DNA of 64,000 nt from Bdellovibrionales bacterium (GTDB lineage Bacteria; Bdellovibrionota; Bdellovibrionia; Bdellovibrionales; UBA1609): assembly GCA_965197855.1 (NCBI GenBank), contig OZ240230.1:1089266-1153265 (forward strand), read 5' to 3'. A program made the position numbers and the translations under genes. Below are positions 1-64,000 of this stretch, one piece after another. The notes under the pieces were generated by a model. That model searched no databases, was not told the DNA's origin, and was given only the letters and a program-made list of their open reading frames with translations. The number at the start of each line of letters is the position of its first letter. The stretch's first letter is position 1.

Positions 1-995
1 GCTAAAGGCAGGCTCCATTTTTGAAATATTTTTTGTAATTGAGGATAGTTTTCGGGAGAGCAAATCAAAAGCATTCTTTCCTGGCTTTCTGAGAGTAGAA
101 TTTCTTCCGGTTTCATACTGCAGTCTCTAAGGGGGACTTTATCAAGATGTAGATTCATTCCAATATGACCTTTGTCAGCCATTTCAAACGAAGAGCTGAT
201 CAGCCCTGCCGCTCCCATATCTTGTGCGGCTAAAACGTCTTTTTTCATAGCCTCTAAACAGGCTTCCATTAGCAATTTTCCGTAAAAAGGATCTCCAACT
301 TGTACGGTAGATTGTTTTTTTTCTTTTTGATTGGAAAAAGATTCACTGGCCATAGAGGCTCCGTGGATACCGTCTCTTCCAGTTCTAGCTCCTGCATAAA
401 CAATATAAGCTCCACTCTGGCTAGTTTGAGATCTCATAATTTGATCTTCAGGTCCATAGATTCCAAGAGCTAAAGCATTGACCAAAATGTTTTCATTGTA
501 GGATGAATGAAATGTTGTATGTCCTGTAATCGTCGGTATTCCAATAGAGTTTCCATAATTGCCAATGCCTCGAACCACTCCATCCACGAGATGTTTTGTA
601 ATGGGATAATCAGGCTGGCCAAAGCAAAGATAGTTGGCCAGAGCAATGGGGCGTGCGTTCATTGCAAATATGTCTCTGAGGATGCCTCCCACTCCTGTCA
701 TGGCTCCATGAAGGGGTTCAATACGTGAGGGGTGATTATGACTTTCCATTTTAAAAGCAACTTTTTCACCTTCTCCCAGATCAATCACACCTGCATTTTC
801 TCCGAAACTTGCCACTACTCGAGAAGACTGAATTTGAGAAAATTTTTTCAGATGAATTTTAGAACTTTTATAAGAACAGTGTTCACTCCACATGGCAGAA
901 AACAAAGCCAGCTCCACTTCATTAGGTTCTTTACCGAGAAGAGAAACTATTTGTTGATATTCCTCTTTGGGAAAACTTTCTTTGAGAGATATCAT
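1..995 (-). CDS. purL: Phosphoribosylformylglycinamidine synthase subunit PurL, N-terminal part (runs off the window at position 1)
   Basis: Absent from the ORF track because it has no stop in the window. The minus-strand ATG at 995 translates MISLKESFPKEEYQQIVSLLGKEPNEVELALFSAMWSEHCSYKSSKIHLKKF..., a PurL N-terminal signature. The frame stays open to position 3 (...KIFQKWSLPL). It lies directly downstream of purS-purQ. Confidence 0.85.
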   Translation of the reverse strand, partial: MISLKESFPKEEYQQIVSLLGKEPNEVELALFSAMWSEHCSYKSSKIHLKKFSQIQSSRVVASFGENAGVIDLGEGEKVAFKMESHNHPSRIEPLHGAMTGVGGILRDIFAMNARPIALANYLCFGQPDYPITKHLVDGVVRGIGNYGNSIGIPTITGHTTFHSSYNENILVNALALGIYGPEDQIMRSQTSQSGAYIVYAGARTGRDGIHGASMASESFSNQKEKKQSTVQVGDPFYGKLLMEACLEAMKKDVLAAQDMGAAGLISSSFEMADKGHIGMNLHLDKVPLRDCSMKPEEILLSESQERMLLICSPENYPQLQKIFQKWSLPL

Positions 996-999
996 TAAG

Positions 1000-1644
1000 C
1001 TAGCTCCAAGGTTTAAAAAAATAACAACCATCTGTAGAACCCATCCATTTTTCAATAGCCCTTTCCGGGTGGGGCATCAATCCGGCAATATTTTTTTTCT
1101 TATTTAAAATACCGGCAATATTTTGGATGGATCCATTAGGATTTTCTTTATAACTGAGCCATATTTGATTGTTTTGTTGTAGATCTTCTATTGTTTCAGA
1201 TGGAGCTATATAGCGGCCCTCACTATGGGCAATAGGGAGTCGGAAATTTTTCATATTTGAAGCAAAAAAAGGAGAAGGGTTTTGACACTCCAGTTGAACC
1301 CATTGATCTATAAATCGAAGCTTTGTATTTTGAACTAAAGACCCTGAGAGTAGTCCGGCTTCGCAGAGTATTTGAAAACCGTTGCATATACCTAGTATGG
1401 GATAGCCTTTTTGATTTGCTTGAATAAGGCTCCTGACAGCAGGGGAGCGGGCGGCTAAAGCTCCTGCTCGAAGATAGTCCCCATAGCTGAAGCCTCCAGG
1501 TAATATAAAGGCTGAAAAGTTTTTACAAGCAAAGGAATCTCTATACCAAATAAATTGAACCGACATTCCGGAATGCTTGCAAGCTTTTGCTGTATCTTGA
1601 TCACATTGTGTACCTGGGAAAACAATAATACCTATAGGTTTCAA
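1000..1644 (-). CDS. purQ: Phosphoribosylformylglycinamidine synthase, glutaminase subunit PurQ
   Basis: 214 aa. Class-I amidotransferase motifs GICNGFQ (nucleophile Cys) and MPHPER are present. Sits between purS and purL. Confidence 0.9.
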   Translation of the reverse strand: MKPIGIIVFPGTQCDQDTAKACKHSGMSVQFIWYRDSFACKNFSAFILPGGFSYGDYLRAGALAARSPAVRSLIQANQKGYPILGICNGFQILCEAGLLSGSLVQNTKLRFIDQWVQLECQNPSPFFASNMKNFRLPIAHSEGRYIAPSETIEDLQQNNQIWLSYKENPNGSIQNIAGILNKKKNIAGLMPHPERAIEKWMGSTDGCYFFKPWS

Positions 1645-1652
1645 CTTCGCAC

Positions 1653-1898
1653 CTATGAGATCACGTTTAATTCATAAGTTTCAGTCAGTGGATTGTAGAG
1701 GATGAATTCAGCTATCTTTTTAATTTTTTCTTTGGCCTTTTCCTCGTTTTCAGCATCCACTGAAAGCTGAATGCATTTGCCATAACGACAATCTTTTACC
1801 GATTGATCATTTTGATCCAAAGTTTGCATAATAGCCCGTCCTTGAACATCTAAAATTTCAGGGCGGGGGAGTACTTTGACTTCTATAAGCACATTCAT
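1653..1898 (-). CDS. purS: Phosphoribosylformylglycinamidine synthase subunit PurS
   Basis: The track ORF is 1653..1964. The PurS-like core starts at an internal Met (MNVLIEVKVLPRPEILDVQGRAI...) at 1898, with GAGGA a few nt upstream. This gives 81 aa, a typical PurS size, immediately upstream of purQ. Confidence 0.75.
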   Translation of the reverse strand: MNVLIEVKVLPRPEILDVQGRAIMQTLDQNDQSVKDCRYGKCIQLSVDAENEEKAKEKIKKIAEFILYNPLTETYELNVIS

Positions 1899-1978
1899 GT
1901 TATCCTCTGTGATACGAAGATTTATCATACATTGAATTGTGTTGATCTTATTTTTGCTTTGCATTACATATAAAAGTC

Positions 1979-3274
1979 ATGATTAAAAGATATACGAGAA
2001 AAGAAATGGGCCATGTATGGTCCAATGAAAATCGTTTTGCACAAATGTTAAACGTAGAAAAAGCAATGGCTTTTGTCCAAGGCTCTAAAAAAATTATTCC
2101 ACTAAAGGCGGCTCAAGCAATCCAGTCCAAGGCGCGCTTTTCCCTTCAATCCATTCAGAAATTAGAGGAAAAAACCCGCCATGATGTGTCGGCTTTTGTT
2201 CAAAATGTCTCTTCTTTTGTAGGAAAACCTTGGGGAGCTTATGTTCATTATGGTCTGACTTCTTCGGACGTGTTGGATACTGCTCTGAGCTTACAAATAA
2301 AAGAAGGAGCTTTGCTGATTCAAAAAGAACTAACACAATTAAAAAAAGTTTTAAAATCTGTAATTAATAAACATAAAAGTACTTTATGTGCCGGTAGAAC
2401 TCATGGAATGCATGCAGAGCCAACGACTTTTGCTTTTAAACTATTGGGTTTTTTATCTGAATTAGTGCGTGCGGAAAATTCTTTTAAACAAGCTGTTTCA
2501 GATGGGGCTTTAGGTATGATGAGTGGTCCGGTGGGGAATTATTCAAGCTCTTCTTCTGAGTTGGAGAAAGCAGTTTGTCGTCGATTGGGTCTTACTCCTG
2601 AAGTAGTGTCCACTCAAGTCTTGCCTAGAGATCGTCATGCTCGAATTATTTTTTCTATTTCTTTAATTTTAACAAACTTAGAGCGCTTGGCAGTGGAATT
2701 AAGACATTTGCAAAGGACGGAAGTATCAGAGGTCTTTGAAGGTTTTTCTAAAAATCAACAAGGCTCCAGCTCTATGCCGCATAAAAAAAATCCTATTTCT
2801 TCAGAAAATATTACAGGTCTTTCACGGTTGCTCAGATCTTATTTACAGGCTTCTTTGGAGAATATTACTTTATGGCATGAGAGAGATATCAGCCATTCTT
2901 CTGTGGAACGTGTGATCTTTCCAGATTCTTTTATTTTATGTGATTATGCATTGTTTCGAATGATTCATCTTTTGAAGAATTTAAAAGTCGATGCGAAACG
3001 TATGAAAGAAAATTTATTATCTTCAAGCGGTGAGGTCTTTTCTTCTCATATTTTACTGACTCTCATTCAAAAGGGAGTGGATCGTCAGAAAGCTTATTCT
3101 TGGATACAAGAGGCTGCTCATGGGAGTGGTTCTTTTGAGGAAGGTTTGAAAAAAACTCCAGCGAGAAAACATATTAATTCTAAATTGTTGAAAGAGATTT
3201 TTTCCGGTCAAACAGTGTTGGGCAAATTAGAAAAAACTTTTCAACAAAAGAAAATAAAAGAGCTGTGCAAGTGA
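1979..3274 (+). CDS. purB: Adenylosuccinate lyase
   Basis: 431 aa. Carries the fumarate-lyase family signature GSSSMPHKKNP and the N-terminus MIKRYTRKEMGHVWSNENRF typical of PurB. Divergent from purS. Confidence 0.9.
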   Translation: MIKRYTRKEMGHVWSNENRFAQMLNVEKAMAFVQGSKKIIPLKAAQAIQSKARFSLQSIQKLEEKTRHDVSAFVQNVSSFVGKPWGAYVHYGLTSSDVLDTALSLQIKEGALLIQKELTQLKKVLKSVINKHKSTLCAGRTHGMHAEPTTFAFKLLGFLSELVRAENSFKQAVSDGALGMMSGPVGNYSSSSSELEKAVCRRLGLTPEVVSTQVLPRDRHARIIFSISLILTNLERLAVELRHLQRTEVSEVFEGFSKNQQGSSSMPHKKNPISSENITGLSRLLRSYLQASLENITLWHERDISHSSVERVIFPDSFILCDYALFRMIHLLKNLKVDAKRMKENLLSSSGEVFSSHILLTLIQKGVDRQKAYSWIQEAAHGSGSFEEGLKKTPARKHINSKLLKEIFSGQTVLGKLEKTFQQKKIKELCK

Positions 3275-3276
3275 GA

Positions 3277-4509
3277 ATGATACTTCTTTATTTTTGTTTT
3301 ATAAGTATGGCTTGTACGTCCCTTCCTTCTGTTGAAAATAAAACAGGAAATGTTATTTTTATTCATCCGGATGGAATGTCTCTCACTCATTGGGATGCTA
3401 TTCGTTTGATTCACTCAGGCTATGAAGGGAATTTGAACTTTGATCGATTTTCACATACAGCTGTTTATCGGGGGACTATTCGAAAACAAGTGACAGCGAC
3501 TTCCAATGCGGGGGCCACTATTCATGCCTTTGGAATTAAAACAGGTGCGGATAGTTTTGGAATGGATGAGGGAAAAACTATTTTATCCAAGTCAGGGGAT
3601 CCTTATTCTATTTTAGTTTCTGCTCAGAAAGAAGGGATTAAGACAGCTCTTTGTCAGTCAGGAGTTTTGGTGGAGCCGGGGACAGCCGCTTTTGTCGCGC
3701 AGGTAAAAAGTCGTAAATATAAAGATGAAATTGCCAGGCAAATTATTGAGTCAGGAGTAGATTTAATTTTTGGAGGAGGAGAAAAGTATTTATTGCCGGA
3801 AGGTGTTCAAGGGCATTTTGGTATAGGGGAAAGAAAAGATCAGATTAATTTAATCGAAAAAGCCAAAAGCTTGGGGTATACAGTTATCTACGATTTAAAA
3901 AACTTTGAAAAACTAAGTTCCAGTTCTAAAATTCTTGGAGTGTTTGCTCACGATGATACTTACAATGATGAAGATCCTGTAGAAGTTATAAAAAAGAAGG
4001 GTTTGTATCAAAAGTCTGCTCCAACTATTGCTCAGATGACTCGATCAGCTTTGGATTTTTTAAAACAGAAAAATCAACAATTTTTACTTATTGTGGAGGA
4101 AGAAGGTACAGATAATTTTTCCAATAGAAAAAATATTGAAGGGTTTTTAATCGCTGGAAAAAGAGCGGATGAGGCACTTGGAGTTGCTTTTGATTTTCTT
4201 AAGAAGAGTCCTGATACTTTATTATTGACTACTTCGGACAGCAATGCGGGTGGCCTGGTTATATCGGAAGTTTTAAGTGAAAAAGATTCTGTTTTTCAAA
4301 CTTATCCCAACACAGTTAAAGATTCCAAAGAGCTTTCTTTTTCAATGAAGTGGGGCTCAGGAGGCTTTGATTCTCATGGAGGTATTGTGGTGAAGGCTCA
4401 GGGACTCAATGCTCATCATGTAACAGGTTTGTTGGACAATACAAAAATTTACGATTTAATGTATCTGACTTTATTTGGACGTCCGGTTGGTTCGTCTCAA
4501 GAATTATGA
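3277..4509 (+). CDS. Alkaline phosphatase family protein (secreted, possible lipoprotein)
   Basis: The track frame starts at GTG 3265, overlapping the purB stop. ATG 3277 gives a signal peptide (MILLYFCFISMAC...). Motifs IHPDGMS and TATSNAGAT resemble alkaline-phosphatase metal-site and nucleophile regions. Confidence 0.65.
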   Translation: MILLYFCFISMACTSLPSVENKTGNVIFIHPDGMSLTHWDAIRLIHSGYEGNLNFDRFSHTAVYRGTIRKQVTATSNAGATIHAFGIKTGADSFGMDEGKTILSKSGDPYSILVSAQKEGIKTALCQSGVLVEPGTAAFVAQVKSRKYKDEIARQIIESGVDLIFGGGEKYLLPEGVQGHFGIGERKDQINLIEKAKSLGYTVIYDLKNFEKLSSSSKILGVFAHDDTYNDEDPVEVIKKKGLYQKSAPTIAQMTRSALDFLKQKNQQFLLIVEEEGTDNFSNRKNIEGFLIAGKRADEALGVAFDFLKKSPDTLLLTTSDSNAGGLVISEVLSEKDSVFQTYPNTVKDSKELSFSMKWGSGGFDSHGGIVVKAQGLNAHHVTGLLDNTKIYDLMYLTLFGRPVGSSQEL

Positions 4510-5762
4510 AAATATTTCTATCTTTTTTTTTCAAATATATTTTATCACCTAGAGTAAGTTCACTTATTCGTCCTGTTTCTATTGTTTGTATTTTTGGTTT
4601 AATAGTCAGTATTGCCAGTTTAGTTGTAGTCATTAGTGTGATGTCTGGTTTTGGATCTTCTTTAAAAGATCGTTTGTTAAGTCATGAACCTCATTTGGTT
4701 GTTTATAAGGATTCTTCACAAAACATGAATTTGTTGGATCAGGTGCAAAAAATTCTAGCTCAAAGTCGTTTGGATAACGATATTCAATCGATTCGTTCTT
4801 TTGAAACACAGGATATAATTTTAAAAAATTCTGAAGGACATTTTGCGGGAGCTATTGCACGCGGTTATGGTTCAAAGGATCTTAGAGCTCTCACTCAAGG
4901 TAGTGATGAAAAATATTTCGAGGATGTGAATTCTAAGGTGGAATGGGATTCTTCAAATATTATAAGTATAAAAAAGGATAAAGTACGTATTCATATTGGA
5001 GTGGAGCTGGCGGATCAGTTATCTGCTTACGAAGGAGATTTTGTATTTATCATGCCTGCAGAAAGTTTACTCACTCCTCCCACAGACATGGCACCCCCGG
5101 AAGAGGTTCAGATTGACTCTCTTATTTTTTCTGTACATTCGTATATCAATAATAAGAAAATTCTTTATGAAAAGGGTTCTATAGTTTCTCTTCAAGAAAC
5201 AGCTTCTTTGTCTCAGGGTGTGGAGATTTTTTTAAAGGATCCTGCAAAGTATAAACCTTATAAAGAGATATTAAAAACAAAAGGCTTTGATGTGCAGTCC
5301 TGGAGTGATCAAAATTCTTCTTTGTTTTTTGCTTTAAAAATTGAAAAAATTATTATGACAGTGTTTTTGGCTTTGGCGGCTTTGATTGCCGGTTTTTCTA
5401 TTGCTTCGATGATTCAACTTTTAATGACTCAGCAAAGGCAGGACATCGGGATTCTTATGGTGATGGGATATCCTGTGAGGCAGGTTCGAAAGCTTTTTGT
5501 TCATTTGGCTTTTATGATGTCGTTTTTAGGTGTGTCTAGTGGAGTGCTTTTAGGGTATTTGATTTGTATTTTTTTAAAATTTGTTCCTATAGATCTGTTA
5601 CCTTCTATTTATGTGGATCGAAAAATTCCTGTGATTATGCAAACAGAAGTTTTTGTGGGAGTATTTATTTTAGCTGGTTTGCTGGCTTATATAATATCTT
5701 TAGTATCTGTTCGTTTTTATACTTTGTCCTCTATTGTGAATTTACTACTAAAGAAGGCTTAA
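4506..5762 (+). CDS. LolC/LolE-family lipoprotein-releasing system permease (FtsX-type)
   Basis: 418 aa. It has an N-terminal TM segment, a large periplasmic domain and three C-terminal TM segments. The N-terminus (...VSIASLVVVISVMSGFGSSLKDRLLSHEPHLVV) is typical of LolC/E. ATGA overlap with the upstream gene. Confidence 0.7.
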   Translation: MKIFLSFFFKYILSPRVSSLIRPVSIVCIFGLIVSIASLVVVISVMSGFGSSLKDRLLSHEPHLVVYKDSSQNMNLLDQVQKILAQSRLDNDIQSIRSFETQDIILKNSEGHFAGAIARGYGSKDLRALTQGSDEKYFEDVNSKVEWDSSNIISIKKDKVRIHIGVELADQLSAYEGDFVFIMPAESLLTPPTDMAPPEEVQIDSLIFSVHSYINNKKILYEKGSIVSLQETASLSQGVEIFLKDPAKYKPYKEILKTKGFDVQSWSDQNSSLFFALKIEKIIMTVFLALAALIAGFSIASMIQLLMTQQRQDIGILMVMGYPVRQVRKLFVHLAFMMSFLGVSSGVLLGYLICIFLKFVPIDLLPSIYVDRKIPVIMQTEVFVGVFILAGLLAYIISLVSVRFYTLSSIVNLLLKKA

Positions 5763-5788
5763 TAACTTGATAAACAGTATGCACTTTT

Positions 5789-5813
5789 CGTCACCCCTGC
5801 GAAGGCAGGAATG
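5789..5813 (+). repeat. Single-hairpin member of the GATGAC-hairpin repeat family
   Basis: CGTCACCCCTGCGAAGGCAGGAATG. The stem CCTGC/GCAGG with the flanking GGAAT matches hairpin A of the copies at 21.6 kb and 15.1 kb. Confidence 0.6.
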
Positions 5814-5946
5814 TTCCCGTCTCTTTCCTGTCCACAAGCCTATCTATGTGGGAGTTGGAGAGCAGAATGCGTAAATTCTATCTGCAAAACTGTTGGTAAT
5901 ACCGTGTCTTTTAGAGATTAAAGATGTACCCCTGCTGTCAAAATAC

Positions 5947-5980
5947 GTCATCCCTGCGGAGGAGGGACTTGGTCACTACA
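5947..5980 (+). repeat. Left direct repeat of the Lol-like cassette (GTCATCC hairpin plus AGGGACTTGGTCACTACA)
   Basis: CGTCATCCCTGCGGAGGAGGGACTTGGTCACTACA. The 18-mer at 5963..5980 is identical to 11113..11130. Confidence 0.7.
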
Positions 5981-6015
5981 CTGTAATGGTTAGAGATTTT
6001 AATTCACTACTGTAG

Positions 6016-6762
6016 TTATCGTCTCAAAGCGGCTTTAGTAAATTTTTGTTTGGGAATTTTTGTTGTAATATCAATATCTTCAACATGATATTCTGTTCCG
6101 TTTCCTTTGGAAAGGATATCCTTAAAATGAACTTGTTTTGGATACCATCTATTTTCCACTTGCATGACTTCTTTGATCATCGTTCTCTTTACAGTTTTTC
6201 CGCTTTTTGCCATTAAATCAGCTTTAAGAACGACCCAACGTATAGAGTCCACCCATATTTTTTGTCTCGCGTAGGGAACGTCTTTTCTTTTTGCTGTCAA
6301 TTCTAATACAAAACAGGAACGGCCTTCTATGGTTTTACGCCCTATGACTTGAGCTTTGTAGTCTTCTATCATGGAGCTGTTGCCCATATAATCTTCATAA
6401 GATAAATCTGAACCAAAAACAGATTGTTTCAGAAGATGACCGGAAATAGTAATAATTCTATCATGAGGTTCTGGAGAATAAGTCCAAAGTTTGTTGGATA
6501 ATTTTAACATTTTTTTACCTTTTTCTCGTGCGGGACTAAGGTACTCAGAGAAAGCTTCATCTTTTCCGTTGACCCAGGATTTCAGTGTCATGGTTCGTGT
6601 GCCTGAGCGGCCGTGAATCACTATTTTAATAGTCATAATGGCGTGGTCTAATAGCTGATTTTCATCTACCTTTTTTAAAATGTCTTTTCCAGATGGCAAT
6701 GAATTTGAATAAGCTGTGGTCCATATACATAGTATGGATAAAATAATAACAACTTGTTTCAA
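6016..6762 (-). CDS. LolA_like outer-membrane lipoprotein-sorting family protein (periplasmic)
   Basis: 248 aa with a signal peptide (MKQVVIILSILCIWTTAYS). The motif LWTYSPEPHDRIITISGHLLKQSVFGSDLSYEDY matches my recollection of the LolA_like family core (mW.Y.P...rv.rIs....qsfmGSDFsYeD). Last gene of the ABC cassette. Confidence 0.6.
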   Translation of the reverse strand: MKQVVIILSILCIWTTAYSNSLPSGKDILKKVDENQLLDHAIMTIKIVIHGRSGTRTMTLKSWVNGKDEAFSEYLSPAREKGKKMLKLSNKLWTYSPEPHDRIITISGHLLKQSVFGSDLSYEDYMGNSSMIEDYKAQVIGRKTIEGRSCFVLELTAKRKDVPYARQKIWVDSIRWVVLKADLMAKSGKTVKRTMIKEVMQVENRWYPKQVHFKDILSKGNGTEYHVEDIDITTKIPKQKFTKAALRR

Positions 6763-6784
6763 ATTAAACCTCCTTTAATTTTTA

Positions 6785-8059
6785 TTACACTTCTAACTCT
6801 TTAAATAACGAAGCTGTATTTCTTCTATAGATTCCCATGCCAGCCATTGCGGTTCCAATAATACAAGAAAGGACGCCAGGAATCAGTCCAATAAAAAAAC
6901 CTTCGATGGTGACTCGTGCTCTCATAACAGGAGACATCAACACAGTGGATTTTTGCATCGTTTCTGATACGTCAAATCCAACAACCTGAAGGTAATAGCA
7001 AAAGGCCATTCCCAAGGAGGCTCCCAGTGTAGCTCCAATGAGACCAATAAGTGCAGATTCATAAAGCATATAGTGCAGGAGTTCTTTTTTGGATTCTCCC
7101 ATGGCCAGTCTCACCCCCATTTCACCGTATCTTCTTAATCCGGACATCAAGCTTGAATTCCAAACTATAATGCTCATTAATAAAAGTAAAACACCGATTA
7201 TGATAACCATTGAAGTGCTCATCATTTTAAAATATTCTCCCAATCCTTCTGCCTCTTCAATGGAGGAAATGGTTAACTCATTACCATTTAATTTCTTGTC
7301 CATAGATAAAGAAGAAAATTCCTGTTTGAGCTGTTCAGCCATTTTTTTTGAATAATATCCCTGTTTGAAAAAGCCTAAAATTTCTGCCACAGAATTTTCC
7401 ATATCCAAAGCATATTGAATATCAGTAATATCAGCCAACATCATGTTTCTATCAAGCATAGGGATACCAATATTAATAAAGCCAACAACTTTAAAATTGT
7501 AAATAGCCATACTTCCTGTGGCAGTGGAGCCAATCAAGGTGGCTGTATCTCCAAGTTTAATATCTAAGTTTTCACCAAGTTTTTTGGAGACAAGGACTTC
7601 TCCTTGTTGGGAGGGCAATTGACCTTCAATAATAGCCGCTTTTATGTCAAGTCTTTCTACTTCAGTGGAATTTGAGGAAATCAAATCAATCCCTATTCCT
7701 CTGACGGGTCCCTGTGACCTGGTTTCACCGAATTGGTTTGGAATATCCAAAAGTCCTCCAAATTTTATTCGGGAAACCCAATCAACATGATCAAGAGTCT
7801 TTAATTTTTTTAAAACTTGATCCGCATGAACGATAGCAAGGTCATTAGGCATTTGATGAGCGATCTTTGCATATTCCTTTGTCATCACTTTCATATGGCC
7901 ATGCTCAAGTTTTGCACTTGTGGATAACATATCATCCTTTACACCTTTCATATATCCGTCAAAAGCTGTCATTAACATAACACCTGTTCCAATGGTGATG
8001 ATCGGAAGTAAACTTCTATGGTGATCTCTTAAGAGTCCTTTTAAAATAAAACCAAGCAT
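6785..8059 (-). CDS. ABC transporter permease, FtsX/MacB-type (large periplasmic domain)
   Basis: 424 aa. Topology is TM1, then a periplasmic domain of about 250 aa, then three TM segments. The N-terminus LKGLLRDHHRSLLPIITIGTGVMLM is typical of LolC/E and MacB permeases. Confidence 0.7.
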   Translation of the reverse strand: MLGFILKGLLRDHHRSLLPIITIGTGVMLMTAFDGYMKGVKDDMLSTSAKLEHGHMKVMTKEYAKIAHQMPNDLAIVHADQVLKKLKTLDHVDWVSRIKFGGLLDIPNQFGETRSQGPVRGIGIDLISSNSTEVERLDIKAAIIEGQLPSQQGEVLVSKKLGENLDIKLGDTATLIGSTATGSMAIYNFKVVGFINIGIPMLDRNMMLADITDIQYALDMENSVAEILGFFKQGYYSKKMAEQLKQEFSSLSMDKKLNGNELTISSIEEAEGLGEYFKMMSTSMVIIIGVLLLLMSIIVWNSSLMSGLRRYGEMGVRLAMGESKKELLHYMLYESALIGLIGATLGASLGMAFCYYLQVVGFDVSETMQKSTVLMSPVMRARVTIEGFFIGLIPGVLSCIIGTAMAGMGIYRRNTASLFKELEV

Positions 8060-9234
8060 TAAGCTTTCCCTCTCAGGGCATCTGTGGTTTTCATATGTGA
8101 AATTTTGTTTGATGGTAAAAAACTTACAATCACAACACTTAAAAGCAGTATTAATAAAGTAATGATCAGAACACCAGGGGCATAAGAAGCATAGAGGCGT
8201 GATCCTATGGCAAACCCATAACTATCTGTCAGTTTCAGAATAGGGAGACCTATCACAGCTGTGTAAACTATTAATGGAATTCCCCAAACGGCGCCAAGTA
8301 GCATAGCCAAAATCCCATTCAGACTGCCTTCGATGGTAAATAACCATACCACTTGCAATCTGTTCATTCCGAGCGCCATGAGTGTGCCGATTTCTTTTCT
8401 TCTTCTAAAAATAGCTAACACTTGAGTATCAAAAATAGCTAACAGCCCCATTCCCATTAAAAATGCATATAAAATATAACGAGGAGTTTTTTTTGTTTCA
8501 AACAATGCTTGTATATCTTTTAAAAGGAATTTTTGGCTTTTAAGTTGAAAGGATGGATCATTGACGAATGATTCTGTGTCTTTTTTAGCTATGAAAAGAG
8601 TGGCTGAATTTGGCAAGTTTGTCATTTTTCTGAGAGATTCCAGAGACAGCCAAACTTGTCCTGTATCCAATCCCGGTACAGGCATATTCATAATATGTGC
8701 AATTGTAATATCTATGGCATCAAAAATACCATGAGTATCTCTCCATCTTAAGGTGACTGTATCTCCCATCTTGAGATTTGTGTGTTTAGCCATTCTTGTT
8801 CCTATTAAGGCTGGTATTTGATCATCATTTTCATTTTTTAAAACATGTGAGGGTATTGAAATAATTTGTTGGGTGGGATTGATGCCTCTGAGCAAAACGG
8901 ATTGTCCGCGCCCATCAGGGTAGAGAGAACCCACAGCTAATAAAATAGGAGTCACATGACCTGTTTCAACTAAATTCTGTAAGGCTGTATCTGGCTGGCT
9001 GTGAGCGTCCTGTATAGTGAGTGGATCAAGAGGGTCATATTCTTTATGCCAGTACTGCCCGCCTGCATATTCATTGTCAATTTGAGCGGATTCCATTTGT
9101 TGGATGAGTCCATTCATGAGTCCCTGCATCCATATAACAAAAACAAAACCAACAGAGAGTGTAAGTACATTAAGCCATGTGCGCAGACCTGTGGATCGAA
9201 TGTTTTTTATTGCCAGGTTAAATAATATATTCAC
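8059..9234 (-). CDS. ABC transporter permease, FtsX/MacB-type (second paralogue)
   Basis: 391 aa. N-terminus LAIKNIRSTGLRTWLNVLTLSVGFVFVI, with the same topology as its neighbour. Abuts the downstream permease; its stop codon shares 1 nt (8059) with that gene's ATG. Confidence 0.7.
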   Translation of the reverse strand: MNILFNLAIKNIRSTGLRTWLNVLTLSVGFVFVIWMQGLMNGLIQQMESAQIDNEYAGGQYWHKEYDPLDPLTIQDAHSQPDTALQNLVETGHVTPILLAVGSLYPDGRGQSVLLRGINPTQQIISIPSHVLKNENDDQIPALIGTRMAKHTNLKMGDTVTLRWRDTHGIFDAIDITIAHIMNMPVPGLDTGQVWLSLESLRKMTNLPNSATLFIAKKDTESFVNDPSFQLKSQKFLLKDIQALFETKKTPRYILYAFLMGMGLLAIFDTQVLAIFRRRKEIGTLMALGMNRLQVVWLFTIEGSLNGILAMLLGAVWGIPLIVYTAVIGLPILKLTDSYGFAIGSRLYASYAPGVLIITLLILLLSVVIVSFLPSNKISHMKTTDALRGKA

Positions 9235-9239
9235 TTAAT

Positions 9240-9953
9240 TTACTCTCCATTTCTTGTGGGTTTCAGTGTTTCGTCTCTTGAGATAGTGCCGTCAATGAGA
9301 GTCACCTTTCTTCTTAAATAGTCGATGACTTTTTGATCGTGAGTAGAAAATAAAAATGTAACACCCAGGGTTTTATTTAGTTCGACCATTGTATTTAGAA
9401 TGTTATGTGAGTTTTTAGCATCTAAGTTGGCTGTCGGCTCATCTGCAATAACAATCTGTGGTTTTTTAACAATAGCTCTAGCTACAGCCACTCTTTGACT
9501 CTCTCCTCCGGAAAGTTGAGAGAAACGAGAATTAGCTTTATCTGATAACCCGACCCACTTAAGGGCTTCATCCACAGCTTGTTTTCTATATGCTGGCGGT
9601 TTTTTCAAAATCAATAATGGAAATTCAACATTTTCAAAGACAGTGTAAACTGGAAGAAGATTATAGCTTTGGAAAATAAAACCTATTGTTGTTTTTCGAA
9701 GGTTTGCCGCTTCGAAATGACTAAGGTTTGCAGTATTATTATTTAACACTTTGATACTTCCCTCTGTTGGCACATCTAAAGCTCCAACAAGATTAAGTAG
9801 AGTTGTTTTTCCGGATCCGCTGGGGCCCACCAAGCCCATGAAATCTTGTGTTCGAATTTTCAAATTGATATCTTTTAAAGCAGTAAAATCGCTACCTCCA
9901 GTAAGAAATTTTTTTGTCACTCCTTTTATTTCTATAATGATTTCTTTATCCAT
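9240..9953 (-). CDS. ABC transporter ATP-binding protein (LolD/MacB-type)
   Basis: 237 aa. Walker A GPSGSGKTT, signature LSGGESQRVAVARA and Walker B IVIADEPT are all present. Confidence 0.85.
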   Translation of the reverse strand: MDKEIIIEIKGVTKKFLTGGSDFTALKDINLKIRTQDFMGLVGPSGSGKTTLLNLVGALDVPTEGSIKVLNNNTANLSHFEAANLRKTTIGFIFQSYNLLPVYTVFENVEFPLLILKKPPAYRKQAVDEALKWVGLSDKANSRFSQLSGGESQRVAVARAIVKKPQIVIADEPTANLDAKNSHNILNTMVELNKTLGVTFLFSTHDQKVIDYLRRKVTLIDGTISRDETLKPTRNGE

Positions 9954-9971
9954 AAATTCTTACCTGCCCTT

Positions 9972-11096
9972 CTAATAATTAAAGATGATCATAGCGTAAA
10001 GTCCATGACCTGAAAAATGAATATTATTATTTTGGACTTCTTTTGGAGCAGAAAATACTCCAAAATTGAACATCCAATCGTTGTAAGATCTATTCCAGCT
10101 TAGATAGTGAATACTTTGTTTTTGTTCCCATAAATACATTTCAAGGAAGGAAATTGAATCCAGGACACTTATAGGATAACTAAGTTGAATGGCGCTCGTG
10201 TGCGATACTCTATTCCATTTTAAAATGCTCTTTTTGAAGTTTGTTATCAGATGCTCCACAGTTATATGTAATCCATTGCCAATTCCAAAGGTGTAGTCAG
10301 CGCCTACAGTGCAGGATTCAAACCATTTGCTTTGAAGTTCTGGGTTGGCGCCCTGATTAATAAGAACATATTCGTACCAAAGCCCAATATCCAAATCAAA
10401 TTTTCCATCAATAGCATATCTCGTTTCTATAGGACTTGCTGTACTTGATTTTTGTTTTAATTTTATATTTTCTGTTTTACGTCCATGCATACTGAATCCC
10501 AATTCTCCATTTTTTAATGGATATTGTATTCTTGCCCCAAATTCCGGTGTGTCTTCTTGAGTCGCAATCCATTCATATCCTTTAGGGTCTTTATTTCCAT
10601 ATAGACTCCAAATCCAAATATTCGCATTATTCATAAAAAAATACCGATATCTGATTCCAATAACTCCTTCAGTGAGTTGGAGTGGATCCGTTGGGTTTAT
10701 TTGATCAAACCACATGAGTGACCGTAATATAATGGCAGGCCCGAAGTTTATTTTTTGAAGTCCAACTCTCAGATCACTATGTGCAGTTTTTAGCTGTGTA
10801 TTGAGTCTATATATGTTTGTTTTTGCACAATAATTATTAGAAGTACAATCCTCCATCTTTCCATAAAAAATATTAGCGGAAGCATTTATATCCCAGAGAT
10901 AATTTTCTAAAAATTTATATTTTAGTGTTAACTCAGGGATATATTGCAGAGACGGTTGATGGTTCCATTGTTTTGAGACTTGATTTCCGATGTATGAAAG
11001 AGAAAGTTGTCCTTTACTTTCTTTAACAAGTTCAGCTGTTCCTGTTATGGGCATTACAATAATAAGGGATATGGCCAGAGGGATTATTGCTTTCAT
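9972..11096 (-). CDS. Putative outer-membrane beta-barrel protein (first gene of the cassette)
   Basis: The track ORF extends to 11162, but that extension reads through the repeat. Met at 11096 gives a signal peptide (MKAIIPLAISLIIVMPITGTAEL). The body has alternating amphipathic strands and ends ...YAMIIFNY (aromatic C-terminus). Confidence 0.5.
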   Translation of the reverse strand: MKAIIPLAISLIIVMPITGTAELVKESKGQLSLSYIGNQVSKQWNHQPSLQYIPELTLKYKFLENYLWDINASANIFYGKMEDCTSNNYCAKTNIYRLNTQLKTAHSDLRVGLQKINFGPAIILRSLMWFDQINPTDPLQLTEGVIGIRYRYFFMNNANIWIWSLYGNKDPKGYEWIATQEDTPEFGARIQYPLKNGELGFSMHGRKTENIKLKQKSSTASPIETRYAIDGKFDLDIGLWYEYVLINQGANPELQSKWFESCTVGADYTFGIGNGLHITVEHLITNFKKSILKWNRVSHTSAIQLSYPISVLDSISFLEMYLWEQKQSIHYLSWNRSYNDWMFNFGVFSAPKEVQNNNIHFSGHGLYAMIIFNY

Positions 11097-11103
11097 CTTT
11101 ACA

Positions 11104-11130
11104 TGCCCGCGGAGGGACTTGGTCACTACA
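11104..11130 (+). repeat. Right direct repeat of the cassette, containing an exact 18-nt duplicate of the tRNA-Leu 3' end
   Basis: TGCCCGCGGAGGGACTTG at 11104..11121 is identical to 11308..11325, the tRNA T-loop to discriminator read on the plus strand. AGGGACTTGGTCACTACA at 11113..11130 is identical to 5963..5980. Confidence 0.8.
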
Positions 11131-11177
11131 GTTGTTCGCTTCACGCTCACTCCTTGCGTCACCTCACTTCGCTCGCT

Positions 11178-11200
11178 CAGAAAATCATCCGGATTTTCTG
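11178..11200. repeat. Perfect 9-bp hairpin inside a partial repeat-family copy
   Basis: CAGAAAATC-ATCCG-GATTTTCTG. It is preceded by TCACCTCACTTCGCTCGCTCAG, which resembles GCACCTCAACCACTTCGCTCCTGCG of the 21.6-kb copy. Confidence 0.45.
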
Positions 11201-11307
11201 CTTTGTATTGAGTGTTTTCACACTTAACACAAATCGTTCGCTCATTTCAAGTCCCAGGTAATGAAAAAATAAAAAATCACTTTTGCAGGTAGTCTTTTAT
11301 TTTTTAT

Positions 11308-11389
11308 TGCCCGCGGAGGGACTTGAACCCCCACACCTTGCGGTACTAGATCCTAAGTCTAGCGCGTCTGCCAATTCCGCCACGCGGGC
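11308..11389 (-). tRNA. tRNA-Leu (anticodon UAG)
   Basis: Reverse complement: GCCCGCGTGGCGGAATTGGCAGACGCGCTAGACTTAGGATCTAGTACCGCAAGGTGTGGGGGTTCAAGTCCCTCCGCGGGCA. It has a 7-bp acceptor stem, an anticodon stem CTAGA/TCTAG with loop CTTAGGA, a long variable arm and a TTCAAGT T-loop. CCA is not encoded. Confidence 0.9.
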
Positions 11390-11397
11390 TTTAATTT

Positions 11398-11847
11398 TCA
11401 AGATAAGGCTTCCAATTCTTTCTCAATAAATTTCTTATAACTAGCAGGGTCCATTAATTGAGCTAGATCATTTTCGCGACTCATCTCAATTCGAATGAGC
11501 CAACCTTCACTCATAGGGTGATCACTAATTAAACCAGGAGAGAGACTGCTATTAACTTCCACAACTTCTCCAGAAACCGGAACATATAAATCACTGACAT
11601 GTTTGTTGCTTTCCACTAATCCAAACACTTGCGTTCTTTCTAAAATTTGACCTTTTTGCGGCAATTTCCAACTGACAAGTTCACCCAGTTGATCTTGAGC
11701 AAAATATGTAATGCCCACAGTCACTACATTTTTATCTTCCAAAGACACCCATTCATGAGTGTTGGTATAATAAAAACTGTCTGTAGGAACAATCAACCTT
11801 CTTGGCATATCCAAATCATTATCATTCATAAAAAGAGCCTCCTTCAT
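11398..11847 (-). CDS. gcvH: Glycine cleavage system protein H
   Basis: Motifs YYTNTHEWV, GITYFAQDQLGELV and VESNKHVSDLYVPVSGEVVEVN (lipoyl-Lys region) are present. The true start may be an internal Met (MPRRLIVP...) near 11808. Confidence 0.85.
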   Translation of the reverse strand: MKEALFMNDNDLDMPRRLIVPTDSFYYTNTHEWVSLEDKNVVTVGITYFAQDQLGELVSWKLPQKGQILERTQVFGLVESNKHVSDLYVPVSGEVVEVNSSLSPGLISDHPMSEGWLIRIEMSRENDLAQLMDPASYKKFIEKELEALS

Positions 11848-11917
11848 ATTAAAGTAGAAGTTTTAGCAAAGAAATTTCACTTATTCAAAACATAAAAAGA
11901 CAGTTTAAAAAACAAAG

Positions 11918-12979
11918 TTAATTTTTTGTATAAAAAGGGGTGGGGACCACTTGAGAGGGAACTAAATTTCCATGAATTTGCACAAAAAAACGGCTTCCCG
12001 ACTGAGAGAAATCTTTTTCAATTAAAGTAAGCCCTATCATTTTCTCCAAGGAAGGGGACAAAGCTCCGCTGGTTACATGCCCTATCAACTCTTTATTTTT
12101 GGAAAAGAGAGAATAAGAGTGTCTAGGAATTCCCGATTTTTCTAAAACTTCAAAACCCACCCACTTTCTTTGAGTTTCTTTGAGACAAGCTGTTTTTCCA
12201 ATAAAAGCAGATTTGTTTTTACAAGCCCAGCTTAAACCCATTTCATATGGAGACACTGTTTCATCCATGTCAGGGCCGTAAAGAGGATATTTCATTTCTA
12301 AACGCAAGGTGTCTCTCGCGGCTAAGCCTATCGGTTTTACTTTTAAATTAAGAAGTTCTTCCCAAAGATTTGAAACTTGATCATAAGGAGATAAAATTTC
12401 AAATCCATCCTCTCCAGTGTAACCGGTGCGGGAAATAAGGTGCATGCCTCCAAGGAAATTGAAAAATTGAAATTGAAATCTTTTTAAGTTTACTGATTGA
12501 AAAATTTTTTCTATCAATATTTTTGCATCAGGCCCTTGTATGGCAATTTGTCCCCACTTTTTACTCACATCCTCTATAGAAATACTTGTAAATGCCTTCA
12601 TCCATTTTAATATTTTACTCATATTACCAGCGTTTACACATATAAGATAATCTGAAGGTTTTTTGAGACAATAAAGAATCATATCATCCAAAATACCCCC
12701 TTGTTCATTGCACATAAGTGTATATTGACAATGATTTTCTCTTAAATCCTGAATGTTATTAGTTACAATAGAGGAGAGAAACTCCAGAGCTTGAGGGTCT
12801 TGGACACGGATTTCTCCCATATGGGAGACATCAAAAATTCCTGCGGTTTTTCTAACAGATAAATGTTCTTCTCTTGCATTTGAAAATTCCAGAGGCATTT
12901 TCCAGCCCGCAAAGGGAACTATTTTAGCTCCAAGCTTTTTATGACTTTCAAAAAGAGGCGTGGTTTTCAGTTCATTCAT
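11918..12979 (-). CDS. gcvT: Glycine cleavage system aminomethyltransferase T
   Basis: 353 aa. MNELKTTPLFESHKKLGAKIVPFAGWKMPLEF... and GIFDVSHMGEIRV are classic GcvT motifs. Confidence 0.9.
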   Translation of the reverse strand: MNELKTTPLFESHKKLGAKIVPFAGWKMPLEFSNAREEHLSVRKTAGIFDVSHMGEIRVQDPQALEFLSSIVTNNIQDLRENHCQYTLMCNEQGGILDDMILYCLKKPSDYLICVNAGNMSKILKWMKAFTSISIEDVSKKWGQIAIQGPDAKILIEKIFQSVNLKRFQFQFFNFLGGMHLISRTGYTGEDGFEILSPYDQVSNLWEELLNLKVKPIGLAARDTLRLEMKYPLYGPDMDETVSPYEMGLSWACKNKSAFIGKTACLKETQRKWVGFEVLEKSGIPRHSYSLFSKNKELIGHVTSGALSPSLEKMIGLTLIEKDFSQSGSRFFVQIHGNLVPSQVVPTPFYTKN

Positions 12980-12989
12980 AATTGGAGTA

Positions 12990-13169
12990 TTATGCGTCTT
13001 TCTTTTTCTTTTTTAGATGCACGTATGTTTCTAAAGCGACTGCATAAGCTTCTTCTCGAAGAGAATATGTGTTAATAGTTTTATATAATTCCACTAACTT
13101 TGGAATTCTTCGAATTTGTGATTTTGTCAGCTTGACTGATTGAGGTTTTTCGGTTTTCTTCTTTTTCAT
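12990..13169 (-). CDS. Small basic protein (59 aa), possible ribbon-helix-helix-like; not in the ORF track
   Basis: Translates MKKKKTEKPQSVKLTKSQIRRIPKLVELYKTINTYSLREEAYAVALETYVHLKKKKKDA*. Its stop lies 10 nt upstream of the gcvT ATG on the same strand. No clear SD. Confidence 0.3.
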   Translation of the reverse strand: MKKKKTEKPQSVKLTKSQIRRIPKLVELYKTINTYSLREEAYAVALETYVHLKKKKKDA

Positions 13170-13238
13170 ATCTAAGACTTAATCAGTTTTATGTAAAGGG
13201 TCAAGAAATCAGAGAAAATTGTTTGATAGGGATTTAAA

Positions 13239-14105
13239 ATGAAGAGAATGGATGGCAAGATAGTTGCTCAAACTTTGAAAGATCAAGTTACACAAGAAGT
13301 GCAGGGATTGAAAAAACAAGGGATTCATCCTAGCTTATGTGTGCTTTTGGCAGGGGACAATCCCGCAAGCGAAATTTATGTGAAACGTAAAATGATGGCT
13401 TGTGACGAAGTGGGTATTCGTTCAAAACTTTTAAAGTTTCCAAAAGATGTGCCGCAGGAAGAGTTAGAGCAAACATTAGATTCATTAAACCAGGATGAGC
13501 AAGTGCATGGTATTTTAGTTCAACTCCCTCTACCGAAACATTTAGATCAAAAGACTGTGCTTTCTTATTTATCTTCAAAAAAAGATGTGGATGCATTGAC
13601 CACTGAAAGTGTGGGAGCTTTATGGTCCTCCTCCTCTCTTGTACATCCCTGCCCCTGTACTCCTAAAGGTATTATGGCAATGCTTGAATATTATCAGATT
13701 CCCCTCGAAGGCCGTCATGTGGTGGTGGTGGGTCGTAGTTTGATTGTGGGTCTTCCTATGGTTCAGCTGTTATTGAAAAAAAATGCCACAGTGACTGTTT
13801 GTCATTCCAAAACACCTTCTTTAAAAGAGCATACAAAGATGGCTGATGTGGTGATTGCAGCTTGTGGAAAACATCATTTGTTGAAAGCTCAGGATTTTAA
13901 AAAAGGTGCTGTGGTGATAGATGTGGGGATTCATAGAATTTCCAAAGAGGGTAAGACCATTCTGCAAGGAGATGTTTGTCCGGATGGCTTGGAAAATGTT
14001 TTGGATTATTTCAGTCCTGTGCCAGGGGGAGTAGGCCCGATGACCATTGCTGTCTTACTTCAAAATACAGTTCAGCTCGCTCGCCATTTTTTTGATTCAA
14101 AGTAG
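13239..14105 (+). CDS. folD: Bifunctional methylenetetrahydrofolate dehydrogenase/cyclohydrolase
   Basis: 288 aa. Motifs GDNPASEIYVKRK, GILVQLPLP, VVVVGRSLIVGLP and PVPGGVGPMTIA are present. Confidence 0.9.
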   Translation: MKRMDGKIVAQTLKDQVTQEVQGLKKQGIHPSLCVLLAGDNPASEIYVKRKMMACDEVGIRSKLLKFPKDVPQEELEQTLDSLNQDEQVHGILVQLPLPKHLDQKTVLSYLSSKKDVDALTTESVGALWSSSSLVHPCPCTPKGIMAMLEYYQIPLEGRHVVVVGRSLIVGLPMVQLLLKKNATVTVCHSKTPSLKEHTKMADVVIAACGKHHLLKAQDFKKGAVVIDVGIHRISKEGKTILQGDVCPDGLENVLDYFSPVPGGVGPMTIAVLLQNTVQLARHFFDSK

Positions 14106-14264
14106 GTTAACTCTTTTCAAAGTCAACTTAAGTCATTATGAACTTTTTTTTGTGTCGCGGCCCCCTCAAAGACAATCGGGAGTGAACAAAAACTTGAAGA
14201 AATATGGGGGTATAATAAATTCTATTCAAGTGATCTTGAACCTTAGAAAAAAAGGAGCTTTCTA

Positions 14265-15090
14265 ATGAAAAAAATTATTTTTGGTTTTAAAGTATTACTG
14301 CTTTCAGTTTTTGTATCGTCTCTATTCGGTTGTGTATCTTTTTATTTTTCCCGTCTTACAAAACCTCATACAGCTTGAACTCTTGGTGAAGGCAATAATG
14401 AGGTAGTTGTGTCAGTAGGTACTCTTGGTAAAGTAAAGAGTGTAAAAAAAGAAGAGACATTTTTTGTACGTCCATTCTCTCAATCACTGGAATAGAATAT
14501 ACAAGAGGACTTTCTGATCATTTTGATTTAGGAGTATTTGCCGAAATGCAATGGTGGGGAGAAATGCTTCCTCTTATTGGTTTGGAAGGAAAATATCAGT
14601 TCATTCAAAGTGAGCAACATACACTGTCTTTATTATTTGGTGCTGGATTTAATAAGGGGGATAATGAATATGGGGATGAGAAAGTCACTGATGATTCTCT
14701 GCTTGGTTATTTTAGTTATATCGGTCCTGTGTATAGTTTTAAGCCCAATGAAAAATATGAGCTGGCATTAAATGTTCGAATCAATCAAAGTTATTCAAAA
14801 TCAGCTAACCTTACATCAGTAGCTGTGGGAGAATTTGTAAATGCATTCAGGAATCATCCAAAAGAAATAGATGACGATGTAGATGTACGTTCTATTTCTC
14901 TTTTATATGGCTCGGCAAATATGTCTCATACATGGTGGATTGTACCTCGTTTTGGAACAACCCTCTAATACTATCTCCACTTTATGTCTTGGGTGAGAAT
15001 GGTGAATCCGATACAGATGAAGACGATTCCACAGAAAACTTAGGAGATCGTCTGGGTAAACTTGGTTTGAATTTTCATTTTAACTTTTAA
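14265..15090 (+). pseudogene. Disrupted outer-membrane lipoprotein/beta-barrel gene (two in-frame stops and at least two frameshifts)
   Basis: SD AAAGGAG (14251..14257) precedes ATG 14265, giving MKKIIFGFKVLLLSVFVSSLFGC (lipobox). There is an in-frame TGA at 14376..14378 and an in-frame TAG at 14493..14495. The body continues in a second frame (...TGIEYTRGLSDHFDLGVFAEMQWW..., track ORF 14546..14968). The C-terminal piece ...LGDRLGKLGLNFHFNF* (stop 15088..15090) is in a third frame and keeps a beta-signal-like aromatic terminus. Confidence 0.55.
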
Positions 15091-15124
15091 AAAGTGTGTG
15101 TGATTTACGTTACCTCTTTAACAA

Positions 15125-15224
15125 TGTCATCCTGACGAAAGTCAGGATCTCCCTCGTATACAACTGGATTCCGGCTTTCGCCGGAGCAAAGTGATGAGGT
15201 GCCAGCCGAAATCACTGAGCAAAA
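15125..15224 (-). repeat. Full two-hairpin GATGAC repeat element (inverted orientation)
   Basis: The reverse complement aligns along about 100 nt with 21590..21693. Hairpins are ATCCTGAC-GAAA-GTCAGGAT (15129..15148) and TCCGG-CTTTCG-CCGGA (15170..15185). Confidence 0.7.
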
Positions 15225-15582
15225 GTATACCTGAATTGTAAATGTTCACTAAGTTGCTGACAGAACAGCAGGTATGATTTTTATTGAAGATTGAGTTGAA
15301 AGGCTGTGTGAATAAGACTTCAAGTGAGTTCGGCTTTGAGGCTGAGCGACAGGAAGTCCGCTCTGCTGCAAAACGCATGTTTGAAATTTGCATGGCTTGT
15401 TCGCACAGCCTTTCTTCATAATTTTGTCAGTATAAGATCTAAAATGACCATTATTGGTCGCTTATGATCAAAAGTGGTTCTAATCACTGCTCAAAATCAT
15501 CATTTTGTCTCTTTATAGGTGCCCCTGATTTTGCATGTATGTTTTTCAGAAACATATGAACAAATTCAAAAGGGGGCATCTT

Positions 15583-15834
15583 ATGAAGAAAAAAAGAGGA
15601 CAGGGGTTGATCGAATACCTGATCTTAGTGACTTTAATGGCTGTGGCTACCATTAGCATTGTACGGGTTTTAAATCAAACAGTGAAATCTCGTTTTGCCA
15701 ATGCCATTCACGCTCTGCAAGGCACTAATAAAAGAGTCAAGACAGACTCAGTGAAAAGTTCAGACTATCAAAAAAGTGATTTGAGTGATTTTATGAATGG
15801 AGCGGCCAGTGAACCCAAAACTAAGAAAAAATAA
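15583..15834 (+). CDS. flp: Flp-family type IVb pilin (long C-terminal tail)
   Basis: The track ORF starts at 15535. ATG 15583 has AAGGGGG 6 nt upstream. The N-terminus MKKKRG/QGLIEYLILVTLMAVATISIV fits the Flp G/XXXXEY processing motif followed by a hydrophobic helix. Confidence 0.7.
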   Translation: MKKKRGQGLIEYLILVTLMAVATISIVRVLNQTVKSRFANAIHALQGTNKRVKTDSVKSSDYQKSDLSDFMNGAASEPKTKKK

Positions 15835-16168
15835 TAAAAAAGGACAAGCTATTTTGGAATTTATTGTTCTGCTTTCTATTTATGTATTTGTTATTTTTTC
15901 TGTTTTTCAAATCTCATGGCTTTTGGGAGTTCGCTCCTATTTCAATCAGCAACTTTATGAATCTCTTTTTTGCATGGCTAAAGGTAATGCAGAGGCTCAC
16001 TGCGAAAAAGAGATAAGGAGGAAAAGTAGTTTTGTTTTATTTTGGGGAGAGATTAAAAATATTCATCTGAAAGGAGATAAGAGGAAATGGACAGGTTCTG
16101 TGGAAATTCAGCCTTGGAATATAAAGTTAAAAAGAATACTTCAAATCCCAGAGGATTTATTACAATGA
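15797..16168 (+). CDS. TadE-like pseudopilin (G/XXXXEF class-III signal)
   Basis: ...KNNKKG/QAILEFIVLLSIYVFVIF. An alternative start at GTG 15809 has GGAG 6 nt upstream. The gene overlaps the flp 3' end. Confidence 0.55.
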   Translation: MERPVNPKLRKNNKKGQAILEFIVLLSIYVFVIFSVFQISWLLGVRSYFNQQLYESLFCMAKGNAEAHCEKEIRRKSSFVLFWGEIKNIHLKGDKRKWTGSVEIQPWNIKLKRILQIPEDLLQ

Positions 16169-16818
16169 CATTATTAATACTATCTCCTTTATTTATTTCT
16201 ATATTTCTTTTGTCATTTTCATTTTTATTGGTGCTAAAGAGGCATAATCAAGCTTATTTTCTATGTTATAAAACAGGTGCAAAAATACAAAAGTCTCTTC
16301 AAGGTTCTTTGAAAAAATTAATCCGTATGAATATACAAGCGAAACTCTTACGAATCAGAAGAAATATTGCAGAGCTTAGATATAAATCTGCTGTCATGTC
16401 TTTAGAGCCGATAAATATATCAAAGGCCTGGAAGAATTTACAGGAAGTTAAGCTTTCACAAAAATCTTTTTCCAAAAAACAAGAGGGTATTTTACAACAG
16501 GCAAAAATCAGCCTTCAAGCTCAATGGCAGGTTTTTAAATTAAAATCCAAAAAATATATGCATCGAGTGAGAAAAACATTTACTTTGCCACCGCTGGCTG
16601 TTCGTAAAGAACCTACTTCCAGTGATTCTCCTGACTATGTGCCAGTTCAAAATTTTTCTAAAAATCAGAATATAAAAATTTCATGGAGTATGAATGGGTT
16701 TGCTTTAGTTCCTCAGTCATTACAAAAATACTTAGGGTTAAAGGGGAGTTCTCATCATCATTGTTCTGTGAGTTTAGATGATTTAAAAGACAGTTTTCAA
16801 ATTAAATTGATAAAGTAA
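16165..16818 (+). CDS. Membrane-anchored hypothetical protein of the Flp cluster (possible TadG-like)
   Basis: ATG 16165 forms an ATGA overlap with the upstream stop. N-terminal TM segment MTLLILSPLFISIFLLSFSFLLVL. The rest is Lys/Gln-rich with no recognisable motif. Confidence 0.4.
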   Translation: MTLLILSPLFISIFLLSFSFLLVLKRHNQAYFLCYKTGAKIQKSLQGSLKKLIRMNIQAKLLRIRRNIAELRYKSAVMSLEPINISKAWKNLQEVKLSQKSFSKKQEGILQQAKISLQAQWQVFKLKSKKYMHRVRKTFTLPPLAVRKEPTSSDSPDYVPVQNFSKNQNIKISWSMNGFALVPQSLQKYLGLKGSSHHHCSVSLDDLKDSFQIKLIK

Positions 16819-16840
16819 TTTTTTTTTAAAAGGAGGTCGT

Positions 16841-17020
16841 ATGAATAATAATAGAAAAAAAAGAGGCCAGGTAGTTATCGAGTTTATATGGATGATTATT
16901 TTTATCTTTGGTTTTCTCTCTTCGATTTTTTACTTGTATGATAAATCCGGAAAAGAAATTAAAAAGTATGAAATGGGTCGAAATGTGAATTATGGTTCAA
17001 CCAGCATTTTCTCTCATTAA
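16841..17020 (+). CDS. Second TadE-like mini-pseudopilin (59 aa; below the ORF-track cutoff)
   Basis: AGGAGG at 16831..16836 lies 4 nt upstream of ATG 16841. Translates MNNNRKKRG/QVVIEFIWMIIFIFGFLSSIFYLYDKSGKEIKKYEMGRNVNYGSTSIFSH*, with stop TAA at 17018..17020. Confidence 0.6.
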   Translation: MNNNRKKRGQVVIEFIWMIIFIFGFLSSIFYLYDKSGKEIKKYEMGRNVNYGSTSIFSH

Positions 17021-17462
17021 AAGTTATAAACAATATTTTGTTGTTTTTAGTGTGTTGGCTTTATTTTCATTGTTTTTTGCCTGGATTCACTATACAAGTA
17101 ACAAGGAAGAACCGGCACCTCTTGTTTTTCAAGTGTCGGATAATATTCCTCTGGGTTTTGTTATGGTGCCGATTGAGCTGGAAAATCATGAAGCAGTTAG
17201 TGACCTTATTTCATCTCATGGAGTGGTGGATCTTTATTATAAACCGGAGTACTTATCCACTCCTCATAAATTTGCAGAAGCTGTGCGTGCTGTACGTCTT
17301 CAAACAGGTCGTTTTTCAGTTTTAATTCCGGAAGATCAAGTTTCTCTCTTTTTAAAATCTTCGTTGATGTTTCATGCTGTGGTTCAAAATCCAAGTGCCA
17401 GCGGCTCCCGTATCCTGCGCCCGCGAAGAAAAAGATCCATTATTGTTGAGGCAGGTTCTTAA
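16992..17462 (+). CDS. Membrane-anchored protein, possibly a short CpaB/RcpC-like pilus assembly protein
   Basis: 156 aa with an N-terminal TM segment (YFVVFSVLALFSLFFAWI). IPLGFVMVPIELENHEAVSDLISSHGVVDLYY weakly resembles the CpaB C-terminal (RcpC) pattern. No SAF domain is seen. Confidence 0.3.
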   Translation: MVQPAFSLIKSYKQYFVVFSVLALFSLFFAWIHYTSNKEEPAPLVFQVSDNIPLGFVMVPIELENHEAVSDLISSHGVVDLYYKPEYLSTPHKFAEAVRAVRLQTGRFSVLIPEDQVSLFLKSSLMFHAVVQNPSASGSRILRPRRKRSIIVEAGS

Positions 17463-17463
17463 A

Positions 17464-18471
17464 ATGTTTCGATCTTTTTTTCTGCCTTTTATTTTACTGG
17501 TGACAATACCCTCCCACTCTATGCCAGTTATTTTAAAAGCTCCTCAAACTCCTGTGGAGGAATTTTTTGCGTATGTACAAACAGAAGATATCACCCCCTA
17601 TTCACAGAGACAGCTTGAAAAAATTCAAGAACAATCAGATTCCATTAAACATTTAAGGGTATTACTGGAGCAGGCACAAAAATCTTTTTTAAAAGATCAT
17701 TTGAATCAATCGGGAAATTACTTTCGCTCTGTTGTTAAAATGGCACATGAAAAAGATTGGGTGGATGAAGCTAAGAAAGTTATTTTTTATTCTTTTCTTC
17801 GGCTTGCTCAAATTGAATGGAAGGGTTTGGAATCAGAAGCTCTCTTGTATTCCGCTGTTGTTTTTGCTCCTCACTTGGATCCAGACACTCATTTATTTCC
17901 TCCGCCTTTAATTCAAAAATTTAACTCTATTAAGAAAAAACAAACTAAACTTTCTGTGTCTTTCCGGCAGGTTTTTCCTTTCCATGAGATTGTGTTGATC
18001 AATGGACGTCGTGTTTCTATGCAAGATATCGTTGAACTTTCTTATGGGGAATATAGAGTGACGGCTTTAAGTTCTTCTCATAAGAAATGGAGCCGTATTA
18101 TTTCTTTATCTAAGCTTGTGCAAAAAAGAATTATTACAACTCCATTAGTGAGTGGAAGCTGTCAGCATCCTATATTCTCTAAAGGTATAGATCAGAACCA
18201 AGTTCTTTTTCCAAACTTTTGTTTATGGGCGAATCATTTAAAAGAGAGTCCTTCCACAATGAATTCTTCACAACTTTATACTTCAAATAAAATTCAAAAA
18301 AATGTTGAGGATTTGCAGAGTACATCCCAAAAATTGAAAATTCAAAAGTGGGGAGCTTTAGTTTTAATTGCAGTAGGGGTCACAGCAGTTGCAATTGTCT
18401 TATGGAATGCGAAAGAATCTTCTAAAAAAGATTCTGCAAAAAGACCTCCAAAACTAAAGAAAGGTTTTTAA
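17464..18471 (+). CDS. Secreted, C-terminally anchored hypothetical protein (PEGA-like segment)
   Basis: The track ORF starts at 17374. ATG 17464, 1 nt after the upstream stop, gives a signal peptide (MFRSFFLPFILLVTIPSHS). EIVLINGRRVSMQDIVELSYGEYRVTALS is PEGA-like. It has a C-terminal TM segment (WGALVLIAVGVTAVAIVLW) and a basic tail. Confidence 0.4.
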   Translation: MFRSFFLPFILLVTIPSHSMPVILKAPQTPVEEFFAYVQTEDITPYSQRQLEKIQEQSDSIKHLRVLLEQAQKSFLKDHLNQSGNYFRSVVKMAHEKDWVDEAKKVIFYSFLRLAQIEWKGLESEALLYSAVVFAPHLDPDTHLFPPPLIQKFNSIKKKQTKLSVSFRQVFPFHEIVLINGRRVSMQDIVELSYGEYRVTALSSSHKKWSRIISLSKLVQKRIITTPLVSGSCQHPIFSKGIDQNQVLFPNFCLWANHLKESPSTMNSSQLYTSNKIQKNVEDLQSTSQKLKIQKWGALVLIAVGVTAVAIVLWNAKESSKKDSAKRPPKLKKGF

Positions 18472-19112
18472 TTTCCCTCTGTTTGAAGGTGATGAAGGTA
18501 TTGTTTTTCCAGTAAAGTATTTAATGTATCCCATTGTTTTTCTCTAGAATCGAGTTGTTCGGTTAAATCTTTAAAACGTTCTTTTAAATACGAGGGTAGA
18601 ACAGGCTGTCTTTCTGGTATTTTTTTTGAAGGGTAAGCTTCTGTAAACATCTTATTCCAGTTAAATTGTGTGCCTGGATCCACTTTGCCTCGAAACCCCG
18701 CAATATGCTCATGTCCCAGGATTCGATCCGGAGATTGAAGAGTTGGATAGATTTTTTGTAAATGCAGGATCAATTGAGCTAGAGAGCTGTATTGTTCCTC
18801 AGTATAATCAAATAAATTTCCATTGAAATTAACTAGTTCTACACCAATGGAGAAGTTATTAAGATTTTCCCATGTTTTCCAAACACTGTTTCCAGCATGG
18901 AAGGCTTTAAGAGGTTTTTTTAAACAAGGAACAATTTCGTAAATAATACCTTTTTGATCAATGACAATATGAGAAGATACCTTTTTGTCGGGGTTTTTAA
19001 AAATTTCAAAAGTTTTTTTCAAAGAACAGCCTGTATAGTGGAGAATTAAAAATTGTACATCGATAAAGGTATTGTCTGTGTTGGGGGAATGAAAGGGAGC
19101 TTTATATTTCAT
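18468..19112 (-). CDS. N-acetylmuramoyl-L-alanine amidase, AmpD-like (amidase_2 family)
   Basis: Motifs FLILHYTG, SSHIVIDQKGIIYEIV, AFHAGNSVW and NNFSIGVELVN are present. 214 aa. Confidence 0.75.
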   Translation of the reverse strand: MKYKAPFHSPNTDNTFIDVQFLILHYTGCSLKKTFEIFKNPDKKVSSHIVIDQKGIIYEIVPCLKKPLKAFHAGNSVWKTWENLNNFSIGVELVNFNGNLFDYTEEQYSSLAQLILHLQKIYPTLQSPDRILGHEHIAGFRGKVDPGTQFNWNKMFTEAYPSKKIPERQPVLPSYLKERFKDLTEQLDSREKQWDTLNTLLEKQYLHHLQTEGN

Positions 19113-19313
19113 TTGGATCGCCTTTAGTGTGATTTTTTTTCAAAGCTTACTTGAAAGTGGATTTATTGTCTAATCAGGGTCCAAAAAGAAAATTCCATTA
19201 AAATTTGATTTTTTCATATCTTAAAACACCATTTTCTATAGGAATGAGAAAATGTTGAATATTACTTAAAAAAACTAATATTTCTTAAGAATTTTGCCGT
19301 TTATAAGCTTGAG

Positions 19314-20678
19314 ATGTCTATACAAAAGGTTTGGGAAAATTTCTTAAAATGGCTCAAAGAATACCGAGAAGAGCTTCTATTCCTGCTGATTACAGTAGGC
19401 TTGACTTTATCTGTGCAGTTAATTGGCTGTAACGATCAGATAGCTTTTAACTATAAACCTCCTATGAGCTGTGATGACTTTGATATGTCTGATTTGGATG
19501 ATGCCAACTGTGAGACGATTCCACCAACAACTGATGGTAGAGATGATGGATCTCTTGAATTTGTATCTGCAGACAGTGGAGGCCCGGGTGCTATCAGGCC
19601 AGTAGATCCAAATTTACCTGGTACAGGTTCTTTAACCCCAGTTCAAAATCCTTCCGGCCCTGATGTTATTAGGTTTTCCAATACATATAATATGGGAGTG
19701 GTGGATATTATTTTTGTGATAGATAATTCCAGATCTATGTATGTAGAACAGCAAAATATTGCCAACCAATTTGATCAATTTTTGGATAGTATAAAGTATT
19801 TAGACTATCGAATTGCTATGATAACTGTTGATACATCTGATTCTCCAAATAATGAAGATCGCACCTATCAGGATGGTCATTTTATTAAGTTTAGCAATGG
19901 CCGCAAATATCTTTCCAATGAAGAGGAGAGTCAGTCTCAGCATGAAGAGAATATTAGAATGTTTAAGAATGCAGTTCAGAGGTCTGAGTCGATCGAATGC
20001 ATGCAAGCAGGAAAGGCGGATTTGTGTCCGGATGATGAAAGAGCGATCTGTGCTTTAAACAAATCTTTGGATATTTCTTCTCAAAGGGATTTCTTTAGAA
20101 CCACGTCTCATTTAATGGTGATTATTCTTTCTGATGAAGATGAGAGGTCCTCTCAGGAATATCGTGAACAACAGTGGGCTTTGAATAGAACTGATTACAG
20201 ATTAAGATCTTGTGATGATCCTCGTAATTTTTACAGTAGAGTGGCTCAAAGAATTGGTGTGCATACAGGAATCAGTGTGCATGCTATTATTATTCCCCCT
20301 GGAGATGACGATTGTTTGGAAGAGCAGGATGAATCATTGGGTAAGGGTTACTATGGGGAAATATATGCAGATTTTGCTGAACCTTCAGGAAGTATTTTAA
20401 GAGAATACCCTTATATAACACCTGGGCAAGTTTTATCTATTTGTGATAGGAACTATGGAGCTCAATTAGGTCGTCTTTCTGAGTATTTGCAAGAGCCTTT
20501 GCCTATTACACTGCCTTGTGAGCCTTATCGGGTTCAGAATGTTCGCTTAGTGGATGATGGTGATAGTCAAAATATCAGATATGAATTAGAAGGGAAAAAT
20601 CTGACTATTCTGGAAGATCGAGTGTCCTTGTCTTCCCAGATCCGTGTAAATATTCTTTGTCCTGCAAGGACTGATTAA
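19314..20678 (+). CDS. VWA-domain protein, membrane-anchored or lipoprotein
   Basis: 454 aa. LTLSVQLIGCNDQ is a lipobox-like LIGC after a hydrophobic segment. VVDIIFVIDNSRSM carries a MIDAS DxSxS motif. Several Cys pairs are present. Confidence 0.55.
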   Translation: MSIQKVWENFLKWLKEYREELLFLLITVGLTLSVQLIGCNDQIAFNYKPPMSCDDFDMSDLDDANCETIPPTTDGRDDGSLEFVSADSGGPGAIRPVDPNLPGTGSLTPVQNPSGPDVIRFSNTYNMGVVDIIFVIDNSRSMYVEQQNIANQFDQFLDSIKYLDYRIAMITVDTSDSPNNEDRTYQDGHFIKFSNGRKYLSNEEESQSQHEENIRMFKNAVQRSESIECMQAGKADLCPDDERAICALNKSLDISSQRDFFRTTSHLMVIILSDEDERSSQEYREQQWALNRTDYRLRSCDDPRNFYSRVAQRIGVHTGISVHAIIIPPGDDDCLEEQDESLGKGYYGEIYADFAEPSGSILREYPYITPGQVLSICDRNYGAQLGRLSEYLQEPLPITLPCEPYRVQNVRLVDDGDSQNIRYELEGKNLTILEDRVSLSSQIRVNILCPARTD

Positions 20679-20732
20679 TGCTTTAGCCCTGTCACCTTAT
20701 TTGCACGTTATTTAACAAGGGAGGTGATTGTT

Positions 20733-20927
20733 ATGGAAAAAACTCAAAGAATTATTGAAGATAGTGGGGAAAAGACTCAGTTCTTAGATGAGCAAAATAA
20801 ATGCCCTCTTTGTTGTGGTGATTTAGATATTTATGTTGAATCCATTTCAAAGAGTTCTTTAAGAGAAGAAGCTCGTTGCACAGCTTGTATGGCTTTATCA
20901 CGTGTAGAAAATCATATTGTGCATTAA
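20733..20927 (+). CDS. Small zinc-ribbon protein (CxxC...CxxC)
   Basis: GGGAGG ends at 20724 and the ATG is at 20733. Translates MEKTQRIIEDSGEKTQFLDEQNKCPLCCGDLDIYVESISKSSLREEARCTACMALSRVENHIVH. Confidence 0.45.
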   Translation: MEKTQRIIEDSGEKTQFLDEQNKCPLCCGDLDIYVESISKSSLREEARCTACMALSRVENHIVH

Positions 20928-21199
20928 CTTTTTAATGCTGAAATATATTCTATTGTGTCAAAAAATAGACATTCGTCATTTTAAAAATCCACTTTTGGTT
21001 GATTTTAAGGTCTTTTGATAATTTTTTATAAACACTATGAGTCAAGTTATTGACGTACCATTGTATTGGCTGTTAATTAAATTGCTGAGATAGTGGGGTA
21101 TTAGCGCAGTAAGATTGAATGTATTTTGTGAAATTTAGGGAGCCGTCCATTCAGAAGTATTTTTTTATGTAAATCAGTGGGCGAAGTAAGGTGGTAATT

Positions 21200-21532
21200 A
21201 TGTTAGATCCGTGTTTACTTGATGAAGATAATTTCATTTTTAAAGGTTTTAACCCTACGTCAGTCTTAAAGTCTTATTGCAAACAGATTTACTCTTCTGT
21301 TGAAGATAAATCTCCCAGTGAAGCTATCAAAGTGGCTTGGGTTTTAAGAACTGAAGATGGAAAATACACAGGTGTTATCCGGGTGGTTTCTGCTTCAGTA
21401 AGCTTTTTTATCACATCTACAAATAGAGAACCTCGACATCTTATTGATGATCTTTACTCTCAATTTTCAAATAAGATTACTGTGTGGAATCGCAATCGTG
21501 AGTTTCCTTCTTATCATACTTCCACTCTTTAA
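21200..21532 (+). CDS. Hypothetical protein, possibly HPF/RaiA (S30EA)-like
   Basis: AAGGTGG precedes ATG 21200. The pattern FIFKGFNPTSVLKSYCKQ...IKVAWVLRTEDGKYTGVIRVVSASVSFFITSTNREPRHLIDDLYSQFSNKI resembles the short HPF beta-alpha-beta-beta-beta-alpha layout. This is recognition by eye only. Confidence 0.3.
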   Translation: MLDPCLLDEDNFIFKGFNPTSVLKSYCKQIYSSVEDKSPSEAIKVAWVLRTEDGKYTGVIRVVSASVSFFITSTNREPRHLIDDLYSQFSNKITVWNRNREFPSYHTSTL

Positions 21533-21557
21533 AAATTAGTTTCATAATAATGTACAG

Positions 21558-21693
21558 GGAGATTTCTGTCTTCGCGAGGATGACGTTTACTTTTGGCTCA
21601 GCGGTTTTCGGTTGGCACCTCAACCACTTCGCTCCTGCGAAAGCAGGAATCCAGATGAATATGAAGGAGATCCCCGCTTTCGCGGGGATGACG
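21558..21693 (+). repeat. Full two-hairpin GATGAC repeat element preceded by an extra degenerate hairpin module
   Basis: GGAGATTTCTGTCTTCGCGAGGATGACG (21558..21585) is a degenerate copy of GGAGATCCCCGCTTTCGCGGGGATGACG (21666..21693). Hairpin A is CCTGC-GAAA-GCAGG (21634..21647). Hairpin B is ATCCCCGC-TTTC-GCGGGGAT. Confidence 0.7.
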
Positions 21694-21886
21694 TGGTTTT
21701 GTGGGATTAACGGAAGTGGATGATGGAATATGGAAAGTAACCTTTATGGATTATGACATAGGTTGCTTTGATGAAGACAGTTGTAAGTTTGTTCCTTTGG
21801 ACAATCCTTTGGATAAACTGTCAATGATGTGTCCGGTATAAAGTGTCAGCGATGTTTCAGGTTGCACAAGTGTAAAACATGACTGA
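21692..21886 (+). pseudogene. C-terminal relic of an rve-superfamily (IS481-like) transposase
   Basis: Translates RGFVGLTEVDDGIWKVTFMDYDIGCFDEDSCKFVPLDNPLDKLSMMCPV*SVSDVSGCTSVKHD*. This matches the conserved ...VGL.EVDDGIW.V.FM.YDLGYFD......P..NPF..KV.PMSPV tail I recall from IS481-type transposases. There is no upstream catalytic domain, and an internal stop lies at 21839..21841. Confidence 0.5.
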
Positions 21887-21953
21887 AGTATGAGAATATG
21901 TAGAAAATAGAATTATACTAGGTGCCAGAATGAAACAACAATAGTATAAGCAG

Positions 21954-22700
21954 ATGATGAATAAGAATGAAAATCCATTAATTAGTTTAGCTTTTAACAT
22001 AGCTCTTCCTGTAGTTATTTTAAATTACAGCTCCCGTTTGTTTCCTAGCTTAAATCCTATTATTTCTTTATGTGTAGCTTTAAGCTTTCCGGTGGTTTAC
22101 GGAATTATAGATTACATTAAAAATAATAAGCATAAAAACGTTTTATCTATTGTAGGCACTGTCAATATTTTGCTGACGGGTGGTTTTGCTTTATTTACTT
22201 TGGAAGGGATTTGGTTTGCAGTCAAAGAAGCGGCTATCCCTTGTTTGATTGGGTTTTGGGTTTTATTTTCAAGTTTTACAGATAAATCCTTGATGAAATG
22301 GGTGGTTAACAAATCTTCTATCTTTCGGACAGAAGCCATTGCTTTTCACATTGATTCACTATCGAAAAAAAATCATTATGAAAAACTTTTAAGAAAATCC
22401 ACGCTTTACCTGTCTTATTGCTTTTTTTTTAGCGCTGTTTTGAATTTTATTTTGGGGATAAGGATTTTCGAGGATAAGAGTGTGCTCTTTGGTGTAGATA
22501 AACAAAACATGTTAAATGAGCAAATTGCAGATATGACATGGATTAGTTTTTTAGTTATTGGTTTGCCTTTGACTGTCATATCCGGATGGACATTGTGGTG
22601 GTTTGTCAGCCGCTTACAAAAGTTAACAGGACTTGCTTTGGAGCAGATACTATTTACGGGTGAGAAGATATCCTCATCAAAAGGGAAAGCTTTGCATTGA
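21954..22700 (+). CDS. Inner-membrane protein (VC0807-like family, by recollection)
   Basis: 248 aa and polytopic. NPLISLAFNIALPVVILNYSS..., NILLTGGFALFTLEGIWFAVKEAAIPCLIGFWVL. Confidence 0.4.
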   Translation: MMNKNENPLISLAFNIALPVVILNYSSRLFPSLNPIISLCVALSFPVVYGIIDYIKNNKHKNVLSIVGTVNILLTGGFALFTLEGIWFAVKEAAIPCLIGFWVLFSSFTDKSLMKWVVNKSSIFRTEAIAFHIDSLSKKNHYEKLLRKSTLYLSYCFFFSAVLNFILGIRIFEDKSVLFGVDKQNMLNEQIADMTWISFLVIGLPLTVISGWTLWWFVSRLQKLTGLALEQILFTGEKISSSKGKALH

Positions 22701-22713
22701 TTTGAGACGGCTT

Positions 22714-23100
22714 TTATAAGAAAAGCTGTTCTTCTAAGGGAATTTTATATTTTTCTTTTAATTTCTTACTTTTGTTTTTATTTTCTATAAATTTTCTTTT
22801 TAAATGTTCTTTATTATTTTTCTTTGGATTTATAAAAAAGTTAAGTAATTTTTGAGCTTTGTCTTTGTTATCTCTTTGCAGTCGGTTTTCAAGAAAAGCC
22901 CACTTTAATTTGGATTTATTTAATTTTAATTTTTGTTTATATTGGCTGTGTTTCTTTTTGGATTTTAATTTATTTGCTTTTCTTTGGTAAGCTTCTTGAA
23001 TATGTTGCTCAAAGTTTGTTTTTTTCTTTGCCCAATGATTGTCAGCCCAAACTGATGAACTTAGAAAAATAATAACAAAGTATTTTATAATATCGTGCAT
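22714..23100 (-). CDS. Secreted, extremely Lys-rich hypothetical protein
   Basis: 128 aa. Signal peptide MHDIIKYFVIIFLSSSVWA, then a low-complexity K/N/Q-rich sequence. Confidence 0.35.
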   Translation of the reverse strand: MHDIIKYFVIIFLSSSVWADNHWAKKKTNFEQHIQEAYQRKANKLKSKKKHSQYKQKLKLNKSKLKWAFLENRLQRDNKDKAQKLLNFFINPKKNNKEHLKRKFIENKNKSKKLKEKYKIPLEEQLFL

Positions 23101-23187
23101 ACTTTATTCAGGGTAAAAGAAGAACAGTAGGAAGGCAATACCAGAAAAAAGCCATTCCTGTGCATTTACAGGAGCCTACATAGAGGC

Positions 23188-23279
23188 GAAAACAAGTTGT
23201 GTGTTTGCAGTTTGAGTCTCTATGTAGAGCATTTCATCATATCATAAGTACTAATTTTGCTTCTTTTTTTAAAAGAAGA
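23188..23279 (+). repeat. Intergenic repeat family 2, copy 1
   Basis: The 30-mer at 23189..23218, AAAACAAGTTGTGTGTTTGCAGTTTGAGTC, matches 27452..27481 at 25 of 30 positions. TTTTGCTTCTTTTTTTAAAAGAAGA (23255..23279) is identical to 27563..27587. A 10-bp inverted repeat, CTACATAGAG/CTCTATGTAG (23176..23227), encloses the first motif. Confidence 0.6.
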
Positions 23280-23429
23280 AAGAATGGATCCTTGCTTCCG
23301 CTGGAAGATGACAGAGAACCAAGCTTGACAGTGCTTGATGGATTTTATATGAGTTTGATCTGCAAAGTGTAAGGTCTCCTATGTTTAATTCCTTTATTTT
23401 GCATTCGACCATTTAAAGGCAGTGTGTTT

Positions 23430-24533
23430 ATGAATATGGGTGATGTTTTTAATTTTTTAATGGTGTTAGGCCAAACTTTTATGACGGCTTTAACTTGGGT
23501 TGCGAAAGTTCTAGTTATTGCTTTAGCTGTGACTATGGTTCTTGGGTTTTTAGTTCGTTTGATTAAAAAATCTGAAAAAAAACAAAAGAAACACATCAAA
23601 GTGGAAGACTTAAGCAAACAGCTGGAATCTTATTATTTACAGGTGAAAAAGGTAACAACTGGTAAAAAAACTTTTGGAAATCTGGTTAAAAAACTCAAAA
23701 AGAAAAGACAAGATCAGGAGAAGAAAAATATCTATGGTCCTGTTGCTTTTCTCTTGGATTTCAAAGGGGATATAAAAGCTTCCCAAGTTGAAATGCTCAG
23801 AGATGAGGTTTCCACTATTTTAAAAGTGGCAGATCCAAAAAAAGATGAAGTGATTGTACGCATCGAAAGTCCTGGCGGAATTGTTCATGGCTATGGCTTG
23901 GCGGCCAGCCAGCTTAAAAGAATCAAAGATAACAAACTTCCTTTAACAGTTTGTATAGATAAAGTGGCGGCCAGCGGAGGTTATATGATGGCTTGTGTGG
24001 CAGATACAATTTTGGCGGCTCCTTTTGCTATTGTAGGCTCTATTGGTGTTGTCTTTCAATTGCCTAATCTACATAGATTTTTGAAAAGCAAGGATATTGA
24101 TTACATTCAATTAACAGCTGGTGAGTACAAAAGAACAGTGAGTATGTTTGGTGAAATTTCAGAGAAAGGAAAAGCCAAACAACTTCAAGACATTGAAGAT
24201 ATGCATAAATTGTTTAAAGAGCATGTTTATTCCAATAGACCTTCTTTGGATATCAGCAAAGTTGCTACAGGGGAGTATTGGTATGGCATTCGAGCTAAAG
24301 AATTAAATCTTGTGGATCGGATTTTAACCAGTGATGATTATATTGCTCACTTATTAAGTGATAATAAGAGAGTCTTTAAGGTGAAACTGTTTATTCAGAA
24401 AAATTGGGCAGATAAATTTGGCGGTAAACTGGAAAGTGTTTTCAAAAATTCTTTTTTATCTCGAAAGCTCTTTCCAAAAGAATGGGATGCACCTATGGAA
24501 GCTCCTTCTCATGTTCCTGAGCATCTTATTTGA
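23430..24533 (+). CDS. sohB: S49-family peptidase SohB (SppA 36K type)
   Basis: N-terminal TM segment, then ESPGGIVHGYGLAASQLKRIK...VCIDKVAASGGYMMACVAD (catalytic Ser region). The track start GTG 23424 was replaced by ATG 23430. Confidence 0.75.
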   Translation: MNMGDVFNFLMVLGQTFMTALTWVAKVLVIALAVTMVLGFLVRLIKKSEKKQKKHIKVEDLSKQLESYYLQVKKVTTGKKTFGNLVKKLKKKRQDQEKKNIYGPVAFLLDFKGDIKASQVEMLRDEVSTILKVADPKKDEVIVRIESPGGIVHGYGLAASQLKRIKDNKLPLTVCIDKVAASGGYMMACVADTILAAPFAIVGSIGVVFQLPNLHRFLKSKDIDYIQLTAGEYKRTVSMFGEISEKGKAKQLQDIEDMHKLFKEHVYSNRPSLDISKVATGEYWYGIRAKELNLVDRILTSDDYIAHLLSDNKRVFKVKLFIQKNWADKFGGKLESVFKNSFLSRKLFPKEWDAPMEAPSHVPEHLI

Positions 24534-24999
24534 AATCAAAATCAGTGATGGTGTAAGATTGTTCTCCTTTAGGGCTTCGAAATTCAAAGCTTTCATCCTT
24601 TCTTTTTCCAATGAGATTTCGAGCTAGAGGGGAATTGATTGAGATTTTTTTCTGACTAATATCCGATTCATCTTCACCAACAATTTGATAATTGCTTTTG
24701 TTGCCATTTTCATCCTCTAAGGAGACATGGGCTCCAAAGATAATTTTATCTGATTTGAGTTTGGAAGGATCCACGACTTCAGCATTGGCGATTTTATCTG
24801 AGATTTCTGCAATACGGGCTTCTGTTAGAGCCTGTTGTTCTTTTGCGGCGTCATAGTCAGCATTTTCACTTAAATCACCATGACCGCGAGCTTCCTCGAT
24901 GGCCTTTATGACCTGTGGTCTTTTGATCTCAATTAAGTGTTTGAGTTCTTTTTCGAGCTGAGCTTTGCCATGCACAGTCATAGGTCTTCTGGACGTCAA
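24526..24999 (-). CDS. greA: Transcription elongation factor GreA
   Basis: 157 aa. PMTVHGKAQLEKELKHLIEIKRPQVIKAIEEARGHGDLSENADYDAAKEQQ matches the GreA coiled-coil. Confidence 0.9.
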   Translation of the reverse strand: MTSRRPMTVHGKAQLEKELKHLIEIKRPQVIKAIEEARGHGDLSENADYDAAKEQQALTEARIAEISDKIANAEVVDPSKLKSDKIIFGAHVSLEDENGNKSNYQIVGEDESDISQKKISINSPLARNLIGKRKDESFEFRSPKGEQSYTITDFDFK

Positions 25000-25120
25000 T
25001 TTCCATTTCTCCGAAAAAAAGACTATTTAAAAATTTTCTTTCATGCAACCATAAAAGTATTTTGTAGATATGGTAACACACATTATCTAACATCCAATAG
25101 AATACACGAAGTAATATAAA

Positions 25121-26473
25121 ATGAAAAATATAAATAGAGTAAAAAGACAATTTTTTGATCTGGAACAGACTTTAAAAAATCAAATAAGCCCTAAGTCCCT
25201 ATTGGAGAAAATGGAGTCGGCAGATATAGCCTCCTTTTTGTCTTATGAAGATCAGTATATGTCTCAAATTATTTCTGTTTTGATTGAGATACAAAAGTTA
25301 GGTTCGGTTTTAGAAGAAATGCCCTCTGACAAATTGATTCCTCTATTAAGAGATATGCCAAAAAAACAGATGGATGGTCTCTTCGCTTCTGCTCAAATGG
25401 ATGATCTTATTTATCTGCTTCAATTTATAGAGCCTGAAAAGCAGGATGAGATTTTAGCTCTATCTTCCCGCAGGGAGCAGATTCAAAAGTTTTTGAAATA
25501 TTCTGAAAATCAGGCGGGGCGTATTATGCGCATTCCTGTATTTGCTTTGCCGGTTCAAATGAGTGCTTTTGACAGTATTAAAAAATTAAGAGAAAGGTCT
25601 CTCGAAGAGTTTATCTTTTATACTTATTGTGTAGACGATCAAGGCCGGCTGATTGGTGTTGTATCCATGAGACAGGTGGCCACAGCACCGGCAGATACAC
25701 CTTTGGAAAAACTGATTAAGCGAGAAGTGATTTATGTGCATGATACTGTTTCAACGAGAGACGTGGCTAAGGTAGCCGCTCATTATGATTTTTTAGCTTT
25801 GCCTGTAGTGGATAAAGATCAAAAACTTTTAGGGCTTATTACTATGGATGATATTATTGATATTATACAGGAGCAAAATACAGCCAATATTTATGCTAGG
25901 GCAGGTCTTCATACAGAAGAAAGAGTTCATTCCAGTCCATGGATGAGTATTAAAAATCGTCTTCCTTGGATGTTTTTGAATCTTATTCTAGCTGTCTTGG
26001 CCAGTTCTGTTATTTCACTGTTTGAAGAAACCATGAGTCGCTTGATTATTTTAGCAAGTTTAAAAAATATTGTAGCCAGTATGGGAGGAAATACAGCGAT
26101 ACAAACTTTGACAGTGACCACTCGCGGGATGGCCACAGGGGATTTTCGCTTTACTCCTTTTACTGCTTCTTTGTTCAAAGAACTTATCGTTGGTTTAGTA
26201 ATGGGAGTGGTTATGGGTATTAGTGCTGGAGTGATTACTTATTTATGGAAAGGAAGTCTATTGGTGTCTGGGGTGATTTGTATTGCTATGGCTTTGAATT
26301 GTTTAATGGCTGTTTTTATGGGTTCTGTAATTCCTATTTTACTGAGTTTATTTAAAAGAGATCCTGCGGCTGGGAGTGGGGTGTTAGTCACAATGATTAC
26401 AGATATTTTTGGTTTCTTTACTTTTTTAGCAATAGCTCAGTTAGGACTTTATTTATTTGGTGTACAATTATAA
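25121..26473 (+). CDS. mgtE: Magnesium transporter MgtE
   Basis: 450 aa with an MgtE N-domain, a CBS pair (YCVDDQGRLIGVVSMRQV, LPVVDKDQKLLGLITMDDIIDI) and a C-terminal TM domain ending ...TDIFGFFTFLAIA. Confidence 0.9.
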   Translation: MKNINRVKRQFFDLEQTLKNQISPKSLLEKMESADIASFLSYEDQYMSQIISVLIEIQKLGSVLEEMPSDKLIPLLRDMPKKQMDGLFASAQMDDLIYLLQFIEPEKQDEILALSSRREQIQKFLKYSENQAGRIMRIPVFALPVQMSAFDSIKKLRERSLEEFIFYTYCVDDQGRLIGVVSMRQVATAPADTPLEKLIKREVIYVHDTVSTRDVAKVAAHYDFLALPVVDKDQKLLGLITMDDIIDIIQEQNTANIYARAGLHTEERVHSSPWMSIKNRLPWMFLNLILAVLASSVISLFEETMSRLIILASLKNIVASMGGNTAIQTLTVTTRGMATGDFRFTPFTASLFKELIVGLVMGVVMGISAGVITYLWKGSLLVSGVICIAMALNCLMAVFMGSVIPILLSLFKRDPAAGSGVLVTMITDIFGFFTFLAIAQLGLYLFGVQL

Positions 26474-26482
26474 AGGGGTCTA

Positions 26483-27445
26483 ATGAGTTTTAATACTGCC
26501 TTGTTATCTGAGAAAATTCTTGAATCTCAGTCTTTTGTTTTAACCACTCATAAAAATTGTGATGCGGATGGCTTGGGTTCTATTCTAGCTTTTCACCATG
26601 TTTTAAAAAATTTAGGAAAAAAGGTGCAGTCTTTAGCTGTGGATGAAATTGCCAAACGTTATGATTTCATAAATTATCAGGATTACATCTCTGTCTATCA
26701 AAAAGACCAAGTACACTCGGCAGATTTAGCCCTTATTTTTGATACTAATGATCCGAGGTTGGTTGAGCCTTTGTATTCTGAATTAAAACAAAAAACAAAG
26801 ACACAAATTTTTATTGATCATCATTCGCCTCTGTCTTTCACAGAAGGTTTGAATATGTTTTTAGATGAAAATGCGGCCAGTACCGGGGAGCTTTGTCATG
26901 CTTTATTTGAAGAGATGAAAGTGCCTATCACTCAGGAGGTGGCTCGGGCTCTTTACATTAGTATTATTTTTGATACGGGGATGTTTCGCAGTTCAAAGAA
27001 TTTATCGGGTGCTTTTTACACATGTTCAAAATTGTGCCATCAAGTGGATGTGAATCAAATTTATGAAGAGCTTTTCTGTCGTTATGATCAACAGGCCTGG
27101 AAAGGGATGGTTCAACTACTTAATCAGGTTCAATATAATAAAGATCAGACTGTGGCTTTTATAGAATGTGATTATGAGTCTTTTCAAAAACTAAGTATCA
27201 GTGTTTTTCATATTTTAGATGCTTTGGATTTGGTGATGAAGAGAAAATCTGTGCTTGTAGGTTTTGTAAGTATTGAGAAAAATCCAGGGCAATATAAATT
27301 AAGTTTTAGAAGCAAGCAGTCTGTTTCTATTTCCAAGTTGGCGGAAGATTTAGGTGGGGGAGGACATGAACATTCCGCCGGAGCAACGGTAAAAGAATAT
27401 TCAAAAGAAAATATCTTAAGATTGATACAAAACCACCTTTCTTAA
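26483..27445 (+). CDS. DHH-family phosphoesterase (NrnA-like oligoribonuclease/pAp phosphatase)
   Basis: Motifs HKNCDADGLGS, FIDHHSP (DHH) and GGGGHEHSAG (DHHA1 GGGH) are present. Confidence 0.8.
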   Translation: MSFNTALLSEKILESQSFVLTTHKNCDADGLGSILAFHHVLKNLGKKVQSLAVDEIAKRYDFINYQDYISVYQKDQVHSADLALIFDTNDPRLVEPLYSELKQKTKTQIFIDHHSPLSFTEGLNMFLDENAASTGELCHALFEEMKVPITQEVARALYISIIFDTGMFRSSKNLSGAFYTCSKLCHQVDVNQIYEELFCRYDQQAWKGMVQLLNQVQYNKDQTVAFIECDYESFQKLSISVFHILDALDLVMKRKSVLVGFVSIEKNPGQYKLSFRSKQSVSISKLAEDLGGGGHEHSAGATVKEYSKENILRLIQNHLS

Positions 27446-27451
27446 ATGGCT

Positions 27452-27587
27452 CAAACGAGTTGTGTGTCTGAGCTTTGAGTCACTTATACAAAGTATTTCC
27501 TACCCACTATGATTTCTATCAAAATATAGATGTGAAACCCTACAAACGAAGAGAAGCTAAGGTTTTGCTTCTTTTTTTAAAAGAAGA
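27452..27587 (+). repeat. Intergenic repeat family 2, copy 2 (includes an AT-rich hairpin abutting the phoR stop)
   Basis: CAAACGAGTTGTGTGTCTGAGCTTTGAGTC (27452..27481) and the hairpin CTTCTTTT-TTT-AAAAGAAG (27568..27586). It lies between the convergent nrnA-like and phoR genes. Confidence 0.6.
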
Positions 27588-27588
27588 T

Positions 27589-29019
27589 CTATCGAGGGAA
27601 AGTACAGGTGAGTTTAGCGCCTTTGCCGCGTCTTCGGCTGGTCAAATAAACATGGCCTCCATGTTTTTCCATCACTTGTTTTACAATTGCCAATCCAATA
27701 CCTGTTCCGCCTTTTTCACGTGAGCGATCTTCATCCACACGGTAAAATCTTTCAAAAATACGGTGCTGGTGACGTAAAGGGATGCCTTCTCCATTATCTT
27801 TGACTGTGAGTAAAATAAAGTGTGGATGTTTTTCCCAAATAACATCAATTTCAGAATCTGCTGGTGTGTACTTAACAGCATTATGAACCAGATTGTAAAG
27901 CACTTGCTCCAGCCATTGACGGGAAGCTAATACCGTATCTGCTTTGAAAATATAGTTCATCTTGTGGTTACTCATTGGAATCGTTTCACAAGCCACTGCA
28001 GTGATTTCTCTGGTGTTCACTTCTTGTTTGTTTAAATGAGAAATAGAATCAATATGAGAGAGGCTTAAAAGGTCATCAATCAGTTCAATCAATCGAGCCA
28101 CATTCTTACTGACAATATTTAAAAAATTATTGATTTGGTCATACTTTTTTTCCTCTAAATCAGCGTACATTGTTTCTAAGAAACCTTTGATAGAAGTTAG
28201 AGGAGTTTTTAACTCATGTGAAACATTGGACACAAAATCAATATGACTTTTCTCTGTATTTTTAATTTCAGTTTTATCAAAAAACACAATCACAGCTCCA
28301 TTCACTTGGCTTTGAATGTGCACAAGAGGTGAAATAGAAATATTAAATATACGTGGAGCTTGGTATTCTCCTATATTTAATGTGAGATCCCAGTTAAATG
28401 TGGATCCTAATGTCAGACATTTTTCTAAATTTTCTAAAATTTCTTTATTATTGACAACCTCTTGGATGGGGTTTTGAGGCTCTATCATAGGAAATAAGTT
28501 TTTACTTTGTGGATTGGAAAAGATAATTGTCTTATGAGAATCAATAGCAATAATGGCATCAGAAACAGATGCGGCAATAGCTTCCAGTTCTGCTTTTTCA
28601 CGTATCAGGTGTACACTAGTTTGTTTAATATTCTTATAAATCAAATCCAGGTTTTTATTTAAGTCGTAAAACTCTCCGGGAGTTTGACTTGTCTCTATAT
28701 GTTTAAAGAGAGTTGACTGGCTTGTTGAAGTATTGTCTGGATTGGAAATATGGGCAATGCGTTCTATTTTTTGTATCACTGTCATTAAAGGCTTTAGATA
28801 TAAAAATGTTGCTAAAATACCTAAAGATAAACACAGGATAAATCCTAATAGCAGTAATAATATTGTGAAATAAAACAAAAATTCTTTAGGAATGACTGGA
28901 AAGATTGTTTTTGTCACAAACCATAGAAATAGAGAATAAACGATGAAGCCGGCTAAAGATATAAGAGAGTATTTTTTTAAAACCCATATCAATAAAGAAA
29001 AAGGAAATTTTTTATTCAT
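27589..29019 (-). CDS. phoR: Phosphate regulon sensor histidine kinase PhoR
   Basis: 476 aa with two N-terminal TM segments, a PAS-like region, an H-box FVSNVSHELKTPLTSI, an N-box LVHNAVKYT and G-boxes VKDNGEGIP and GTGIGLAIV. Last gene of the pst-pho operon. Confidence 0.85.
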   Translation of the reverse strand: MNKKFPFSLLIWVLKKYSLISLAGFIVYSLFLWFVTKTIFPVIPKEFLFYFTILLLLLGFILCLSLGILATFLYLKPLMTVIQKIERIAHISNPDNTSTSQSTLFKHIETSQTPGEFYDLNKNLDLIYKNIKQTSVHLIREKAELEAIAASVSDAIIAIDSHKTIIFSNPQSKNLFPMIEPQNPIQEVVNNKEILENLEKCLTLGSTFNWDLTLNIGEYQAPRIFNISISPLVHIQSQVNGAVIVFFDKTEIKNTEKSHIDFVSNVSHELKTPLTSIKGFLETMYADLEEKKYDQINNFLNIVSKNVARLIELIDDLLSLSHIDSISHLNKQEVNTREITAVACETIPMSNHKMNYIFKADTVLASRQWLEQVLYNLVHNAVKYTPADSEIDVIWEKHPHFILLTVKDNGEGIPLRHQHRIFERFYRVDEDRSREKGGTGIGLAIVKQVMEKHGGHVYLTSRRRGKGAKLTCTFPR

Positions 29020-29026
29020 ACTTTTG

Positions 29027-29737
29027 TTACTTCAGGTAACCAATACGATACCCGACACCTCTCACTGTTTCAATAAGCTTTCCATAATGACCTATTTTTT
29101 TTCTTAAAATAGACGTATGAGTGTCAATAGTACGGCTGGTAACATTTGTTTCTTCCCCTTGTATGTAAGAAGCTAATTGTTGTCTGGAAAGAACTTTTCC
29201 CTGGTTTTTAAGTAAAGTTTCCAGAAGCAAAAACTCTGATAAAGTTAAAGTCACCTCTTGATTTTGTATAAATACTTTATGGGCTTCTCGATCTAAAGTT
29301 AAATCTCCAATAGTTAGTTTGGACGAGGCATTCGACTTTTCTAAATACTTAATTTCATGACGGCGGAGCAAACTGGAAACCCTGGCCATCAGTACACGTA
29401 AATCAAAAGGCTTTATCAGGTAATCATCTGCTCCTGTTTGCAAAGCTTTAACAATATTTTCCGGTTCAGATTTGGCTGTGACAAACAAAATGGGAGTGGC
29501 TCCTAAAGGAAGAGGTTTATTTCGAATCCATGATAAAAGCTCCAGACCGCTCATCCCCGGCAACATCCAATCCAGAATAATCAGGTCAAAAGAGTTTTGT
29601 TCTAACATTTCGTAAGCTTTGCTTCCATTGATAGCTTCTTGAGTGTTGTGACCTTTGCGGTTTAAGTGCAAACACATCAATTGACGAATGTCTTGTTCAT
29701 CTTCGATAACAAGTATTTTTGATGGATCAACTGCCAT
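29027..29737 (-). CDS. phoB: Phosphate regulon response regulator PhoB (OmpR family)
   Basis: The track ORF runs to 29827, but the receiver domain begins MAVDPSKILVIEDEQDI at ATG 29737 (alternative 29749). DLIILDWMLPGMSG is present, and the winged helix ends TVRGVGYRIG. Overlaps the phoU stop by 11 nt. Confidence 0.85.
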   Translation of the reverse strand: MAVDPSKILVIEDEQDIRQLMCLHLNRKGHNTQEAINGSKAYEMLEQNSFDLIILDWMLPGMSGLELLSWIRNKPLPLGATPILFVTAKSEPENIVKALQTGADDYLIKPFDLRVLMARVSSLLRRHEIKYLEKSNASSKLTIGDLTLDREAHKVFIQNQEVTLTLSEFLLLETLLKNQGKVLSRQQLASYIQGEETNVTSRTIDTHTSILRKKIGHYGKLIETVRGVGYRIGYLK

Positions 29738-30455
29738 GGCGAATATCATACCCTGTTTGCAGGAAGATAATCTCTTCTGCAATGTTAGTGGAATGATCTG
29801 CAATTCTTTCCAAACCATTGCTGACAATAATAAATTCTACTCCAGTTGGGATCAGATGAGGATGATCTTTCATAATTTGTTTAGATTTTTTTTTAATTTG
29901 TGTTTGGCAGGAATCCACCATATCGTCCATTTCCAATACATTTTTAGCAATGCTTATATCTTCTTTCATAAAAGATTGCAGGGAGAGGCGAACCATTTGG
30001 ATAGTGGATTGAAACATTTTCTCTAAAGTAGAATAACAAGGCTTCAGGGAGGGGTCTTCATCCATCTTTTGTGTTCTGTGAGCAATATTGATAGCTAAAT
30101 CTCCCATTCTTTCTAAATCCGTGTTGGCATAAAGACAGGTTAAAATGAGTCGAAGATCTTTTGCCACAGGAGCTTGCCTTGCCAAGGCTCGAAAACAAGA
30201 TTTAGACAGTTTTAGTTGAAGGGCATTTATTTTGTCCTCTCTTTTTTTAATGGAAATGAGTTTTTGCTCAATGGCGGCTTTGCTAAAAACAATCTCCTGA
30301 GTGTCAGAAATAGTTTGCTCCACACATTCTCCCATAGCACAGGCCAGAGATTTCATGTAATGCAGTCGCTCATCCAAACGGCTTCGAAAACGAGTGATAT
30401 TTTGTTTTTTTAATTTCATATTCTCCATTGTGACATTATGGGTTTTTAACTTCAA
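29727..30455 (-). CDS. phoU: Phosphate signalling regulator PhoU
   Basis: 242 aa with duplicated PhoU repeats (DLERMGDLAINIA and GLERIADHSTNIAEE). Confidence 0.9.
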   Translation of the reverse strand: MKLKTHNVTMENMKLKKQNITRFRSRLDERLHYMKSLACAMGECVEQTISDTQEIVFSKAAIEQKLISIKKREDKINALQLKLSKSCFRALARQAPVAKDLRLILTCLYANTDLERMGDLAINIAHRTQKMDEDPSLKPCYSTLEKMFQSTIQMVRLSLQSFMKEDISIAKNVLEMDDMVDSCQTQIKKKSKQIMKDHPHLIPTGVEFIIVSNGLERIADHSTNIAEEIIFLQTGYDIRHGS

Positions 30456-30461
30456 GTCTAT

Positions 30462-31229
30462 TTAACCGAAGCGTCCTGTAATGTATTGTTCTGTTCGTGG
30501 GTCGGACGGATTGGTAAATAGTCTGGACGTTTTTTTATATTCTACTAACTCTCCATTAAGTAAAAAAGCGGTGTTATCAGAAATTCTTGAAGCTTGTTGC
30601 ATATTATGAGTGACGATGATTACTGTCACAGTTTGTGCTAGATGACGAATCAATTCTTCAATACGCATAGTAGAAATCGGATCTAAGGCAGAAGTTGGTT
30701 CATCCATTAAAATAACAGAAGGGGTTGTAGCAAGGGTGCGGGCCATACACAGTCTTTGTTGTTGTCCCCCGGATAAACTGGTGCCAGGTCTTTTCAAAAT
30801 ATTTTTCACTTCATTCCAAAGAGCGGCTTGAGTCAAAGAACTATGAACTTTTTCCTCTAAAAGAGATTTTTTTTTAATTCCTAGAAGTCGGAGACCTAAA
30901 GCTACATTATCAAAAATACTCATTCCAGGAAAGGGGTTGGGTTTTTGAAATACCATACCCACTTTTCTTCTGATGAGCACAGGGTCTGCAGAAGGATCAT
31001 AAATATTCTGTTTATTTAAAATCACTTCCCCTTCTACATGAGCCTCAGGTGTTTCTTCATGCATGCGGTTGAGGCAACGAATGAAAGTGGATTTTCCACA
31101 ACCAGAGGGTCCAATTAAAGCCACCACTTTGTTGGTTGAGACATCCAAGTTGATATTTTTTAAAACAAGTGTGGAAGAAAAATAAGCTTTTAAATTTTTT
31201 ATTTCAAGTAAAACAGTATCTGTATTCAT
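30462..31229 (-). CDS. pstB: Phosphate ABC transporter ATP-binding protein PstB
   Basis: Walker [10 protein letters not shown], signature [13 protein letters not shown] and the C-terminus YITGRFG typical of PstB. Confidence 0.92.
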
Positions 31230-32089
31230 CTTTCCAACCTTTTTTTATAAAGAAATAACATAGATCGAACTGTTAAATTAACCAAGAATACAAATACAAT
31301 TAACACTAAAGCTCCACTCCAGGCCAGATCTTCTAGTGTTTGAAAACCGCTTTTTGCAAATTCATAAATTTGTACAGGTAGAGTAGATGTTGGTTCACTC
31401 AGGCTTTGTGCGTAAAATTGGTTGCCCAAAGAAGTAAATAGAAGGGGTGCAGTTTCACCGGAGATACGGGCAATAGCTAAAATCACCCCAGTAATCAACA
31501 TGGAATAGGTGCCTGGGATCAGAATGTTCATAATCATTCTCCATCTTGGCAGTCCTAGGGCCAGACCAGCTTCACGAATATGATTAGGCACCAATCTTAA
31601 AATTTCTTCTGTGCTTTTAGCAACAATAGGAAGCATAATAACAGATAAAGCTAAAGCTCCTGCAAATGCGGAAAATCCATAGTGAATCACAACCAGGTGA
31701 TAGATAAAAATTCCTACTACGATGGAGGGGACAGTGATGAGAAGATCTATTGTAAAGCGTAAAAGACGCCCTAGCCTTTGACTTGGATATTCGCTCATAA
31801 ATATCCCAGCGCCCAGCCCCCAAGGTATTCCAATTAAAGAAGCTATGCCAACAATCACTGCACTTCCCAGGAGGGCATTGCCCATTCCACCGCCTCCTTC
31901 TAATGGAGGAGCTGGAATGTCAGTGAAAAAATGAAAGCTGAGGCCATGCCAGCCTTTTTGTACAATAAAAAAAGAAATAGCAATAAAAGGAACCAAAGCT
32001 ATAAAAGATAAGAGGGTTAAAACACCCATCATAAAATGACTGAAGTATTTTCTATAGTAGTCTCTGTTAGTGGGGGTTAAGTAATTCAA
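31226..32089 (-). CDS. pstA: Phosphate ABC transporter permease PstA
   Basis: 287 aa. Contains the EAA-like loop [15 protein letters not shown]. Position between pstC and pstB. Confidence 0.88.
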
Positions 32090-32092
32090 TTT

Positions 32093-33049
32093 TCAACCTC
32101 TGGAAATTTTTTTTTGAGTGTTCCATACAAGAAGAAAAGATGAAGAATTGACAATAAGAGAAATAATAAACAATGCCAAAGCCACAGCTGTGAGCGAAGA
32201 AAGATGTAAAGCTGAATCTGCTTCAGCATATTGATTAGCTAAAATACTAGCCATGGTTTGAGCAGGTTCAAATAAGGACAAACTTAAGGAAGGTTTATTG
32301 CCAATGACCATAGTGACAGCCATTGTTTCACCTAAGGCTCTGCCCAGGCCCATGATACAAGCTCCAATAATGCCATTTCTCCCTCCTTTAAGCACAGCCG
32401 TTTTTAACATTTCCCATTTTGTGGCTCCAATACCCAGGACAGCTTCTTTATGAGAGTTGGGGATAGAACGAAACACTTCCTTACAGAGAGATGAAATGGT
32501 GGGAATAATCATGATGGCTAAAATGACTGCGGCAGAAAGCATGCCAATACCATATTGAGGACCTTTGAAAAATGGCAGGAAAGAAAAATATTGACCTAGA
32601 AATTCTTGAACAGGGCTTCGTAAAATAGGGGCTAATACAAAAACCCCCCACAATCCATAGACAATAGATGGGATAGCGGCCAGCATTTCCAAACAAAAAT
32701 TAAGAGGTGTAGCTAGCCATGACGGAGCCAACTCATTTATAAATAAAGCCACCCCCATGCTAATAGGGACAGCAATCAATAAAGCTAGAATAGAGGAAAA
32801 GAAAGTTCCCCAGATCATAGATAAAGCACCGAAACTTTCTTTTGGGCTATCCCATTCAGAGTTAAAGAAAAAAGATATTCCAAATTGTTTCAAAGCTGGT
32901 AGAGATTCCAGAAAAACCAAGAAGACTAAAGCGGCAAAAGTAACTAGAACCAATAGAGCTAGAATTTGCAGTATATGAAAAAACAAACGATCACTGATAT
33001 GGATATCTTTTATTGTTTGATGTGAATGAAATAACTTAGGAAGAGGCAT
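32093..33049 (-). CDS. pstC: Phosphate ABC transporter permease PstC
   Basis: 318 aa. Contains HKEAVLGIGATKWEML. Overlaps the pstS stop by 14 nt. Confidence 0.88.
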   Translation of the reverse strand: MPLPKLFHSHQTIKDIHISDRLFFHILQILALLVLVTFAALVFLVFLESLPALKQFGISFFFNSEWDSPKESFGALSMIWGTFFSSILALLIAVPISMGVALFINELAPSWLATPLNFCLEMLAAIPSIVYGLWGVFVLAPILRSPVQEFLGQYFSFLPFFKGPQYGIGMLSAAVILAIMIIPTISSLCKEVFRSIPNSHKEAVLGIGATKWEMLKTAVLKGGRNGIIGACIMGLGRALGETMAVTMVIGNKPSLSLSLFEPAQTMASILANQYAEADSALHLSSLTAVALALFIISLIVNSSSFLLVWNTQKKISRG

Positions 33050-34049
33050 TTTTATACAGTTGAATATTTTTGGCGGCTTTTTGTGCTTGTGTGATCACAT
33101 TTTCCGGTAAAGGTACATAGTATAGTGGAGAGGAAAGTTTTTGTCCGTCTGTTAAAGCCCATTGGATAAAATCAACTATTACAGTTCCTACAGATTCTTC
33201 CATTTTTTTATATATGAGTAAATAAGAAAAAGATGAAATAGGATAAGCTTTTTTTCTCTTAGAATTTACAATAGATTCCATGTAAGATTTCTGAGGTCCC
33301 ACATCTTTTGCGGCTTCTTGTACAGAAGACAGAGTAGGGGGGATGAACTGTCCTGCTTGATTTCTTACGTGAGCTGTAGGAAGTTCTTGATTAAGGGCGT
33401 ATCCCATGCCCATGTAAGCAAAAGCTCCAGGTGTTTTTTGCACTAAACCTAGAACACCTTCATTGCCTTTTCCCCCAATGCCTACAGGCCAGTTTACAGA
33501 TTTACCATGTCCTACCTGCCAGTCTTGTTGTGTCTTTTCTAGATATTCTGTAAATACAGCAGTAGTGCCGCTTCCATCTGCACGATAAACCACCACGATA
33601 TCTTTGGAAGGTAATGGAAGGTCTTTGTTTAAAGCTATGAGCTGGGGATCATTCCATTTCTTGATACTTCCATCAAATATCTGGGCAATAACTGAAGAGG
33701 TTAAATAGAGGGGTTTTGTAATATTTTTTAGATTGTAAGTCAGAACGACTGCACTCAGTGTTGAGGGAATATGTACAATAGACTTTTTACTTTTTTTTAT
33801 TTCCTGTTCTTTCATAGGAACATCAGAAGCTCCAAAATCCAATGTGCCTCTGATTAGTTGTTGAATTCCTCCTCCGCTTCCAATGGATCGATAGTTGATT
33901 TTTGTTGTGGTATTGATTTTGGAATATTCGCTAAACCATTTGGAGTATAAGATATAAGGAAATGTGGCTCCAGCTCCATTAATCAGATGAGGTGTATCAG
34001 CGGCAAAGGTAAAAGGAATAGAAAGCAACAACAGTATGATATATTTCAT
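33036..34049 (-). CDS. pstS: Phosphate-binding protein PstS
   Basis: 337 aa with a signal peptide. Motifs INGAGATFPYILYSKW, YRSIGSGGGIQQL and GASD are present. Confidence 0.9.
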   Translation of the reverse strand: MKYIILLLLSIPFTFAADTPHLINGAGATFPYILYSKWFSEYSKINTTTKINYRSIGSGGGIQQLIRGTLDFGASDVPMKEQEIKKSKKSIVHIPSTLSAVVLTYNLKNITKPLYLTSSVIAQIFDGSIKKWNDPQLIALNKDLPLPSKDIVVVYRADGSGTTAVFTEYLEKTQQDWQVGHGKSVNWPVGIGGKGNEGVLGLVQKTPGAFAYMGMGYALNQELPTAHVRNQAGQFIPPTLSSVQEAAKDVGPQKSYMESIVNSKRKKAYPISSFSYLLIYKKMEESVGTVIVDFIQWALTDGQKLSSPLYYVPLPENVITQAQKAAKNIQLYKNASS

Positions 34050-34193
34050 GAAAAAATTCCTTTTTTAAACCTTTTTATAAAAGTACTATCTTTTTTTTCT
34101 GTTACACATTGCTTCTCTGTTGTGTATGGTTAAGCTGGATTTGAAAGTCAATAGACATTATTGTTTTTTTGAAAAAAGGAGTTTTGTTAAATT

Positions 34194-34991
34194 GTGGTAA
34201 AATTAAGTGTGAATGTTAACAAAATGGCTACTTTAAGAAATTCCCGTGGTGGGAATGAACCTTGTCTCATTCAAGTGGTTGAAGATTTGGTTCAATTTGG
34301 AGTTTGGGGGATTACATTGCACCCTCGTCCGGATGCTCGTCATATTTTATACCAAGATGTGCGGGACATTGCTCAGTGTGTCCAAAAATATCCATCTGTT
34401 GAGTTAAATGTAGAAGGATACCCCAGTGAAACTTTTTTAACTTTAATTAAAGAAACAAGCCCGCATCAGTGTACGCTTGTTCCGGATCCTCCATCAGCTT
34501 TAACATCTGATCAAGGCTGGGACTTGGAAAAACAATTTTCTTTTTTAAAAAAAGTATTGAATTTTCTGCAGGAGCAGAAAGTGAGATCTTCGCTTTTTAT
34601 AGATCCTTTATGTTTTAGCTTGGATTTTTTACAAAAATTAAATCCAGATCGTGTGGAATTTTATACAGGAAATTGGGCTCGAGCTTTTGACTGTGTTAGT
34701 CAAAGAGAAACCTTTCAGTTTGGTAATAAAATCGCACATACGGATAAATTTCTCAATGAAGAGTGCTTGGAAATTTTGAACACTTATAGAATAGCTTCTG
34801 ACAAAATACATAAAATAGGAATAGGAATCAATGCAGGGCATGATTTGAATCAAAGGAATCTGAAAATACTCCTTGAAAAGGTTCCACTTATTAAGGAAAT
34901 TTCTATTGGCCATGCTTTTATTGCTGAAGCTTTATATGATGGTTTGAAATTGACCTTAGATAATTATCATCGTCTTCTGAAATCGTTATAA
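34194..34991 (+). CDS. pdxJ: Pyridoxine 5'-phosphate synthase
   Basis: LSVNVNKMATLRNSRGGNEP, ITLHPRPDARHI and NAGHDLN are PdxJ motifs. GTG start. Confidence 0.85.
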   Translation: MVKLSVNVNKMATLRNSRGGNEPCLIQVVEDLVQFGVWGITLHPRPDARHILYQDVRDIAQCVQKYPSVELNVEGYPSETFLTLIKETSPHQCTLVPDPPSALTSDQGWDLEKQFSFLKKVLNFLQEQKVRSSLFIDPLCFSLDFLQKLNPDRVEFYTGNWARAFDCVSQRETFQFGNKIAHTDKFLNEECLEILNTYRIASDKIHKIGIGINAGHDLNQRNLKILLEKVPLIKEISIGHAFIAEALYDGLKLTLDNYHRLLKSL

Positions 34992-35011
34992 AAAATGAAC
35001 CTATTTGATTG

Positions 35012-35078
35012 GGATTCATGCTTACGCAAGAATCCATTTGTATACGTAAAGTGGATCCCCGCTTTCACGGGGATGACG
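35012..35078 (+). repeat. Two-hairpin GATGAC repeat element (third full hairpin-A/spacer/hairpin-B copy)
   Basis: GGATTCATGC-TTAC-GCAAGAATCC, then the spacer ATTTGTATACGTAAAGT, then GGATCCCCGCTTTCACGGGGATGACG. It is colinear with 21631..21693 and starts 20 nt after the pdxJ stop. Confidence 0.65.
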
Positions 35079-35357
35079 AGTGTTGTGGAGATGACGTGAG
35101 TACAGGAATGATGAAAAAGTACGTTGGAACGACGTGTGCAAAAGAGATAATAGTGTTTGAGAGAATGACAGTGCATGCAAAGATGACAGTATGAGAAATG
35201 ACAGTCTGGGATTTGTGGTATTTTTTCTTTAAAAATAGTGGAAAAGGTCTAAAATATATTGTTATAGATCAATTTTTGTTTTTCATTAGGCTTGTTTATT
35301 TGTTTTAATTACATGATCATATAAAATTACCGATAGAAGGAATATATTCCGTAGGAA

Positions 35358-36866
35358 ATGGGTATGAGAAATTATTTCATTTTTTTGATTTTCTGTACTG
35401 CTTGTCAGCACATAACTCCAAGTCAGTTGAATTCTGAGCCAGATGGGGGAATACGTTCTCCGAATTCTTCTATAAGTATTCAGATGCTTTCAAAAAAGAA
35501 AGTAGAAAAAACAAAGGGTTTAAAAGAAGAATCTTCTATTCCTTATGATCATCAAAGGTCTTATGAAGATGTTGCTATTGAGGAAAGGTCTGAAGTGGAT
35601 GTTTGGATTCAATATTTTACAGGCCGCGGCCGGGATAATATGAAGTTGTATCTGGAACGTTCCACACGCTATATGAAATTAATGCGTTCTGTTTTAAAAG
35701 AATCAGGACTTCCGGATAAGTTGATTTATGTGGCTATGATTGAGTCGGGTTTTAGTCCTAGAGCACGCAGTCGGGCTCAAGCTGTGGGTTATTGGCAATT
35801 CATTGAACCTACAGGACGTCGCTATGGTTTAAAAGTGGACAATTTTGTAGATGAAAGAAGGGACCCTTTACTCTCTACAAAGGCGGCGGGTGAATACTTA
35901 AAAGATTTATACTCTTTATTTGGTTCCTGGTATTTGGCTATGGCTTCTTACAATGCCGGGGAGTATCGTGTGAATCGTGCTATGATGAAGCACTACACTC
36001 GTGATTTTTGGAGTTTGAGAAAAAACAGGAGTATTCCTAGGGAAACTCGAGAGTATGTGCCCAAATTTATGGCGGCTTATTTAATTGCACAAAATCCAAA
36101 AAAATATGGTTTCCATGATTTAAATTATCAAGATCCTATCCAATTTGAATCTGTGGCTATACATCAGCCTATTAGCTTAAAAAAGTTAGCTAACAGTTTG
36201 TCGCTAAAATATGAAGATTTACGAATGCTCAATCCAAAATACGTGACTGAGTATGTTCCTATAGAGCAAACAGGAACAACAGTGATTCGTGTGCCTTCAG
36301 GTCTGTCTGAAAAGGTGACCAAAGTAGTGCTTACAGCTTCTACAATGAGTCGTCCAAAACATTCTAAAACTTATGTGTATTATAAAGTAAGGTGGGGCGA
36401 TAACTTATTTAAGCTAGCGAGGAGGAATCGCACCACAGTCAATACTATTGCACGTATGAATGGTTTTTCTTCCAAGAAAATGCTCAGAGCTGGACAAGTT
36501 ATTAAGCTACCACACCGCTATGCCTCTCGTACCCTTGCAAAAGTTAATAAGTCTACAAATTATCATAAGGTGAGAAGAGGAGAAAATTTAGGGCGAATTG
36601 CCCGGCGCTATGGTGTGACTGCTGCTAATATTAGAGTGTGGAATAATCTATCCAGCTCTGTGATTTATCCCAGACAAGTTTTGTTGGTTAAAGCTCCTGC
36701 TGTAAATAATGCAAAAGATAGTAAAGTTCATGTTGTGAGGCGAGGAGATACTCTCATTACTATTGCAAAAAAATATAAAGTTCCTTTGGTAGCTCTAATG
36801 AAAAAGAACTCTTTGACTTTTAAATCTATATTAAGAGTCGGTCGAAAAATAAGCATCCCTGAATAA
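35358..36866 (+). CDS. Membrane-bound lytic murein transglycosylase (MltD-like) with three LysM domains
   Basis: SLT core VAMIESGFSPRARSRAQAVGYWQF...YNAG. Three LysM repeats are present (YKVRWGDNLFKLARR, HKVRRGENLGRIARRYGV, HVVRRGDTLITIAKKYKV). Confidence 0.8.
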   Translation: MGMRNYFIFLIFCTACQHITPSQLNSEPDGGIRSPNSSISIQMLSKKKVEKTKGLKEESSIPYDHQRSYEDVAIEERSEVDVWIQYFTGRGRDNMKLYLERSTRYMKLMRSVLKESGLPDKLIYVAMIESGFSPRARSRAQAVGYWQFIEPTGRRYGLKVDNFVDERRDPLLSTKAAGEYLKDLYSLFGSWYLAMASYNAGEYRVNRAMMKHYTRDFWSLRKNRSIPRETREYVPKFMAAYLIAQNPKKYGFHDLNYQDPIQFESVAIHQPISLKKLANSLSLKYEDLRMLNPKYVTEYVPIEQTGTTVIRVPSGLSEKVTKVVLTASTMSRPKHSKTYVYYKVRWGDNLFKLARRNRTTVNTIARMNGFSSKKMLRAGQVIKLPHRYASRTLAKVNKSTNYHKVRRGENLGRIARRYGVTAANIRVWNNLSSSVIYPRQVLLVKAPAVNNAKDSKVHVVRRGDTLITIAKKYKVPLVALMKKNSLTFKSILRVGRKISIPE

Positions 36867-36991
36867 AACTATTTTCTTACAATATGGATTTATTGGTTTT
36901 TGTTAAGGATCCAAATATCTACTTGCATAGTTAGGAGACAATTAGGTAGGATGGTCGTCCTTAATCAAGATTTAAAAACGAGTTAAAAAAA

Positions 36992-37924
36992 ATGATTAGA
37001 GTTCAGAATTTAACCAAAAAATACGGAGACAGGCTAGCTTTGGATCAGGTTAGTTTTTCTGTGGGCTCTGGTGAAGTGGTTGGTTTTCTAGGTCCTAATG
37101 GAGCTGGCAAGACAACAACCATGCGTATTTTGACAGGCTGTCTGGCTCCTACCTCGGGATTGGCTGAAATTGATGGAAAAGACGTTTTTGATTATCCTAT
37201 TCAGACTAAGGCAAAATTAGGTTACTTGCCGGAAGTGCCGCCTCTTTATGGGGATATGTATGTAGAGGATTACCTTAGATATGTGGGGCATATTAAAAGG
37301 TGTCCAGCTCATCAATTAAAAGAACAAATCAATTCTTGTATCAAGAAAACCGGTTTGAGCCAGGTTCGATCCCGTCTGATTCAAAATCTTTCTAAAGGAT
37401 ACCAGCAAAGAGTGGGGATTGCTCAGGCTTTGATGAATAATCCGGAAGTTCTGATTTTAGATGAGCCGACAGTGGGTTTGGATCCTGCTCAGGTGATAGA
37501 AATCAGAGGGCTGATCAATGATCTTAAACATCATCATACAGTGATTTTATCCACTCATATTTTGCCAGAGGTGGAAGCAAACTGTGAGAGAGTTATTATT
37601 ATTCATCAGGGAAAGGTGGCTGTAACAGGTAAACTGTCTGAACTGAGACAGCAAATGCATCAGAAAAGCTTGTCTGTTCGAGTGGAAAGATCTTCATCCA
37701 ATTTGTTAAGCCAACTGAGATCACTCAATGGGGTTCAACAAGTTCAAGAGGAAAAAAATGGGATTTATAATATCTTTGTGGATTCCGGTTCAGTGGATGT
37801 AAATGATTCCGTAGCTCGTACAGTGATAGATTGTGGAGCTGGCTTCTTGGAGCTTAAAGAAAATAAATTCAAGTTAGAAGATATATTTATTCATATTACT
37901 CGTTCCCAAGATGGAGGTTCGTAG
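36992..37924 (+). CDS. ABC-2 type transporter ATP-binding protein (GldA-like)
   Basis: Walker A GPNGAGKTTT, signature LSKGYQQRVGIAQAL and Walker B LILDEPT. Confidence 0.8.
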   Translation: MIRVQNLTKKYGDRLALDQVSFSVGSGEVVGFLGPNGAGKTTTMRILTGCLAPTSGLAEIDGKDVFDYPIQTKAKLGYLPEVPPLYGDMYVEDYLRYVGHIKRCPAHQLKEQINSCIKKTGLSQVRSRLIQNLSKGYQQRVGIAQALMNNPEVLILDEPTVGLDPAQVIEIRGLINDLKHHHTVILSTHILPEVEANCERVIIIHQGKVAVTGKLSELRQQMHQKSLSVRVERSSSNLLSQLRSLNGVQQVQEEKNGIYNIFVDSGSVDVNDSVARTVIDCGAGFLELKENKFKLEDIFIHITRSQDGGS

Positions 37925-38733
37925 TGCCATCTATTTTTGAAAATCTATGGGTGCAGATGCGGCAGATAATAGCTATTACAAAAAAGGATTTTTTTCAAAT
38001 TGTAGTAAGCCCTATGTTCTTTATTATTTTAGGTGTGAGCTGTTTTTTTTGGAGTTTTGTTTATGTTCGTTCTTTAATTGCTTTTGCCAGTCAAAGCATG
38101 TCCATGCCTATTCAAATGGCTCAAGAAGGTGGAGGGGCGAATATTCATTACCATCTATTTTTTCCATTATTGGCACAGGTGAATCTTCTATTGTTGTTTA
38201 TTGTTCCTGCTTTAACAATGAGGCTTTTTGCAGAAGAAAAAAAATTAAAGACATTTGATTTGTTGATGTCTGCCCCTTTAACATCCACTCAAATTGTTGT
38301 GGGTAAGTTCTGTGCGGCTTATAAATGTTCTTTAATTATTGTTTTTACTTCTTTTTTCTATATTGTGCTGACTTCATTTTTTGCTGATTTCAATTGGGTG
38401 ATGCCTTTTCTTTCTTATTTGGGATTGATGCTGTTAACTGCTGTCTATGTGGCTATGGGGGTTTTTGCTTCTTCTTTAAGTTCCTCTGTAGTTTTAAGTA
38501 CGATTTTAGGTGTGGTGTTTAATGTGTCTATATGGGTTATTATCAATCAGCTAAAAGATATTACTGATAATCCTATTTTTGTGTCTGTCATGGATTACTT
38601 GATTGTTCCTACACATTTTGAACAATTTCTAATGGGTAAATTCGTGATAAGTTCTTTTTGTTTCTTTATTATTATTGTTACTTTTTTAATTTTTTTAACT
38701 ATAAAAGTAGTTGATGTTTTAAGATGGAGATAG
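37924..38733 (+). CDS. ABC-2 type transporter permease (GldF-like)
   Basis: 269 aa with six predicted TM segments. Its GTG start shares 1 nt (37924) with the upstream TAG stop. Confidence 0.6.
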   Translation: MPSIFENLWVQMRQIIAITKKDFFQIVVSPMFFIILGVSCFFWSFVYVRSLIAFASQSMSMPIQMAQEGGGANIHYHLFFPLLAQVNLLLLFIVPALTMRLFAEEKKLKTFDLLMSAPLTSTQIVVGKFCAAYKCSLIIVFTSFFYIVLTSFFADFNWVMPFLSYLGLMLLTAVYVAMGVFASSLSSSVVLSTILGVVFNVSIWVIINQLKDITDNPIFVSVMDYLIVPTHFEQFLMGKFVISSFCFFIIIVTFLIFLTIKVVDVLRWR

Positions 38734-38737
38734 GTTT

Positions 38738-40339
38738 GTGTCTATAAAGTGGATGTCTAGAAGCGCCTTAATCATTAGCGCTGTTTCTTTATTGGTTCTT
38801 TTAGTGGCTCGCGCTTTCTTGGGCGGCTGGCTTCCTTTTTTATGGTGGCCTCTTGGGACTTTTCTATTGAGCTTGCTGGCAGGTTTGATTTTGGATATTC
38901 GAACTTATTGGTCTTTGTTTACATTGAAAACAACTAAAAATGGACTGGGTGTAGGTTTTACCCTTTTAATTTTAATAACTATACTTGCTTCTTTAGCTTA
39001 TTTGACCATGCGCTTTGATAAGACTTTTGATTTAACAGAAGAAAAACTTCATTCTTTATCAGATCAGACTTTAAGTGTTTTACAGTCTATGGAGGAACTT
39101 AAAATAACTGTCTTTTATAAAGGCAAACAAAATTTATCTGTCAAAAATGACTTAGATAGATATTTTAAAATTTATAAACAAAATGCTTCTCATATACAAT
39201 TTCAGTACATTGACGCTCATTTAAACAATAAGTTGGCTAGGGAATATCTGGATTCTTTATCGGATAAAAACAATAAAAATGCCTTTGTGTTTGTGGAACA
39301 TCAATCAAAGAGGGTGCGTATTGAGGAGCCTATTGATGAACGTACTATTTTATCTGCTTTGATTCGGGTTTCCAGCAGGGTTAATCAAAATATTTATTTC
39401 ACATCCGGACATGGTGAAAGAAATATGTTTGCTGACCATGCTCAGGGATTGTCTGCTTTTACTTCTGCTTTGGAGGATACTTCTTTTAATGTTGTGGAGT
39501 GGAATTTTATTGAGAAACGAGGAGGGGTGCCTGAAGATGCTTCGGCTCTTATGATTTTAGGGCCGACAAAGCCTTTTTTTGAACAGGAAATAAAGTGGAT
39601 TAAAGAATATATTCAAAAAAATGGCAGAGTGTTTATAGCTTTGGATCCAGGAGTGAATCAGAACTTAACTCCTTTCCTAAAAGAAACGCTCCATGTGGAT
39701 TTCAAAAATAATTTTATTATTAGTCCGATTTCATCATTGGTGGGTAAAAGTAATACTTCAGTAATGGGAATGGATTATAATGCGAATCATTTAATCACAA
39801 AAGATTTCGTTCAAATCATGGGTGGTTTTACCTCTATTTTTGATGAAGTCAGCCAAATTACTTTTGAAGAGCATCCACAGATGAAAATCTCTCCGTTAAT
39901 TCATTCGGTTAATGGATTTACTATTTCTTCTTTGGATATTGCGCCTGCTCAAGAGAAACAACAATCTTTTATATTGGCAGTTGCCGTTGAAGAAGAACAG
40001 AAAAAAGATTTGGAAAAAAGTAAAAAGGAAAATAAAAATGAAACTGACAGTCAAAATAAAGAAAAAGAAAATCGTTTTATTTCTGTTATTTTTGGAGATA
40101 GCAATTTTTTGACTAATAGTTCACTGAATATGGGTGTTCATAAAGATATTGCTTTAAATGTCATATCTTATCTTGCAGATCGGGAAAATTTGTTAAATAT
40201 TCGTCCGAAACAGCCTAAAGGAACTCGTATGATATTAACTCAAAGCCATAAACTAGTGCTTGTCATTGTAGCAATTTTATTGCCTTTGATTTGCTTTATT
40301 TGCGCTGTATTTATATGGGTTCGCAGGAATTGGGCGTGA
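38738..40339 (+). CDS. GldG-like ABC-transporter auxiliary protein
   Basis: 533 aa with N-terminal TM segments, a large extracytoplasmic region and a C-terminal TM segment (LVLVIVAILLPLICFICAVFIWV). Its position after the ABC-2 pair is typical of the GldG family. Confidence 0.55.
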   Translation: MSIKWMSRSALIISAVSLLVLLVARAFLGGWLPFLWWPLGTFLLSLLAGLILDIRTYWSLFTLKTTKNGLGVGFTLLILITILASLAYLTMRFDKTFDLTEEKLHSLSDQTLSVLQSMEELKITVFYKGKQNLSVKNDLDRYFKIYKQNASHIQFQYIDAHLNNKLAREYLDSLSDKNNKNAFVFVEHQSKRVRIEEPIDERTILSALIRVSSRVNQNIYFTSGHGERNMFADHAQGLSAFTSALEDTSFNVVEWNFIEKRGGVPEDASALMILGPTKPFFEQEIKWIKEYIQKNGRVFIALDPGVNQNLTPFLKETLHVDFKNNFIISPISSLVGKSNTSVMGMDYNANHLITKDFVQIMGGFTSIFDEVSQITFEEHPQMKISPLIHSVNGFTISSLDIAPAQEKQQSFILAVAVEEEQKKDLEKSKKENKNETDSQNKEKENRFISVIFGDSNFLTNSSLNMGVHKDIALNVISYLADRENLLNIRPKQPKGTRMILTQSHKLVLVIVAILLPLICFICAVFIWVRRNWA

Positions 40340-41280
40340 GATCATCTCTTTACATACGTCTATTTTTTTTATGTATAGCCGGATTGCTGGCGGCCTTTGC
40401 TGTTTTTGAACATCGTAAAAGTAAAGAAAAAAAAGAAGTTCAAAGACAAGAAACTCTTATCTTTAAGAATGAGATACGCAGGAGTATTGTAAAATTGTCT
40501 TTAATCAAGCAAGATGGTTCTCAATTTATTTTGGAAAAGAAGAATCTAGGGTGGCAACTCATTCAGCCAGTCAATGATTTGGCTTCTTCCAGTGCAGTAG
40601 AAGGTTTGATAGATGATTTATTCAATGAGGAAGCCCAAGTTTTATCAGAAGAAGATTTGAAGTGGTCTGATTATGATTTGGATCCTCCTTTTTCTACTTT
40701 AAGTTTGTATAGTGCAAACGAGCAATGGAACATAGGAATTAGCGGAGAGCCCAGTTTTGATGGGAAGTTTTATATTAAAAAAGATCAAAAGTTGTTGCTT
40801 GCTTCTGCCAGATGGAGCAGTTTATCGAGGCCTTGGACAGATACCTATCGCAGTAAAGCTTTGTATTCAAAGAAAGGGAGTGTTTCAAAATTATATTACA
40901 AGAAACCAAATGAAAGTTATGAATTGATTCAAAAAGAGGGAAAGTGGCAATGGAGTTTAAAGATATCTCTTTCTCAAAGAGCAGTAGAGGATCTTATAGA
41001 CTTATTGAAAGGGGATATGATCTCTGCTTTTTTAAATAAAACAAAAGTTCCCTTTTCAAAAGTTGATTTAGAAATAAAAATTTTCAGCGAAGATCAGGAA
41101 GATCCATGGGTATTAAAATTAAAAAAGATCAGTGAGGAGAAGTCTCATGTGATTTTATCAGATCGTGATTTTATTTATGAGTTAAATATGGTTGAACCTC
41201 TTTTAACAGTGGGTTTTAAGGAGAAAGAGCCAGATTCTTCAGAAAATCAATCTAAAGAACCATTGTCTGAAACAAAATAA
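40315..41280 (+). CDS. DUF4340-like protein (usual partner of GldG-like genes)
   Basis: N-terminal TM segment (LYIRLFFLCIAGLLAAFAVF). The start is ambiguous among ATG 40315, TTG 40330 and GTG 40336, the last forming a GTGA overlap with the gldG-like stop. Confidence 0.45.
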   Translation: MGSQELGVRSSLYIRLFFLCIAGLLAAFAVFEHRKSKEKKEVQRQETLIFKNEIRRSIVKLSLIKQDGSQFILEKKNLGWQLIQPVNDLASSSAVEGLIDDLFNEEAQVLSEEDLKWSDYDLDPPFSTLSLYSANEQWNIGISGEPSFDGKFYIKKDQKLLLASARWSSLSRPWTDTYRSKALYSKKGSVSKLYYKKPNESYELIQKEGKWQWSLKISLSQRAVEDLIDLLKGDMISAFLNKTKVPFSKVDLEIKIFSEDQEDPWVLKLKKISEEKSHVILSDRDFIYELNMVEPLLTVGFKEKEPDSSENQSKEPLSETK

Positions 41281-41299
41281 TTTTATAAAAGAGTCTCTT

Positions 41300-41968
41300 A
41301 TGCATTTATTAAAAGCTGTGTCAATATATAAAGAATTTGGTCAAGGTAAAGATGCTTTAAAAGTATTGAAGGGTTTGGATATTAAAGTGAATAAAGGAGA
41401 AGCTCTTTGTATAGTAGGGCCTTCTGGGGCTGGTAAAAGTACATTCTTACATATTTTAGGGACTCTGGATCGATCCACTTCAGGTGAAATTTTTTACCAA
41501 AATAAAAGTTTATCACATGCTACAGAAGAAGAAAGAGCGGAGTTTCGATCTCAAAAACTAGGTTTTGTCTTTCAATTTCATTATTTACTGAATGAGTTTA
41601 ACATGATAGAAAATATTATGATTGCCGGTCAGGTGGCTGGCATGAGCGCTGGCAAATCTAAAGAAAGCGCTGAATATTTAATGAATCTTTTAAATTTAAG
41701 TCATAGATGGAGGCATTTTCCTAGTGAATTAAGTGGAGGAGAAAGGCAAAGAGTGGCGATAGCCAGAGCTTTAATGAATCAGCCGGAAATTCTATTGGTA
41801 GATGAACCCACAGGAGCTTTGGATACTGATAATTCAATGAAAATTCTGGATATTCTTTTTGAAATGAGGGAGCGTTTGGGTCTGACATTGATTGCTGTTA
41901 GTCATGATCCATTGTTTTCTAATCCTTTTCCAACAGTATTAACTATGAAAGATGGCCAGTGGGTGTAA
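41300..41968 (+). CDS. lolD: Lipoprotein-releasing system ATP-binding protein LolD-like
   Basis: 222 aa. Walker A GPSGAGKST, signature LSGGERQRVAIARAL and Walker B LLVDEPT. FVFQFHYLLNEFNMIENI is typical of LolD. Confidence 0.65.
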   Translation: MHLLKAVSIYKEFGQGKDALKVLKGLDIKVNKGEALCIVGPSGAGKSTFLHILGTLDRSTSGEIFYQNKSLSHATEEERAEFRSQKLGFVFQFHYLLNEFNMIENIMIAGQVAGMSAGKSKESAEYLMNLLNLSHRWRHFPSELSGGERQRVAIARALMNQPEILLVDEPTGALDTDNSMKILDILFEMRERLGLTLIAVSHDPLFSNPFPTVLTMKDGQWV

Positions 41969-41971
41969 CTG

Positions 41972-44500
41972 ATGAAGTACTTTTTTTTATTACTGAGTGT
42001 GTGTTTTATAATATTTCCTTCTTACGCAGTATCCAAAACTGTGCAGAGGGTGGATATTGTAGGAAATCAAACGATCAGTAAAGAAGCTATTAAAGCTCAA
42101 TTAAAAACAAAAAAAGGTTTTCGACTTCGAAATTCCACAGTGATTCAAGATGTGCGGCGTTTGTATGATATGGGTTACTTTGATCGTATTTCAGTTCTTT
42201 CAAAAACTCACAAGGGACGTTTGACTATTGTGTTTGAAGTGAAAGAAAAACCTCGAATTAATTCTATTGTATACAAAGGGCATTCTGCTTTATCCAAGAA
42301 AAAGTTGGAAGAGTTATCTGAGTTGAAAATATATGAGTTTCTAAGTATTAAGAAATTACAACAAGGAATTGCAAATATTAAAAAAGGATATGAAGAGAAA
42401 GGTTATTTTCTTCCTCTTATATCTTATCAAATAAAGAATCAGAAAGGTACAAACAAAATAGATTTGATTCTTGATATTCAAGAAGGTAAAAAAGCTCTTA
42501 TTCGGCGGATACTTTTTATTGGTAATAAAAGTATTTCGGGCAAAGTTATTAAATCTTTTTTATCAAGTAAAGAAAAGAATATTTTGAGCTTTATTACTAA
42601 TTCTGGTGTGTATAAAGAGGAAAACTTAAGCCGTGATCAACAGTTGATACGCTTTCTCTATATGGATAGAGGATATATGGAAGTCAAGGTGGAAGATCCT
42701 CAAGTCACTCTTTCTCCCTCCAAAGATGGTATTTATATTTCATTTTATATTTCTGAAGGAGAAAAGTTTAAAGTTGGCCAGGTAGATTTTGCTGGGGATT
42801 TGGTTTTTTCAAAATTGGAATTGAGGAAATTATTATCTCTTAAGACAGGCAATGTTTTTAAATATTCTTTTCTTCAAAAGGATTTGATGGCTGTTCAAAC
42901 CAAATATGGAGATGAGGGCTATGCATTTGCAAATGTGATTCCTCGCTTTGCTTCTCAAGGTCAAAATGAAATCCATCTTTTATTTGATATACAAAAGGGA
43001 GAAAAAGTTTATATCAATCATATTAATATTTCTGGGAACACAGTGACACGGGATCGGGTGTTAAGAAGAGAAATGGAATTTTTTGAAGGTGATTTGTACA
43101 ATGCTTCAAGTATCTTAGAATCTCAACAGTCCATACAAAGACTGGGGTATATTGAAAATGTTAATATCTTAAATGATCCAGTAAATTCTAATACAGTGAA
43201 CTTGGAAGTGGAGATTCAGGAACGTGAGTTGCTAGGTGAGCTGCAAGGTGGAGCAGGGTATTCGACTGCTACGGGTCTGACATTAAGCGGTCAGTTTAGC
43301 AGGGAAAATATTTTCGGCTTGGGTGTGACTGCAAGTCTGCAAGCAAATATTATTACCACTCTTTGGGCCAGTGAAGAATCACGATATGTTTATAAGCCTT
43401 CCGTGTTTTTGAATTTGCAATATATAGAGCCTCGTTTAATGGATTCAGATTGGTATCTGGGTTGGAATGTTTTTATTGAGGATACAAGGGCGACTCAATG
43501 TCTTATAGATCCTAAGTTTAGAGGAGAGCCAGAATCTGTTTCATGGTCATCGAAGTTTCAATACATATGGAATTGTATTAAAAGTTCTGGAATTTCTAAA
43601 ACCAACAGTGGTTCTGCGGACAGAGGTCTGTTGAGTGCTTCTTATATTAGACCGTATTTTACTGAAAAAACAGGAACCCATTTAACTTTTGGACGCTGGC
43701 TTACAAATACTAGTAGGGTGGTTTCTAAATTAGGGATAGAGTATCAACTGTTGAGTGCTTTTGAAGATAATATTATTGAGGGTTTTCAATTACGAGAGCA
43801 TTCCGGAGTGCGAAATATTCTGGGAGGATCCTTCGAATATGATGATCGAGATGATAGATTATTTCCGACAAATGGATTCTTTTCAAATATTTCTTTGGAT
43901 CATATTTATAAGTGGAATGATTCCAATCATCTAGCTCGTATCAATTGGATGGGTAGTCATTATATTAGCACTCAGGCATTGCTGTCTTTGTTACCTCTTT
44001 CTCAATCTATTGCCTATTCATCTACGATGGATTTTTTAAAGCGGGTGGTATGGAAAAATAAATTACAATATGGCCGGATTCATTCTTTTAATCGAGATTC
44101 AGTACCTGTAGATTTACTTTATTTATTAGGAGGTCCACATTCTTTAAGAGGGTATCAATATTACTCTGTTGGCAAGAAGGTTGCCATTGAAGGGATGGCG
44201 GGGAGAGTTCCTTACGGAGGAACTCAAAAGTTTTTATACAATTTAGAGTTGCAATTTCCTATATTGCATAAAGCTCGACTTTATGGATTGTTTTTCTTCG
44301 ATATGGGGTATGCTGATGATCAGCTCTTTACAGGTTGGCAGACTTTTTGGGGTCATTTAAAAAAAGATGTGGGTGTAGGTGTTATGTTTATCACTCCTAT
44401 GGGGCCTATTAACTTGAAGTGGGGTGTGCCTATTTCTGAAAATTATAGGCTGAAAATAGATCAAGCTGAGTTTCATTTTAGTATAGGAGCTGATTTTTAG
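41972..44500 (+). CDS. bamA: Outer membrane protein assembly factor BamA
   Basis: 842 aa with a signal peptide, repeated POTRA-like modules (VQRVDIVGNQTISKEAI..., IRRILFIGNKSISGKVI, INHINISGNTVTRDRVLRREM) and a C-terminal barrel ending ...EFHFSIGADF. Confidence 0.9.
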   Translation: MKYFFLLLSVCFIIFPSYAVSKTVQRVDIVGNQTISKEAIKAQLKTKKGFRLRNSTVIQDVRRLYDMGYFDRISVLSKTHKGRLTIVFEVKEKPRINSIVYKGHSALSKKKLEELSELKIYEFLSIKKLQQGIANIKKGYEEKGYFLPLISYQIKNQKGTNKIDLILDIQEGKKALIRRILFIGNKSISGKVIKSFLSSKEKNILSFITNSGVYKEENLSRDQQLIRFLYMDRGYMEVKVEDPQVTLSPSKDGIYISFYISEGEKFKVGQVDFAGDLVFSKLELRKLLSLKTGNVFKYSFLQKDLMAVQTKYGDEGYAFANVIPRFASQGQNEIHLLFDIQKGEKVYINHINISGNTVTRDRVLRREMEFFEGDLYNASSILESQQSIQRLGYIENVNILNDPVNSNTVNLEVEIQERELLGELQGGAGYSTATGLTLSGQFSRENIFGLGVTASLQANIITTLWASEESRYVYKPSVFLNLQYIEPRLMDSDWYLGWNVFIEDTRATQCLIDPKFRGEPESVSWSSKFQYIWNCIKSSGISKTNSGSADRGLLSASYIRPYFTEKTGTHLTFGRWLTNTSRVVSKLGIEYQLLSAFEDNIIEGFQLREHSGVRNILGGSFEYDDRDDRLFPTNGFFSNISLDHIYKWNDSNHLARINWMGSHYISTQALLSLLPLSQSIAYSSTMDFLKRVVWKNKLQYGRIHSFNRDSVPVDLLYLLGGPHSLRGYQYYSVGKKVAIEGMAGRVPYGGTQKFLYNLELQFPILHKARLYGLFFFDMGYADDQLFTGWQTFWGHLKKDVGVGVMFITPMGPINLKWGVPISENYRLKIDQAEFHFSIGADF

Positions 44501-44552
44501 TTGATTTGTTTCTTTTTTTAAGATACTCAGGTATGTGTCGGAGGTTACCGCT

Positions 44553-45047
44553 ATGAGATTTTTGTCATTTTTTCTTATTTTTATTTATTGTTTTCCAGTT
44601 TTTTCAAAAGTGGGGTATGTGGATTTTGATCAAGTATTACAAAAAACAAAAGAAGGGCAATCTTTGAAAAAAAAGCTTGAAAAAGAATTTTCTTCCAGGC
44701 AGGGGCAACTGCAAAAAACAGAGAAAAAGTTACAAGAAGAGAGACAACAGTTTGAGTCAGAATCCAGTTTATTATCTGATTCTGAGAAGAGAAAAAGAGC
44801 ACAGAAATTACAAATGCAGTTTGTTGAGTTTCAGAAAAAGTTGGAGATCTCTCAGAAGGAATTACAAGAATATCAAATGAGGCTGGTCAATAATATTGTG
44901 GAAAAAATGAAACCTGTTTTAAAAAAAATAGCTAAGGATAAGGGCTATACACGTGTTGATAAACTCTCTTCAGATGTTTTATGGGTTTCTGATGATGTGA
45001 ATGTTACAGATAGTGTGATTAAAACCTATAACAAAAAGTATAAATAA
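44553..45047 (+). CDS. skp: Periplasmic chaperone Skp (OmpH family)
   Basis: GGAGG lies 7 nt before ATG 44553. It has a signal peptide and then a coiled-coil K/E/Q-rich body. Position directly after bamA. Confidence 0.75.
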   Translation: MRFLSFFLIFIYCFPVFSKVGYVDFDQVLQKTKEGQSLKKKLEKEFSSRQGQLQKTEKKLQEERQQFESESSLLSDSEKRKRAQKLQMQFVEFQKKLEISQKELQEYQMRLVNNIVEKMKPVLKKIAKDKGYTRVDKLSSDVLWVSDDVNVTDSVIKTYNKKYK

Positions 45048-45061
45048 TTTAAGCTTTCTCT

Positions 45062-46009
45062 ATGAAAGTTTACTATAGTCATTTAGATTATAAAGGGAAT
45101 TTGTCTGGAGTTTTGACTCTTGGTATTTTTGATGGATTTCATTTAGGTCATCAAAAAATTGTACAGCAAGTGGTGTCTCGAGCTCAAAACAATAGTTGTC
45201 CTTCCATTTTGATGACTTTTGACCCTCATCCGTTACAACTGCTCAAACCCTCCTTAGGTGTGGAGAGGTTGTTTCCCTTAGAGGATCTGATTCGGCAGGC
45301 CTCTTCTTTGGGGTTGGAATATTTAATCATAGAGAAATTTTCTCAAAGTTTTTCACAAATAACAGCTCAGGTTTTTTTTGAGCAATATATTTATAAAACA
45401 TTTCGCCCTTCATGTCTGGCTGTGGGTTATGATTTGAGATTTGGTTTCAATCGTGAAGGCAGTATTCAAAATTTACAGGAGTGGGCTTTAAAATACTCAT
45501 TTGATGTAGAAAAAATCAGTCCGTTTAAAACAAACGGCAAGATTATATCCACTTCAATGCTCAGGGAAGCTTTTGAAGCCAATGATCTTTTAAAAATGCG
45601 TTGTTTGATGGGTCGTCCTTTTTCTATTCGAGGAGATATTGTGACAGGGGAAGGAAGAGGAAAAAAACTAGGGTTTCCGACAATCAATATTAAAACATCG
45701 TCTCGTTTGCCGAAAAAAAAAGGAGTTTATATCTGTTTACTGCATTTGGGGCAAGAAGTATTTTCAGGAGTTATGAATATTGGTGTGAATCCTACTTTTT
45801 CCGATTTGAATCAAAAGGTAAAAGTGGAAGTTTACCTTATTGAGGCTTGTCCACAGGATTTCAAGTATAAAGAGGCTCAAGTAGATATCCTGATGTATGT
45901 GCGGGATGAAAAACAATTTGACAGTATAGATTCTCTTAAGAGGGAAATAAGGTTTGATGTAGTGAAAGCAAAGGCTTATTTTAATAGTGGAGAGTTTAAA
46001 AATATTTAA
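45062..46009 (+). CDS. ribF: Bifunctional riboflavin kinase / FAD synthetase
   Basis: Motifs GIFDGFHLGHQKI, GEGRGKKLGFPTINI and GVMNIGVNPTF are present. Confidence 0.9.
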   Translation: MKVYYSHLDYKGNLSGVLTLGIFDGFHLGHQKIVQQVVSRAQNNSCPSILMTFDPHPLQLLKPSLGVERLFPLEDLIRQASSLGLEYLIIEKFSQSFSQITAQVFFEQYIYKTFRPSCLAVGYDLRFGFNREGSIQNLQEWALKYSFDVEKISPFKTNGKIISTSMLREAFEANDLLKMRCLMGRPFSIRGDIVTGEGRGKKLGFPTINIKTSSRLPKKKGVYICLLHLGQEVFSGVMNIGVNPTFSDLNQKVKVEVYLIEACPQDFKYKEAQVDILMYVRDEKQFDSIDSLKREIRFDVVKAKAYFNSGEFKNI

Positions 46010-46053
46010 ATAATGCTTATAAATATTCCGATTAAGCCTGTGATAGGTGTACT

Positions 46054-47823
46054 ATGTCGCAGACTACAAGAAAACAATCACAACATAAAACTGCTTCCAT
46101 GGGTGAGCTTCTTGTTCAAAAGAAAATCATGAGCAAACAGCAGTTGGTAGAACTACAACAAAAGACAGGAGATAATGATAGAAAATTTTTATCTGTTCTA
46201 ACAGATATGGGTTATCTTTCTGAAACAGAAGTTGTATCATTTTTATCTGAACAGTATGGGTATCAAAGCATTGATATTGAAAATTTTGATATTTCTGAAA
46301 ATGTTCTAAAATTAGTACCTCAAAAATTTTGTGAGAAATATACAGTTATTCCTATATCTCGATTAGGAGACACCCTGGTGGTGGCTGTTGCAGATCCTGT
46401 AGATAGTATTTTAAAAGAACAGCTTTTATTTACCACAAAGTGTAAAATAGAATTTGTTTTATCGACGTCTACTGCTATTCGAAATGCGATTAATGCTTTT
46501 TATGCACAAAAGGAAGAGGGGATTCATAAGCTCTTTGCTGAGATTGAAGAATCCAGCATGAAGTTTCAAAAACGTTTAAATGCAGAGGCTGATACTGAAG
46601 ATGAGGAGGAGGCGGCTATTATCCATTTGGATGCCAACGATTCAGAGCCTGTCGTTCGTTTTGTGAATCATGTTATTATCAGTGCTCAAAATAAAAGAGC
46701 TTCTGATATTCACATTGAATCTTATGAGAAAAAATGTCGTGTACGTTTTCGTATTGATGGAAAACTTCATGAAATGTTTCATCCTCCTAAAACAATATCT
46801 CCATATATCATTAGCCGTATGAAAGTGATGTCTAACTTAGATATTGGAGAGCGCCGAAAACCCCAGGATGGACGTTTAAAAGTTAAAATGCAGCAAGGTA
46901 AAGAGTTGGATTTTCGTGTGTCTATTGCTCCTACAGTGAGCGGCGAAAAAATTGTGATGAGGGTTTTGGATGATTCAGCTATTTCTGTTGGTTTTCATGA
47001 TTTGGGTATGACTAAAATAGAGGCTTCTACCTTTCAAGAGGCATTGAATCAGCCTCAAGGTCTTATTCTTATTACAGGCCCTACAGGAAGTGGTAAAACT
47101 ACAACTATTTACTCAGGTTTGAATTTGTTAAATATTCCCGAGAGAAATATTTCAACAGCGGAAGATCCGGTAGAATATAAAATTGAAGGTTTAAATCAAG
47201 TGCAAATGCATGCAAAAATTGGATTAACTTTTGCTTCTGCTTTACGTGCTTTTTTAAGGCAAGATCCGGATGTGATTCTGGTGGGTGAGATTAGGGACTA
47301 TGAGACAGCTGAGATAGCTTTTAAAGCGGCGTCCACAGGGCACTTGGTGGTGAGTACTATTCATACGAATGATACACCATCCACTGTTACCAGGCTGTTG
47401 GATATCGGGATACCAGACTACAGTATAGCTGAAAATATCAGTTTAATTGTTGGGCAAAGGCTATTACGTAGAATATGTTCTCGGTGTATTATGTTAGACA
47501 ATGTCTCAAAGGATTCCTTAAAACAACTCGGATTCTCTGATAGTCAGATGGAAAAAGCTCAAGGAAAGATTAAAAAAGGTAAAGGGTGTCGTGTTTGCTC
47601 TAATATCGGATATAAAGGGAGAGTGGCTGTTTATGAAATGCTTAAAATCACCGATAATATAAAAAAGGGTATATTTGATAAAATGGTTCCTCTGGATTTG
47701 AAAAAACATGCGATAAAATCTGGGGAACTCAAAACACTTAGACGAAGTGGAATAGAGAAAATGATTCAAGGAGTAACAACTTTTGAAGAAGTTTTATATG
47801 GAACAGTAGGAGATTTTCGATGA
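46054..47823 (+). CDS. pilB: Type IV pilus assembly ATPase PilB (GspE family)
   Basis: 589 aa. The N-terminus SMGELLVQKKIMSKQQLVELQQK is MshEN-like, a possible c-di-GMP motif. It has a T2SSE_N domain, Walker A GPTGSGKTTT, the Asp and His boxes, and a tetracysteine motif CSRC...CRVC. Confidence 0.9.
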   Translation: MSQTTRKQSQHKTASMGELLVQKKIMSKQQLVELQQKTGDNDRKFLSVLTDMGYLSETEVVSFLSEQYGYQSIDIENFDISENVLKLVPQKFCEKYTVIPISRLGDTLVVAVADPVDSILKEQLLFTTKCKIEFVLSTSTAIRNAINAFYAQKEEGIHKLFAEIEESSMKFQKRLNAEADTEDEEEAAIIHLDANDSEPVVRFVNHVIISAQNKRASDIHIESYEKKCRVRFRIDGKLHEMFHPPKTISPYIISRMKVMSNLDIGERRKPQDGRLKVKMQQGKELDFRVSIAPTVSGEKIVMRVLDDSAISVGFHDLGMTKIEASTFQEALNQPQGLILITGPTGSGKTTTIYSGLNLLNIPERNISTAEDPVEYKIEGLNQVQMHAKIGLTFASALRAFLRQDPDVILVGEIRDYETAEIAFKAASTGHLVVSTIHTNDTPSTVTRLLDIGIPDYSIAENISLIVGQRLLRRICSRCIMLDNVSKDSLKQLGFSDSQMEKAQGKIKKGKGCRVCSNIGYKGRVAVYEMLKITDNIKKGIFDKMVPLDLKKHAIKSGELKTLRRSGIEKMIQGVTTFEEVLYGTVGDFR

Positions 47824-48896
47824 TTACTATGCTTCAATTATTTAAAACTGCGGTTTCTCAGGGAGCTTCTGATTTACACGTTTTGGCAGACAGCCCTCCT
47901 GTGTTGCGAGTCAATAGTCGTATCTCCAGAATTGATCATTCTTCTTTAACACCGGAACAAACTAAAGAGCTTTGTTTTTCTATCTTAAATGAAAATCAAA
48001 AAGCGGAATTTGAAAATAAAAGAGTTCTCGATTTTAGCTTTGCGGTGGGAGATCAATATCGTTTTAGGGGTCACCTGTATTTTCAAAAAGGAAGTATTGG
48101 GGGTGCTTTTCGATGTATTCCTACAGACATTCCTCAGCTAAAGACTTTAGGGCTTCCGAGTTCTGTGTTTGATATGCCTCGATACCCTCATGGCTTGGTG
48201 TTGGTAACAGGGCCTACGGGTTCAGGGAAAAGTACAACATTAGCCGCAATGGTTAAAGAAGTGAATCATATTAAAAGAGGACTCATTGTGACTGTTGAAG
48301 ATCCTATTGAGTATGTACATACACATGATAAATGTGTGATTTTGCAAAAAGAGTTAGGCACAGATATTTATACTTTTGGAGATGGGCTGAGGGCGGCCTT
48401 AAGGGAAGATCCTGATGTGTGTTTAGTGGGTGAGATGCGGGATAAAGAGACCATTACAACAGCCCTTCATACAGCAGAGACAGGTCACTTGGTTTTGTCT
48501 ACACTCCATACAAATACTGCTTTCGATGCTGTCGAAAGGGTGATTGGTGTATTTGGCGGTGAGGAAAAAGCTCTCATTCGAAATCAATTGAGTAACTCTT
48601 TAAGGGCTGTTCTTTGCCAAAGACTTTTGCCGACAATGGATGGACGCGGTCGTGTCTTATGTTATGAATTAATGTATGCAACAGTAGGTGTAAGAAATTT
48701 AATTCGTGAAGGAAAACAACACCAGCTTTATTCTCTAATGTTGACACAACAGCAGGAAGGTATGGTGACTTTTAATCAATGTTTGGCAAGGCTTGTGAAA
48801 TCCAATAAAATTTCTATTGAAACAGCTTTGGAATCAACTTCGATGCCTAAGGAATTGGAAACTTTAATTAAACGTTCTATCACAGAAGTAGCTTAG
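47820..48896 (+). CDS. pilT: Twitching motility ATPase PilT
   Basis: 358 aa. ASDLHV, GPTGSGKSTT, EDPIEY and GHLVLSTLHTN are present. ATGA overlap with pilB. Confidence 0.9.
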   Translation: MITMLQLFKTAVSQGASDLHVLADSPPVLRVNSRISRIDHSSLTPEQTKELCFSILNENQKAEFENKRVLDFSFAVGDQYRFRGHLYFQKGSIGGAFRCIPTDIPQLKTLGLPSSVFDMPRYPHGLVLVTGPTGSGKSTTLAAMVKEVNHIKRGLIVTVEDPIEYVHTHDKCVILQKELGTDIYTFGDGLRAALREDPDVCLVGEMRDKETITTALHTAETGHLVLSTLHTNTAFDAVERVIGVFGGEEKALIRNQLSNSLRAVLCQRLLPTMDGRGRVLCYELMYATVGVRNLIREGKQHQLYSLMLTQQQEGMVTFNQCLARLVKSNKISIETALESTSMPKELETLIKRSITEVA

Positions 48897-48909
48897 GGGG
48901 GAGTGAGAC

Positions 48910-50127
48910 ATGCCTGTATATCAATTTAGAGCCAAAGACCCCAGTAGACGTGTTGTACAAGGTCGCGTTAAGGCAAATTCAAAAGATGAAGTCGAACGTA
49001 AATTAATGTCCAGACAATTGGTGTTAATTAGTGCATCTGTTCAAGATACAAAGAAGTCCTTTAATTTGTTAGAAATAAATATTGGGGGGATTAGTCATAA
49101 AAAAGTTGTTTTGGCCACCCGACAGCTGGCTTTCCTTGTCAAAGCCAGTGTTCCTATTGCTCAAGCTTTGGATATCGTAGGAAAGAATACAGATGATGCT
49201 CCTTTAAGGAAAATTTTTGAAGAGCTTGCTCAAGGTATTATAGCAGGAAAATCTTTTTCTGGTTCATTATCAGCATACCCAAATGTGTTTGATGAATTGT
49301 ATGTGAATATGGTTCGTGCGGGTGAAGAAGGGGGAAGTTTGGATGTTATGTTGAACCAATTAGCTACTTACATTGAGAAAACAGAGAGTATTAAAGGTCG
49401 AGTGAAGTCTTCAATGATGTATCCTGTGTTTGTGGGTATTGTGGCTATTCTTATTGTGATTGGGATGATTGTATATTTGGTTCCAAAGTTTGAAGAAATA
49501 TTTGCAGAAGCGGATCAAGAGCTTCCAGCCGTTACTCAATTGCTTGTGGATGCGAGCGATTTTATGAGAAATAACTCAGTACTGCTCATCATACTAGTGC
49601 TTGGTTTGGGTATTTCTTTTATGATGTTTATTAAGTCAGAATATGGTTGCAGAGTATGGGAAAGATTTTTAACGCACATTCCGGGTCTTGGAAATTTATT
49701 CGTCAAAAATAATGTAGCTCGATTTTCCCGTACTTTATCTTGTTTGTTATCTGCTGGGGGCAATATTGTCGAATCTATTAAAATTGCAGGTAAATCATCC
49801 GGAAGTGTGTTGATGAAAGATGCTTCAGTAAGGGTTTCTGATTCTGTAGAGAGGGGATTTAGACTGGGAAAGTCTCTGGCCAGTGAAAGTATCTTTCCTA
49901 GCTTGATGAGGAATATGATTGTTTCCGGAGAACAGACGGGTAATGTAGATGATATACTTATGAAAATTGCTGAATTTTGTGAAGAGCAAGTGGATGCCGC
50001 TGTCAATGGTATTATTAAGATGATTGAGCCAGTGATGATTGTGGGGGTGGCCTTGGTGATAGGATTTATAATTATTGCTCTTTATTTACCTATTTTCAAA
50101 ATGAGTGGAGCTTTGGCAGCAGGTTAG
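48910..50127 (+). CDS. pilC: Type IV pilus platform protein PilC (T2SSF family)
   Basis: 405 aa with duplicated T2SSF domains. Starts MPVYQFRAKD and ends ...ALYLPIFKMSGALAAG. Confidence 0.9.
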   Translation: MPVYQFRAKDPSRRVVQGRVKANSKDEVERKLMSRQLVLISASVQDTKKSFNLLEINIGGISHKKVVLATRQLAFLVKASVPIAQALDIVGKNTDDAPLRKIFEELAQGIIAGKSFSGSLSAYPNVFDELYVNMVRAGEEGGSLDVMLNQLATYIEKTESIKGRVKSSMMYPVFVGIVAILIVIGMIVYLVPKFEEIFAEADQELPAVTQLLVDASDFMRNNSVLLIILVLGLGISFMMFIKSEYGCRVWERFLTHIPGLGNLFVKNNVARFSRTLSCLLSAGGNIVESIKIAGKSSGSVLMKDASVRVSDSVERGFRLGKSLASESIFPSLMRNMIVSGEQTGNVDDILMKIAEFCEEQVDAAVNGIIKMIEPVMIVGVALVIGFIIIALYLPIFKMSGALAAG

Positions 50128-50128
50128 T

Positions 50129-51160
50129 ATGATGGTAGAGACACTGATTCCTTCTTGGGTTAACATTTTTCGTTCATTATTTCATGTTTCTTTATTTGTT
50201 ATGGGCTTGGCTTATGCTTTTGCTCAACCGTCGTTTTTAAATGCTGAGGTATGGGTGTTTATTTATTCCCTGGCTGGAGTGGCTTTAATTTTTGATGCTC
50301 TTATTTTTATTTTTCAAAAAGAGTTTAAAGCTTGGCCTATTATTTATTGTTTTGATGCTTTGTTTGTTGCTTTAATTATGTACCGCACGGGTTATGTGTT
50401 TTTTGGAGCTTTGTCTTTTATATGGCTTATCCATATTTTATTTGCTGGTTTGCAATTTCAATACAAGGGCTCTCTTTTGCAGGGGCTTTGGACTTCTTGT
50501 GTATTTACTTGGGTTCATTTTATTTCTCCTCACTTTTCATCTATTGATGGAGTCTTTTTTGCCTTCAACAATTTCCTTTTTCTTTTAATGGCTTTTTCAG
50601 CTGGATTTATGGGAACATATTTTTATCAGTGGATTTCTTCATTTCAAAATCTTTATTGGAAGATGCGACGTTCTTTCACTCACCCTCTCCGTCATTTTCA
50701 CTGGGATGCTTTCCTAGATGATGAAGAAGGATCTTCTTCTCATCAGGAAAAATTGAATGTCAATGAGTTAGTGCAAGAGGTGGTAGAGCATATCCATTCA
50801 CAAACAAAATTTCAGTCTGTTCAACATCATCTCTCTGATGTTTCTATTATTTTTGGAGATAGAAGTAAGTTGAAGAGGGTGATTATTAGTTTGATTCAAT
50901 GGTTTTTTCATACTTATAGTGATTTTCAAAAATTGAAAATAAAAACTTATAGTGATGGGTTATGGACTGTTATTCAATTGGAAAAATTAGGAGTGGCTCA
51001 AGCCAAAGAGCCTCTCCAAATTTTTAATTGGCTTAAGGGATTTAATTTAATCCAGAAAGTGATTGAGGAGCATGGGGGTCAGATTGAGGTTTCTAATAAA
51101 ATGAATTCTTTGTATATCCGACTTCCAAGTGGTGAAGATACAACACAACAGGTCAGTTAA
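50129..51160 (+). CDS. PilS-like polytopic membrane sensor with a degenerate kinase core
   Basis: ATG 50129 lies 1 nt after the pilC stop. About six TM segments are followed by a short cytoplasmic part. SFTHPLRHF is a weak H-box-like string. No clear N-box or DxGxG G1 box was seen, although the C-terminus IEEHGGQIEVSNKMNSLYIRLP resembles the end of an HATPase_c domain. Confidence 0.45.
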   Translation: MMVETLIPSWVNIFRSLFHVSLFVMGLAYAFAQPSFLNAEVWVFIYSLAGVALIFDALIFIFQKEFKAWPIIYCFDALFVALIMYRTGYVFFGALSFIWLIHILFAGLQFQYKGSLLQGLWTSCVFTWVHFISPHFSSIDGVFFAFNNFLFLLMAFSAGFMGTYFYQWISSFQNLYWKMRRSFTHPLRHFHWDAFLDDEEGSSSHQEKLNVNELVQEVVEHIHSQTKFQSVQHHLSDVSIIFGDRSKLKRVIISLIQWFFHTYSDFQKLKIKTYSDGLWTVIQLEKLGVAQAKEPLQIFNWLKGFNLIQKVIEEHGGQIEVSNKMNSLYIRLPSGEDTTQQVS

Positions 51161-51161
51161 A

Positions 51162-52433
51162 ATGAAGAATGTGGATGCAACAAAAATGGTTTTGGTTATT
51201 GATGCTGACCCACATATTCACTCTTTGTTTAAAGCCTTATGTCATCAAATATCTATTCCAATCGAATTAACTCTTGCAGATCATTTTGATCGTGCTAAAA
51301 GTTTGTTAAATAACAAAAGTTTTCACGTTGTCATTGCTGATTCAGCTTTGGTTTCTCAAAAGGACTGGGTTTTTTCTATCCCTATTTTGTGGATGGGTGA
51401 TAGATATGGCAAGGATGAGAACTATATTAGAAAGCCTTTTTCCATAACAGATGTTAAAATGAGAATTGAGAAACTTCTTTGTAGTTTCAATAATATAGAA
51501 ATTATAGGGTCATCGATACAACAACTTTTAGATCAAATGGTACAAGTTGCTTCTTACGATACTTCGATTCTTCTGACAGGGGAGAGTGGTACGGGTAAAG
51601 AGTTATTTGCTCGTTTTATCCATCAGAATAGCAAGAGATCTTTAAATAATTTTATAACTGTTCATTGTGGGGCTATTTCAGAAAATTTAATGGAATCAGA
51701 ATTTTTCGGACATAAAAAAGGCAGTTTTACAGGAGCTGTTTCTGATAAAAAAGGTTTTTTTGAGATCTCTCATAAGGGAACTTTGTTTTTAGATGAACTG
51801 GGAGATTTGCCTTTGCATTTACAGGCTAAATTACTTCGTGTTGTTCAAGATAAAAAGGTGCGACCTGTGGGATCATTGGAGGAGTATGAGGTAGACGTAC
51901 GAATTATTTCTGCTACTAATCAAAATTTGGAGCAAATGATTCAAAAACAAATATTTCGTGAAGATTTATTTCATCGTTTAGCGGTCATTTATTTGAATCT
52001 GCCTCCATTAAGAGAAAGAAGAGAGGATATTCCTCTTTTAGCTCAATATTTTTTAGAAAAAAATAAGAAAAATTATAAGAAAAAAAATCTAAAATTTTCC
52101 AAAGAGGCTTTTGAGTATTTACAAGAGTATAAATATCCTGGAAATATTAGAGAGTTGGAAAATATGATTGAAAAAGCTGTTTTGTTTTCTACAGGGGATC
52201 TCATTGATAAGAAAGATTTATCTCTCCGAGAGAACAAAGAGGCAAGCAATGTACTTAATTTTGCATTTCCTTCAGAGGGGATGGACTTAATTCATGTTAT
52301 GCGTCAAGCAGAAAAACAAATCCTTTCGGAAGCTATTCATCGATCCAAGGGGAATCGAGAGGAAGCCGCTCAACTATTGAAAATCACTCCCAGATCCTTG
52401 AAACATCGGATTCATAAATATAAACTAGCTTAA
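51162..52433 (+). CDS. Sigma-54-dependent response regulator (PilR-like)
   Basis: The track start GTG 51129 was replaced by ATG 51162. Receiver (VLVIDADP..., VVIADSAL, IRKPF), AAA+ domain GESGTGKELFARFIH, the GAFTGA variant GSFTGA, and a C-terminal Fis-type HTH (NREEAAQLLKITPRSLKHRIHKY). Confidence 0.8.
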   Translation: MKNVDATKMVLVIDADPHIHSLFKALCHQISIPIELTLADHFDRAKSLLNNKSFHVVIADSALVSQKDWVFSIPILWMGDRYGKDENYIRKPFSITDVKMRIEKLLCSFNNIEIIGSSIQQLLDQMVQVASYDTSILLTGESGTGKELFARFIHQNSKRSLNNFITVHCGAISENLMESEFFGHKKGSFTGAVSDKKGFFEISHKGTLFLDELGDLPLHLQAKLLRVVQDKKVRPVGSLEEYEVDVRIISATNQNLEQMIQKQIFREDLFHRLAVIYLNLPPLRERREDIPLLAQYFLEKNKKNYKKKNLKFSKEAFEYLQEYKYPGNIRELENMIEKAVLFSTGDLIDKKDLSLRENKEASNVLNFAFPSEGMDLIHVMRQAEKQILSEAIHRSKGNREEAAQLLKITPRSLKHRIHKYKLA

Positions 52434-52441
52434 ATAAGCTT

Positions 52442-53713
52442 ATGTTTACTTATTTAAGATATTCATGCTGTCTTTTCTTATTATTTGGCTCATTTTGTGT
52501 CTTATCTGAAAAGCCATTATCCAGAGAGCAGGTTCTTCAAGAACTTTCAAAGGCTTACACACAATCTAAGTATATCAGTAAAGCCAGACTCTATTCCTTA
52601 GAGGTGCGATTAGCTGAAGTTACTTTAGAGAAGGTAAAGGGTATGGAGTTTATTCGAGCTTCTTCTCAGGACTATAGGTTAAAAGATGAGATTATGCAGT
52701 CTATTTATCTTTATAAGAAAGCTTTAAATCGAGTAGACGATGGCGAAGAAAAATCCAAAATTTTATTCCGTATTGGTTATTTATATGAAGTGCTTGCCTC
52801 TTATTCGCAAGCTTTAGATTCTTACAAACAGGTTTTATCTGCTAGTAAAAATCGTAAAAGAATATCGAAAGCTCGTTACTTATCTCGTCAAATGCAAAAA
52901 AATTTGAAAACCAAAGACAAGAAAATAAATGCTATGTATCAGCAGACATCTTCGGAAAAAAAGAGTCCTTTAGAGGATGCTTTATCTAAGACGAGGCACT
53001 ACTTAAGTATTCATCATTGGGACAAAGTTGTACATTATTTTGATAAAGCTTGTCAGCTTTATTTACAAAATCAATCTTGTAATCATAGTTCATGTAAGCA
53101 TTCTCCAGAGGTTATTAAGAGTTTAATTTATACGGCTCATAATGAGAAAGTGAACAAAAATGTTATTCAATTATATAACATTTACCTTTCTTATTTTCCC
53201 ATGGACTCAATTATGGTGTTGTCTGCCGCTGAATGGGCGGCCAGAATGGGTCAATATGATCAATCTTTAAGTTTTTATCAACGTCATATCTTATTTGAAC
53301 AAAGATTTATTAGATTTTATTTAAAAGAAAGTGAAAGAAAGGAGAAATTTATTCATCTTGAGAATTTATTTCATTTATACCACTCTTTAGCTCAGCTTTC
53401 TCAAGATCCACGTTTAGAAATTCAAGCTTATAATTTTTATTTAAAACATAGTGTATTGAGAAAATCGGTCTTTGAAATTCGATACTTAAAAAACAAGGCA
53501 TTATTTCGTATGGGTGAGTATAATCAAACAGCTCCTATATTTCGTGAGATTGCTTTATCCGCTTATCCAGATGAACGTCTGAAAAGTGAAGCCGCTGTTT
53601 TTGCTTTAAGGGCTTTGTTGAAACTTAATCGCGATGTGACTGCTAAAAAATGGGCAGATGAATTTTCTACTTCTTTTCCCGATAAGAGATCTAAGTTTCA
53701 AAAAATTATTTAA
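52442..53713 (+). CDS. Secreted TPR-like repeat protein
   Basis: 423 aa with a signal peptide (CCLFLLFGSFCVLS). Helical repeat segments are present, e.g. LFRIGYLYEVLASYSQALDSYKQVL. Occupies the slot after the pilR-like gene. Confidence 0.4.
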   Translation: MFTYLRYSCCLFLLFGSFCVLSEKPLSREQVLQELSKAYTQSKYISKARLYSLEVRLAEVTLEKVKGMEFIRASSQDYRLKDEIMQSIYLYKKALNRVDDGEEKSKILFRIGYLYEVLASYSQALDSYKQVLSASKNRKRISKARYLSRQMQKNLKTKDKKINAMYQQTSSEKKSPLEDALSKTRHYLSIHHWDKVVHYFDKACQLYLQNQSCNHSSCKHSPEVIKSLIYTAHNEKVNKNVIQLYNIYLSYFPMDSIMVLSAAEWAARMGQYDQSLSFYQRHILFEQRFIRFYLKESERKEKFIHLENLFHLYHSLAQLSQDPRLEIQAYNFYLKHSVLRKSVFEIRYLKNKALFRMGEYNQTAPIFREIALSAYPDERLKSEAAVFALRALLKLNRDVTAKKWADEFSTSFPDKRSKFQKII

Positions 53714-53720
53714 TCATTTA

Positions 53721-55493
53721 TTAAGATACTTTTTTCAATAAACTACCATCTTCATAATAAGAAGATAAAGATTGAACTATTTGTTCAATGGCATGTAGGC
53801 ATTTAATAGGAAGTATACGTGTTTTAGAGATGCCTAAATAAACTCCCAACATATTTTGTTTATTGGTGTCCAAGAAAGGGATAAGCACGACATGTTTAGG
53901 TAGTGTTTCAAAACCCCATTGATTAAAGAAAGAATTATTAGCCAATACTGGAGCTAAGTGTCCAAAATAAGCCTGTTTACTTACATGAACAATACGGAAA
54001 ATAGAGGGTTTTTGGATAGTGCCTTGTGCTTTCTTTTGATCTTGTAAATTAGAACTCCATTTATAAGGTATGTATGCATCTTTTTTGAATACAAAAAGTA
54101 TATAAGAATTTACATAATGCTTTGTTTCTTCTAAAGCTCGCCTGAGAGGGTTGAGTTGATCTAATGAAGTTACTTTCTTTTGGTCCAATATAAGAAAAGA
54201 TCTTGATGTGTTTTGTGTAGAATCCTTTAATTCGTTTTCCACGATCTCTTCTTTTAAGGATGGAGTTGCAGTTGTTGAGGGGATGTTATTTATTTTATCG
54301 TCTTCAGTGTTTAAAGTGATGGGTGCTGGGGCTTCTTCTTTTTCTGAAGAGAAGTCAGAGGAAGTCTTTGGTGGTGGGTTAGTGCCTTCACTTTTTGAAG
54401 CGATAGGTGTTGGGGGTTCTTCTTCTTCTGAAGAAGATGGAGAAAGTTTCTGGGTGGTGGGCGGAGTATTGTCAGATGCATTGTTACTCTCTGTTTCCAA
54501 AGCAATAGGTTTTGGCATGTCGTCTTTTTTATGTTTGTCATGTTTACTTTCTTCACTTTCGTCATTTCCAAGAAAGTTGAGGTCTTCCTTTACTTTGCTA
54601 AGTTTTTCATTATCTTCAGTTGTAAGAGCAATGGGTTTTGGAATTCCATCTGTTTCTGGAAGTGTTTTTTGTGAAACAGAAGGAGTGTTTAATGGTGGCT
54701 TATCATCTTCTGTTTTTAAAGTGATAGGTGTTGGAATTTCATTTTTTTCATTATGTTTTTTTTCTTCTTCTCTACTTTCGTCACTCTCGAGAGAGTGCTG
54801 TACAGATTTCCCTGTACTTTCAATATCTACGATGTTTTGTTTATTATTTCCTATTTTTTTACCTTGTAAATGACGCTTTGTTTTTGAGGAAAGTTTTTTT
54901 TCCGGAGCGATGAAATGGATAAAAGACTTGATGAGGTCACTAAGGAACAACACTATAGATTTCGAGGGATTCATATATTCAAACTCAATACCATCATTAT
55001 CCATTTTTTTTAGGACAGGGTTTTTTGGTGTATTGAGAGTTTTCTCGTTTTGGAGAGGAGGTTGTGGTGTTATTGAGGTCACTTGTTTTTTTTGATGTGA
55101 CTCTTCTTCAGAGGGTTGTATGTTTTGCCATAAGGATTCCATATTCTTAAGCGATGTAATAAAGAAAACTGCTTGTTGACTAGTGTTGATTTGTTGTGGC
55201 TCCAGACAGGCAATATATAGAGTATTATTCCATTCGAAGCAGGGAATAGCTGATGAGGTGGCGATATTTAGTTTTTTAATTTTATCCAAGAAATTTGTCT
55301 CTGATGGATGTTCTGTAAAAAATGCATCTTCCATTATGGGAAGTCTATAATACTTGGAAGCCCATTCCTGATACTCTATCTCGTTAATAAGCTGATTTTT
55401 TAACGCTTCTTTAAGTGTACAGGAAGTTGAGAGTTGAAATTTTTCTTTCCATGCTTCTACAGGGCTCATATACTTAGAATCCTTGTTGATCAT
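53721..55493 (-). CDS. Hypothetical protein: GspE/PilB N-terminal-like domain, P-x-P-I repeat linker and GAF-like C-terminal domain
   Basis: 590 aa. The N-terminal segment LINEIEYQEWASKYYRLPIMEDAFF...SSAIPCFEWNNTLYIACLEPQQ parallels the in-window PilB segment YLSETEVVSFLSEQYGYQSIDIENF...YTVIPISRLGDTLVVAVADPVD. The middle has five PTPITLKTE, PKPIALTTE, PKPIALETE, PTPIASKSE and PAPITLNTE motifs. The C-terminal roughly 150 aa look GAF-like. Confidence 0.45.
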   Translation of the reverse strand: MINKDSKYMSPVEAWKEKFQLSTSCTLKEALKNQLINEIEYQEWASKYYRLPIMEDAFFTEHPSETNFLDKIKKLNIATSSAIPCFEWNNTLYIACLEPQQINTSQQAVFFITSLKNMESLWQNIQPSEEESHQKKQVTSITPQPPLQNEKTLNTPKNPVLKKMDNDGIEFEYMNPSKSIVLFLSDLIKSFIHFIAPEKKLSSKTKRHLQGKKIGNNKQNIVDIESTGKSVQHSLESDESREEEKKHNEKNEIPTPITLKTEDDKPPLNTPSVSQKTLPETDGIPKPIALTTEDNEKLSKVKEDLNFLGNDESEESKHDKHKKDDMPKPIALETESNNASDNTPPTTQKLSPSSSEEEEPPTPIASKSEGTNPPPKTSSDFSSEKEEAPAPITLNTEDDKINNIPSTTATPSLKEEIVENELKDSTQNTSRSFLILDQKKVTSLDQLNPLRRALEETKHYVNSYILFVFKKDAYIPYKWSSNLQDQKKAQGTIQKPSIFRIVHVSKQAYFGHLAPVLANNSFFNQWGFETLPKHVVLIPFLDTNKQNMLGVYLGISKTRILPIKCLHAIEQIVQSLSSYYEDGSLLKKVS

Positions 55494-55568
55494 TTTTGAT
55501 TCTTCTTCTATTTTACAAACGGACTATTTAAACTTGATCTTAAGTAAAATAACATAAGGATAGGATAT

Positions 55569-56741
55569 ATGAGCTTAGAAGTATTCAAAGAATTAAATAG
55601 AGTGTATTTAGATTACAATTCGACGACTCCTATAGCGGGTTTTTTGAACACTGAAATACAAAAATGGCTTCAGTGCTGGGGGAATCCTAGTGCAACCTAT
55701 CAAAAAGCCCGTGAGGCTCGAAGCCTTATTTGGGCGGCACGAGAACAATTAGCAGGGTTTATCCACGTTCGTCCCCTAGAAATCGTTTTTACCAGTGGAG
55801 GGAGTGAATCAAACAATCAGGCTATTAAAGGGCTGGCAGAAAAATTTAAAGATTCATCGAGAAAAAAAATTATTATTTCTTCAGTGGAGCATCCTAGTGT
55901 CACAGGTGTTTGTGAATGGGTCAGAGATTATTATGGTTTTCAATTGGAAGTGATTCCTGTACTAAAGTCAGGACATTTGGATTTGGAAAAATATGAAAAA
56001 GCTTTGGATGATCAAACAGCTTTTGTGTCTATTATGTATGTTAATAATGAAACCGGATGTATATTTCCGATTCAAAAACTGGCTGAGTTGAGTCATAAAG
56101 CAGGAGCTTTATTTCATTCAGATGCGGTTCAAGCTTTAGGAAAAATCCCTTTGGACGTGGAAAGTTTGAATGTTGATTTGCTTAGTTTATCAGGGCATAA
56201 ATTTTATTCTTTGAAAGGATCAGGAGCTTTGTATGTGAGAAGAGGGTTATCTTTGGAAAGTTTGATTCATGGGGGCCCTCAGGAAAGAAAACGAAGAGCT
56301 GGTACAGAAAATATTTTGGCTCTTTGCTCTTTAGGGGCTATGGCCAAAAGGGGTGAAGAGATTTTGAAACAAAACCAAAAAATAGCTCAGTGGCGTGATA
56401 AATTGGAGTCTGTTATTGAAAAATCTTTGAGTGGTGTGAGTTTTATTGGAAAAAATCATCCTCGAGTGGGGACTTGCTCATCTGTTATGATTGAAGGAGT
56501 TTTTGCAGAAACAGTTATGATGAATTTAGATCTTAAGGGGTATTCAGTGAGTGTCAGCTCCGCTTGTCATTCTGGGAGTATTGCCCCTAGTGTGGTTTTA
56601 TTGGGTATGGGGTATTCTCCTGATGAAGCTAAATGTGTTCTTCGGGTCAGTTTTGGTGTAGGAATAGAATGGGAGTCTTTAAAAAAGTTCTCAGATGTTT
56701 TAAAAGAAATTGTAGATAGATTAAGGAATTTAAAGGAATAA
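55569..56741 (+). CDS. Cysteine desulfurase (NifS/IscS family)
   Basis: 390 aa. PLP-Lys region LSLSGHKFY and catalytic Cys region SSACHSG. Directly upstream of mnmA. Confidence 0.85.
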   Translation: MSLEVFKELNRVYLDYNSTTPIAGFLNTEIQKWLQCWGNPSATYQKAREARSLIWAAREQLAGFIHVRPLEIVFTSGGSESNNQAIKGLAEKFKDSSRKKIIISSVEHPSVTGVCEWVRDYYGFQLEVIPVLKSGHLDLEKYEKALDDQTAFVSIMYVNNETGCIFPIQKLAELSHKAGALFHSDAVQALGKIPLDVESLNVDLLSLSGHKFYSLKGSGALYVRRGLSLESLIHGGPQERKRRAGTENILALCSLGAMAKRGEEILKQNQKIAQWRDKLESVIEKSLSGVSFIGKNHPRVGTCSSVMIEGVFAETVMMNLDLKGYSVSVSSACHSGSIAPSVVLLGMGYSPDEAKCVLRVSFGVGIEWESLKKFSDVLKEIVDRLRNLKE

Positions 56742-56745
56742 AATT

Positions 56746-57816
56746 ATGAAGCGTGTACTTGTTGCAATGAGTGGAGGGGTGGATAGTTCTGTTGCTGCGG
56801 CTTTACTTTTAGATCAGGGGTATGAAGTGATTGGTGTGACCATGCAGGTGTGGGACTATTCTGATAAAGATTGTGAAGAAGGCTTTGGAACCTGTTGTTC
56901 GAGTGTTGATGTAGAAGATGCCAGAAGAGTTGCTCAGATATTGAATATTCCATTTTATGTGATTAATTGTGAGTCAGAATTTAAGGAAAAAGTCATTGAT
57001 CCTTTTATGGATTCTTATCAAAAAGGGGAGACCCCTATTCCTTGTTTAAATTGTAATACACATCTTAAATTTCATTATTTAGTTCAAAAAATGAAAGAGT
57101 TGGAATGTGATTTTCTGGCGACGGGACACTATGCAAAAGTGGAAAATCAAGAGGGGAAATGGAAAATTTATCAAAGTGAGGATAGCTGGAAAGATCAAAC
57201 TTATTTTCTTTTTACCACTCCTTTACGCTTATTGCCGCAATTGCTTTTTCCTGTGGGGGGCATGGATAAGTCGGTCATTAGACGTATTGCAAAAGAAAAA
57301 AAACTTCCTGTCTTTGATAAGAAAGATTCAACAGGGCTTTGCTTTATTGGTAAAAGTGGCTATGTTAAATTTATAGATCGTCATCAGGAAGAAGAAGTTA
57401 AAGGAGAGTTAAAATTATACCCATCTGGAGAAACCTTAGGTGTTCACAGCGGTATTCATCAATTTACATATGGTCAAAGAAAAAGATTGGGCGTGTCTTA
57501 TAAGCATCCCCTTTATGTTATTAAAATAGATTCTGCTAATAAATCTGTGTGGTTGGGTGAAGAACATTTCTTATATAAAAATCAGGCAGAAGTTGAAAAC
57601 TTACACTGGCTGGATACTGTTTTACCTGGAGAAAGGTTAAAAGTTAAAATTCGCTTTGGCCATCAAGCTCAATGGGCTCGTGTTTATCCTAAAAGTTCTC
57701 GGTGTTTTATTGAATTTGAAGAGCCGCAAAGGGCTGTAACACCAGGGCAGTCTGCAGTCATTTATAGAACGAAACAACTGATTGGAGGAGGAATTATTTG
57801 TGGGTTACACGATTAA
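56746..57816 (+). CDS. mnmA: tRNA 2-thiouridine(34) synthase MnmA
   Basis: PP-loop VAMSGGVDSSVAA, and ATGHYA and DQTYFL are present. Confidence 0.9.
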   Translation: MKRVLVAMSGGVDSSVAAALLLDQGYEVIGVTMQVWDYSDKDCEEGFGTCCSSVDVEDARRVAQILNIPFYVINCESEFKEKVIDPFMDSYQKGETPIPCLNCNTHLKFHYLVQKMKELECDFLATGHYAKVENQEGKWKIYQSEDSWKDQTYFLFTTPLRLLPQLLFPVGGMDKSVIRRIAKEKKLPVFDKKDSTGLCFIGKSGYVKFIDRHQEEEVKGELKLYPSGETLGVHSGIHQFTYGQRKRLGVSYKHPLYVIKIDSANKSVWLGEEHFLYKNQAEVENLHWLDTVLPGERLKVKIRFGHQAQWARVYPKSSRCFIEFEEPQRAVTPGQSAVIYRTKQLIGGGIICGLHD

Positions 57817-59062
57817 AACTTTTGGATGTAAAGTAAATACATATGATACTTCTCTTTTGCAAAAAGGTTTATCTCCCATAAAAAGCTCTTTGCGATATCA
57901 TATTATTAACACATGTGCAGTGACTGAAAATGCTATACTAGATTCCCTTAGATGGATTCGAAGCTATAGGAGAAAGAATCCACAGGATGTTATTGTTGTG
58001 ACAGGCTGTGGGAGTCAGGTGGAATTGGATCGCTATAGTCAAAGTCCGGACGTTCATTTAATTATAGGTAATTCTCATAAACATCAGCTCCCGGATATTT
58101 TAAAACAATATGAAGACGGTTCTTTGAAAGAACGTATTTTTCATTCCAACATTTTTAAAAATGCCCCATTAGGCGAGGGAGGTCAGGTTGAAAAGGATCA
58201 TACTAGGTTTTTCCTGAAGATTCAGGATGGATGTTCACAATTTTGCACTTTTTGTATTATCCCATTTGCACGCGGTAAGAGTCGTAGTTTAAGTATTTCC
58301 CATTTGGTGGATCAAATTAATGATAAGCATTCTCAGGGCGTTTCTGAGGTGGTTCTAACAGGGGTGCATATTGGGGATTATCAGGATCAACAAAGGAATT
58401 TATATGATTTAGTTTCTGAAATTTTAAAAAAAACAAAAATACCTCGTATTCGCTTAAGTAGTTTGGAGCCTATTGAATTGAGTGATTTACTGCTATCTCT
58501 CTATCAAGATGAGAGGGTGTGCCGACATTTTCATTTAAGTATTCAAAGTGGCTCTACAAAAATTCTTAGAAATATGAAAAGAAATTACACTCGTACAGAT
58601 GTTCAAAAATGTTTAGATAAGATTTATAAAAACACACCGAATGCTTTTGTGGGTATGGATCTTATTGCGGGGTTTCCAGGTGAAACTCAAAAAGACTTTG
58701 AGGATACCTATGAATTATTTAAGGACAATTATTGGACTCAGATGCATGTCTTTCCTTATAGTGCCAGACCTAAAACTTATGCTCTCCGAATGGATCATCA
58801 TTGTTCACATAGTGATAAGACAAAAAGAGCATTACTCCTTAGAAATTTAAGTCATCAAAGATTTCATGAGCAAGCTCAATTACAAATTGGAAAAATTAAA
58901 AAAATCCTTCCTTTACACAAAGGAGGTATCAGTCGTGATTATTGGAATGTGTATTTTGAGGAAGAACAACCTGTTTCGAATCACGAAGTATTTGTCAAAC
59001 TTCTCTCGTGGAATTCACATAAGAACCAATTTCAAGGAATAATGAGTGATGCGTTGGCTTAG
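57800..59062 (+). CDS. mtaB: Radical-SAM methylthiotransferase, MtaB-like (MiaB/RimO family)
   Basis: GGAGGAGG (57785..57792) lies 7 nt before GTG 57800. TFGCKVNTYDT (UPF0004 Cys), a radical-SAM CSQFCTFC motif and a size of about 420 aa fit MtaB. Overlaps the mnmA 3' end. Confidence 0.7.
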   Translation: MGYTIKTFGCKVNTYDTSLLQKGLSPIKSSLRYHIINTCAVTENAILDSLRWIRSYRRKNPQDVIVVTGCGSQVELDRYSQSPDVHLIIGNSHKHQLPDILKQYEDGSLKERIFHSNIFKNAPLGEGGQVEKDHTRFFLKIQDGCSQFCTFCIIPFARGKSRSLSISHLVDQINDKHSQGVSEVVLTGVHIGDYQDQQRNLYDLVSEILKKTKIPRIRLSSLEPIELSDLLLSLYQDERVCRHFHLSIQSGSTKILRNMKRNYTRTDVQKCLDKIYKNTPNAFVGMDLIAGFPGETQKDFEDTYELFKDNYWTQMHVFPYSARPKTYALRMDHHCSHSDKTKRALLLRNLSHQRFHEQAQLQIGKIKKILPLHKGGISRDYWNVYFEEEQPVSNHEVFVKLLSWNSHKNQFQGIMSDALA

Positions 59063-59774
59063 AAAATTTGGTTTTTTTTCTATTCCTACAAAGTTAGAAA
59101 AAAAAATTAAATATAAATTTAAGAATTCTTTATTACTTGATCAGGCTTTAAGTCATAAAAGTTATACACATTTATCTGAGCACATTGAAAATAATGAAAG
59201 GTTGGAATATTTAGGGGATGCTGTTCTTAATTTAGTTCTTGGAGACTTGTTGATGAGTACACACCAGGAAGCGGATGAAGGTCAACTTTCAAAAATGAGA
59301 TCTTCATTGGTGAGTACTAAGGGGCTTTATAAAAAGGCTCAGGAATTAGGTTTTGGTCAGGAACTTAAGCTTTCTCGCGCCGAGAAGATGAATCGTGGAG
59401 CTTCTAATCCTCGTTTATTGGCTTCAGCATTTGAAGCCATTGTAGGGGCCATTTATTTGGATGGAGGATATGATGCTGTTAAAAAAATTGTATTTACAAT
59501 ATTTCAAAAAAATTTATTAAAAGATTGGGTGGATGAAGACTATAAAACTATTTTACAAGGCCGAAGTCAGAAAATATTGCAGAAAATACCTCACTATCAA
59601 TTAGTTGGAGAACAAGGCCCTGCACATAGAAAAACTTTTTTTGTACAAGTCATCTTAAACAGTAAAGTGTATGGCCAAGGTCAGGGATCCACTAAAAAAG
59701 AAGCGGAACAGGAAGCCGCCAGAAAAACTTTGGATTTTGAAGACTTTGAAGATTTAGAAGACTCTGGTGAATAA
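59049..59774 (+). CDS. rnc: Ribonuclease III
   Basis: Signature NERLEYLGDAVL, and a dsRBD at the C-terminus (GPAHRKTFFVQV...GSTKKEAEQEAA). Confidence 0.9.
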   Translation: MRWLRKFGFFSIPTKLEKKIKYKFKNSLLLDQALSHKSYTHLSEHIENNERLEYLGDAVLNLVLGDLLMSTHQEADEGQLSKMRSSLVSTKGLYKKAQELGFGQELKLSRAEKMNRGASNPRLLASAFEAIVGAIYLDGGYDAVKKIVFTIFQKNLLKDWVDEDYKTILQGRSQKILQKIPHYQLVGEQGPAHRKTFFVQVILNSKVYGQGQGSTKKEAEQEAARKTLDFEDFEDLEDSGE

Positions 59775-59775
59775 A

Positions 59776-61065
59776 ATGACAAAAGTTTTGATTGTAGGGC
59801 GTCCTAATGTAGGAAAATCTTCTTTATTCAATCGTTTGGTTAAGCAAAGGAGGGCTTTGGTTTTAGATCAACCTGGAGTGACTCGTGATATTATTAAAGG
59901 TTTAGCTCATTGGTGGGGGCATTCCTTTGAAGTGTGGGACTCCGGTGGATTGATGTGGGGTACTTCTTCAATTATCTTTTCTGCTGTTCAAGATCAAGTT
60001 CAAGGGGCCTGTGAGGAGGCTGATTTAATTATTTTTGTTATGGATGCACACCTGGGGCTTCATGATGAAGATAAAAAAATTTTTAAGTGGATTAAAGATA
60101 AAAAACATTTGTTGGTAGTGAATAAAGTAGATCATCCTCACTCCTTTGAAAGTCAGTTAAGTGAGTTTTATGTTTTAGGGTCTAATTTTATTCAAACTTC
60201 TTTTGAAAAAGATGACAATATTGCATTAATTGTGGACTGGATTATCGAAAACTCCAAAAAAATTTCTTCACCTAAAAAAGAAGATAAAACTTCTATATTA
60301 ATTACAGGTCAGAGCAATGTGGGTAAAAGCTCTCTTTGCAACTTGATTTTAAGGAAGAATCGTATGGTGATCTCATCTGAGATGCACACAACGGTGGATG
60401 TAGTGGATGAGATCTTTCAATATAATAAGAAAAAGTATGAGATTTTAGACACTGCTGGTATTCGTAAAAAAAGCAAGAGACTTGAAGATTTGGAAAAAAT
60501 TTCATCCGCAAAAAGTCTTAGCTATTTTGAAAAAGCCAATATTATTCTTTTAGTTATTGATGGGCAGAAGAACTTTTCTCGACAGGATGCTCGTTTATTT
60601 TCTTATTGTATGGAAAAGCACAAAACAACTATTTTGGTTATTAATAAGTGGGATATCTCTCAAATTTCAAAAATAGAGATGAAAAAAAGAGTTCAACAAG
60701 AGTTGAGATATTTCCCTGATATTCCATGTGTGTTTATAAGTGCTAAAACAGGTGTGGGTTTAGGTGGGCTAATGAAGACCATTTCTGAATGTATAAAAAA
60801 GAATTGTTTTCATGTTTCTACCTCAGAGCTGAATAAGTTCTTTGCAGAAATTATTCAGCAGGCGCCGGCACCTGTTTATGGGACTAGGAATGTTAAATTT
60901 TATTATTTAACACAAACAAAAAAGACACCTCCCAGTTTTATTATTTTTACTAATGAACCAAGAGGTGTAAATGCTTCGTATCAGAAATTTCTAGTAAAGA
61001 AAATTCAAGAAAAATACTCTCTTAAAGGTATTCCTATTTGGACGACTTTTCGCAAGAAGTCTTAG
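59776..61065 (+). CDS. der: Ribosome-associated GTPase Der (EngA)
   Basis: Two G domains, GRPNVGKSSLFN/DSGG/NKVD and GQSNVGKSSLCN/DTAG/NKWD, plus a KH-like C-terminus. The ATG at 59776 is preferred over GTG 59767. Confidence 0.9.
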   Translation: MTKVLIVGRPNVGKSSLFNRLVKQRRALVLDQPGVTRDIIKGLAHWWGHSFEVWDSGGLMWGTSSIIFSAVQDQVQGACEEADLIIFVMDAHLGLHDEDKKIFKWIKDKKHLLVVNKVDHPHSFESQLSEFYVLGSNFIQTSFEKDDNIALIVDWIIENSKKISSPKKEDKTSILITGQSNVGKSSLCNLILRKNRMVISSEMHTTVDVVDEIFQYNKKKYEILDTAGIRKKSKRLEDLEKISSAKSLSYFEKANIILLVIDGQKNFSRQDARLFSYCMEKHKTTILVINKWDISQISKIEMKKRVQQELRYFPDIPCVFISAKTGVGLGGLMKTISECIKKNCFHVSTSELNKFFAEIIQQAPAPVYGTRNVKFYYLTQTKKTPPSFIIFTNEPRGVNASYQKFLVKKIQEKYSLKGIPIWTTFRKKS

Positions 61066-61613
61066 TGGAAATAATAAGCGTAAGCCCCAAGTATCTTAAA
61101 TCCTTGAACAAGGTTTTCCCCTGGGCTACCCCATTCCCAAACTTGTAAAGGATATTCTAATTCTATATTGATAGAAGTACGACTGCTAATAAAGTGCTTG
61201 GAACTAAGAAAAGGGTTCACATAAAACTCATTATCTCTTCTCTTAGTATAGATTAATTTGAACCCTCCAGATGGAATCCAATTATTTCTTCTTTTATTTT
61301 CTATAAAGTTTCCTTCAAGAATAATTCCTATTTGTAAACCTAGGTCTTTGAACTCTTCTCCAGATTCGCCTGTAATAAAATGCCATATATTTATATCCGG
61401 ATTTAAGCCTAATAAACCTCCTACTTCAAAGTAACCAAAATTTCTGGCATAGCTCACGTATACACTGCCGCTCATGTCGAATTCATTACTGAACATAAGG
61501 TTACCTGCAGTAATTTGCACTTTATTATGTCTTTTTTTGTAAAGTCTTTTTTGCATAGTTTCAGCTTGTACACTAAAGACAAACAAGGCGAGTAAGATAT
61601 AAATAAATTTCAT
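61062..61613 (-). CDS. Small outer-membrane beta-barrel protein (paralogue of 61759..62673)
   Basis: 183 aa with signal peptide MKFIYILLALFVFSVQA. Shares NF(I/M).N....N.IPS.G.K..Y.(K)R and WEWG with its neighbour. Ends ...GAYAYYFH. Confidence 0.5.
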   Translation of the reverse strand: MKFIYILLALFVFSVQAETMQKRLYKKRHNKVQITAGNLMFSNEFDMSGSVYVSYARNFGYFEVGGLLGLNPDINIWHFITGESGEEFKDLGLQIGIILEGNFIENKRRNNWIPSGGFKLIYTKRRDNEFYVNPFLSSKHFISSRTSINIELEYPLQVWEWGSPGENLVQGFKILGAYAYYFH

Positions 61614-61692
61614 TTTTAATTCTCCTTTTAAATCTCCTACTTAGGAGGATTATCCATAAGAATAATTAAGGAATCAAATCAAATATCAACAT

Positions 61693-61720
61693 CAAGGATA
61701 TTTGGATACAAATATCCTTG
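61693..61720 (-). terminator. Putative intrinsic terminator hairpin downstream of 61759..62673
   Basis: A perfect 11-bp stem, CAAGGATATTT-GGATAC-AAATATCCTTG, lies 39 nt past the stop. On the minus strand it is followed by a moderately T-rich tract. Confidence 0.4.
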
Positions 61721-61758
61721 AACTGTTCAAAAAGTAATCAACTTATAAAGGTTTTGGT

Positions 61759-62673
61759 TTAATAAAAATAAAACCTAAGTCCTGCAGGCACTTCTACACC
61801 CCACTCCCAGTTTTGGCCTTCTAATTTGTATTGAAAGTAAGGAGCTAAAGAGGCAAAAAAAGCTGTTTGGGGATTCAGAAAAAATTTCATTGTCACATAT
61901 GGCTGTCCAACAAGGTAATTCATATTTTGTTTCCTCTTATAACCTGCTTTTAGCCCTATTGAAGGTATATTTTTTGCATTATTTGCATTGGCCATAAAAT
62001 TGACTTCAAAAAAGGCACCAATGTCTAACATAAACTTGTCTTGAAATCGATCTGAATCAACATCAAAATCATGTACCTCCATAGAGGCATAAGGCCCCAC
62101 TTCAAAGTATTTTCTGGAATAACCGTAGTCTACTAAAGCATTTATATTAATCTCTTTTTGATCCCCTTGAACATGGTAATCAAAAAGTTTTCCACCAATA
62201 GAAAATCGATGCTTACGATTTTTTGAAGCTGTCATGTCAGAGAAACCTTTACTTGGGAGGTCTCCTTCTTGATAGGTGGATGAAGATTGAGGATGCAAAG
62301 GATTGTAGTAAGGAATAGGCTCTTCAGGAGGAGCTTCCATAGGTTGTGGAGGCACTGCGACAGTTTGTGGGTTATTTATAAGTTTTGTTGCGGAACTTTT
62401 AGATTCTTTAGCTGTATCTTTATTGTTTTCGGCAGGTGTTTGTTCTTTAGCAGAGTCAGATTTTTGATCTTTTTGAGGTGACTCTTGAGTAGCTTCTGGA
62501 TCTTGTTTTGGCTTTTTTTCTTGCATTTCTTGAGAAGTGTCGGGAGCTGTACTTTTGGGAGGAGTTTGAACCTCTCCCTGGGTGTTATCTTGTTGGGTAG
62601 AGTTATCAGCATTGCTGTTTGGCTCTTGAGCATATAAAAAACTAGAAAAAAACAATAAAACAAAAATTTTCAT
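61759..62673 (-). CDS. Outer-membrane beta-barrel protein with a long low-complexity N-terminal region
   Basis: 304 aa. Signal peptide, then about 120 aa rich in Q/P/K/E/T/S, then a barrel homologous to 61062..61613. Ends ...GLRFYFY. Confidence 0.5.
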   Translation of the reverse strand: MKIFVLLFFSSFLYAQEPNSNADNSTQQDNTQGEVQTPPKSTAPDTSQEMQEKKPKQDPEATQESPQKDQKSDSAKEQTPAENNKDTAKESKSSATKLINNPQTVAVPPQPMEAPPEEPIPYYNPLHPQSSSTYQEGDLPSKGFSDMTASKNRKHRFSIGGKLFDYHVQGDQKEININALVDYGYSRKYFEVGPYASMEVHDFDVDSDRFQDKFMLDIGAFFEVNFMANANNAKNIPSIGLKAGYKRKQNMNYLVGQPYVTMKFFLNPQTAFFASLAPYFQYKLEGQNWEWGVEVPAGLRFYFY

Positions 62674-62739
62674 AGAATACTCCTTTCAAAAAATATCCCT
62701 AAGACTAACATTAATGCAAAGCTCAAGGCTATAAAAAGA

Positions 62740-63492
62740 TTAAAAATTACGTCCCAATACAAACATGGCATTTAGCATATTTTCGGGAGGGCAGATATAT
62801 TGATTTGAGGAGCTGACGCAGTCTTCTTGTGGTTTTATAAAAATAAAATTATACTCTGCATGCAAACCCAGGTAAAAACGGGTGGACATGTGAAATTCCA
62901 AGCCTAACCCTCCTTTTAATCCTCCAGTATGGCTGGAGTAAGAAACAGTGTTATTTGCTACCAGTTTTTGAGAGGTGCGTCTGGCCAACAAAAATCCTCC
63001 TGCAACATAAGGGTTTAAACGAGCTAAAGTTCGAACCAATTGGCTTCTATTCCAATAGTAGCGAAATTCTAGTCCCAAATCATGATAAAGAGTTCTAAGT
63101 TGGGGAGTGGTATTTTGGTGTTTGTAATAAAAAATATTAGCACTGCCAGTATAAGAAAACTGTGTAGCAATGTGTAAATTTGCAAAACTTTTAATAAAGA
63201 AACCATAGTTTATGGAATTGGTGGTATTTCTTGTGTCTTCAGGGATAAATATGAAGTGTCTGTAGCCTACATAACCTCCTACGGATAAAAACCGTCCTGT
63301 TTGAAAAAAAGTCATATCCTCTTCTTCACTTTCAGTATCTTGAAAATCAATGTAGTCTGTGAATGGATCATAAGCATTGAGTTCGTCTACTTCTTCTACT
63401 GCTTCATCATTTTCATTTTGGCTAATCAGAATGGGGTCAGCAAAAAGTAGAAATGGGTGGAAAATTAATAGTAGAAAAATCTTTTTAGGCAT
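62740..63492 (-). CDS. Outer-membrane beta-barrel protein (OmpA-like barrel type)
   Basis: 250 aa. Signal peptide MPKKIFLLLIFHPFLLFA, an acidic N-terminal stretch and alternating strands. Ends ...FVLGRNF. Confidence 0.45.
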   Translation of the reverse strand: MPKKIFLLLIFHPFLLFADPILISQNENDEAVEEVDELNAYDPFTDYIDFQDTESEEEDMTFFQTGRFLSVGGYVGYRHFIFIPEDTRNTTNSINYGFFIKSFANLHIATQFSYTGSANIFYYKHQNTTPQLRTLYHDLGLEFRYYWNRSQLVRTLARLNPYVAGGFLLARRTSQKLVANNTVSYSSHTGGLKGGLGLEFHMSTRFYLGLHAEYNFIFIKPQEDCVSSSNQYICPPENMLNAMFVLGRNF

Positions 63493-63550
63493 TTCATCCT
63501 CCGAGTAATTAGATTATAACTTGAAATTGTGACAATGTGTGGAGTTTTAA

Positions 63551-64000
63551 ATGGATTACCGTAAATCAGGTGTGGACATACGTCGGGCTGAAGAACTTGT
63601 GGATTGGATGAAGGAGTTCAAATCTACCCATCACCAGGAGAGAGTGATTTCCGGCGTGGGCGGCTATGCCTCTATTTTTCAGATGTTTTCCGATATGAAA
63701 GAACCTTGTTTGGTGAGTTGTACAGATGGAGTTGGAACAAAATTACAGCTTGCTTTGAAATATCAGGCTCTTAGAGGTTTGGGGCAGGATTTAGTTGCTA
63801 TGTGTGTAAATGACTTGATTTGTACAGGAGCCAAACCTTTGTTTTTTTTGGATTATTATGCCTGTGGCCAATTAAATAAAAAAAACTTTAAGGAATTTTT
63901 AATGGGGATTCAGACAGCCTGTCACGAAAGTGAATGTGCTTTGGTGGGAGGGGAGACTGCTGAGATGCCGGGTGTCTATCAAAAAAATGATTTTGATTGT
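63551..64000 (+). CDS. purM: Phosphoribosylformylglycinamidine cyclo-ligase PurM, N-terminal part (runs off the window)
   Basis: Absent from the ORF track because it has no stop in the window. ATG 63551 translates MDYRKSGVDIRRAEELVDWMK...GGYASIF...SCTDGVGTKL...DLVAMCVNDLICTGAKPLFFLDY...GGETAEMPGVY, matching classic PurM motifs. Confidence 0.9.
   Translation, partial: MDYRKSGVDIRRAEELVDWMKEFKSTHHQERVISGVGGYASIFQMFSDMKEPCLVSCTDGVGTKLQLALKYQALRGLGQDLVAMCVNDLICTGAKPLFFLDYYACGQLNKKNFKEFLMGIQTACHESECALVGGETAEMPGVYQKNDFDC

Follow-up and report, generated by a model that had tools for sequence, protein, structure and literature searches.

Within the window, as we call the whole 64,000-nucleotide stretch of DNA analysed here, the ORF list contains an open frame of 590 aa at positions 53721..55493 of the reverse strand. 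The frame is real, as had been proposed, and it indeed lies tail to tail with a TPR gene, which ends at 53713 and leaves a gap of 7 nt. Translation is likely to start at M9 (position 55469), yielding a product of 582 aa rather than 590 aa, because the database copy of the protein (P0001) is 582 aa long, the N-termini of homologues align from M9, where they open with MSP(I/V)EAWKEKF, and the 8-codon extension before M9 is interrupted by an in-frame TGA in L001, which together with L002 is one of the two genomes closest to the window. The features of the gene and of its divergent neighbours are collected in Table 1.

The target protein is a novel architecture assembled from known folds, comprising an N-terminal head, a long linker and a C-terminal GAF domain. 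In accordance with the view that this is not a described component, Pfam and NCBIfam scans return no model above threshold that covers head, linker and GAF domain, and the literature searched holds no paper on a family of this kind. The absence of Walker motifs also holds: regular expressions find neither Walker A nor Walker B, and the Pfam scan finds no T2SSE domain.

Table 1. Features of the target gene and its surroundings, in window coordinates
Feature	Position	Strand	Basis or remark
Gene as most likely expressed	53721..55469	-	582 aa, start = M9 of 590-aa ORF
N-terminal domain, aa ~10-128, diverged MshEN/T2SSE_N type without c-di-GMP motif	55110..55466	-	pLDDT ~95, hhalign, TIGR02538
Clade-specific conserved segment, aa ~165-225: NDGIEFEY, amphipathic/hydrophobic helix 176-196, polybasic patch	54819..55001	-	12 close homologues
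Acidic Ser/Thr/Pro-rich disordered tether, aa ~240-432, bearing five motifs	54198..54776	-	pLDDT <55, no secondary structure
Motif copy 1, PTPITLKTE, aa 254-262	54708..54734	-	
Motif copy 2, PKPIALTTE, aa 285-293	54615..54641	-	
Motif copy 3, PKPIALETE, aa 327-335	54489..54515	-	
Motif copy 4, PTPIASKSE, aa 361-369	54387..54413	-	
Motif copy 5, PAPITLNTE, aa 389-397	54303..54329	-	
C-terminal GAF-fold domain, aa ~441-590	53724..54173	-	pLDDT ~95, Foldseek, conservation
74-nt intergenic block upstream of target, common to divergent desulfurase gene	55477..55550	.	identical in three genomes
NifS/IscS-like cysteine desulfurase	55569-56741	+	Pfam/NCBIfam
MnmA	56746-57816	+	Pfam/NCBIfam
MtaB, after MnmA	57782-59062	+	Pfam/NCBIfam

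The N-terminal head

By profile comparison, together with the order of secondary-structure elements in the model, the head (residues ~15-125) can be assigned to the MshEN/T2SSE_N domain as a homologue that has diverged strongly. An alignment of 132 family N-domains matches eight PilB/PilF MshEN domains in hhalign with a probability of 91.9% (P 7e-7, 89 columns), against at most 1.5% for all reversed, shuffled and unrelated controls. In addition, the NCBIfam PilB profile TIGR02538 aligns collinearly with the target, residues 16-111 onto profile positions 21-113 (E 0.008), at a score of 14.8 bits versus a cut-off of 675.65, so that the target fails full-length PilB membership. These two comparisons bear out the PilB-like (T2SSE_N-like) N-terminal pattern noted in the original prediction, and at the profile level the homology to the MshEN/T2SSE_N domain (PF05157) of PilB, MshE, PilF and GspE covers residues ~22-125.

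Other searches are weaker. Compared directly by BLASTP, the target N-terminus and the neighbouring PilB show no significant similarity (E 1.2), a PDB profile search with the close N-domain alignment gives nothing significant, and one with a 50-sequence full-length alignment reaches the PilB entry 5tsg across the whole N-domain with an E of only 0.5. The Pfam model PF05157 does not match the target even at E<=10 and matches one of 50 relatives (E 0.0056); the neighbouring PilB scores 71.9 bits against it.

The AlphaFold model of the head (pLDDT ~95) contains helices at residues 11-19, 27-32, 38-49, 56-61, 66-75 and 115-125 and strands at 82-88, 91-96 and 107-112. This order of helices, a three-stranded antiparallel sheet and a closing helix is also that of MshEN_C of V. 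cholerae MshE. Six invariant residues (Y41, W44, A45, P84, W88 and C96) are peculiar to the target's family and, taken with an identity of ~18% to PilB N-domains, suggest that the head may present a partner surface different from that of PilB.

According to Wang et al. 2016 (PMC5013675), the c-di-GMP site of MshEN consists of a pair of motifs, each 24 residues long, RLGxxL(L/V/I)xxG(L/V/I)(L/V/I)xxxxLxxxLxxQ, joined by 5 residues. The relaxed form of this motif from the same paper matches the positive controls (Geobacter, Myxococcus and Thermus) and is absent from the target; among the 157 family members a single one contains it, at a site that is not homologous. Motif I, which forms the first helical hairpin, has no counterpart in the target, the R, G, G and Q of motif II are gone, and NF053729 gives no match in the NCBIfam scan. 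Judged from sequence, the head has lost both 24-residue c-di-GMP-binding motifs, and no ATPase lies behind it, unlike in the PilB/MshE/GspE-type ATPases, whose ATPase domains and Walker motifs the target lacks.

MshEN also serves as a regulatory module in proteins that are not secretion ATPases (PMC10118264; PMC5013675). E. coli NfrB is a glycosyltransferase with a C-terminal MshEN (PMC10118264), and Bd2402 of B. bacteriovorus is a response regulator containing MshEN (PMC5013675). Both bind c-di-GMP via the conserved motifs that are missing from the target, and the partner domain is a glycosyltransferase in NfrB, a receiver domain in Bd2402 and GAF in the target. Unlike in the architectures named in the consulted passages of PMC5013675 (ATPase, glycosyltransferase and response regulator), the head of the target is followed by a disordered tether and then by a GAF domain. 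We note that the apparent survival of the PilB/GspE N-terminal module without an ATPase and without a c-di-GMP site bears on the poorly understood N1 as a docking unit.

The C-terminal GAF domain

The tail, residues ~441-590, is a GAF domain in the AlphaFold model, with a pLDDT of ~95 over residues 440-590; this confident model was obtained from a 118-sequence family alignment, versus a pLDDT of 36.5 from nine close sequences. In a Foldseek search of the PDB, the best 50 matches listed are all GAF-fold domains, with E-values from 3.8e-5, 140-160 aligned columns and target TM-scores of 0.5-0.7 (maximum 0.70), and the GAF-type fold of the original prediction is thereby borne out. In a GAF fold, a central antiparallel sheet has the N- and C-terminal helices packed on one face and, on the opposite one, the helix/loop segment that makes up the pocket. 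The GAF domains of sensor kinases, phosphodiesterases, cyanobacteriochromes and PtsP (PDB 3o5y, 2vks, 5w10 and 3trc) have the same fold as the target tail at Foldseek E-values of 4e-5 to 1e-3, but their sequence identity to it is 8-16%. Unlike those proteins, the target carries the domain at its C-terminal end, with no output enzyme attached.

None of the Pfam GAF models PF01590, PF13185 and PF13492 matches the target, GAF_2 matches one of 50 relatives (E 0.0049), and PDB sequence-profile searches with the close and the wide C-domain alignments give nothing significant. The most conserved stretch of the domain reads PSIFRIV..SKQ.YFGH......NN.FF..WGF..LP.H, and conservation is highest at residues 496-540, which correspond to the helix/loop segment that lines the ligand-binding site of GAF domains already known. 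GAF domains that bind cyclic nucleotides carry an NKFDE-type signature, N[KR]...F...DE. A regular expression finds this motif neither in the target nor in any of the 157 family members, so the suggestion that the domain binds a cyclic nucleotide has no support in the sequence.

The disordered linker and its motifs

In the AlphaFold model, the region between the two folded domains is disordered over residues ~130-440. The acidic, Ser/Pro-rich composition described earlier for a linker of about 160 aa stands, but the length does not. Residues 241-440 have a net charge of -17 and contain 11.5% Pro, 22% Ser+Thr and 21.5% Asp+Glu. The five P-x-P-I repeats of that description are present as P-x-P-I-[AT]-[LS]-x-[TS]-E between positions 54303 and 54734 of the window (54303..54734), and 20,000 shuffles of the linker produce at most one copy. 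The copies keep the peptide while their codons differ synonymously, and PxPI(A/T)L can be taken as a short linear motif selected at the peptide level. The repeat motif is confined to the close subfamily. The copies are dispersed motifs of the peptide; as a tandem repeat of DNA they go undetected by Tandem Repeats Finder. Its sole match is a weak 9-nt array at 54546-54568, outside the motif copies.

N-terminal to the motifs, the segment of residues ~165-225 is found only in the clade of the window, and its E170 and K189 are invariant in 12 close homologues. It contains the most hydrophobic 19-mer of the target protein (mean KD 1.54), and a helix is predicted at low confidence for residues 176-194. 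This segment is possibly a peripheral membrane-binding element. We rejected a transmembrane helix at 176-196, which would hold Asp, Lys and His inside and be followed by the polybasic patch; a signal peptide is missing, and most members of the family are without such a segment.

A family with a variable tether

An exhaustive search with the C-domain profile (E<=1e-3) finds the GAF domain in at least 452 representatives of 50% identity clusters. Among 157 retrieved proteins, 132 carry both the N-domain and the GAF domain, and the other 25 are mostly short or without the N-terminal region. Homologue searches started from the wide C-domain alignment or from the PilB N-terminus yielded next to nothing. 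Across the family the linkers are 34-667 aa long, with medians of 12% Pro and 15% Asp+Glu, and many members have linkers of merely 40-70 aa without motifs; the length and sequence of the tether are free to vary. This is a sizeable family overlooked by current domain libraries, though both ends of its members belong to well-known superfamilies.

Genomic context

Divergent NifS/IscS-like desulfurase and MnmA genes flank the family member in the window, in L001 and L002, and at all ten distant family loci with context; at the distant loci the desulfurase gene is directly adjacent in six (spacers of 75-260 nt) and one gene away in four. On the other side the genes differ from locus to locus and include TPR/pil, YceG, rpsL, TsaE and others. 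The 74-nt block shared with the desulfurase gene is presumed from its sequence conservation to be a regulatory region: in alignments of the three genomes, identity is 94-95% over the 85 nt upstream of the gene, versus 72-78% for the flanking coding DNA. The block has no Rfam family, no stable RNA fold and no sigma-70 consensus.

These observations (the constant divergent neighbours, the variable genes on the other side and a shared intergenic block that is better conserved than the surrounding coding DNA) would fit a functional coupling to desulfurase-MnmA-MtaB, in which the target acts as a metabolite-sensing GAF regulator or as a sulfur-delivery partner for tRNA thiolation. We regard such coupling as doubtful. 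The genes lie in a conserved backbone of housekeeping functions, with rnc, era, der, tsaE, glmM, cdaA and ftsH nearby, and the adjacency may therefore be mere inherited gene order without functional meaning; the gene that intervenes between the pair at four loci also speaks against coupling. Moreover, no DNA-binding domain is detected in the target by Pfam, NCBIfam or the AlphaFold model, and no link to sulfur-relay proteins is known for either the MshEN or the GAF fold.

On its other side, in the window, L001 and L002, the target gene adjoins the array pilB-pilT-pilC-(sensor-like)-sigma54 activator-TPR, and this position had prompted the proposal that the target regulates the type IVa pilus machine or serves it as an adaptor. 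This neighbourhood is kept only in the two closest genomes, and pilB, pilT or pilC lies within 7-10 kb of the family member at none of the ten distant loci. The adjacency to pilBTC is a lineage-specific local accident; conserved linkage to pilus genes, which had been named beforehand as the deciding test, is not found, and the positional argument for a pilus role falls with it. The conserved neighbour is instead the tRNA-thiolation cluster, which corrects the assignment to the pilus by association.

Type IV pili are essential for Bdellovibrio predation, and this background favours a protein dedicated to the type IVa pilus motor as its regulator or decoy, whose PilB-like head would compete for, or bridge to, the partners of PilB N1 (the PilM/PilC platform) while the GAF sensor controls it. 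The homology of the head to the PilB N-terminal domain and the 7-nt tail-to-tail spacing from the TPR gene that closes the pil array point the same way. PilB cofactors that are not themselves ATPases exist: the small proteins PilZ, FimX and FimW adjust pilus extension (PMC11656802) and have the type of role proposed earlier for the target. They are c-di-GMP-linked, whereas the target has no recognisable c-di-GMP sites and no conserved pil linkage. Their precedent notwithstanding, a pilus-dedicated role is unlikely: the convergent orientation places the target gene outside the pil operon, the distant loci lack pilB/T/C, the head combines its low identity to PilB N-domains with invariant residues of its own, and MshEN also occurs in pilus-unrelated proteins such as the NfrB glycosyltransferase (PMC10118264).

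A candidate signalling adaptor

We favour, with a probability of about 0.55, the reading that the target, from a large unnamed family, is soluble and without enzyme activity and works in signalling as an adaptor or scaffold; its mechanism, as outlined here, is drawn solely from the types of its domains. The GAF domain would bind a small molecule, the MshEN-like head would serve as a protein-docking module, like the N1 domain of GspE with GspL, and the tether would join the two flexibly. In the clade of the window, the tether has gained the amphipathic helix with its polybasic patch and the five copies of PxPI(A/T)L, and in this lineage it might provide for multivalent docking and possibly for a position close to the membrane. 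A scaffold or hub at the cell pole or near the membrane, like PopZ, HubP/FimV or RomR, in which the disordered region recruits clients via repeated motifs, would agree with the hypervariable, Pro-rich and acidic linker, with PxPIAL repeats under apparent peptide-level selection and with the clade's amphipathic helix and polybasic patch, but it is an argument from architectural analogy alone and very unlikely, as the many short, motif-less linkers mean that scaffolding by the linker cannot be the core function of the family.

An extension of the adaptor reading, which we consider improbable in this full form, is a class of ligand-gated adaptors in predatory Bdellovibrio-like bacteria: the GAF domain would read a metabolite, which might have to do with sulfur or cysteine, and the repurposed secretion-ATPase docking domain would control desulfurase-MnmA-MtaB tRNA thiolation or the pilus platform, with the intergenic block part of the same circuit. 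For Bdellovibrio biology, the target would be a concrete candidate for screens of ligand, partner and localisation. The few named family members are each a 'hypothetical protein' of Bdellovibrio-type MAGs, and it is from these few MAG labels that the taxonomic range is judged.

A two-domain family

The protein encoded by the target gene is rated here as a new architectural variant assembled from known folds: an N-terminal domain related to MshEN (T2SSE_N, the N-terminal domain of the PilB, PilF, MshE and GspE assembly ATPases), a variable linker and a C-terminal GAF-fold domain. Queried with the complete protein, a word-indexed search recovers 12 relatives only. Exhaustive profile searching based on its C-terminal 169 residues is far more productive: it returns 452 cluster representatives at E<=1e-3, of which 70 reach E<=1e-10, and in every case the match occupies the C-terminal end of a protein of about 300-940 residues. 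By local HMM iteration, both domains are present in 132 of 157 retrieved proteins, the remainder being mostly short or devoid of the N-terminal region. The inter-domain spacer ranges from 34 to 667 residues (median 190), with median contents of 12% Pro and 15% Asp plus Glu. The sources are metagenome-assembled genomes labelled Bdellovibrionales, Bdellovibrionaceae or Pseudobdellovibrionaceae, with one labelled Pseudomonadota; the family is real and widespread within its own lineage. Members that bear any name are called 'hypothetical protein', a Pfam scan of 50 of them yields nothing of note beyond one marginal MshEN match (E 0.0056) and one marginal GAF_2 match (E 0.0049), and our literature searches found no account of this family or of any protein that combines MshEN-like and GAF domains.

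In one metagenomic homologue, P0009, hydrophobic stretches recur (LLLQRLWLWIQMIIISLKK) and the C-terminus is scrambled; both resemble the acidic repeats in a different reading frame and suggest a frameshift or an assembly artefact in the contig.

The N-terminal domain

The Pfam scan of the target gives no domain (best match E 0.1), and direct BLASTP against the neighbouring PilB is not significant. The NCBIfam PilB model TIGR02538 matches weakly (E 0.008), collinear with the start of PilB (target residues 16-111 against profile positions 21-113). In an hhalign comparison, the 132-sequence family N-domain alignment was set against eight MshEN domains, namely those of PilB from the window, from the two closest genomes (L001 and L002), from Geobacter (two) and from Myxococcus, together with two Thermus PilF domains. 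The two align with 91.9% probability (P 7e-7) over 89 columns, spanning PilB residues ~42-144, i.e., the second helical motif, the three-stranded sheet and the closing helix, and all controls (the reversed template, 30 column-shuffled templates and two cross-comparisons with the family GAF alignment) stay at or below 1.5%. Individual PilB N-domains reach 14-21 bits with the family HMM, and PDB entry 5tsg, a PilB, aligns across the whole family N-domain. By these profiles, the head belongs to the MshEN/T2SSE_N superfamily as a remote and degenerate member. The original prediction had paired it by eye with the PilB N-domain and had seen no Walker motifs; the pairing was right, visible at the profile level only, and the protein indeed has neither Walker A nor Walker B.

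The c-di-GMP site of MshEN is defined by a pair of 24-residue motifs, and the relaxed motif of Wang et al. (PMC5013675) served as our search pattern. Motif I has no counterpart in the family N-domain, and the motif II positions R, G, G and Q are occupied by C, L, Q and Y in the hhalign alignment. The pattern matches the Geobacter, Myxococcus and Thermus controls and a single family member of 157, at a non-homologous place; by this comparison, the site is gone from the family. Being below the Pfam threshold, without the c-di-GMP motif and without an ATPase, the head should not be filed as PilB-type or as a c-di-GMP receptor. MshEN domains outside the ATPases are described in the glycosyltransferase NfrB (PMC10118264) and in the response regulator Bd2402 (PMC5013675).

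The PilB of the window itself passes the TIGR02538 cut-off. The relaxed c-di-GMP motif is missing from its MshEN domain, where SMG and KFL replace RLG, and the score against the NCBIfam c-di-GMP-motif model is only 28.6 bits (cut-off 38). This PilB may not bind c-di-GMP canonically.

The C-terminal domain

An AlphaFold model of the C-terminal domain alone from 9 close sequences is useless (pLDDT 36.5). The full-length model built on a 118-sequence family alignment (A6) is confident (pLDDT ~95) for both terminal domains, residues ~10-130 and ~440-590, and disordered between them apart from one low-confidence helix (176-194). Foldseek against the PDB gives 53 matches at E<=1e-3, of which the best 50 are all GAF-fold domains, and the GAF-like C-terminus of the original prediction is therefore correct. 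Among these 50 domains are the Bacillus halodurans sensor-kinase GAF 3o5y (target TM-score 0.70), the DevS/DosS GAFs, the Lcd1 cAMP-GAF, cyanobacteriochromes, phosphodiesterases 2A, 6 and 10A, PtsP and fRMsr. Despite this fold, the tail is below the threshold of the Pfam GAF models, and none of the 157 family members carries the NKFDE-type signature of cNMP-binding GAFs. The strongest conservation, PS.FRIV..(S/T)K.PY(H/F)G.....N..FF..WG...LP.H, maps to helix 498-505, strand 509-511 and helix 517-525, the segment that closes the ligand pocket in known GAF domains.

The linker

None of 20,000 composition-preserving shuffles contains more than one copy of the P-x-P-I motif, of which the linker has five. 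The copies are not a DNA tandem repeat; they differ by synonymous codons beneath identical residues (copies 2 and 3 have 8 of 9 residues in common and 4 different codons), and PTPIAL copies are kept in orthologues in varying number. Together, these features mark a short linear motif under selection. Because the motif is limited to the closest subfamily, and many members have 40-70-residue linkers without it, it is a lineage-specific addition and not the core function of the family. A 221-aa frame antisense to the low-complexity repeats is a shadow frame and is rejected as a gene.

An NDGIEFEY segment and the amphipathic helix at residues 176-196 are conserved in the clade of the window, down to roughly 30% identity. 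No other 19-mer of the target is as hydrophobic as this helix (mean KD 1.54), which nevertheless contains Asp, Lys and His and is followed by a polybasic patch; helix and patch could possibly form a peripheral membrane-binding element.

Features in the window (nucleotide positions, or residues of the target)
Feature	Position	Strand	Remark
pilB	46054-47823		
351-aa ORF	50105-51160		between pilC and sigma-54 activator
sigma-54 activator	51129-52433		
target ORF	53721..55493	-	590 codons
221-aa ORF	54208..54873	+	rejected
five motif copies together	54303..54734		
74-nt block	55477-55550		between target start and divergent cysteine desulfurase gene
PTPITLKTE	aa 254		motif copy
PKPIALTTE	aa 285		motif copy
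PKPIALETE	aa 327		motif copy
PTPIASKSE	aa 361		motif copy
PAPITLNTE	aa 389		motif copy

Start and upstream block

The first eight codons of the ORF are most likely untranslated. We place the start at M9 (55469; 582 residues) because the identical database protein, P0001, has 582 residues, all full-length homologues begin at its equivalent (MSP(I/V)EAWKEKF), and L001 has an in-frame TGA six codons into the 8-codon extension. The first ATG of the ORF, in the extension at 55470-55493, falls within the conserved non-coding intergenic block. This 74-nt block does not differ between the window, L001 and L002 and keeps about 76% identity in a more distant locus, L004; the flanking coding DNA is only 72-78% identical (55-64% for L004). 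No Rfam match, stable RNA fold or sigma-70 consensus was found in the block, which is probably a shared DNA-level control region.

Genomic neighbourhood and function

On one flank, the window has ribF, pilB, pilT, pilC, the 351-aa ORF, the sigma-54 activator and a TPR gene, with which the target is convergent at a distance of 7 nt; divergent from the target are a NifS/IscS-like cysteine desulfurase, MnmA, MtaB, RNase III and Der. L001 and L002, from two GTDB genomes with close relatives, are collinear with the window. From this position, the target had been predicted to be a regulator or adaptor of the type IVa pilus machine. Judged by conserved linkage, which that prediction had itself chosen as its criterion, the argument from linkage fails: no pilB, pilT or pilC lies within 7-10 kb of the family gene in any of the ten distant loci with context (L003-L005 and L007-L013).

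What is conserved across the distant loci is the linkage to the desulfurase. An Aminotran_5 desulfurase and MnmA lie on the divergent side in all ten, usually with a MiaB/MtaB-like gene, and the desulfurase directly adjoins the family gene in six and is separated from it by a single gene in four. On the other flank, the neighbours differ between loci (YceG, rpsL-rpsG-fusA, argininosuccinate genes, LplA; most often a convergent TsaE). Because this entire region is a backbone of housekeeping genes (rnc, era, der, tsaE, glmM, cdaA, ftsH), we count functional coupling of the target to the desulfurase/MnmA cluster among the rival hypotheses and do not conclude it from the linkage. The target is most likely a ligand-sensing adaptor or scaffold; it may act on the pilus platform, on the sulfur/tRNA-thiolation cluster or elsewhere.

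We note that in most distant loci (L005, L010, L011, L012, L013) the convergent downstream neighbour is tsaE, followed by nnr (YjeF), glmM, ybbR, cdaA and ftsH, and that the family gene is flanked by two clusters rich in tRNA-modification genes, the tsaE side versus the mnmA/mtaB side. In L005 (4466-6616) and L011 (4866-6938), an unannotated gene for 690-716 residues without Pfam match lies between the family member and the desulfurase. In the window, the 351-aa ORF has no Pfam domain and resembles histidine kinases only weakly, in their C-terminal part (AtoS, E 1.8e-4), and no receiver domain is detectable in the first ~120 residues of the sigma-54 activator; the 'PilS/PilR' pair is therefore atypical.
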